Source: Nanobdellota archaeon | GTDB lineage: Archaea > Nanobdellota > Nanobdellia > Nanobdellales > Nanobdellaceae | DNA: 8,846 nt | Direction: 5' to 3' | Assembly (NCBI GenBank): GCA_020697515.1 | Contig: JAIXNB010000037.1 | Span: forward strand, 1-8,846 | Shown: positions 1 through 8,846 of the stretch, piece by piece | Layout of the letters: every line of letters begins with the position of its first letter | Numbering within the stretch: the first letter of the stretch is position 1 | Translations under genes and position numbers: made by a program | The notes under the pieces: generated by a model | The model's input: the letters and a program-made list of their open reading frames with translations, nothing else | Told to the model about the DNA's origin: nothing | Databases searched by the model: none

Positions 1-2
1 GT

Positions 3-401
3 CCTGCAGATCCATCATCTATCAAAATTATTATTAATAAAAATGAGTTGGCGATTCCCAGTTGTAGTAGCTATAAGCATAACACGCCTCTAGTACTTAC
101 CCCATATTTAAAAACAGGTAGGAACATTATACTAGTAGATAGCGATCATAAGGTAGTTTTGAGAGATATGGAAATAGAGATAGAAGAACCCAAAATCTTT
201 CATATGTTTAAACGACCGAGAAATGGAATACTATATCTGTTTGTGATAAAAGGAAGAGGTATTCTGAGAATAAACAATTGTACTTATGAAATTACACCAC
301 AAACCGCAGTATTAAACATAAAACGATGTATAATGGATAATAACTTACTGATACTGGAAGCAAACCCATATATAGAGATATCAAAAATTGTTATAACATG
401 A
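3..401 (+). CDS. C-terminal part (or whole, if TTG-48 is the start) of an uncharacterised beta-rich protein; first gene of the putative surface-protein cluster
   Basis: The frame is open from the left window edge (..PADPSSIKIIINKNELAIPSC..), with no ATG or GTG before the TTG at 48, so the gene probably starts upstream of the window. The stop overlaps the next start as ATGA (398-401). The C-terminus ...EISKIVIT carries the KIV[IT] motif also found at the ends of the two lipoproteins. No known family recognised. Confidence 0.45.
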   Translation, partial: PADPSSIKIIINKNELAIPSCSSYKHNTPLVLTPYLKTGRNIILVDSDHKVVLRDMEIEIEEPKIFHMFKRPRNGILYLFVIKGRGILRINNCTYEITPQTAVLNIKRCIMDNNLLILEANPYIEISKIVIT

Positions 402-475
402 AAGGGGAGAGCACAGTTGGTATAATTGTATTAATTATTTTTCTAGTGTCTATAGGGTACATTGCAATAAATTTC
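398..475 (+). other. Candidate class III (prepilin-type) signal peptide or signal-anchor segment
   Basis: MKG-ESTV followed by a hydrophobic helix fits the [KR]-[GA] / small-hydrophobic pattern cleaved by archaeal prepilin peptidases. An uncleaved type II anchor is an equally possible reading. Confidence 0.4.
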
Positions 476-1723
476 AAAGAAGTTATTGAAGAGTATATTA
501 GAGGAGCGTCTGGGAAGGTTGTTACTGAGCCTGTTGAGGCTACTGCTAGATCTATAAGGGAAATGTACACATCATTGCAAAAAACTATGGACCTAGTAAC
601 GAATCCTTGGAAGTATATGTATGAAATAGAGGAAGCTAAGCCATCCGAAGAAGTTATAAGAGAACAATATGGGATCTCTATTAGTTATTTATCACCATTA
701 TCTCATGCTATATTTAAATGCAAGAATAAAAATTGTAGTGATATTATAATCCCTGATGTGTATCTGGTTTCCTACATTAGATACAATTTTCCCGAATGGA
801 AAAGAATTAGATTTTCTTGCAATGTAAGTACAACCTATGATGAATGCTTTTCTGTACGTCACTGTAATATCTCAAAAAAGGAGATTAAAGGAGTGAAAGG
901 AATATTAGCACAACAAATAAAGGTTACTCTAGAGTTTAACAAAAATATACCAATATGTCATGATTGTTCTATAACCACTAATCCAAAAGAATGTATAAAT
1001 GAACCAGTTAGATTTAAAGATTACGGGTTTAGAGCAGAGGTAACATTAAAAGCTAATTTTAATGTGGAAGCGAATACAACTTTCAGATCCCTAGTAACCA
1101 CTGATACAGTACTATCAGAGGCTATAAGTAGAAAGAAATCTATTTACAACGTACTAAATATAGACAGTACGAAATATGATGTAGCATATTATACAGGGCT
1201 TTTGGATTTCCCCCATGTAAGTATATCTAGATTAGGTAGAAATTACAATTATCCAATAATATTATTCGGGGAAAATACAGAATCTTATGATGTGTTACTG
1301 TTTGGAATCCGGGAATTAGATAATATAAAGTCTATAAACAATCTCAAGGTATATATATTTACATCTAAGGGCATTGACTTAAACTACTTAAATTTAGAAA
1401 ATGGAAAATGTGAAAATAATTATAGGCACGAATTTAAAATTGATGATTCTAAAACCTTATTTTCAATAAACTGCAGAGAACAAAGTAGCAATCTCGAGGG
1501 TGAGAAGCATTATTGTGATATTAAAATAACCAAAAAGTTTGTAGATAATTATAGAAGAAGGGATGGAGATCCATTGAAATTTATAATACCTATATGTCTG
1601 AGAAAAAAAGAAACATTTATTGGAGATTATGGAGAGTTATTGGTACGAGCATATATTAATTATACCTATGAAGTATCTGCGAGTTCGGAAATACCCTATA
1701 CTCCCTTTTATACAGAGATTTAA
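398..1723 (+). CDS. Cys-rich exported protein (441 aa) with a pilin-like class III signal peptide or N-terminal signal anchor; function unknown
   Basis: Long ORF coupled to the upstream ORF by an ATGA overlap. The N-terminus MKG/ESTVGIIVLIIFLVSIGYIAINF has a short charged leader (K at -2, G at -1) followed by about 22 hydrophobic residues. The rest is hydrophilic and beta-rich, with 12 Cys and 5 N-X-S/T sequons (NCS, NVS, NIS, NTT, NYT). The IPIC motif occurs at aa 184 and aa 397. Confidence 0.7.
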   Translation: MKGESTVGIIVLIIFLVSIGYIAINFKEVIEEYIRGASGKVVTEPVEATARSIREMYTSLQKTMDLVTNPWKYMYEIEEAKPSEEVIREQYGISISYLSPLSHAIFKCKNKNCSDIIIPDVYLVSYIRYNFPEWKRIRFSCNVSTTYDECFSVRHCNISKKEIKGVKGILAQQIKVTLEFNKNIPICHDCSITTNPKECINEPVRFKDYGFRAEVTLKANFNVEANTTFRSLVTTDTVLSEAISRKKSIYNVLNIDSTKYDVAYYTGLLDFPHVSISRLGRNYNYPIILFGENTESYDVLLFGIRELDNIKSINNLKVYIFTSKGIDLNYLNLENGKCENNYRHEFKIDDSKTLFSINCREQSSNLEGEKHYCDIKITKKFVDNYRRRDGDPLKFIIPICLRKKETFIGDYGELLVRAYINYTYEVSASSEIPYTPFYTEI

Positions 1724-1752
1724 TTTTTATTTTACAATTAGTTAAGTTTTAG

Positions 1753-1763
1753 ATTTATATTTA
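1753..1763 (+). promoter_or_regulatory. TATA-like box upstream of the first lipoprotein gene (implies a leaderless or near-leaderless mRNA)
   Basis: ATTTATATTTA is centred about 26 nt upstream of ATG 1784. It is preceded by oligo-T tracts (1724-1728, 1730-1733) just after the stop of the 441-aa gene, which could act as an archaeal terminator. Such AT-rich matches are common in this genome. Confidence 0.35.
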
Positions 1764-1783
1764 TGAACATAGTTAGATAAGTA

Positions 1784-1843
1784 ATGGATAGAAGAATAAT
1801 AGGATTTGCATTTATATTTCCATTGATACTATTGGCAGGATGT
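1784..1843 (+). other. Signal peptide with lipobox (LLAG/C)
   Basis: Matches the classical lipobox [LVI][ASTVI][GAS]C directly after a hydrophobic core. The DNA GCAGGATGTACTAATA (1835-1850) differs at only one position from the equivalent site of the next gene (2876-2891). Confidence 0.6.
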
Positions 1844-2824
1844 ACTAATACTCAGACAAAGTCATCATCAATGTTAATGTCTTCTTTTAGATGTACACTA
1901 CCATCACAGCCAGGAGTAATAGATGTAGAAGTTACTGGTTTTCCTTCAGAGATTATTGCATCAACATCGGATAAGGAGGGGTCTCCGGTAGTGTTTTCTA
2001 TCGAATTCAAGAATACTATTACAGGAGTTGATTATCCTGAGGATAGGATAAATATAAAATATACATTTATCCCAAATATTGGAAAAAAATATACTAAAGA
2101 TGTACAAATAGATTTGGCATATTATGATCCAACTTCCAATCAAATAACACCAAGTACAATTTATGAACAAGTAGAAACAAAAATTCCGGCTGGAATGTCT
2201 GAAATGGGCGTATACAGAGGTGTACTTAGGTGGGAATTTATAGGAAAAACAAAAGTTTATATACCTATATGTATTGGTTATGATCCTAAAATAACTAAAG
2301 TCTCTCCAGAAGTAATGGTTTGTGATCCAACTAGTTTGCCAGAACCATGTTACAGCGCATCACCTGTTATAGTTAATATAGAAAGTGTAAAATCTATAGG
2401 AGCCCCGAGAAGAGGAGGATCCGGGATAAGAGGGTACTATAAAATAAGGTTCTCTTTAGAAGACATATATGGTGGACTTGATGGTTGTAATGGAGATTAT
2501 TTATCAAATACAAAGAGAATTAAGGTGGATAAAATCGAGCTAAAAGTAGACGATTTATCTATAGAGGAGGGAGGTGATATATTCAGGTGTTATCCATTAG
2601 AGAAAAAAGATGGTAAGAGTTATATATACCTAAGACCTTCAAACGAGATAGTATGCTATGTTTATTTAGACAAGCTAGCTGATAAATGTAAACAAAATAA
2701 TAATTGTTATTTGGATGAGAACTCATTGAAACTCGGAAAATCTGCTATGATATCCATAAAATTAGAGTATGATTATTGTAGGAGTATGTCGCTTGGTCCT
2801 GCTAAAATAGTTACTTTACCTTAA
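1784..2824 (+). CDS. Putative lipoprotein (346 aa), Cys-rich extracellular domain, unknown family
   Basis: The N-terminus MDRRIIGFAFIFPLILLAGC has a positive n-region, a hydrophobic h-region and lipobox L-A-G-C (Cys20, nt 1841-1843), followed by a Ser/Thr-rich tether (TNTQTKSSS). The mature part has 10 Cys. IPIC occurs at aa 160. The C-terminal module is MISIKLEYDYCRSMSLGPAKIVTLP. Confidence 0.75.
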   Translation: MDRRIIGFAFIFPLILLAGCTNTQTKSSSMLMSSFRCTLPSQPGVIDVEVTGFPSEIIASTSDKEGSPVVFSIEFKNTITGVDYPEDRINIKYTFIPNIGKKYTKDVQIDLAYYDPTSNQITPSTIYEQVETKIPAGMSEMGVYRGVLRWEFIGKTKVYIPICIGYDPKITKVSPEVMVCDPTSLPEPCYSASPVIVNIESVKSIGAPRRGGSGIRGYYKIRFSLEDIYGGLDGCNGDYLSNTKRIKVDKIELKVDDLSIEEGGDIFRCYPLEKKDGKSYIYLRPSNEIVCYVYLDKLADKCKQNNNCYLDENSLKLGKSAMISIKLEYDYCRSMSLGPAKIVTLP

Positions 2825-2830
2825 TAAGTT

Positions 2831-2884
2831 GTGAGGTGTATATATTTTTTATTTTTGCTCCCCATTCTATTATTAGCAGGATGT
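2831..2884 (+). other. Signal peptide with lipobox (LLAG/C)
   Basis: LLLAGCTN is identical in its last six residues to the LLAGCTN of the upstream gene. Confidence 0.55.
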
Positions 2885-3721
2885 ACAAATATTCCTAATG
2901 AACCTAAACCTAAAACAAAACCTAAGGAACTTCTTATAACACCGATATATGAAATATGGCCGGATAAAATTACTGAGACTTACGCTAAAAGCTCAGGATT
3001 TTATTTCACATTTAAAGTATATAACCCGTATAATAAAACTAATTTTACTGCTTGTTTAGACTCTTTTGTTGGAAGAGAATGGAGTGTCATTGGAAAGAGA
3101 TGTATAAATGAAGAACTTGCTAAGGATACCTATAAGATATTTAGTTTACCAGTAGGTGGAAGAATAAAATTAGTATTGGGTTTAGAAAGCAAGCAAAAAT
3201 ACGAGGATGTTAGAGTAAATATATGTTATAATGCTACTCAAATCTTTATTTTAACAGGATGCGTACCGAAAAATATAGGAGAAGGTCATAATCAAGCATC
3301 CATCTGCAAATACAAGATTATCGAATCTCTAAGGGGGCCAATTAAGGTATATAGTGCTGTTATGTCCTCCAATAGAACACATTACATCTTAAGCTTTAGA
3401 CTAAAATATTTTCCTGATAACCGAACATATATATCTAGCGACTCTACGATTCTTTCAAGTAAATGTTATTTATCTTATGTGATAAAAAGTGGTGGAATAG
3501 TTGAAATACCTATAAATATTAGCTATATAACAAATACTTTGTATTTTAAATACACCAAAGTTAATGTAAGTAGTGTAGGGGAAGATATAGGAGTTACTAT
3601 AATTTTTGATAAAAATAAAGCAGGTTTGACACCGAGGGATATTATTTCTATTAAGTTAAAATTAAGTTATATTATTTTTAAACAAATGAATTTTGGAAAA
3701 ATTGTTATAGAACACTCTTAG
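2831..3721 (+). CDS. Putative lipoprotein (296 aa), paralog of the preceding gene at its signal peptide and C-terminus
   Basis: GTG is the only possible start after the in-frame stop at 2825-2827, 6 nt past the preceding stop codon. The N-terminus is MRCIYFLFLLPILLLAGC (lipobox Cys18, nt 2882-2884), followed by a Pro/Lys-rich tether (NEPKPKTKPKE). The mature part has 6 Cys and 7 N-X-S/T sequons. The C-terminal IISIKLKLSYIIFKQMNFGKIVIEHS aligns with the 346-aa protein with identical spacing. Confidence 0.7.
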   Translation: MRCIYFLFLLPILLLAGCTNIPNEPKPKTKPKELLITPIYEIWPDKITETYAKSSGFYFTFKVYNPYNKTNFTACLDSFVGREWSVIGKRCINEELAKDTYKIFSLPVGGRIKLVLGLESKQKYEDVRVNICYNATQIFILTGCVPKNIGEGHNQASICKYKIIESLRGPIKVYSAVMSSNRTHYILSFRLKYFPDNRTYISSDSTILSSKCYLSYVIKSGGIVEIPINISYITNTLYFKYTKVNVSSVGEDIGVTIIFDKNKAGLTPRDIISIKLKLSYIIFKQMNFGKIVIEHS

Positions 3722-3723
3722 AG

Positions 3724-3730
3724 TTTTTAA
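3724..3730 (+). promoter_or_regulatory. TATA-like box upstream of aIF2-alpha
   Basis: TTTTTAA is centred about 27 nt upstream of ATG 3754, within a 32-nt intergenic spacer and with no Shine-Dalgarno-like GGTGA/GGAGG between them. Weak evidence in AT-rich DNA. Confidence 0.3.
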
Positions 3731-3753
3731 CCTTTTATTTTTGAAAATTAAAA

Positions 3754-4524
3754 ATGTACAAGAGAAAAGATTTCCCATGTAAAGGAGATCTTGTGCTTGG
3801 CACCGTAAAAGAAATATCTAACATAATGGTAAAGGTTGAGCTAGATGAATATGAGGATGCATATGGTATAATTCCTATAGATGAGATTTCACATAAAAGG
3901 ATAAAGAATGTTAGAGAAGTTGTAGATATTGGAAAGAAGATTGTATGTTTAGTTATGGATTCTGATCCCGCAAATCGTTTAGCAACTTTATCGTTAAAGA
4001 GAGTTTCCGAGGGACAGAAGAAACTGAAGATATATCAATACAAAAGGGAACAAACCGCATATAACTTATTGCTTCTTTTATCTGAACAAGAGAACATCCC
4101 TATAGAAACGTTGCATGAGGAAATAGTTTATAAGATACTATCCAAAGGTAGACTTTTATACCAAGTTTGGGAAGAAGCTTATATAGAAGGAGAAGCAATT
4201 CTAGAAAAATATGGAATACCTAAGAAATACGTTAATTCTCTATATAGAATAATAAAAGAGCATTTTAATGTACCAAAATATGTAAGAAAGGGATATATAG
4301 AAATGTATACATTAGCTTCGGATGGTATAGATAGATTAAAGAAAGTTCTGTTAGAATTAAAGAATATCGGTTTGGAGGTAAAGTACGCTGGGGCGCCAAG
4401 ATATTATTTTAAGTTGGAACATTATAATCCCAAAGAGTTAGATAAAACATATAGGAAGATGGAGGAAGTTGTAAGATCTATGGCCGAACATTTAGAGATA
4501 GAATATGAAATAGTAGAGGAATGA
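3754..4524 (+). CDS. eif2a: Translation initiation factor aIF-2 alpha subunit
   Basis: The N-terminal S1/OB domain (GDLVLGTVKEI...VKVELDEY..AYGIIPIDEIS.KRIKNVREVVDIGKKIVCLVMDSDP....TLSLKRV) closely follows the aIF2-alpha/eIF2-alpha pattern. The length of 256 aa is typical, and the gene is followed by nop10, as is common in archaea. Confidence 0.93.
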   Translation: MYKRKDFPCKGDLVLGTVKEISNIMVKVELDEYEDAYGIIPIDEISHKRIKNVREVVDIGKKIVCLVMDSDPANRLATLSLKRVSEGQKKLKIYQYKREQTAYNLLLLLSEQENIPIETLHEEIVYKILSKGRLLYQVWEEAYIEGEAILEKYGIPKKYVNSLYRIIKEHFNVPKYVRKGYIEMYTLASDGIDRLKKVLLELKNIGLEVKYAGAPRYYFKLEHYNPKELDKTYRKMEEVVRSMAEHLEIEYEIVEE

Positions 4525-4697
4525 AAGAAATAAGGAAGTGTCCTAAATGTAGAATATATACCTTTAGAGAGATATGTCCCCGATGTAACAACAAAACTAA
4601 TAGAGCAATTCCTCCCAAATTCTCTCCAGAAGATCCTTGGGGGAAGTATCGTAGAAAGATGAAAAGAAAGCTTTTAGAAAAAAAAGGTTGGTTATAA
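4521..4697 (+). CDS. nop10: H/ACA RNP component Nop10 (58 aa); absent from the supplied ORF track
   Basis: Manual translation gives MKEIRKCPKCRIYTFREICPRCNNKTNRAIPPKFSPEDPWGKYRRKMKRKLLEKKGWL. It has the CxxC...CxxC zinc ribbon and the PP(K/R)FSPEDP.G.YRR signature of archaeal Nop10. The ATG overlaps the aIF2-alpha stop (ATGA at 4521-4524), and the TAA lies at 4695-4697. Confidence 0.9.
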   Translation: MKEIRKCPKCRIYTFREICPRCNNKTNRAIPPKFSPEDPWGKYRRKMKRKLLEKKGWL

Positions 4698-4701
4698 TTA
4701 G

Positions 4702-5475
4702 ATGCTGGAGGTAATTACTCATAAAGAAATTGAAATATACAAGCCTATTTTGATTTATGGAGTAGGGGGAGGAATGGGTAATGTTGCTAAGTTAGTAGGG
4801 AGAAAGATAATAAAAACATTTAAAGCGAAATTGTATAGTACTTACCTAATAGATGCTTTTCCAGATATAGTATATTCAGATAAAAAAGGAGTCTTAAGAG
4901 TATTAAAATTAGATCTATATTATTTTAATTTCAAAAATAGAGATTTTTTAGTACTCTATGGAGACGTCCAGCCGAACGCGCAACCTTTAGATGTCCCAGC
5001 AAGATTTACATTCTCTAGGGCTTTCTTGAAATTTCTAAAAGAAAATAATTCAAAGTTAATAATCTCTGTTGGAGGATATGGTATAGAGATAGAGCCCGAA
5101 GACCCAAAACTATACTTTGCAGCAAATAACAAAAAAGTATTAAGGAGACTTAAAAAAATTCTAAAGGAAGACTTTAATTTATATACAGAGAATAATATTG
5201 TGGGGCTTTCAGGATTATTAGTATCTCTAGCGAGATTCTACAAAATTCCTGCATTTATAACTTTAGCAGAAACATATCCGACAATTAATATAAATGGATA
5301 TCTTGGTGCTAAAAAGATTATTGAGTCATTAAATAAATTATTTGGTTTTAATATAGAACTAAAGGACTATGAAGAAAAGGGCAAAAAGGTCAGAGAGAGT
5401 ATATTAAAGCATATAAAGTATGCAAAAGGAAGAAAGCCGCCAGAAAAAAGAAAGGATATCTACTATTTTGGGTGA
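4702..5475 (+). CDS. PAC2-family proteasome assembly chaperone-like protein (COG1938-type)
   Basis: Starts 4 nt after the nop10 stop. The N-terminal KPILIYGVGGGMGNVAKLVG pattern and later LISVGGYG / VGLSGLL segments resemble archaeal PAC2/PbaA-PbaB family proteins. The position after aIF2-alpha and nop10 matches the conserved archaeal neighbourhood. Called from memory of the family pattern, not from a search. Confidence 0.7.
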   Translation: MLEVITHKEIEIYKPILIYGVGGGMGNVAKLVGRKIIKTFKAKLYSTYLIDAFPDIVYSDKKGVLRVLKLDLYYFNFKNRDFLVLYGDVQPNAQPLDVPARFTFSRAFLKFLKENNSKLIISVGGYGIEIEPEDPKLYFAANNKKVLRRLKKILKEDFNLYTENNIVGLSGLLVSLARFYKIPAFITLAETYPTININGYLGAKKIIESLNKLFGFNIELKDYEEKGKKVRESILKHIKYAKGRKPPEKRKDIYYFG

Positions 5476-5492
5476 GCCTGATAAATCTTTAT

Positions 5493-5960
5493 TTATTGTT
5501 TCCTTTTAAATTCAGGTTTTGATTTAAATTGTTGGGCTAGCCTTGGTGCAACTTTCTCTAGATGATGCAGTAGCAATTGATTTTTAGCGTTAAGATCATT
5601 AATTACTGTAGTAAGTTGAAGTATCCTAGCTGATATCGCATTTAGCATATTATTCAACTCATCCTTTGTAAACTCTATTTTTTTTATTCCTTCAATTTCT
5701 ATGTGGGATGGGGAGAACATTAATATAAAGTCTAATAGCGATTGAAAATCTTTTGGAGATCCCTCTAATTCCAAAAAGCTAGACCACATTTTAATTTTCT
5801 TACCATTAACCTCTATTTCTCTTTCTATAGGTTCCTCTATTTTATAGTTCGTTATTTCTAAACCCTCAAACTGTTTTATATCTTCTAATAGTTTATTTAA
5901 AAATTGTGTAATAAAATCTTTTGGAGATCCAAGAGCTTCAAAGAAAAATCTCGCCTTCAT
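5493..5960 (-). CDS. Uncharacterised 155-aa protein with an internal duplication and a C-terminal coiled-coil/basic tail
   Basis: The start overlaps the L44e stop (ATGA on the minus strand, 5957-5960). Two copies of beta-strand + GSPKDF + helix are present (FFFEALGSPKDFITQFLNKLL and SFLELEGSPKDFQSLLDFILMF). The C-terminal heptad-like segment is NNMLNAISARILQLTTVINDLNAKNQLLLHHLEK, followed by KSKPEFKRKQ. The protein has no Cys and no recognised family. Confidence 0.6.
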   Translation of the reverse strand: MKARFFFEALGSPKDFITQFLNKLLEDIKQFEGLEITNYKIEEPIEREIEVNGKKIKMWSSFLELEGSPKDFQSLLDFILMFSPSHIEIEGIKKIEFTKDELNNMLNAISARILQLTTVINDLNAKNQLLLHHLEKVAPRLAQQFKSKPEFKRKQ

Positions 5961-6274
5961 TTTCTAATAGCAGATACAAATTCCACTTTCTTATACCTCC
6001 CTTCTATTCTCCACACGTGTTTTCTTCTACATTGCATACATTCAACTCTTAAATCAACACCTTTAGACACCTTAAACACCCCTCTTTTTCTCTGGTTTAG
6101 TGGTCTTTTACTATATTTACCATGATTTCCCTTCCCTTTTTTTCCTTCCCTAGCCTTTCTAGCACCCCATGAAAGTCCTGTTCTCTGCTTGGAAGGCTTA
6201 ACTATTATTACTGTGTGTTCTGTGTGGGTTTTACAGACTGGACAATATTTTTTTACAGTTCTCGGGATTTTCAT
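5957..6274 (-). CDS. rpl44e: Large-subunit ribosomal protein L44e (eL42)
   Basis: MKIPRTVKKYCPVCKTHTEHTV...GKGNHGKYSKRP...ECMQCRRKH shows the split CxxC...CxxC zinc ribbon and the GxxGKxSK core typical of L44e. The length (105 aa) and basic composition also fit. Confidence 0.93.
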   Translation of the reverse strand: MKIPRTVKKYCPVCKTHTEHTVIIVKPSKQRTGLSWGARKAREGKKGKGNHGKYSKRPLNQRKRGVFKVSKGVDLRVECMQCRRKHVWRIEGRYKKVEFVSAIRK

Positions 6275-6299
6275 TCACCAAAATTACATTATAAAGTTT

Positions 6300-6911
6300 T
6301 TATCCTTTTCTCATTTTTATTTCTTCACATATATTTAAAGATAACATTCTTTTCGCAATTTCTTTAGGCAATGTGTATATCTCTTCGGGATTGAAGGGAC
6401 CATATATCTTTCCATCAGGACCAACAATTTGAGAAAATTCTTTTGTAAATATAACTAGAACTTTGTTTATTCTCTTTGTTCTTTTTTCCATCAGTGGTTT
6501 AACATCTTCGAATAGTTTATTTATTTCTGGAGGCTCTCCTAAAAATATATTTTCCAAAACATGTTTATAATACCCCCTTAACAATGCGGATACCACATCA
6601 AATAATATTCTCTCTTCTCTAGTCATATCATTTCTCTCAGCTATCTTTATATTCTCCTTCGCCTCGAATAAAGCTAGATTAATTAGTTTCTCTAGTCTAA
6701 TGTTAACAATTTGTTTTATGAGCTCCTTTAGGTTCTCTAACTCTAACTTTAACCTTTTATGTTCTTCATCTTCTTCTCCTAATTCAAGAAATCTTTTATA
6801 TCTTTTTATCATATCTGAAACACGTTTATAAAATTGTTCTTCAAGTGGTTCTAACTTATTTTTCATCCTTTTTTCTCTTTCATAGACTGCAAAAATATCA
6901 GAAATATCCAT
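6300..6911 (-). CDS. gins51: GINS subunit, Gins51/Gins15 (Sld5/Psf1-like) family
   Basis: The N-terminal A-domain pattern is MDI..I....E.....L.PL.E.FY.RV...I...........E.......LE..N....I...VNIRLEKLINLA. The C-terminal B-domain pattern VLVIFTKEFSQIVGPDGKIYGPFNPEEIYTLPKEIAKRMLSLNICEEI resembles the (V.FL.D.P.FVG.D...YGP....D...LP...A..L......EEI) pattern of archaeal Gins51. This is pattern recognition only. Confidence 0.6.
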   Translation of the reverse strand: MDISDIFAVYEREKRMKNKLEPLEEQFYKRVSDMIKRYKRFLELGEEDEEHKRLKLELENLKELIKQIVNIRLEKLINLALFEAKENIKIAERNDMTREERILFDVVSALLRGYYKHVLENIFLGEPPEINKLFEDVKPLMEKRTKRINKVLVIFTKEFSQIVGPDGKIYGPFNPEEIYTLPKEIAKRMLSLNICEEIKMRKG

Positions 6912-6923
6912 GGGGTATTATAG

Positions 6924-6931
6924 TTTTAAAA
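6924..6931. promoter_or_regulatory. Palindromic TATA-like box TTTTAAAA in the divergent gins51 / reverse gyrase region
   Basis: It is centred about 27 nt upstream of ATG 6955 (the reverse gyrase start preferred here) and about 17 nt from the gins51 ATG (6911, minus strand). The sequence is its own reverse complement, so it could be read in both directions. Confidence 0.35.
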
Positions 6932-6954
6932 TGATAAGTACGTTACACATGATT

Positions 6955-8709
6955 ATGTATCTGTATATAAAACAAGGATGTTTTAATTGTCAAAATACTA
7001 TATATTCTGAGAGACTAAGGCATAGTGTTCCCTGTGAGAGAGATATTGATGATGAAGCTTATTTTGATGTAATTCAAAAGTTTCATGATAAAGAATCATT
7101 ATACGAGTATTTATATATGTATCTAAATAGAGAAGGAAGGCTTTTTAAGTTTAAGGAGTTGTATGATCTACACAAAGCTACAAGAGATTTCATTAGTTTC
7201 TTTCTGAAAATTTTGGATTCTGAACCGTGGTCCATACAAATAACTTGGTTTAAAAGATTGTATAACAAATTCTCATTCTCAATGATAGCTCCAACAGGAA
7301 CAGGGAAGACCACTTTTATAGCAGTATCCTCGATCTATTTCTCCTCAAAGTTAAATAAGAAGATCTATATAGTATTACCGACAACAGTTCTTGTAGAACA
7401 AGTGTATGAACGAATTGTTCAATTTGTAGAGAAAATAGACACTTCTCTAAATGTTGTTGCATATCTTAGAAAGAACAAAAAGGAAGCTAAAGAAAGAATA
7501 ATCAAGGGAGAATTTGATATACTTATAACATCTAATCAATTTTTGTCTAGGAATTTTGATATACTTAAAGATAAAAAATTTGATATAATCTTTGTTGATG
7601 ATGTAGATGCATTCTTCAAAGGATCTAAAAATATAGAGAGAGTTCTAATCCTCTTGGGGTTTACAGATGAAGATATAAATACCGCTTATGAGATGATAAA
7701 AGCTAAAAGGCAAGGAGATTTTGAATTGGTAAAGAAACTTAATGAAAAGTTAGAAAAAGTAAAATCCAAACCTCATGGAATATTAATATTATCTTCAGCT
7801 ACCGGAAGGATTCGTGGAACAAGGACAAAGTTATATAGAGAACTTTTGAATTTCACGGCAGGAACAGGTACTACCAAAATTAGAAATATAATTGATACAT
7901 ATGTACTGCCTAAACAGGATTTAAAGATCGAAGTATATAAATTGGTGAATCTTTTAGGGGACGGAATAGTTATATTTGTTACTAGAGAACAAGGAGTGAA
8001 GTTTGCAAAGGAACTTTATGAATTTTTGAGGGATAGAAATGTCAGAGCAGGTATAGTTGTATCTGAAATCAAAGGAAGTACAGAGAACATCAAAAAGTTT
8101 GCTAATAAAGAATTAAATGTCCTTATAGGTATTGCACACTTCTATGGATTATTGGTTAGAGGGTTAGATCTACCTACTAGAGTTAAATATGTTATATTCA
8201 CAGGAATTCCTAAAATAAGAATTAACTTAACTAGAAAAGAGAGGAATGCTAACAATTTGATGATACTTGCAAACATACTTTTAGATATCTTACCACAAGA
8301 TCGATCTAGAGAACTAAAAATATTATTAAGAAAACTCCAAAGAGCTTTTAGGAGGCTGTCTTCAGAAGCTTTTAGGGTACTATCTGAAAGCTTTGAGCGA
8401 GGGACATCAATTGATGGTTGGTTGGAAAATCTTAGACAACAATTAGAAAGGTTGTACAATATTGTATCAGAAATATTAGATAAAGAGGATATTATTGAGA
8501 AATTAAAGAACCATCCAGATGTTAGTATAACAATTTCTAATGGAGATATTTGGTTAAACTTACCGGATATAAAAACCTACATACAAGCATCTGGAAGGAG
8601 CTCTAGATTATATGCAGGGGGTATTACTAAAGGTTTAAGTATCATACTAGTCGATGATGAAAAACTGTTGAGAAGTTTGGAGAGAAAGATGAAACTATAT
8701 TTTGATTAA
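6955..8709 (+). CDS. rgy: Reverse gyrase, N-terminal helicase-like half only (split reverse gyrase)
   Basis: The maximal ORF begins at 6910. ATG 6955 (or 6949) is preferred because reverse gyrases start a few residues before the zinc finger (here CFNC-x14-CERD) and a TATA-like box lies about 27 nt upstream. Diagnostic reverse gyrase motifs: F..FF......PW.IQ..W.KR......FS.IAPTGTGKTTF (Walker A at 7288-7314), ILITSNQFLSRN, FDIIFVDDVDAFFKGSKNIERVLILLGF (motif II near 7594-7608), ILILSSATG, FRELLNF-like LYRELLNFTAG, LNVLIGIAHFYGLLVRGLDLPTRVKYVIFTGIPK, and YIQASGRSSRLYAGGITKGLSIILVDDEKL (motif VI at 8584-8607). The ORF ends 40 aa after motif VI, with no Toprim/topoisomerase IA domain. Confidence 0.9.
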   Translation: MYLYIKQGCFNCQNTIYSERLRHSVPCERDIDDEAYFDVIQKFHDKESLYEYLYMYLNREGRLFKFKELYDLHKATRDFISFFLKILDSEPWSIQITWFKRLYNKFSFSMIAPTGTGKTTFIAVSSIYFSSKLNKKIYIVLPTTVLVEQVYERIVQFVEKIDTSLNVVAYLRKNKKEAKERIIKGEFDILITSNQFLSRNFDILKDKKFDIIFVDDVDAFFKGSKNIERVLILLGFTDEDINTAYEMIKAKRQGDFELVKKLNEKLEKVKSKPHGILILSSATGRIRGTRTKLYRELLNFTAGTGTTKIRNIIDTYVLPKQDLKIEVYKLVNLLGDGIVIFVTREQGVKFAKELYEFLRDRNVRAGIVVSEIKGSTENIKKFANKELNVLIGIAHFYGLLVRGLDLPTRVKYVIFTGIPKIRINLTRKERNANNLMILANILLDILPQDRSRELKILLRKLQRAFRRLSSEAFRVLSESFERGTSIDGWLENLRQQLERLYNIVSEILDKEDIIEKLKNHPDVSITISNGDIWLNLPDIKTYIQASGRSSRLYAGGITKGLSIILVDDEKLLRSLERKMKLYFD

Positions 8710-8735
8710 AGCATAGTTGATATAATTCAGTCGCC

Positions 8736-8807
8736 AGTTAACAATATGTTAAATAGATGTTAACACCATGTTAACTAATGTTAACATAATCTATGAAGGT
8801 TGTTAAA
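8736..8807. repeat. Helically phased array of (A/T)GTTAA(C/A) boxes (four GTTAAC palindromes plus two GTTAAA variants)
   Basis: The boxes are AGTTAAC 8736-8742, ATGTTAAA 8746-8753, ATGTTAAC 8757-8764, ATGTTAAC 8768-8775, ATGTTAAC 8778-8785 and TGTTAAA 8801-8807. The spacing of box starts is 10, 11, 11 and 10 bp, then about 22 bp. By eye, only one other GTTAAC occurs in the remaining 8.7 kb (6702-6707, inside the gins51 CDS). Confidence 0.7.
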
Positions 8808-8846
8808 ATATTAAGGGCAGGATATCCTAAGGATATATATTATTAA

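Follow-up and report, generated by a model that had tools for sequence, protein, structure and literature searches.

A Conserved Nanopusillaceae Gene Cluster Predicted to Encode Four Unrelated Families of Membrane-Tethered Extracytoplasmic Proteins

Introduction

Four adjacent genes of a nanoarchaeon encode cysteine-rich, apparently exported proteins, raising the question of whether they are copies of one ancestral gene and what their products might do together at the cell surface. The window (the whole 8,846-nt stretch of DNA analyzed here) derives from a MAG of Candidatus Nanopusillus sp., a tiny archaeon of hot vents (proteins HIP90114–HIP90123), bearing out the nanoarchaeal origin proposed in an initial annotation. 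That annotation interpreted the genes as one paralogous family produced by local duplication, forming a host-attachment assembly of a pilin-like subunit and two lipid-anchored subunits. Its observations are partly confirmed here, and its interpretation is partly supported. We assign a probability of about 0.6 to the reading that this is a conserved Nanopusillaceae cluster of four mutually unrelated, membrane-tethered extracytoplasmic protein families that probably form one complex.

Gene Layout and Conserved Position

The four consecutive plus-strand open reading frames (O1–O4; Table 1) are present as first described, including the ATGA overlap at 398–401 and the 6-nt gap at 2825–2830. The ATGA overlap of O1 and O2 recurs in the relatives L007, L010, and L011, and O3 and O4 are 6 nt apart or overlap in the window, L010, L011, L017, and L019; in L007, Pelota overlaps O1. 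Gene callers start O4 at TTG 2855, versus the GTG at 2831 adopted here because orthologs begin MRLIYFLF. The TATA-box-like element TTTATATT is a possible internal promoter of O3, so O1–O2 and O3–O4 may be two coupled pairs.

Table 1. Features of the O1–O4 cluster, in window positions.
Feature	Position	Strand	Remarks
O1	3–401	+	Partial; C-terminal 132 aa of a ~350-aa protein
Strain-variable mosaic segment, O1 module B	18–161	+	From comparison with contig L004
O2	398–1723	+	441 aa
First IPIC of O2, aa 184–187	947–958	+	Motif not conserved; C187 kept in at least 90%
Second IPIC of O2, aa 397–400	1586–1597	+	Family-conserved; [IL]P[ILV]C in 13/15 members
TTTATATT, TATA-box-like element	1754–1761	+	~26 nt upstream of O3 start; read from sequence
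O3	1784–2824	+	346 aa
IPIC of O3, aa 160–163	2261–2272	+	IP[IL]C at identities down to 33%; missing from most distant relatives
C-terminal element of O3, aa 268–345	2585–2821	+	Weak alignment with O4 C-terminus; includes ISIKL...KIV
O4	2831–3721	+	296 aa; GTG start
C-terminal element of O4, aa 232–296	3524–3718	+	Counterpart of the O3 element

A synteny check placed the O1–O4 cluster at the same site in all relatives found: hot-spring and marine-vent lineages alike share the order Pelota–O1–O2–O3–O4–eIF2alpha, without exception among those recovered, and the named ones are all Nanopusillaceae MAGs. The longer order continues eIF2alpha–Nop10–PAC2–MJ0538–L44e–Gins51–reverse gyrase helicase half; it is kept from Pelota to the reverse gyrase helicase half in L011, L013, L017/L018, and L019/L020, and is partly visible in L007, L009, L010, L012, and L021, with O2 identity down to 23%. 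In every lineage seen, the cluster is single-copy and fixed in position among core translation and replication genes. Cluster proteins are 23–35% identical where flanking proteins are 37–77% identical, and diverge at about twice the rate of most of their neighbors. In Nanoarchaeota, non-synonymous SNPs are densest in “hypothetical external” proteins (PMC6142677).

The absence of catalytic or known-family signatures, as first described, was borne out by profile searches: sub-threshold O1 matches aside, O1–O4 have no match in Pfam, NCBIfam, PDB profiles, PHROGs, or PADLOC, and the cluster proteins do not resemble any known family of S-layer, transporter, or lipid-transfer proteins. AlphaFold2 models are of low confidence (pLDDT 52 for O2 and 44 for O3), and Foldseek matched them to generic beta-sandwiches (TM-score 0.2–0.4); since these models are the sole basis for calling the proteins beta-rich, that description was overstated. 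A literature search found no account of the O1–O4 gene order as conserved, of the lipoprotein pair, or of the Cys pattern. The best reading is that the cluster is undescribed and lineage-specific to Nanopusillaceae (Nanoarchaeota).

Predicted Membrane Anchors and Ectodomains

Export signals are conserved family-wide, and an N-terminal TM helix is found in all O1 and O2 members. O2 begins with MKGESTV followed by a hydrophobic helix, as claimed; its TM helix (aa 6–24) precedes a predicted helical stalk, which carries a conserved NP motif at aa 69–70, and a Cys-rich domain with 12 Cys. The O2 family comprises 13 representatives with identity down to 24%. Its invariant core cysteines are C141, C150, C199, C359, and C373, and others are lost pairwise (C108/C113, C156/C190, and C338/C400).

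Full-length O1 orthologs (L007, L011, L013, L015, L017, and L019) consist of an N-terminal TM helix and three internal repeat modules with two Cys in each (A–B E 4.7e-4 and B–C E 9.7e-4 by hhalign), of which the window contains module B in part and module C in full. These repeats give a weak jelly-roll (GBD-like) signal: Pfam GBD-like_ZMIZ1_ZMIZ2 matches four of eight members below threshold (best E 0.011), and Glyco_hydro_2_N gives a sub-threshold match (E 0.05). Such weak matches to the GBD clan recur, and O1 has the pattern h-x-h-N-G-x-x-h ... Y-L-x-x-G-x-N-x-h-x-h in common with GBD/CBM jelly-roll modules; the low-confidence model of O3 likewise matches CBM and Eph-LBD folds. Unlike GBD modules, O1 has matches below the curated thresholds and no attached enzyme domain, and its pattern of one putative disulfide per module is specific to the O1 family. 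Comparison with contig L004 revealed 41 mismatches at 18–161 (an abrupt stretch of ~28% divergence) and a single 1-base length difference in the next 7.3 kb; the divergent segment is a strain-level recombination mosaic. All six same-species contigs begin at window positions 1 to 872, or merely 123 nt upstream.

By sequence, O3 (signal MDRRIIGFAFIFPLILLAGC, Cys20, 10 mature Cys) and O4 (MRCIYFLFLLPILLLAGC, Cys18, 6 mature Cys) are Sec-type lipoprotein precursors, and the LLAGC lipoboxes reported for both were found. The lipobox Cys is present in 16 of 16 full-length O3/O4 sequences checked, each having a hydrophobic stretch that closes with a small residue and Cys (variants LAGC, LSGC, AAGC, FAGC, FSSC, FLSC, FQAC, and FFSC). 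According to predictions, lipoproteins exported by Sec are prevalent among DPANN, and the archaeal Sec lipobox lipoproteins (Haloferax volcanii model; AliA/AliB lipidation pathway) serve as the comparison system (PMC12462473). Like these, O3 and O4 have a basic n-region, a ~15-aa hydrophobic h-region, and a [L/F][A/S][G/S/A]C box; unlike these, their mature domains lack known homologs, their lipidation is predicted, and several orthologs have non-canonical boxes (FSSC, FFSC, FQAC, and FSPC).

The mature Cys counts of 12, 10, and 6 in O2, O3, and O4 are correct as first given, and the proposed disulfide pairing is strengthened by ortholog counts that are mostly even, with cysteines gained or lost in pairs. 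Every complete O1, O3, and O4 member has an even count, as do 12 of the 15 complete members of O2; one or two extra lineage-specific Cys are found in three close orthologs of O2, that of L007 lying within the TM helix. C235 and C332 of O3 are jointly lost in P0026, and the six mature Cys of O4 are invariant in a five-member alignment and kept in eight of nine family members. Some hyperthermophiles have cytoplasmic disulfides, so Cys pairing alone is no proof of export.

Family Relationships and Shared Motifs

Descent of all four genes from one local duplication appears highly improbable. BLASTP and hhalign comparisons of O1, O2, and O3/O4 detected no similarity, even with 6–16-member alignments, so neither O1 nor O2 is linked to O3/O4 at the sequence or profile level. 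Queries with O2, O3, and O4 yielded only 22 distant homologs among 1.84 billion representatives, none matching more than one query; the named relatives are all annotated “hypothetical protein” and come from MAGs of Nanopusillaceae or from ones binned as Aenigmatarchaeota. By these comparisons, O1–O4 belong to four distinct families, and none is a copy of another. Hints of a common origin are limited to O3 and O4, whose signal peptides are homologous (E 2e-6) and which match weakly over a C-terminal stretch. The C-terminal match (~60 aa; hhalign score 28.9, E 0.0037, probability 9%) scores above all 40 block-shuffles (mean 15.5, maximum 21.3). Also in favor of paralogy, O3 is tandemly duplicated in L013, and in L017 the 5' ends of O3 and O4 are identical over 46 nt, which is taken as gene conversion.

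Short motifs had also been read as signs of kinship. The three IPIC occurrences, the identical ATACCTATATGT at 1586 and 2261, the KIV within the last eight residues of O1, O3, and O4, and the equal ISIKL-to-KIV spacing in O3 and O4 (18 residues) are all present. IPIC is indeed commoner than composition predicts, although its expected count is 0.025 versus the ~0.01 given originally. A Cys-containing 4-mer occurred at least three times in at least two proteins in 6 of 2000 shuffles, and a tripeptide was common to at least three of the four C-terminal octapeptides in 1 of 20000; because such coincidences are rare in shuffles, the shared motifs exceed composition-only chance, which favors paralogy. 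Conservation among orthologs argues against it. The second O2 IPIC and the O3 IPIC are conserved, in closer relatives only, but the first O2 IPIC and KIV are not: the former is already absent in 66%-identical orthologs (the site reads NNPKC, DLAEC, or DIPTC in O2 orthologs), and KIV is replaced by RII, KII, KLV, or SVTV and lost in distant orthologs, whose ends read IYTLYLS, FQIISTS, and EININT. In O1, KIV is the final strand of the protein's own internal repeat. Six such repeats, the identical 12-mer among them, occur in this region of 31% GC. The many N-X-S/T sequons ascribed to the cluster hold for O4 only (7 versus 2.4 ± 1.4 expected); O2 is at the expected level and O3 has none.

Candidate Functions

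A rival reading is a type-IV-filament (TFF) module, in which O1 and O2 would be class III proteins cut by a neighboring A24 prepilin peptidase and O3 and O4 accessory lipoproteins, functioning like bindosome components or pilus-tip adhesins. O1 and O2 do resemble Sulfolobus bindosome binding proteins and archaeal pilins in their short basic N-terminus, single hydrophobic helix, and large extracellular domain, and the bindosome has large globular proteins with class III signals (10.64898/2026.04.22.720090). The window O2 (MKG|ESTVG) fits [KR][GA][E], about eight O2 orthologs have [KR][GA] directly before the helix, and O1 orthologs have a conserved [KR]-x-Q there. In L017 and L019, the gene directly upstream of Pelota encodes a divergent homolog of A24 peptidases (Peptidase_A24 E 4e-5 to 9e-4 across the whole profile, with additional Arc_PepC matches); the positional ortholog in L013 matches Arc_PepC_II only (E 8e-4). 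However, these matches are under the Pfam threshold, and the enzyme probably serves archaellum and pili generally. The strict class III motif is found in just 2 of 15 O2 and 1 of 6 O1 members, O1 has N, H, or Y, not G or A, at position −1, and certain O2 orthologs have cytoplasmic N-termini of 80–400 aa and two TM helices, which are incompatible with a pilin leader. The locus, unlike that of the bindosome, lacks a substrate-binding-protein domain, and neither a TFF ATPase nor a platform gene is in or adjoining the cluster; the sole T2SSE gene seen is ~10 kb off in L013. The pilin reading of O2 is therefore doubtful, and a TFF module unlikely.

Housekeeping envelope machinery needed by every cell and without a host-contact role, such as an S-layer anchor, a pseudoperiplasm scaffold, or a lipid or nutrient uptake complex, has a better claim, if still less than an even one. 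It would suit the single-copy cluster at a fixed site among core genes, the near-constant gene number, and the invariance of the core Cys and several motifs. The genome of this lineage is strongly reduced, and strongly reduced genomes usually lose non-essential genes. Against it stand the faster evolution of the cluster relative to most neighbors, the O1 strain-level mosaic, which is more characteristic of proteins that meet a varying partner, and the lack of similarity to families known to perform such roles. Placement among translation genes in itself suits a housekeeping envelope role equally well.

In the preferred reading of four unrelated tethered families, O1 and O2 would each be inserted by the single N-terminal helix as a signal anchor (N-in/C-out), whereas O3 and O4 would be exported by Sec, cleaved, and lipid-anchored at the lipobox Cys. 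The ectodomains of all four would be disulfide-braced, and the products of the two tightly coupled gene pairs, O1/O2 and O3/O4, probably form a single hetero-oligomeric complex on the external side of the membrane. This complex is proposed solely from gene order and spacing; against it, genes are tightly packed throughout these very small genomes, and even Pelota overlaps O1 in L007. O1 is the best candidate ligand-binding subunit, possibly for a glycan or a partner cell, because it has three jelly-roll-like modules and a strain-variable middle module. The complex might plausibly have a host-contact role.

Described proteins comparable in kind include the Nanoarchaeota “hypothetical external” proteins, defined by a single N-terminal TM helix and high non-synonymous SNP density, which match the cluster in lineage, in the topology class of O1 and O2, and in fast evolution, although they constitute a category and not a gene cluster (Jarett et al., 2018; PMC6142677). 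Fast evolution and the strain mosaic in O1 are both compatible with host contact.

Source and Layout of the Gene Cluster

The window proteins are exact matches to HIP90114–HIP90123 of a 'Candidatus Nanopusillus sp.' metagenome-assembled genome (MAG), and six metagenome or MAG contigs of the same species (L001–L006) are 99.4–99.98% identical to the window, whose GC content is uniform at 31%. This exact protein match and the gene content, which includes a split reverse gyrase represented by its helicase half, show that the initial annotation was right to suppose a nanoarchaeal episymbiont. When the coordinates were read again from the sequence, the four plus-strand open reading frames described there (O1–O4) were recovered, with both the ATGA overlap of O1 and O2 and the 6 nt gap between O3 and O4. 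O2, O3, and O4 lie in one common reading frame (398–3718). Automatic callers start O4 at TTG 2855 (288 aa), which cuts into the signal peptide; orthologs beginning MRLIYFLF support GTG 2831 as the true start (296 aa). O4 is followed by genes for eIF2alpha, Nop10, and a PAC2 protein, then by MJ0538, L44e, and Gins51 on the minus strand, and by the reverse gyrase helicase half.

Coordinates of the cluster genes and associated features in the window and in contigs of the same species (L001) or of relatives (L013, L017, L019)
Feature	Sequence	Positions	Strand	Remarks
O1	window	3–401	+	partial
O2	window	398–1723	+	ATGA overlap with O1
O3	window	1784–2824	+	
O4	window	2831–3721	+	6 nt 3′ of O3
Reverse gyrase helicase half	window	6910–8709		599 aa, separate gene; weak zf_Rg plus DEAD/ResIII/Helicase_C domains
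102 bp element	window	8737–8838		intergenic, 3′ of the reverse gyrase helicase gene
102 bp element, second copy	L001	12075–12176		100% identical
O3 tandem duplicate	L013	11337–13342		343 and 311 aa
Additional coiled-coil gene	L019	9300–10043		5′ of O2
O3 signal-coding 5′ end	L017	11263–11352		
O4 signal-coding 5′ end	L017	12236–12322		
A24-like polytopic membrane protein	L017	6937–7917		directly 5′ of Pelota, overlapping it
A24-like polytopic membrane protein	L019	6233–7216		directly 5′ of Pelota, overlapping it
A24-like polytopic membrane protein	L013	7045–7854		directly 5′ of Pelota, overlapping it

Conservation of the Cluster in Related Lineages

The order (A24-peptidase-like)–Pelota–O1–O2–O3–O4–eIF2alpha–Nop10–PAC2–MJ0538–L44e–Gins51–reverse gyrase helicase half is found in L011, L013, L017/L018, and L019/L020, and is partly visible in L007, L009, L010, L012, L015, and L021. 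The cluster order is kept on the contigs of distant homologs, and O2 identity in the syntenic loci falls to 23%. In every related lineage recovered, the O1–O4 families always co-occur at one genomic position. A genome scan anchored on eIF2alpha returned one locus, and a metagenome scan with alignment A8 gave no matches. Among the habitats from which the loci come are the sediment of Great Boiling Spring (L021), hot springs, and marine vents. All named records of relatives are 'hypothetical protein' entries from Nanopusillaceae MAGs or from MAGs binned as Aenigmatarchaeota. A stand-alone reverse gyrase helicase gene occupies the same position in every relative seen (L013, L017, L019, L021).

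By their spacing, the genes fall into two coupled pairs, O1|O2 and O3|O4: the first pair usually overlaps by 4 nt, the genes of the second are 6 nt apart or overlap, and the two pairs are separated by 32–60 nt. In the window, this inter-pair gap contains a putative TATA-like element, TTTATATT, 26 nt before O3. Gene content varies between lineages. In L013, O3 is duplicated in tandem, which gives a five-gene cluster, and both copies share LEYLYNYTT-ANI-LCLG-PD...NRLCSPSEQPKICQTGSP; in L019/L020, an additional coiled-coil gene precedes O2. A mobile-element, viral, or defense origin of the cluster was rejected on the grounds of uniform GC content, stable synteny with core genes, and the lack of PHROGs or PADLOC matches.

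Export Signals and Cysteines

An N-terminal helix in O2 and lipoboxes in O3 and O4, on which the claim of export rested, are present by a rule-based reading. O2 begins with MKGESTV and continues into a strongly hydrophobic helix (aa 6–24), and O3 and O4 carry basic and hydrophobic signal peptides ending in LLAGC. A strong hydrophobic helix stands at the N-terminus of every O1 and O2 family member; three O2 lineages have two such helices. With rule-based lipobox scoring (1–4 Lys or Arg residues in the n-region, then hydrophobic sequence as far as the box), an invariant Cys at +1 preceded by a small residue at −1 was found in 16/16 full-length O3 and O4 sequences checked. O3 and O4 agree with the sequence definition of Sec lipoproteins, and lipidation of their Cys is predicted. 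Archaeal Sec lipoproteins are predicted to be prevalent in DPANN and are lipidated by AliA/AliB in Haloferax (PMC12462473); O3 and O4 resemble these proteins in the signal, whereas their mature domains are new.

The mature Cys counts of 12, 10, and 6 in O2, O3, and O4 proved accurate, and the disulfide-type pattern proposed from them extends to the orthologs as even numbers and paired gain or loss. Mature Cys residues are even in number in every complete O1 (6 in 6/6 members), O3 (4, 6, 8, 10, or 12), and O4 (4, 6, or 8) sequence, and in O2 the number is 8 or 12, to which three close orthologs add one or two lineage-specific Cys residues. C108/C113, C156/C190, and C338/C400 of O2 are lost together, as is the C235/C332 pair of O3, and C136 of O1 is exchanged for C151. 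This is the pattern expected for structural disulfides, and such bonds are predicted. Metal binding by the CHDC motif of O2 was rejected, as C190 is lost together with C156, whereas C187 and C199 persist.

Relationships Among the Four Families

The initial annotation regarded O1–O4 as a single paralogous family arisen by local duplication, which is not supported: no significant sequence or profile similarity joins the mature domains of the four. Pairwise BLASTP among the four proteins gave a best E-value of 0.055, and hhalign with alignments of 3–16 members gave a probability of at most 2.4% for every pair but O3–O4; the deeper family alignments comprise 6 O1, 16 O2, 11 O3, and 9 O4 sequences. 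When concatenated O2, O3, and O4 were searched with HMMER against 1.84 billion representatives, the full pass returned 22 relatives (13 of O2 only, 5 of O3 only, and 4 of O4 only), and none of these matched two of the queried segments. The O2–O3 profile link consists solely of an IPIC strand of 9 residues and falls short of significance (E = 0.11). Before deeper alignments, the O3 and O4 family alignments were linked in hhalign only via the signal peptides (E = 2e-6). With deeper alignments and the signal peptides removed, the last ~60 aa of O3 and O4 aligned weakly (score 28.9, E = 0.0037, probability 9%), and the central 200 aa gave no similarity signal. Because this C-terminal score exceeds those of 40/40 block-shuffles (mean 15.5, maximum 21.3) and of reversed profiles (~17.5), O3 and O4 may be ancient paralogs or may have a C-terminal β-element in common. 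O1 and O2 are unrelated to O3 and O4 at any level detectable by sequence comparison.

The short motifs that had been taken to tie the genes together, IPIC and KIV, occur where they were reported and, by composition-preserving shuffles, not by chance. IPIC is expected 0.025 times and observed three times, a Cys-containing 4-mer recurred in this manner in 6 of 2000 shuffles, and a tripeptide common to three of the four C-terminal octapeptides was obtained in 1 of 20000. As a cross-family set, IPIC and ISIKL...KIV are not kept in orthologs. IPIC at aa 184 of O2 is gone already in 66%-identical orthologs, that at aa 397 is a true O2-family motif ([IL]P[ILV]C in 13/15 members), and that of O3 is retained to 33% identity and lost beyond. 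KIV drifts to KII, RII, KLV, or SVTV, and L011 lacks it; in O1, the KIV strand is no more than the final strand of internal repeat copy three. A role of C-terminal KIV as a sorting signal was ruled out, as it is not kept in distant orthologs. The 'many sequons' remarked on hold only for O4 (7 versus 2.4 expected); O3 has none.

Folds and the Repeat Modules of O1

Scans of all four proteins against Pfam, NCBIfam, PHROGs, and PADLOC gave only sub-threshold noise, and no PDB profile was matched by the family alignments A5, A6, A7, and A9; none of O1–O4 belongs to any curated family. Full-length O1, known from orthologs, consists of a transmembrane (TM) helix and three mutually similar modules (A–C) with two Cys residues apiece (hhalign E = 4.7e-4 for A–B and 9.7e-4 for B–C). 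The modules show a sequence pattern typical of galactose-binding-domain-like jelly rolls: GBD-like_ZMIZ1_ZMIZ2 matched 4/8 O1 members, at 15.8–16.3 bits where reported (below the cutoff of 26), and Glyco_hydro_2_N (GH2_N) matched one member at a sub-threshold E-value of 0.05. AlphaFold2 models of O2 and O3 built with alignments of 3–4 sequences are of low confidence (pLDDT 52 and 44, respectively), and their Foldseek matches in the PDB, which include cohesin, CBM, the Eph ligand-binding domain, and the SIDT1 ectodomain at TM-scores of 0.2–0.4, would suggest 'β-sandwich' at most.

Sequence Divergence and Recombination

O1–O4 are 23–35% identical between lineages in which the flanking proteins are 37–77% identical. 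Contig L004, which belongs to the same species, departs from the window at 41 positions, all at 18–161 (28% divergence); beyond 161, the sole change is a 1-base length difference over 7.3 kb. The edge of this segment is a sharp recombination boundary inside module B of O1. All six same-species contigs begin at window 1–872 or only 123 nt upstream, and this clustering of contig starts near O1 is an effect of strain heterogeneity on the assemblies. It suggests that a hypervariable stretch lies partly within O1 and partly upstream of it.

The signal peptides of O3 and O4 have a mean identity of 0.49 within a genome versus 0.30 to orthologs and thus co-vary across genomes. In L017, the signal-coding 5′ ends of the two genes share 46 identical nt with unrelated sequence around them, which points to recent gene conversion.

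Possible Roles at the Cell Surface

The cluster comprises four novel families with conserved export or anchoring signals, disulfide-type Cys residues, and fast divergence, and no description or counterpart of it was found in the searchable literature. O2 had been called pilin-like, and a type IV filament (TFF) or bindosome-like reading would explain the N-termini of both O1 and O2. The motif of the window O2 (KGESTV) fits class III, a looser [KR][GA] precedes the helix in about 8 O2 members, and in L017 and L019 the gene directly preceding Pelota encodes a divergent A24 prepilin-peptidase homolog (full-profile Peptidase_A24 matches in these two only, with E = 4e-5 to 9e-4, together with Arc_PepC; all sub-threshold). 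The positional ortholog in L013 has only a sub-threshold Arc_PepC_II match, and the A24-like gene is without annotation in precomputed tables. However, the [KRDE][GA] motif is not kept in the O2 family and the leader is not short in some orthologs: the strict FlaFind-type pattern occurs in only 2/15 O2 and 1/6 O1 members, position −1 of O1 is N, H, or Y, and the O2 orthologs P0037/P0047, P0040, and P0048 have 80–400 aa of cytoplasmic sequence ahead of the first of two TM helices. Moreover, there are no TFF ATPase or platform genes within or beside the cluster. For these reasons, the filament reading seems quite unlikely, and the O1 and O2 N-termini are interpreted as putative signal anchors. 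The extended O2 proteins measure 864 aa (P0048), 537 aa (P0037/P0047), and 650 aa (P0040). In one sub-lineage, O2 carries or follows a coiled-coil cytoplasmic domain of 170–400 aa with PPSQPPKQPT repeats, then two TM helices, making it a membrane-spanning linker there.

On the reading favored here, Sec export, lipidation of O3 and O4, extracellular disulfides, assembly of the four products into one complex, and ligand binding by O1 are predicted. Nanoarchaeota live as obligate episymbionts and have about 600 genes; to our knowledge, it is not known by which molecules they are attached to their hosts. The cluster may encode the host-recognition and attachment complex of Nanopusillaceae, a reading to which a probability of roughly 0.2 is assigned. 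In this complex, the two lipoproteins and the O2 anchor would form a membrane platform presenting O1. The putative jelly-roll modules of O1, one of them recombining and strain-variable, would bind host S-layer glycans and set host specificity, and in the lineages whose O2 has a long coiled-coil cytoplasmic domain, this protein would couple contact to the symbiont interior. A host-interface role is compatible with the present results and also with population-level data for the 'hypothetical external' proteins of Nanoarchaeota (PMC6142677), a class to which O1 and O2 belong topologically. A housekeeping envelope function suits the strict positional conservation of the cluster about as well.

O1–O4 are best described as a lineage-specific operon for surface proteins of unknown families. 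As no new mechanism has been demonstrated, they do not amount to a system of a categorically new kind. The defined object is four previously undescribed, fast-evolving families predicted to lie outside the membrane, one with strain-level recombination. They are a concrete and clearly bounded candidate for the biology of the nanoarchaeal envelope or host interface. They also give a short list of testable candidates for the cell–cell interface or, at a minimum, for a core envelope complex. O3 and O4 contribute predicted Sec lipoproteins, a clean set from a DPANN lineage, to the study of archaeal lipoprotein biogenesis, a field that has only recently opened. If the function is ordinary envelope housekeeping, the four families still supply new family-specific markers for Nanopusillaceae.

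Other Features of the Window

At about position 4678, the window differs by one base in length from contigs L001–L004, which alters the end of Nop10 (58 versus 59 aa) and the start of PAC2 (4702 versus 4701); the difference is either an assembly error or a real variant. No tRNA or Rfam element was found in the window. The 102 bp element, itself without a tRNA or Rfam match, contains five (AT)GTTAAC palindromic sites at a spacing of ~10–12 nt. In the longer contig L001, its second copy follows ~3.3 kb further downstream, with the TmcA and Trm1 genes lying between the two, and the element may be a repeated regulator-binding array.

Follow-up and report, generated by a model that had tools for sequence, protein, structure and literature searches.

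Conserved lipoboxes in two adjacent, rapidly diverging protein families predict lipoproteins in a nanoarchaeote

The window analyzed here (the whole 8,846-nt stretch of contig JAIXNB010000037.1) begins with a cluster of four genes on the forward strand, the last two of which encode proteins with lipobox signal peptides. The first gene, cut by the window edge so that only its 3′ end is present (3-401), codes for a protein of roughly 346 amino acids (aa) with one N-terminal membrane anchor. It is followed by a gene for a 441-aa Cys-rich protein (398-1723), likewise with a single N-terminal membrane anchor and with no match in Pfam or NCBIfam, and then by the genes for P1 (346 aa, 1784-2824) and P2 (296 aa, GTG start, 2831-3721). 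The order 346-aa gene, 441-aa gene, P1, P2 and eIF2alpha recurs in at least six lineages, and the 441-aa gene lies directly 5′ of P1 in all lineages whose contig reaches that far. The placement of P1 and P2 in a conserved four-gene cluster that carries no family annotation, predicted from sequence to belong to the envelope, is new here. The cluster is located between pelota and eIF2alpha, the neighbours being eIF2alpha, Nop10, PAC2 and membrane-anchored proteins; in two lineages it is preceded by a gene for a divergent A24-type membrane peptidase. Searches of Pfam, NCBIfam and PDB sequences with P1, P2 and the cluster neighbours gave no matches, and comparison of the four cluster families with hhalign found nothing beyond a weak similarity between the C-termini of P1 and P2. 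The 441-aa and 346-aa proteins encoded upstream were also considered as carriers of class III (pilin) signal peptides; this was rejected, such signals being unconvincing across orthologues.

A TATA-box-like TTTATA element is found on the forward strand at 1754-1759, about 25-30 nt before the ATG of P1. In L001, L004 and L006, TTTATA or a TATA-like element precedes the start by roughly 22-30 nt; the counterpart in L008 is a looser, A/T-rich TATAAA. This element probably acts as the promoter for a leaderless transcript of P1 and P2. The gap between P1 and P2 is 1-7 nt in every lineage, and the pair is probably transcribed together, from a TATA box of its own. The spacer between P2 and eIF2alpha (3722-3753, forward strand) is T-rich in all lineages and possibly serves as terminator and next promoter.

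The host had been taken to be a small-genome thermophilic archaeon. Indeed, P1 has the same sequence as HIP66713.1, a protein labelled 'Candidatus Nanopusillus sp.', the window carries the helicase half of reverse gyrase, and the relatives come from hot sites (a hydrothermal vent metagenome and samples that we read from the record names as Great Boiling Spring, 85 °C), all of which bear this assignment out.

The N-terminus of P1 reads MDRRIIGFAFIFPLILLAGC-TNTQTKSSS and that of P2 MRCIYFLFLLPILLLAGC-TNIPNEPKPKTKPKE. Each protein has one hydrophobic segment, located at the N-terminus, preceded by a basic n-region (R3 and R4 in P1, R2 in P2) and followed directly by LLAGC-TN. In P1, a signal peptide (aa 1-19) with the lipobox LLAG/C20 leads into a disordered Ser/Thr tether that extends to about aa 31-44, and then into the ectodomain; in P2, a signal peptide (aa 1-17) with the lipobox LLAG/C18 is followed by a Pro/Lys tether and the ectodomain. 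The initial annotation had described both the lipoboxes behind the hydrophobic core and the two kinds of tether behind the Cys, and our analysis confirms it on these points. The TGT codon of Cys20 (1841-1843, forward strand) marks the lipidation site and mature N-terminus predicted for P1 from the alignments, and its counterpart in P2 is the TGT codon of the aligned lipobox Cys18 (2882-2884, forward strand). Both proteins pass a rule of the PROSITE PS51257 type. Among 62 open reading frames of at least 100 aa, taken from the window and from non-redundant related loci, 11 match this rule, and all 11 are members of the P1/P2 families (0/51 for the others). The K/R n-region is kept in the orthologues that pass, with the exception of P0010, where the first K is at position 9. 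A class III (pilin-type) [KR]-[GA] site ahead of the hydrophobic stretch was not found in P1 or P2, whose cleavage motif follows the core; a typical pilin N-terminus can be seen for contrast in L003 (3623-4234).

At least six lineages yielded nine P1-type and six P2-type sequences in all, and the lipobox Cys is present in every sequence. Eight P1-type and five P2-type sequences were aligned; L016, which contributes one further sequence of each type, carries the lipobox and was left unaligned. In the P1 alignments, G19 and C20 are invariant in both the 7- and the 8-sequence sets, and L17 in the 7-sequence set, while L13, L15, G17 and C18 are invariant among the five P2 sequences, giving L-x-L-x-G-C. 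This conservation stands out against identities that fall to 19-23% among homologues: only 12-23 columns are invariant, the G-C of the lipobox among them, with an aliphatic residue or Phe at position -3. Conservation of the Cys in orthologues had been named beforehand as a refutation test of the lipoprotein proposal, and the residue is kept in all homologues. The rapid divergence proposed at the same time is also borne out, the ectodomains being 20-46% identical compared to 45-73% for the neighbouring eIF2alpha. The lipobox of P1 and P2 is beyond chance and predicted to be functional. A scan of a genome collection with the P1 profile returned no matches, nor did the first of two metagenome scans, for which the P2 profile was used; the second added one lineage. 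Co-variation of the P1 and P2 lipoboxes within genomes was not significant (21/120 and 5/24 permutations did as well). Examples of similar pairs are LLSGC/FLSGC in L004 and FLAGC in both proteins of L008.

Public gene calls start P2 at the TTG codon at 2855-2857 (forward strand), giving a protein of 288 aa that begins MLPILLLAGC. The N-termini of the orthologues disagree with this model: their starts (ATG, MKR..; GTG, MKK..; ATG, MDKK..) favour the long form. The TTG start is probably an error, since the protein would then lack its charged n-region. This truncation of the P2 signal peptide in public gene calls is new here. Because the signal peptide is lost from view in such late-starting public models of P2, automated counting of lipoproteins in these genomes probably falls short.

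The AF2 model of P1, built with seven sequences, has a pLDDT of 82.4 and a pTM of 0.78 (an earlier run with four sequences was poor, with a pLDDT of 55, and is superseded). Residues 1-31 are disordered in the model, and the fold behind this tether is all-beta, with tandem Ig-like beta-sandwiches. Foldseek returned only generic Ig-like ectodomains and adhesins with the P1 model, and as the TM-scores were at most 0.26 and the identities 7-10%, the likeness is one of fold class only. P1 shares a tandem beta-sandwich build with Ig-like surface and adhesin domains (integrin alpha thigh/calf, Bap, Esp, RbmA and Big_12), a resemblance that implies no membership in these families. Residues 43-83 of P1 give a faint profile match to a protein with 11 such matching stretches, one repeat of which resembles Pfam Big_12 with an E-value (5.7e-6) that is borderline with the cut-off. 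Both ectodomains are Cys-rich, with 10 further Cys residues in P1 besides that of the lipobox and six invariant ones in the P2 ectodomain, and we read the conserved Cys pattern as pointing to disulfide stabilization. P2 contains seven N-x-S/T sequons, where 2.5 are expected.

Are P1 and P2 paralogues? They adjoin in every lineage, and the initial annotation had proposed tandem duplication followed by rapid divergence, based partly on an ungapped alignment of the last 30 or so residues. This alignment is real (P1 310-343 against P2 259-292, 12/34 identical, BLASTP E=0.055), and its position at the extreme C-terminus of each protein speaks for duplication, though the resemblance is marginal: shuffles scanned over the whole protein did as well as the best ungapped 34-mer in 11/1000 cases (p ~0.01), and shuffles anchored at the C-terminus in 0/20000, a test picked after the data had been seen. 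Profile comparison with hhalign gave E ~1e-6 with the signal peptides included, a value apparently owed to the signal peptide alone; once these were trimmed it fell to E=0.006 with a probability of 6%, and just the C-terminal 34-44 residues or so of the mature parts matched, weakly. A duplication of whole genes is not what the profiles recover, since they align the signal peptide and, faintly, a C-terminal hairpin. The DNA around the Cys codons, GCAGGATGTACTAATA (1835-1850) and GCAGGATGTACAAATA (2876-2891), is indeed nearly identical as had been noted (15/16 bases equal), but it does not serve as a signal of duplication: the match is explained by codon bias, the shared codons being the preferred ones in this genome of 31% GC (TGT 84%, AAT 78%). 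Recent duplication or gene conversion was rejected as its source on these grounds, and because the adjoining upstream Leu codons are not the same in the two genes. P1 itself has clearly been duplicated within one lineage, L007 (copies of 343 aa and 311 aa), which is in keeping with paralogy, whereas the conserved Cys patterns of P1 and P2 differ from each other. On balance, we give somewhat less than an even chance to P1 and P2 being tandem duplicates whose central domains have diverged past recognition. Otherwise they would be unrelated proteins with only a signal peptide type in common, imposed on both by a shared processing machinery. A distant common origin may extend to the signal peptide and the C-terminal beta-hairpin; between the central domains there is no detectable relationship.

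We consider it likely, with a probability of roughly 0.72, that P1 and P2 are nanoarchaeote lipoproteins, exported by Sec and dependent on their lipobox. The N-terminal segments could also be Sec signal peptides of the ordinary kind, or signal anchors that stay uncleaved, the Cys then being non-lipidated and acting as a disulfide or metal ligand. Such a role would suit ectodomains that are Cys-rich anyway, and in an earlier survey requiring two of three predictors, a single one of 536 N. equitans proteins qualified as a lipoprotein, which suggests that the phylum may make little use of the pathway. We nevertheless find this explanation improbable, as the whole L-x-G-C is conserved at a fixed distance past the core in two families whose mature domains are otherwise unrelated, and L-A-G, with Leu at -3, is a poor site for signal peptidase I. 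The AliA lipidation family is, moreover, reported in Nanoarchaeota (arCOG02177; PMC5898192 Table 1).

Export of P1 by Tat as a haloarchaeal-type lipoprotein, an idea raised earlier from its N-terminus MDRR, is highly implausible: the RR at residues 3-4 is confined to the window lineage, is replaced in P1 homologues by RK or VRK or is absent (MDRK, MDVRK, MDTRMR, or no basic pair) and does not occur in P2, and N. equitans has neither predicted Tat substrates nor Tat components (PMC2945643), lipoproteins outside the haloarchaea being exported by Sec (PMC12462473). Because RR is not conserved, the Tat route is unlikely. An ABC substrate-binding lipoprotein was also considered and rejected; the P1 model is all-beta and shows no two-lobed alpha/beta architecture, and no permease or ATPase genes of an ABC transporter were found among the neighbours of P1 and P2.

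As Sec-exported lipoproteins, P1 and P2 can be set beside those of Haloferax volcanii, where AliA and AliB (arCOG02177/02178), identified in 2025, lipidate the lipobox Cys with archaeol (Hong et al. 2025, PMC12462473). The premise of the initial annotation that no archaeal lipidation enzyme is known has been overtaken by this work and by the tabulated presence of arCOG02177 in Nanoarchaeota. The lipobox proteins of both organisms have a basic n-region, a hydrophobic core and a [L/V/I][A/S/T/V/I][G/A/S]C motif; the lipobox Cys is required or conserved, and the AliA family has been reported from DPANN, where lipoproteins are prevalent (PMC12462473). Haloarchaeal substrates, however, are mostly exported by Tat and many bind solutes, whereas P1 and P2 are predicted Sec substrates of unannotated families, P1 being modelled as a beta-sandwich. 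Unlike Hfx. volcanii, the organism harbouring P1 and P2 is reportedly dependent on host lipids, and the two proteins are predicted lipoproteins. Their motif is indistinguishable from that of bacterial lipoproteins of the PS51257 type, made by Lgt and LspA, whose rule they pass; archaea, in contrast, have no Lgt or LspA homologues, and their lipid is ether-linked archaeol. Among hyperthermophilic archaea, lipobox anchoring of the Sec type has a precedent in the maltose-binding protein of Thermococcus litoralis (cited in PMC3387779), although euryarchaeal substrate-binding proteins have an alpha/beta binding-protein fold and P1 is modelled as an all-beta tandem sandwich.

By analogy with Hfx. 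volcanii, we infer lipidation and cleavage of P1 and P2, and the enzyme involved, as follows. After translocation, an AliA-family enzyme (arCOG02177) would add a thioether-linked archaeol (diphytanylglyceryl-type) to C20 or C18. An archaeal lipoprotein signal peptidase, yet to be named, would then cleave between Gly and Cys; this is the sole step of the pathway to which the literature has assigned no enzyme. The mature protein would be held on a disordered tether of 10-25 residues at the outer face of the cytoplasmic membrane. Since Nanoarchaeota are reported to lack lipid synthesis of their own (PMC3387779), the donor lipid would have to come from the host.

As a guess, the cluster can be read as a structural or adhesive assembly of the envelope, as opposed to a solute-binding or enzymatic one. 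A more specific reading, which we consider unlikely although it merits mention, is that the four genes specify a Nanoarchaeales-specific envelope assembly at the interface with the host cell, its lipoproteins carried on host-derived archaeol. The components would be two N-terminally anchored Cys-rich proteins and two or three lipobox proteins. If this host-interface reading were true, attachment or uptake of host material would be possible roles. The neighbouring A24-like aspartyl peptidase is a long-shot candidate for the archaeal lipoprotein signal peptidase. Very small genomes are a good place to seek this enzyme; a tiny gene complement together with strict lipoboxes would cut the search to a handful of membrane proteins.

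Archaeal lipoproteins are now known as a common class with a known lipidation enzyme family, having moved from prediction to biochemistry in 2025, in one haloarchaeon so far. Our analysis gives the phylum two newly defined protein families and a conserved cluster of envelope genes. The invariant lipobox in two fast-evolving families of hyperthermophilic, host-dependent nanoarchaeotes lends support to a pathway at work well beyond the haloarchaea, and its reach would include cells reported to have no lipid synthesis of their own.

The two lipobox ORFs that the initial annotation picked out from sequence alone were confirmed: P1 (1784-2824, + strand; 346 aa, N-terminus MDRRIIGFAFIFPLILLAGC-TNTQTKSSS) and P2 (2831-3721, + strand; 296 aa from a GTG start, N-terminus MRCIYFLFLLPILLLAGC-TNIPNEPKPKTKPKE), each with one hydrophobic segment, at the N-terminus. 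Word-indexed searches returned only a few close orthologues, in which the lipobox was invariant; an exhaustive HMMER search with a P1 profile added four distant relatives (P0007, P0010, P0011 and P0013), all with L/F-L-A/S-G-C. In P1 alignments of 7 and 8 sequences, where identity to the window protein is as low as 21-23%, G19 and C20 are among just 12-14 invariant columns, as is L17 in the 7-sequence alignment. The invariant residues of P2 likewise include L13, L15, G17 and C18 (5 sequences, identity down to 19%), and one more lineage (locus L016) carries FIAGC in its P1-type and FISGC in its P2-type protein. Among the 62 ORFs that reach 100 aa in the window and the non-redundant loci, a PROSITE PS51257-type rule matched 11, all of them P1 or P2 family members. 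The lipobox Cys, whose absence from orthologues had been named beforehand as counting against lipidation, is present in all homologues aligned. The sequences give good support for assigning P1 and P2 as lipoproteins.

Such proteins belong to a known class. The earlier premise that archaea have no recognised lipidation enzyme is outdated: AliA and AliB, reported in 2025, are required in Hfx. volcanii for attaching thioether-linked archaeol to lipoproteins, a class reported in the same work to be prevalent in Euryarchaeota and DPANN (PMC12462473), and arCOG02177, the AliA family, is marked as present in Nanoarchaeota by Makarova et al. 2015 (Table 1; PMC5898192). Of 536 N. equitans proteins, an older survey predicted just one to be a lipoprotein, and the literature names no archaeal lipoprotein signal peptidase. 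Export of P1 by the Tat route, raised by the RR near its N-terminus, is unlikely: the RR occurs only in the window lineage, giving way to RK, VRK or nothing in homologues, and N. equitans lacks Tat substrates and components (PMC2945643).

Pfam, NCBIfam and PDB sequence searches gave no match to P1 or P2. An AlphaFold2 model of P1 from 7 sequences (mean pLDDT 82.4, pTM 0.78) has disordered residues 1-31, then two beta-rich domains and, at the C-terminus, a long hairpin (319-345). In PDB and BFVD, Foldseek likened it only to generic tandem Ig-like ectodomains (integrin alpha legs, Bap, Esp, RbmA and Fab fragments), with TM-scores of at most 0.26. Residues 43-83 faintly match, by profile, a long protein in which 11 stretches match; one of its repeats fits Pfam Big_12 (E=5.7e-6; 26.9 bits vs. 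a cut-off of 27). The P1 model does not have the fold of a substrate-binding protein, and no transporter genes lie nearby. Cysteines, mostly conserved, number 11 in P1, 8 in P2 and 12 in the 441-aa protein encoded upstream, vs. 0-4 in cytoplasmic neighbours; P2 also has 7 N-x-S/T sequons (about 2.5 expected).

The proposed tandem duplication of P1 and P2 is not supported for the genes as wholes. The 16-mers around the two Cys codons do differ by a single base, but codon preference accounts for this likeness, since GCA, GGA, TGT and AAT are among the codons preferred in this genome and the upstream Leu codons differ. The C-termini align without gaps (12/34 identical, BLASTP E=0.055; p ~0.011 by shuffling), but in hhalign it is the signal peptides that align, and the C-terminal region in one run appears to carry the signal-peptide score; once signal peptides are trimmed, E=0.006 and a probability of 6% remain for the C-terminal match. 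A distant common origin is possible.

Two Cys-rich proteins without family annotation, each with one N-terminal membrane anchor, are encoded at 3-401 and 398-1723 (4-nt overlap) and precede P1 and P2 in all lineages with a long enough contig. At least six lineages share the order 346-aa anchored protein, 414-449-aa anchored protein, one or two P1-type proteins, P2-type protein, eIF2alpha, Nop10 and PAC2, which continues, where contigs reach, with an MJ0538-like protein, L44e, GINS51 and the reverse gyrase half. The 346-aa and 441-aa anchored proteins make up a four-gene envelope cluster with P1 and P2. A TATA-like element, TTTATA, is conserved 25-30 nt ahead of the P1 ATG; together with the P1-P2 gap of 1-7 nt and a T-rich spacer after P2, it suggests a bicistronic transcript, probably leaderless. 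In related loci L007 and L008, pelota and a polytopic membrane protein precede the cluster (L007 4579-5448; L008 506-1366; 4-nt overlap with the pelota start); with its GIGD motif and its sub-threshold matches to Peptidase_A24 and Arc_PepC_II, the membrane protein is probably a divergent prepilin peptidase. A P1-type tandem duplication specific to L007 (8931-9962 and 10001-10936), in which both the 343-aa and the 311-aa protein carry a lipobox, leaves that genome with three successive lipobox genes. A 155-aa protein (5493-5960, - strand), without a Pfam match in our own scan and with a precomputed assignment to PF27325 (MJ0538), is kept between PAC2 and L44e in lineages whose contigs extend there.

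The window (31% GC) carries archaeal housekeeping genes for eIF2alpha, Nop10, a PAC2-family protein, ribosomal protein L44e and GINS51, together with a 599-aa ORF (6910-8709). Because its match to TIGR01054 (reverse gyrase, 1172 positions) is confined to 6-556, the ORF is identified, by profile, as the helicase half of a split reverse gyrase; tmcA, not the topoisomerase half, follows it in L013/L014 and L007. P1 is identical to HIP66713.1/HIP90115.1, labelled 'hypothetical protein [Candidatus Nanopusillus sp.]', and a hydrothermal vent metagenome is the source of some related contigs; others are from samples named GBS...85, which we read as Great Boiling Spring, 85 C. The reverse gyrase half, the Nanopusillus identity and these hot-site relatives bear out the earlier view of the host as a small-genome hyperthermophilic archaeon. 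At 8737-8810, between the helicase-half gene and, in longer contigs, tmcA, the sequence (A)TGTTAA(C/A) is repeated about seven times with a spacing of about 11 or 22 nt. Each copy includes the palindrome GTTAAC or a sequence like it, and the whole is possibly a regulator-binding array.

Across the same genomes, identity is 45-73% for eIF2alpha and 69-73% for Nop10, and goes down to 24-46% for P1 and 20-34% for P2. What is new here is two unannotated, fast-evolving families of predicted beta-sandwich proteins with an invariant lipobox, encoded within an envelope cluster that nanoarchaeal lineages conserve. With one exception, public gene calls place the P2 start at TTG 2855 (288 aa, 'MLPILLLAGC'), which strips its basic n-region. 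The comparison supports GTG 2831 (296 aa) as the true start, because orthologues have ATG or GTG starts and basic n-regions (MKR.., MKK.., MDKKDK.., MKISK..). Truncated P2-like models would evade signal-peptide predictors, and lipoproteins in these MAGs are likely under-counted through late P2 starts.

Follow-up and report, generated by a model that had tools for sequence, protein, structure and literature searches.

A separately encoded helicase half of reverse gyrase in an uncultured nanoarchaeon

Introduction

The reverse gyrase gene of Nanoarchaeum equitans is reportedly split, with its two halves at separate loci, as Waters and colleagues are said to have found in 2003; each of the separate subunits is said to have shown partial activities in the hands of Capp and colleagues in 2010. 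According to PMC4117796, which cites Capp et al. 2010, this enzyme consists of two subunits, a helicase and a topoisomerase, that form a heterodimer; ATP-dependent positive supercoiling by the NEQ434/NEQ318 pair was shown biochemically (Capp et al. 2010, via PMC4117796). The split site is common to N. equitans and Nst1 (Podar et al. 2013, PMC3655853, Table 1).

The split between helicase and topoisomerase is a hallmark of the Nanoarchaeota and was already known as such. The stretch of DNA analyzed here, 8,846 nt in length and in the following called the window, adds one uncultured lineage. It very probably encodes one subunit, the helicase, of a heterodimeric reverse gyrase from an uncultured nanoarchaeon, in which the split is ancestral and both halves have been kept.

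Results

The window encodes only the helicase half

The genes and motifs of the region are arranged as follows.

6300..6911, minus strand: gene for a GINS subunit (Gins51 type), the divergent neighbor and part of the conserved flank
6910..8709, plus strand: annotated reading frame of 599 aa, assigned as the helicase subunit of a two-subunit reverse gyrase
6979..7044, plus strand: N-terminal zinc-finger region, aa 24-45, C-x2-C-x14-C-x2-D (from the pattern)
7288..7311, plus strand: helicase motif I (Walker A), APTGTGKT, aa 127-134 (from the sequence)
7597..7608, plus strand: helicase motif II, DDVD, aa 230-233 (from the sequence and an alignment of 46 sequences)
7795..7803, plus strand: helicase motif III, SAT, aa 296-298 (from the sequence)
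8584..8607, plus strand: helicase motif VI, QASGRSSR, aa 559-566 (from the sequence and a PDB match)

An initial annotation, made from the sequence alone, had placed a stand-alone helicase half at 6910-8709, and this reading frame indeed codes for the helicase half of a reverse gyrase only. Its product (HIP90123.1, from a MAG named Candidatus Nanopusillus sp. at NCBI) matched the NCBIfam equivalog model TIGR01054, 'reverse gyrase', with an E-value of 1.1e-155 and 520.1 bits, above the curated cut-off of 471.7 bits, but only over model positions 6-556 of 1172. In the PDB, where the best E-value was 3e-76, residues 9-504 of the 1104 residues of the T. maritima reverse gyrase (4ddt/7fsf) matched the window protein. 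A Pfam search of the protein found neither Toprim nor Topoisom_bac. The fold predicted by AlphaFold had a mean pLDDT of 86.9; its best 11 Foldseek matches in the PDB were all reverse gyrase (E 6e-34 to 2e-22), with generic DEAD-box helicases following only at about E 1e-10.

All helicase signatures of reverse gyrase had been noted as present, and motifs I, II, III and VI were found intact. Their core residues are invariant or nearly so in 46 homologs, and P128, T129, G130 and K133 of motif I show no variation at all across this alignment. The N-terminal zinc finger is less canonical. It scored 21.1 bits with the Pfam model zf_Rg, below the cut-off of 25.5, and its fourth Cys is replaced by an Asp, a possible fourth ligand. 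The resulting pattern, CxxC...CxxD, recurs in every nanoarchaeal half that was read; the fused enzymes P0076 and P0089 carry CxxC...CxxC instead. Given the Asp and the low zf_Rg score, metal binding by this finger is not assured. The helicase subunit would comprise this zinc finger, the RecA-like domains H1 and H2, and a latch insert.

Judging from the N-termini of homologs, the true start is probably Met16 at nt 6955, giving a protein of 584 aa, as MYLYI... is the N-terminus of all five closest homologs. Residues 1-14 of the 599-aa version have a pLDDT <50 in the AlphaFold model, and its start and the divergent GINS start share 2 nt. The conserved order of the flank is GINS (minus), reverse gyrase helicase (plus) and tmcA (plus).

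The reading frame ends upstream of the Toprim domain

Two further features define the end of the gene.

8659..8709, plus strand: C-terminal helix (aa 584-598) and TAA stop, the split junction (AlphaFold helix, alignment and other assemblies)
8710..8846, no strand: non-coding spacer from the helicase half to tmcA (stops in all frames; the longer contig L001 continues identically)

The reading frame ends 33 aa past the last residue of motif VI and 41 aa from its first residue, in agreement with the roughly 40 aa given initially. Fused enzymes reach their Toprim start (IVESPxKA) 74-87 aa past the TYIQ residues leading into motif VI, whereas in the window protein only 44 aa remain after TYIQ; its stop precedes the Toprim start of the fused enzymes by about 30-45 residues. 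The proposed alignment with full-length enzymes defined the breakpoint: placed end to end, the two halves fit the fused reverse gyrases with no gap and no overlap. The cut would lie at the start of the linker helix between H2 and the Toprim domain.

Downstream, no reading frame stays open, as had been stated. Plus-strand stops at 8707, 8714 and 8718 close all three frames, and the gene's own frame has a further stop at 8761. According to longer contigs from independent assemblies (L001, L002), the spacer measures 167 bp and is followed by tmcA, whose ATG at about nt 8877 lies 31 nt past the end of the window (from L001). No topoisomerase-like coding was found in 16 kb of downstream DNA, and a tblastn search of topoisomerase halves against all helicase-bearing contigs yielded noise only (E at least 0.68). 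No topoisomerase IA coding can thus be reached downstream of the gene. Three other assemblies, 99.95-99.98% identical to the window, have the same stop.

The topoisomerase half is encoded at a separate locus

The topoisomerase half, expected elsewhere in the genome, is a protein of 664 aa with Toprim and Topoisom_bac domains (P0222), encoded on contigs of its own within the same two ENA assemblies. It possesses an intact Toprim domain, a second zinc finger and the active-site motif ITYHRTDS, and its basic C-terminal tail has about 30 residues more than the relatives. In the window's own MAG, this half is present as two contig-end fragments, divided at a contig break: HIP90569.1 corresponds to aa 1-448 of P0222 (100% identical) and HIP90378.1 to aa 439-664 (99% identical). 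The fragments are linked to the MAG by the accession series HIP90xxx, and the C-terminal piece also has the window's locus-tag prefix EYH22.

The ATG of the topoisomerase half overlaps the stop codon of EF-1beta in an aS21 / EF-1beta cluster, and the helicase half lies between GINS and tmcA; from these positions, the two halves appear to be transcribed as separate units. In the complete genome AP031373.1, helicase and topoisomerase halves are about 119 kb apart. In the preferred reading, the helicase piece remained between GINS and tmcA, and the topoisomerase piece sits elsewhere. GTTAAC-type elements, which the initial annotation had proposed to look for beside the topoisomerase half, were absent from 9.6 kb around it. 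By analogy with NEQ434/NEQ318, the two proteins of the window lineage would associate non-covalently into an enzyme capable of ATP-dependent positive supercoiling.

The split is shared throughout the Nanoarchaeota

The junction column is identical in five nanoarchaeal lineages (window, YN1, Nanobdella, Nanoclepta and GCA_053994055.1). For Nst1 (L031), tested directly, the stop position is the same as in the window. In each of the 12 complete nanoarchaeal species representatives, the protein ends 41-42 aa past the Q of motif VI, whereas all 11 non-nanoarchaeal relatives that were checked read on into Toprim, with lengths of 1240-1318 aa. Among fused relatives the nearest, P0081, shows 42% identity, and no fused form above this identity was found among the relatives searched. 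We considered P0081 as a fused nanoarchaeal-like enzyme and rejected it, as its GC content is 46% and the Thermococcus enzyme resembles it most. Both halves are present wherever both were looked for, that is, in five nanoarchaeal lineages and in the complete YN1 genome, and the flanking genes at both the helicase and the topoisomerase locus are kept across nanoarchaeal lineages.

With one junction column and one set of flanking genes throughout the Nanoarchaeota, these comparisons indicate an inherited split and speak against an independent origin. The match to Nst1 together with the published table (PMC3655853) supports the same split site as in N. equitans. The initial annotation had left a choice between the N. 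equitans arrangement and an independent case in a relative; a shared arrangement in an uncultured relative, distinct from N. equitans, was supported, and the independent origin was not. Each refuting outcome that it had named was checked, and none spoke against its interpretation. A fused ancestral gene would have been divided a single time, in the last ancestor shared by the sampled Nanoarchaeota, with both pieces retained. Having happened once and been kept throughout the Nanoarchaeota, the split would be a dependable taxonomic marker for them.

The window leaves existing knowledge of reverse gyrase and of the Nanoarchaeota unchanged, and contributes one more lineage (about 31% G+C, known only from metagenome assemblies) in support of a single, maintained split. 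Diverged natural subunit pairs provide material for studying how reverse gyrase modules recognize each other when no covalent link joins them.

A phased array lies in the spacer

The one remaining lead concerns the conserved phased array beside the helicase gene.

8737..8838, no strand: block of 102 bp with six GTTAA(C/A) motifs (motifs at 8737-8807; full site TGTTAACA)

The DNA downstream of the gene had been called repeat-containing. Repeats are present, but they form a structured array with 11-bp phasing and not mere low complexity: the GTTAA(C/A) motifs are spaced by 11, 11, 11, 10 and 22 bp. An exact second copy of the 102-bp block lies 3.85 kb farther downstream in L001, the single assembly to show this duplication, and arrays of the same motif fill the spacer between the helicase gene and tmcA in most of the Nanoarchaeota examined. 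We also considered an RNA gene in the spacer. The folding z-scores ranged from -1.4 to -3.3; no Rfam match was obtained at gathering or E-value thresholds at six loci, and the spacer held no tRNA and, by eye, no C/D box motifs. The RNA gene was rejected, since the palindromic repeats explain the z-scores and neither Rfam nor tRNA matches accompany them. A metagenome scan with the pattern ATGTTAAC-N3-ATGTTAAC-N2-ATGTTAAC returned 8 loci, among them two of low G+C (L010, L015) that carry a similar phased array. These two were judged to be unrelated bacterial or phage DNA, as sigma-70 factor and HTH_3 genes lie next to them and the adjacent 365-aa ORF is unrelated to Trm1.

The core of the array, TAAC-N5-GTTA, may resemble the Phr heat-shock operator. 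It is possible, though on balance doubtful, that the 11-bp-phased TGTTAAC/TGTTAAA array is a functional protein-binding array, acting as an operator or in the manner of a centromere or an iteron. If functional, it may have sat at the scar of the reverse gyrase split since the nanoarchaeal ancestor and might control tmcA, the helicase half or both, each plausibly tied to growth at high temperature. It would then be comparable to the C/D box sRNA genes flanking NEQ434 in N. equitans; no such gene was found at the window locus.

Alternative explanations

The window derives from a metagenome assembly, and A. camini has two adjacent, out-of-frame reverse gyrase ORFs (PMC6878951, 'Split RG Sequences'); both would fit a stop produced by faulty sequencing or assembly, or a fused reverse gyrase that has recently decayed into a pseudogene. 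The initial annotation had wished to see such an artefact excluded. The stop is, however, the same in the three other assemblies and at the same position in 12 other nanoarchaeal species, the DNA behind it consists of a spacer and tmcA in place of topoisomerase-like coding over 16 kb, and every helicase motif is conserved. The reproducibility of the stop across assemblies and nanoarchaeal species refutes this explanation, and its probability is negligible. Lineage-specific as well as shared gene splits exist in the Nanoarchaeota (PMC3655853), which would allow for an independent split in the window lineage, with its likeness to N. equitans due to convergence. Against this stand one junction column in five lineages that span 47-56% identity to the window protein, the conservation of both flanks (GINS / helicase / tmcA and aS21 / EF-1beta / topoisomerase), and the absence of fused forms among relatives above 42% identity. 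Convergence therefore has only a very remote chance of being correct.

The split of DNA polymerase I in N. equitans is healed by a split intein. Podar et al. 2013 (PMC3655853, Table 1) count this polymerase among the genes that are split in N. equitans, and tRNA halves are trans-spliced in the same organism (PMC3491384), so the reverse gyrase halves might likewise be joined, by a split intein or by mRNA trans-splicing, into a single-chain enzyme. Yet the helicase half ends with ...KLYFD and the topoisomerase half starts with MSFELKNL..., and as the junction has no extra residues compared with fused enzymes, there is no room for intein halves; a Pfam search of the window protein found no intein domain, and the N. 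equitans enzyme is described as a two-subunit heterodimer (PMC4117796). Joining of the halves is extremely improbable. The helicase half could also have become independent of the topoisomerase half, for example as a stand-alone SF2 helicase near replication genes. The neighboring GINS gene, the apparently separate transcription of the two halves and the partial activities reportedly shown for the separate N. equitans subunits by Capp and colleagues in 2010 would agree with such a role. It is nevertheless very unlikely, as both halves are kept together wherever both were looked for (the five lineages plus the complete genome of YN1), the topoisomerase half retains its catalytic motifs, and the helicase half retains the latch-position insert and the C-terminal helix, which abut the topoisomerase module in fused enzymes. 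A heterodimeric reverse gyrase with an ancestral split remains the preferred reading.

Comparison with known reverse gyrases

The window protein shares helicase-module family and fold with the monomeric enzymes of T. maritima (4DDT/4DDU) and A. fulgidus (1GKU). These are single chains of 1050-1100 aa that run into Toprim and topoisomerase IA, whereas the window protein stops before; it lacks the Toprim/topoisomerase IA module in the same polypeptide that marks the canonical single-chain enzyme. Methanopyrus kandleri also has a naturally split, heterodimeric reverse gyrase, but there the topoisomerase domain itself is interrupted (PMC4117796, PMC8185306), leaving the first subunit with the helicase and part of the topoisomerase, while in the window the cut lies between the two modules. 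The window does not follow the M. kandleri type of split, as its protein lacks any Toprim or topoisomerase sequence.

The closest likeness is to the Nanoarchaeota. Nst1 (Candidatus Nanobsidianus stetteri; Nst 337-402), Nanobdella aerobiophila, Nanoclepta minutus and Nanoarchaeota archaeon YN1 have the same junction column and, at both loci, the same flanking genes as the window lineage. Their helicase halves, only 46-54% identical to that of the window, measure 578-590 aa and their topoisomerase halves 633-634 aa, compared with 664 aa for the topoisomerase of the window lineage, and most terrestrial relatives have a G+C content of 22-25% against its 31%. NEQ434 and NEQ318 of N. equitans likewise lie at two distant loci, with the cut between the helicase and the Toprim/topoisomerase IA modules; the window represents another organism, in which the helicase gene is followed by a phased TGTTAAC array.

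The helicase half and its stop codon

The open reading frame at 6910–8709 (+) of the window encodes 599 amino acids. Pfam assigned DEAD, ResIII and Helicase_C domains to the protein, with the reverse-gyrase zinc finger below threshold, and detected no Toprim or topoisomerase domain. The NCBIfam reverse gyrase equivalog TIGR01054 matched with an e-value of 1.1e-155 and 520 bits, above its cut-off of 471.7 bits, covering only model positions 6–556 of 1172. The best matches among solved structures were the T. maritima and A. fulgidus reverse gyrases, and residues 22–596 aligned to residues 9–504 of the 1104-aa T. maritima enzyme. The initial annotation had described a complete set of helicase signatures in an ORF lacking the topoisomerase part, which agrees with these matches and with the motifs located here.

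Helicase motifs of the window protein
Motif I: APTGTGKT
Motif II: DDVD
Motif III: SAT
Motif VI: QASGRSSR (aa 559–566)

The ORF continues for only 44 residues from TYIQ, which leads into motif VI, in line with the roughly 40 aa beyond this motif originally noted; in four fused enzymes, 74–87 residues separate TYIQ from the start of the Toprim strand IVESPxKA. The ORF stops with TAA at 8707, and further stops follow at 8714 and 8718 in the other two frames and at 8761 once more in the frame of the ORF, so that, as previously stated, no frame stays open downstream. The AlphaFold model is confident (mean pLDDT 86.9) and ends in a clean terminal helix (aa 584–598); reverse gyrases account for all of its top 11 PDB matches.

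At the other end, residues 1–14 are disordered in this model (pLDDT below 50), the annotated start overlaps the start codon of the divergent GINS gene by 2 nt, and the five closest homologues begin with MYLYI, corresponding to Met16 (nt 6955). The product therefore probably begins at nt 6955 and has 584 aa, the annotated start (6910–6957) being 15 codons too long. The N-terminal zinc finger (6979–7044) has the form CxxC-x14-CxxD, with Asp replacing the fourth Cys. All nanoarchaeal helicase halves that were read share this form; CxxC...CxxC is found in P0076 and P0089, two fused reverse gyrases.

We rejected the possibility that the stop codon is an artefact because contigs of three other assemblies (ENA ERZ27236680, ENA ERZ23486682 and the NCBI MAG) match the window at 99.95–99.98% identity. 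MAG GCA_015662215.1 contains an identical protein, HIP90123.1, under the name “reverse gyrase [Candidatus Nanopusillus sp.]”. Two of the three contigs run further, with the stop followed by a 167 bp spacer and a same-strand gene for a 788-aa TmcA-type RNA cytidine acetyltransferase. Searching all helicase-bearing contigs with two topoisomerase halves by tblastn yielded only noise (E at least 0.68), hence topoisomerase IA coding does not resume just downstream.

The topoisomerase half and the split junction

A profile of three fused enzymes, restricted to their C-terminal halves, identified P0208, a stand-alone Toprim/topoisomerase IA protein of 633 aa that shares a complete 773-kb genome with a stand-alone helicase half. 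A search with P0208 recovered a nanoarchaeal family of such stand-alone topoisomerase halves, 629–664 aa long, which includes P0222 (664 aa), the topoisomerase half of the window's organism. The contigs carrying P0222 are separate from the helicase half and belong to the same two ENA assemblies in which the helicase half occurs with 100% identity. Its 90% cluster includes HIP90569.1 (100% identical to P0222 residues 1–448) and HIP90378.1 (99% identical to residues 439–664), the latter with the locus tag EYH22_02385, whose prefix matches the window's genes. The two are parts of one gene that is interrupted by a contig boundary in this MAG. P0222 retains the Toprim acidic cluster, a second zinc finger (CLECG...CPICG) and the active-site motif ITYHRTDS. 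A basic C-terminal tail of ~30 extra residues (...GFGSGKRGEFRKYKKS) is present in the 657–664-aa topoisomerase halves from the window lineage (L007, 3524–5518) and its 56% relative and absent from the 633–635-aa orthologues of other Nanoarchaeota.

Concatenating the two halves in each of five lineages (the window lineage, GCA_053994055.1, YN1, Nanobdella and Nanoclepta) gave sequences that aligned to fused enzymes without gap or overlap in every case, with the junction in one common column. The join reads ...KMKLYFD followed by MSFELKNLSEVDIEK... in the window lineage and ...RQMRWRFT EFKMVPFEELDIDEV... in a Thermococcus enzyme. The join is also the same on the closest fused relative, where the window protein aligns up to residue 427 and P0222 from residue 429. 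In GTDB species representatives, the 12 complete nanoarchaeal genes, Nst1 included, all stop 41–42 residues beyond the motif VI Q, while the 11 non-nanoarchaeal relatives checked all read on into Toprim (1240–1318 aa). The splits of Nst1 and N. equitans have been listed as “same site” (Podar et al. 2013, PMC3655853, Table 1). Neither an intein nor another joining device fits at the junction. With the halves at separate loci and this shared column, the N. equitans-type split originally considered probable is supported.

Gene order at the two loci

The helicase half is flanked by the divergent GINS gene and tmcA, an order shared by YN1, Nanoclepta and the relatives with 65% and 56% identity. The topoisomerase half always lies 3′ of the aS21 and EF-1beta genes, with an L7Ae gene slightly further along; in YN1, Nanobdella and the window lineage, the stop codon of EF-1beta and the ATG of the topoisomerase half overlap. 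The halves of YN1, a complete genome, are on one strand and ~119 kb apart. From gene spacing and TATA-like boxes, the two subunits appear to come from separate transcription units, and the topoisomerase half is probably transcribed within a translation-gene operon.

Upstream in the window (3754–6911) lies a cluster of aIF-2alpha, Nop10, PAC2, MJ0538-family, L44e and GINS genes. It is a variant of the replication/translation supercluster in which GINS adjoins L44E, S27E, aIF-2alpha and Nop10 (Berthon et al. 2008, PMC2643942), with the MJ0538-family gene in place of S27E. Consecutive hypothetical proteins without Pfam match are encoded at 1784–2824 and 2831–3721 (also 398–1723). Two have an N-terminal hydrophobic stretch ending in LLAGCTN, resembling a lipobox signal, and they may be surface lipoproteins of this episymbiont.

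A phased GTTAAC array in the spacer

The spacer between the helicase half and tmcA contains an 11-bp-phased array.

8737–8807: six GTTAA(C/A) motifs (full site/palindrome TGTTAACA, TGTTAAC/TGTTAAA), spaced by 11, 11, 11, 10 and 22 bp

A stretch of 50 bp contains four exact GTTAAC sites, compared with ~3 expected across the whole window. A 102-bp block (8737–8838), upstream of the TATA-like box of tmcA, recurs in one assembly at 100% identity 3.85 kb further on, after trm1 (4229–4330 of the longer contig L001). Contigs of two assemblies end within this block; contigs often end at genuine repeats. Against an expectation of 0.2–0.6, the motif occurs in the same spacer 12 times in the relative with 86% identity, 17 times in the one with 65%, 11 times in YN1 and 8 times in Nst1, and in 13 of 16 nanoarchaeal loci this spacer is the densest motif cluster, with 4–17 copies (e.g., L018 2043–2150, L019 8745–9022, L024 4750–5010). 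The array is absent from this spacer in L020 and Nanobdella. Spacings of 11 bp are commonest (33 of 107), and 21–22 and 32–34 bp are also frequent. The spacer array has no Rfam match, and a candidate phased protein-binding array seems most likely. GTTAAC-type elements, initially considered as possible flanks of the topoisomerase half too, do not occur in the 9.6 kb around it.

Four ATGTTAACTC-type repeats at 10–11 bp spacing were also observed in unrelated low-G+C JGI metagenome contigs (L010 1456–1500, L015 9394–9440), next to genes for a sigma-70 factor and an HTH_3 protein. Phased GTTAAC arrays thus occur outside Nanoarchaeota as well.

Comparison with known split reverse gyrases

The split of reverse gyrase in N. 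equitans, reportedly described by Waters and colleagues in 2003, is textbook knowledge. The N. equitans enzyme consists of a helicase and a topoisomerase subunit, according to passages of PMC4117796 and PMC8185306 that cite Capp et al. 2010. Because of their homology to this two-subunit enzyme, the window protein and P0222 should associate non-covalently and introduce positive supercoils. The split is common to N. equitans and Nst1 and older than their divergence (PMC3655853). Public data hold ~65 clusters of stand-alone helicase halves of 569–596 aa, the named ones from Nanoclepta, Nanobsidianus, Nanobdella, Nanopusillaceae and one Aenigmatarchaeota-labelled MAG. As the split is published, the protein already named reverse gyrase at NCBI and these clusters public, the window adds a lineage and no concept.

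Beyond the window's 3′ end, a single uninterrupted gene encodes tRNA-Glu(TTC) (L001 5557–5631), whereas the tRNA-Glu genes of N. equitans are trans-joined from halves. TmcA is likewise a single 788-aa protein (L001 5669–8035). A P-loop ATPase-acetyltransferase is among the split proteins of N. equitans (Podar et al. 2013, PMC3655853, Table 1), and we infer that it is the TmcA homologue, in which case the window lineage would be less fragmented than N. equitans.

Follow-up and report, generated by a model that had tools for sequence, protein, structure and literature searches.

What is a row of short, evenly spaced GTTAAC-type boxes doing between a reverse gyrase half-gene and the gene that follows it in a nanoarchaeon, one of a group of tiny archaea from hot springs? 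Nanoarchaeota have some of the smallest cellular genomes, with a very small set of transcription factors and hardly any conserved operons, and to our knowledge almost nothing is known about how their genes are regulated. The window (the whole 8,846-nt stretch of DNA analysed here) is Nanopusillus-like nanoarchaeal sequence, and the boxes lie close to its end, between the stop codon of the reverse gyrase N-terminal half (8709) and an ATG at 8877, past the window end. The gene beyond 8846, which the sequence-only reading had marked for identification, encodes the RNA acetyltransferase TmcA. Homologues of the reverse gyrase half are the split halves of Nanoarchaeota, 570–600 aa long.

A helically phased array of boxes

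The features of the spacer and its borders are as follows.

6910–8709, forward strand: reverse gyrase N-terminal (helicase) half-gene, with stop codon TAA at 8707–8709 and Pfam domains DEAD, ResIII and zf_Rg
8736–8743: box 1, AGTTAACA, right half of the palindromic consensus intact
8747–8753, forward strand: box 2, TGTTAAA, left half-site type
8758–8765: box 3, TGTTAACA, full 8-bp palindrome
8769–8775, forward strand: box 4, TGTTAAC
8779–8786: box 5, TGTTAACA, full palindrome, 10 nt past box 4
8801–8815, forward strand: box 6, TGTTAAA (8801–8807) and, 8 nt on, a degenerate partner, TATTAAG (8809–8815)
8819–8837: second phased motif pair, comprising the palindrome AGGATATCCT (8819–8828), GATATC (8821–8826) and GATATA (8832–8837), the latter two 11 nt apart
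8737–8838, forward strand: 102-nt unit, repeated exactly in the same genome 3,845 bp downstream (L002 8230–8331 and 12075–12176; window coordinate = L002 coordinate + 507)
8840–8846, forward strand: first part of a putative TmcA TATA box, TTATTAAA, cut by the window end

The array is genuine and helically phased. With the G of GTTAA as the single register, the six boxes start at 8737, 8748, 8759, 8770, 8780 and 8802, in steps of 11, 11, 11, 10 and 22. The helical phasing described by the sequence-only reading thus stands, while its individual steps of 10, 11, 11 and 10 give way to these; its box locations and its three exact ATGTTAAC octamers (starting at 8757, 8768 and 8778) were verified. 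Tandem Repeats Finder called a period of 11 with 5 copies at the array. Shuffling the 18-kb contig 300 times under a Markov model never produced a chain of at least four TTAA[AC] at 10–12 nt, and in-phase TTAA pairs in the window spacer number 14 of 19, versus 0.7 expected (P<0.001). Four GTTAAC copies do cluster (within 8737–8785) and the fifth lies elsewhere, at 6702, as had been counted by eye. The excess of GTTAAC over base composition claimed at the same time holds for the cluster, but the total is just marginal (5 versus 2.0 expected; 11 of 200 shuffles reach 5), so that the significance of the array comes from clustering and phasing and not from the overall GTTAAC count.

The second copy of the 102-nt unit lies after Trm1, between convergent genes, and the simplest origin for it would be a recent duplication or gene conversion. 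A 3.8-kb segment carrying TmcA, tRNA-Glu and Trm1 is present in L002 and missing from L004, a relative with 86% reverse gyrase identity; the array lies at the junction, and the single array copy of L004 is likewise between convergent genes. One NCBI MAG contig ends at window position 8821, within the 102-nt unit, and an exact duplicate of this length is a practical warning, as it breaks short-read assemblies at this locus. These observations raise the idea of a mobile or recombinogenic repeat, MITE-like or a recombination site marking rearrangement breakpoints. The two copies are 100% identical, assemblies break inside the element (the MAG contig and the window end), the array borders the segment absent from L004, and an inverted repeat in the more distant relative L005 is flanked by TTAA. 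Yet terminal inverted repeats and target-site duplication are both missing from the window copies, a pattern specific to the 3' part of the unit recovered no further copies from JGI metagenomes or IMG/VR, and the array holds an orthologous position across deep lineages, which is not expected of an insertion. We regard a mobile origin as extremely unlikely.

Conservation of the locus and of the repeat unit

In six further lineages the same spacer is likewise filled with phased arrays on a TTAA core, down to 47%–57% reverse gyrase identity, with box numbers across lineages ranging from 6 to ~25 and 10–12-nt phasing at P<0.001 for each spacer tested. The cluster is therefore conserved in relatives as well as repeated within its own genome, two outcomes that go against the refuting conditions set by the sequence-only reading.

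L004, 86% reverse gyrase identity: 10 boxes
L005/L006/L312, 65% identity: ~25 boxes in 310 nt
L371, 57% identity: phased array
Nanoclepta minutus (L373; GCA_003568775.1), 54% identity: phased array
Nanobdella aerobiophila (L374), 47% identity: less regular array, at about 394 kb in AP019769.1

The arrays are specific to this locus in the DNA sampled. Within ~100 kb of these loci, chains of at least four phased TTAA are confined to this spacer and the L002 duplicate, against an expectation of at most 0.07 per locus. Three related lineages have neither spacer nor array, the reverse gyrase half directly abutting the next gene, and in L372 TmcA has no reverse gyrase upstream and no array. Array-less lineages thus include L007, L368 and L372. 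Pattern scans (GTTAA x4 in genomes, TGTTAAM x3 in IMG/VR and TGTTAA x5 in metagenomes) each returned at least 120 matches, mostly to unrelated repeats. Among the matches listed, the sole nanoarchaeal recovery was L312, the same species as L005; the unrelated ones included 11-mer tandem repeats, Prevotella AGTTAAAGGG repeats, bacterial TGTTAAG x4–5 arrays and phage arrays. One bacterial look-alike, in a Midichloriaceae MAG, precedes an ORF that resembles a ribonucleotide reductase small subunit. L317, a metagenome contig of 10.5 kb bearing two arrays of similar form, has no ORF of at least 80 aa and is not nanoarchaeal.

Cutting the arrays in an 11-nt register, with no motif search, gives a unit of seven conserved bases, TGTTAA(A/C), followed by four free ones. 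In L005, units share 96% pairwise identity over the core and 33% over the spacer bases, the latter being the random level; over 24 register-cut units, column 2 is G in 23 and column 1 is T in 21. Neutral decay of a slippage repeat would not yield a near-invariant core beside random spacer bases, and the 7-bp core is under selection. This bears on the view that the array is a functionless AT-rich minisatellite, an 11-nt unit gaining and losing copies by replication slippage in a tolerated spacer, with the 102-nt duplicate a by-product of rearrangement. Such a view accommodates the widely variable copy number, the loss of the spacer in three lineages without visible replacement, and the TGTTAA-containing 11-mer tandem repeats that are very common in metagenomes (among the matches listed). 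It sits poorly with spacer bases saturated with change around so well-kept a core, with persistence of arrays at one locus to 47%–57% protein identity, and with the tight packing of these genomes. Most intergenic gaps at the loci examined are shorter than 60 nt and the array spacer is 170–310 nt of non-coding DNA, which given that packing is unlikely to be junk. We consider the minisatellite view distinctly unlikely.

The orientation of the boxes changes along the spacer. On one strand, L005 and L371 read TTAACA near reverse gyrase and TGTTAA near TmcA, in two sub-arrays that diverge from an AT-rich centre with a conserved TTATTACTAC; this divergent pattern is not found in the window or in L004, where full palindromes are present. 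Given the two orientations, the palindrome TG-TTAA-CA (TGTTAACA) is real as a consensus only. The proposal of a palindromic site for a dimeric protein therefore survives at the level of the consensus and not of the individual box, since nearly all boxes of the 65%-identity relative are the non-palindromic TGTTAAA and GTTAAC itself is species-specific. A restriction-modification target is ruled out on similar grounds: GTTAAC is the HpaI site, and relatives use GTTAAA. Finer details are shared over short distances. The paired arrangement of box 6 and the spacing of 11, 10, 22 and 8 recur in L004, which also has the second motif pair in the form GATATC-N5-GATATC; that pair is absent in more distant relatives.

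Both orientations on one strand also argue for recognition of the duplex over a single-stranded RNA motif, and hence against an RNA-level element, in which the 3' UTR of the reverse gyrase mRNA or a small RNA would work through its UGUUAA motifs or a long hairpin, for instance as a binding platform or processing signal. The window shows no oligo-T terminator between the reverse gyrase stop and the array, so that transcription probably extends through the array; in L005 the spacer contains a perfect 27-nt inverted repeat and folds better than shuffles (z = -3.3), and in Nanoarchaeum equitans two C/D box sRNAs flank the reverse gyrase N-half NEQ434 (PMC3491384). However, L373 and L374 have not retained the long inverted repeat, which leaves a conserved long-range hairpin unsupported, and the fold of the window spacer (z = -2.0) is marginal, as expected of palindromic boxes. 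Both strands of the window-species array, its second copy and the L004 and L005 arrays lack a C box (RUGAUGA) followed by a D box (CUGA) at 30–80 nt; the window had no Rfam match at E≤1, and there was no tRNA or tRNA half. An RNA-level role is very unlikely. The earlier statement that the array does not resemble a C/D sRNA, ORB boxes or CRISPR repeats is borne out. The boxes, at 7–8 bp, are unlike ORB, and a period of 11 nt with 4-nt spacers is far from CRISPR repeats of 24–40 nt with spacers of similar length. Intrinsic curvature finds no support either: in a wedge-model trajectory with approximate parameters, under which phased A-tract controls bend strongly, the arrays were no more curved than Markov shuffles (fraction at least as curved 0.45–0.96).

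Possible roles at the TmcA promoter and in the chromosome

The TATA consensus of this lineage is TTTTTAA[AC], ~30 nt upstream of starts, as in the tRNA-Glu and eIF2-alpha promoters. A TTATTAAA-like sequence is kept upstream of TmcA in six lineages, ~25–35 nt before the ATG. The array reaches this TATA-like box in every lineage that has the spacer, and in three of them (L005, L371 and L373) it is in phase with it. Of the roles raised by the sequence-only reading, that of an operator, or of an activating array upstream of the next gene, is accordingly the best-fitting candidate, with the array running up to the TmcA TATA-like box. We put at about even chances that a protein binds the array cooperatively and thereby controls or insulates the TmcA promoter.

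As proposed, the element would act in cis in double-stranded DNA as a row of 7-bp TGTTAA(A/C) sites with TGTTAACA as the palindromic consensus, in which four unconstrained bases between sites, by giving an 11-bp period, place successive sites on one face of the helix. The binder would be sequence-specific, probably a small protein of winged-helix or ribbon-helix-helix type that oligomerises along DNA, and its cooperative binding would cover the spacer in full, from the reverse gyrase N-half as far as the TmcA TATA box. Occupancy would set the activity of the TmcA promoter, TBP/TFB being either occluded or recruited at the adjacent TATA box, and the bound array would also stop transcription running on from the reverse gyrase gene. 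Box number may shift by gain or loss of 11-nt units. Protein binding, the kind of protein and an effect on transcription are all predictions.

Several observations count against a promoter array. No binder was found: there is no DNA-binding domain in the unannotated ORFs near the array, no Trans_reg_C winged-helix domain within the ~20 kb read around the locus in each genome, and no MarR gene was seen near the array. The second L002 copy and the L004 copy have no obvious downstream gene, L372 has TmcA without an array, and the spacer has been lost in three lineages.

The binder could also be the general machinery. Because (T)GTTAA[AC] is one base off the lineage consensus, TBP itself may bind the boxes, which would then be a tandem series of weak TBP/TFB sites that soak up TBP, offer alternative promoters or extend the TmcA promoter in a tunable way. 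The one-base likeness is joined by the box A of N. equitans, TTTAAA (PMC3491384), and by the TmcA TATA-like box, which in L005, L371 and L373 itself belongs to the phased series. What speaks against it is the retention of the column-2 G and column-1 T at the frequencies given above, where true TATA boxes of the lineage have T at that G position, and of CA after TTAA near reverse gyrase (TG in reverse complement), for which TBP recognition offers no reason. TBPs placed every 11 bp would, in addition, probably clash sterically. On balance we judge TBP/TFB sites unlikely.

A second reading of our own, to which we also give a low probability, treats the array as a docking track for a filament-forming protein that would make it a chromosomal boundary or control element between reverse gyrase and TmcA. 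It might serve as a roadblock or insulator, as a barrier to replication forks, or as a control site for a centromere or origin, and would put CtrA/PhoP-like 11-bp geometry to use in an archaeal lineage presumed to be without such regulators. A further reading, a chromosome-level element (origin or control region, fork barrier, centromere-like site or domain boundary) bound by a filament-forming protein, is suggested by the single-locus array in the sampled DNA, by the GINS gene 1.8 kb upstream, and by the diverging sub-arrays around TTATTACTAC in L005 and L371, which resemble inverted origin boxes at an unwinding element. Precedents exist in CtrA, which binds TTAA-N7-TTAA sites in the Caulobacter origin (PMC8640480), and in R1 parC, with its two sets of five iterons (PMC2241845). 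Against it, there is no ORB-like dyad, local GC skew follows gene orientation, and six lineages (L002, L005, L007, L371, L373 and L374) have no Orc1/Cdc6 (or whiP), ParA/SegA-like or ParB-like gene in the 10 kb to each side of the locus; the centromere-like or origin-associated element entertained by the sequence-only reading is not borne out by these genes or by any ORB-like feature. A duplicate 3.8 kb away in one genome, together with absence from three related lineages, sits uneasily with a role as an essential origin or centromere. The chromosome-level reading is highly improbable.

Whatever its binder, the array is a cis-element of considerable length, conserved and clearly under selection, and it occupies one of the few large stretches of non-coding DNA that these genomes have. 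It lies between two genes tied to life at high temperature, reverse gyrase and TmcA/Nat10, in a neighbourhood that includes tRNA-Glu, Trm1, GINS and ribosomal protein L44e; TmcA/Nat10 activity has been found to support thermotolerance in Thermococcus (bioRxiv 10.1101/2024.10.25.620255; PMC6393311). Its presence in Nanoclepta minutus and Nanobdella aerobiophila, both grown in co-culture, means that the binder and its effect can be searched for directly.

Comparison with known arrays of short repeats

The closest architectural match to a promoter array is with the sites of OmpR/PhoB-type regulators, which pair a 6–7-bp core with a 4–5-bp spacer to give an 11-bp repeat on one helical face. The array has the same 7+4 head-to-tail architecture (informative columns 1–7, free columns 8–11), with most steps between boxes at 11. 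The PhoP box of Bacillus subtilis, TTAACA, is the reverse complement of TGTTAA. OmpR-family regulators and two-component systems are, as far as we know, rare or absent in Nanoarchaeota. OmpR/PhoB-type sites are placed at or just upstream of a promoter, and the array adjoins the TATA-like TTATTAAA in six lineages, although the second L002 copy and the L004 copy lie between convergent genes. PhoP of Mycobacterium tuberculosis recognises 7-bp direct repeats with a 4-bp spacer (PMC4832192), that of Streptomyces binds 11-nt direct repeat units (PMC2275107), and the CtrA box is TTAA-N7-TTAA (PMC8640480, PMC11264516), its core letters TTAA lying 11 bp apart as in the array. They differ in scale and orientation: OmpR/PhoB sites have 2–4 boxes, and the nanoarchaeal array has 6 to ~25, in both orientations. 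Bacterial runs of 4–5 TGTTAAG boxes at 11 bp, some of them just upstream of an ATG, were also present among the matches listed.

Filament-forming partition systems resemble the proposed promoter array in another way. ParR-parC, omega heptads and ParG boxes all combine short repeats with a cooperative small dimer that builds a nucleoprotein filament, and repeats of the ParR-parC type flank or abut a promoter regulated by the same protein. Arrays bound by omega-type proteins tolerate both direct and inverted units. Unlike ParR-parC, the nanoarchaeal array has no partition ATPase, actin-like or small RHH gene adjacent to it, and unlike that of plasmid R1, in which ParR binds two sets of five iterons (PMC2241845), it is chromosomal and lies between two housekeeping genes.

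Two archaeal comparisons are narrower. ST1710, a MarR protein of Sulfolobus tokodaii, was crystallised on promoter DNA containing ATTGTTAACAAT (PMC2724296), and the identical 12-mer forms a box in the second copy of the array (L002 12072–12083); window box 1 reads AGTTAACAAT. ST1710 uses a single pseudo-palindromic site and the array is phased at 11 bp, with one box alone matching beyond the 8-bp core. [quoted passage not shown]

The array and its genes

The window (~31% GC) carries genes for eIF2-alpha, Nop10, PAC2, an MJ0538-family protein, L44e, GINS51 and the helicase half of reverse gyrase (599 aa, zinc finger included), whose nearest homologues are split halves of 570–600 aa from Nanoarchaeota. 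This half-gene is divergent from GINS51 with nearly no spacer between, and has two possible starts, the first ATG at 6910 (599 aa) and the gene callers' choice 21 nt downstream at 6931 (592 aa). The four successive ORFs at 48–3721 (117, 441, 346 and 296 aa) match no Pfam family, yet their synteny is conserved in Nanoarchaeota, with Pelota on one side and eIF2-alpha on the other. The same DNA is present in the MAG GCA_015662215.1 (contig DQUP01000035.1, L001; Candidatus Nanopusillus sp. at NCBI) and in two ENA assemblies, L002 (25.7 kb) and L003 (11 kb). Longer contigs identify the gene beyond 8846, which the sequence-only reading had left to be found, as TmcA, the tRNA(Met) cytidine acetyltransferase of the NAT10 family. 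Its ATG is at 8877, just past the window end, and the array thus sits in the 167-nt spacer that separates the stop codon of the reverse gyrase N-half from TmcA.

Features of the spacer in the window, forward strand
8707–8709, stop codon of the reverse gyrase helicase half
8736–8743, box, AGTTAACA
8747–8753, box, TGTTAAA
8758–8765, box, TGTTAACA
8769–8775, box, TGTTAAC
8779–8786, box, TGTTAACA
8801–8807, box, TGTTAAA
8821–8837, second phased pair, GATATC-N5-GATAT(C/A), between array and TATA
from 8840, TTATTAAA-like TATA box, cut by the window end

The box positions first claimed are all exact, and in a single register the spacings are 11, 11, 11, 10 and 22. Of the five GTTAAC copies in the window, four are inside the array; the total is barely unusual (11 of 200 shuffles reach five). 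The phased clustering, unlike this count, is clearly unusual: shuffling the 18-kb contig 300 times under a Markov model never produced four TTAA[AC] chained at 10–12 nt, and 14 of 19 TTAA pairs in the spacer are in phase, against 0.7 expected.

Conservation and the repeat unit

Far from being confined to one genome, as had been allowed for, the array is kept in the same spacer of relatives. Ten boxes make up the array of L004, a relative at 86% identity in reverse gyrase, and its promoter-proximal part matches the window box for box, the 11, 10, 22, 8 spacing included. At 65% identity (L005, L006 and L312), a 310-nt spacer holds ~25 boxes, nearly all TGTTAAA; at 57% (L371), four (A/T)TTAACA boxes spaced 11 nt apart are followed by GTTAAA-type boxes. 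Two species grown in co-culture also have TTAA-rich spacers, of 175 nt in Nanoclepta minutus (L373, 54%) and 215 nt in Nanobdella aerobiophila (L374, 47%). TTAA is enriched 2–4 fold and phased (P<0.001 each) in 7 of 7 spacers, least regularly in Nanobdella. Spacer and array are both absent in three lineages: in L007 (56%) the next gene begins 5 nt past the reverse gyrase half stop, and in L368/L369 (62%) and L370 (65%) a membrane-protein gene overlaps that stop. No array was found before a TmcA without reverse gyrase upstream (L372, 77% TmcA identity). Chains of at least four phased TTAA in ~100 kb of these loci are limited to this spacer and a duplicate in L002. On comparative sequence grounds, we take the array to be a real, conserved cis-element, specific to this locus in the sampled ~100 kb.

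A short motif, T(T/A)ATTACTA(C/T), is kept at the spacer centre, between oppositely oriented sub-arrays, in three lineages (L005, about 11240–11250; L371, about 5108–5117; L373, about 11790–11800); the window lacks it. The complete genome of Nanobdella has an IS605 OrfB/Cas12f-like TnpB gene (L374, 1–482) ~10 kb upstream of its reverse gyrase half.

Tandem Repeats Finder gives the array a period of 11. When arrays were sliced into 11-nt registers from one anchor, without a motif search, the consensus of columns 1–7 was T(21/24) G(23/24) T T A A (A/C), with columns 8–11 nearly information-free. Pairwise comparison of the L005 units gives 96% identity for the core against 33% for the spacer, the random level at this composition. 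This contrast marks selection on a 7-bp site and not a decaying slippage repeat, and we regard a neutral minisatellite as improbable. The sequence-only reading had stressed a palindromic site. Several full TGTTAACA palindromes do occur in the window and L004, but conservation does not extend to the palindrome itself, since the 65% relative uses TGTTAAA.

Transcribed structure had been offered as another source of the periodicity. In the array region we detected no tRNA, no Rfam match at E<=1 and, on both strands in four lineages, no C/D box sRNA; in N. equitans, two sRNAs of this type flank the N-half of reverse gyrase (PMC3491384). The window spacer folds marginally better than shuffles (z = -2.0), and the 310-nt spacer of L005 contains a perfect 27-nt inverted repeat (11120–11146 / 11271–11297) with TTAA at its outer ends. 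Nothing comparable exists in L373 or L374, hence there is no conserved structure. In L005 and L371, moreover, TTAACA boxes lie nearest reverse gyrase and TGTTAA boxes nearest TmcA, and the use of both orientations on a single strand favours recognition of double-stranded DNA over an RNA motif. An RNA element is accordingly quite unlikely. A 16-mer, TTAACATTCTTTTAAC, noted with the L005 inverted repeat, is common to L005 and L371 (57% lineage).

We also see little chance that the array is an origin, centromere or barrier element. In six lineages, neither Orc1/Cdc6 nor any partition gene is encoded within 10 kb of the locus, and no DNA-binding domain was found in the unannotated ORFs adjoining the array. 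Predicted curvature does not exceed that of shuffles, whereas A-tract controls bend strongly (wedge model, approximate parameters).

The second copy

Window 8737–8838 recurs in L002, where a 102-nt copy with 100% identity is found 3,845 bp downstream. The two copies (L002 8230–8331 and 12075–12176) flank a 3.8-kb segment of TmcA, an oppositely oriented tRNA-Glu(UUC) gene (inverted relative to L005) and Trm1. The second, with one more box outside the identical 102 nt, is located between Trm1 and a convergent 198-aa gene. The NCBI contig terminates within the repeat (window 8821) and the window 8 nt past it; the repeat thus breaks assemblies. In L004 (2160–2309), the array is followed 3' by a degraded TATA (TTATTGAAA) and then by the C-terminus of the 198-aa gene (tblastx 77% over 35 aa, E = 6e-16), so the TmcA-tRNA-Trm1 segment is absent there. 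Such duplication might suggest a mobile or recombinogenic repeat, which we think very improbable. The gene order reverse gyrase–TmcA is widespread and presumably ancestral. We therefore interpret both the second copy and the arrangement in L004 as recent rearrangements, each specific to its lineage, that are no evidence on original function.

Promoter context and likenesses to known operators

Upstream regions in these contigs have a TATA consensus, TTTTTAA[AC], ~30 nt before starts, implying mostly leaderless mRNAs, and it agrees with the N. equitans box A, TTTAAA (PMC3491384). The TTATTAAA-like box is kept before TmcA in all lineages, and in three of them (L005, L371 and L373) both this box and another TTAA, which overlaps the start codon, fall in phase with the array. 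The array boxes could on this basis be TATA-like decoys bound by TBP, an unlikely though conceivable reading. Two GATAT(C/A) boxes 11 nt apart, the first within the palindrome AGGATATCCT (element 8819–8837), may form a separate operator; the pair recurs in L004 (2155–2171, the 86% relative) and is absent from more distant relatives.

With a 7-bp site, a 4-bp free spacer, one site per helical turn in either orientation, and an extent from gene end to next TATA, the anatomy appears to be that of a cooperative protein-binding array. We put at about even the chance that a protein filament would assemble on this track, control TBP/TFB access to the TmcA promoter and insulate it from reverse gyrase read-through.

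Similar runs occur elsewhere. Among the matches listed, bacterial contigs from genomes and metagenomes (L014–L048, L250, L272, L315 and L363) carry 4–5 TGTTAAG boxes at exactly 11 bp, with three runs in one Sulfotelmatobacter MAG; some have an ATG close behind in the printed sequence, and those in Rickettsiales-like MAGs resemble CtrA boxes. These runs are probably OmpR-family operators. At least 120 IMG/VR viral contigs (L128–L247) have 3–7 phased TGTTAA(A/C) boxes, with AAATGTTAAAGAAATGTTAAAGTTTTGTTAAA recurrent in many related AT-rich phages, and we take them for a conserved phage element.

Because no cognate protein was found at the loci, likenesses to known systems are resemblances of working mode, not memberships. 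The CtrA box, TTAA-N7-TTAA (PMC8640480, PMC11264516), has the same core and spacing as the array. PhoP, of the OmpR/PhoB family, binds 7-bp repeats with a 4-bp spacer in M. tuberculosis (PMC4832192), the same 7 + 4 architecture, and 11-nt units in Streptomyces (PMC2275107), the same unit length. The R1 parC iterons bound by ParR (PMC2241845) are similar in architecture, and the 12-mer ATTGTTAACAAT, on which the archaeal MarR protein ST1710 was crystallised (PMC2724296), occurs verbatim in the second copy. Set beside these systems, the array is a putative new archaeal variant of the phased-repeat operator.
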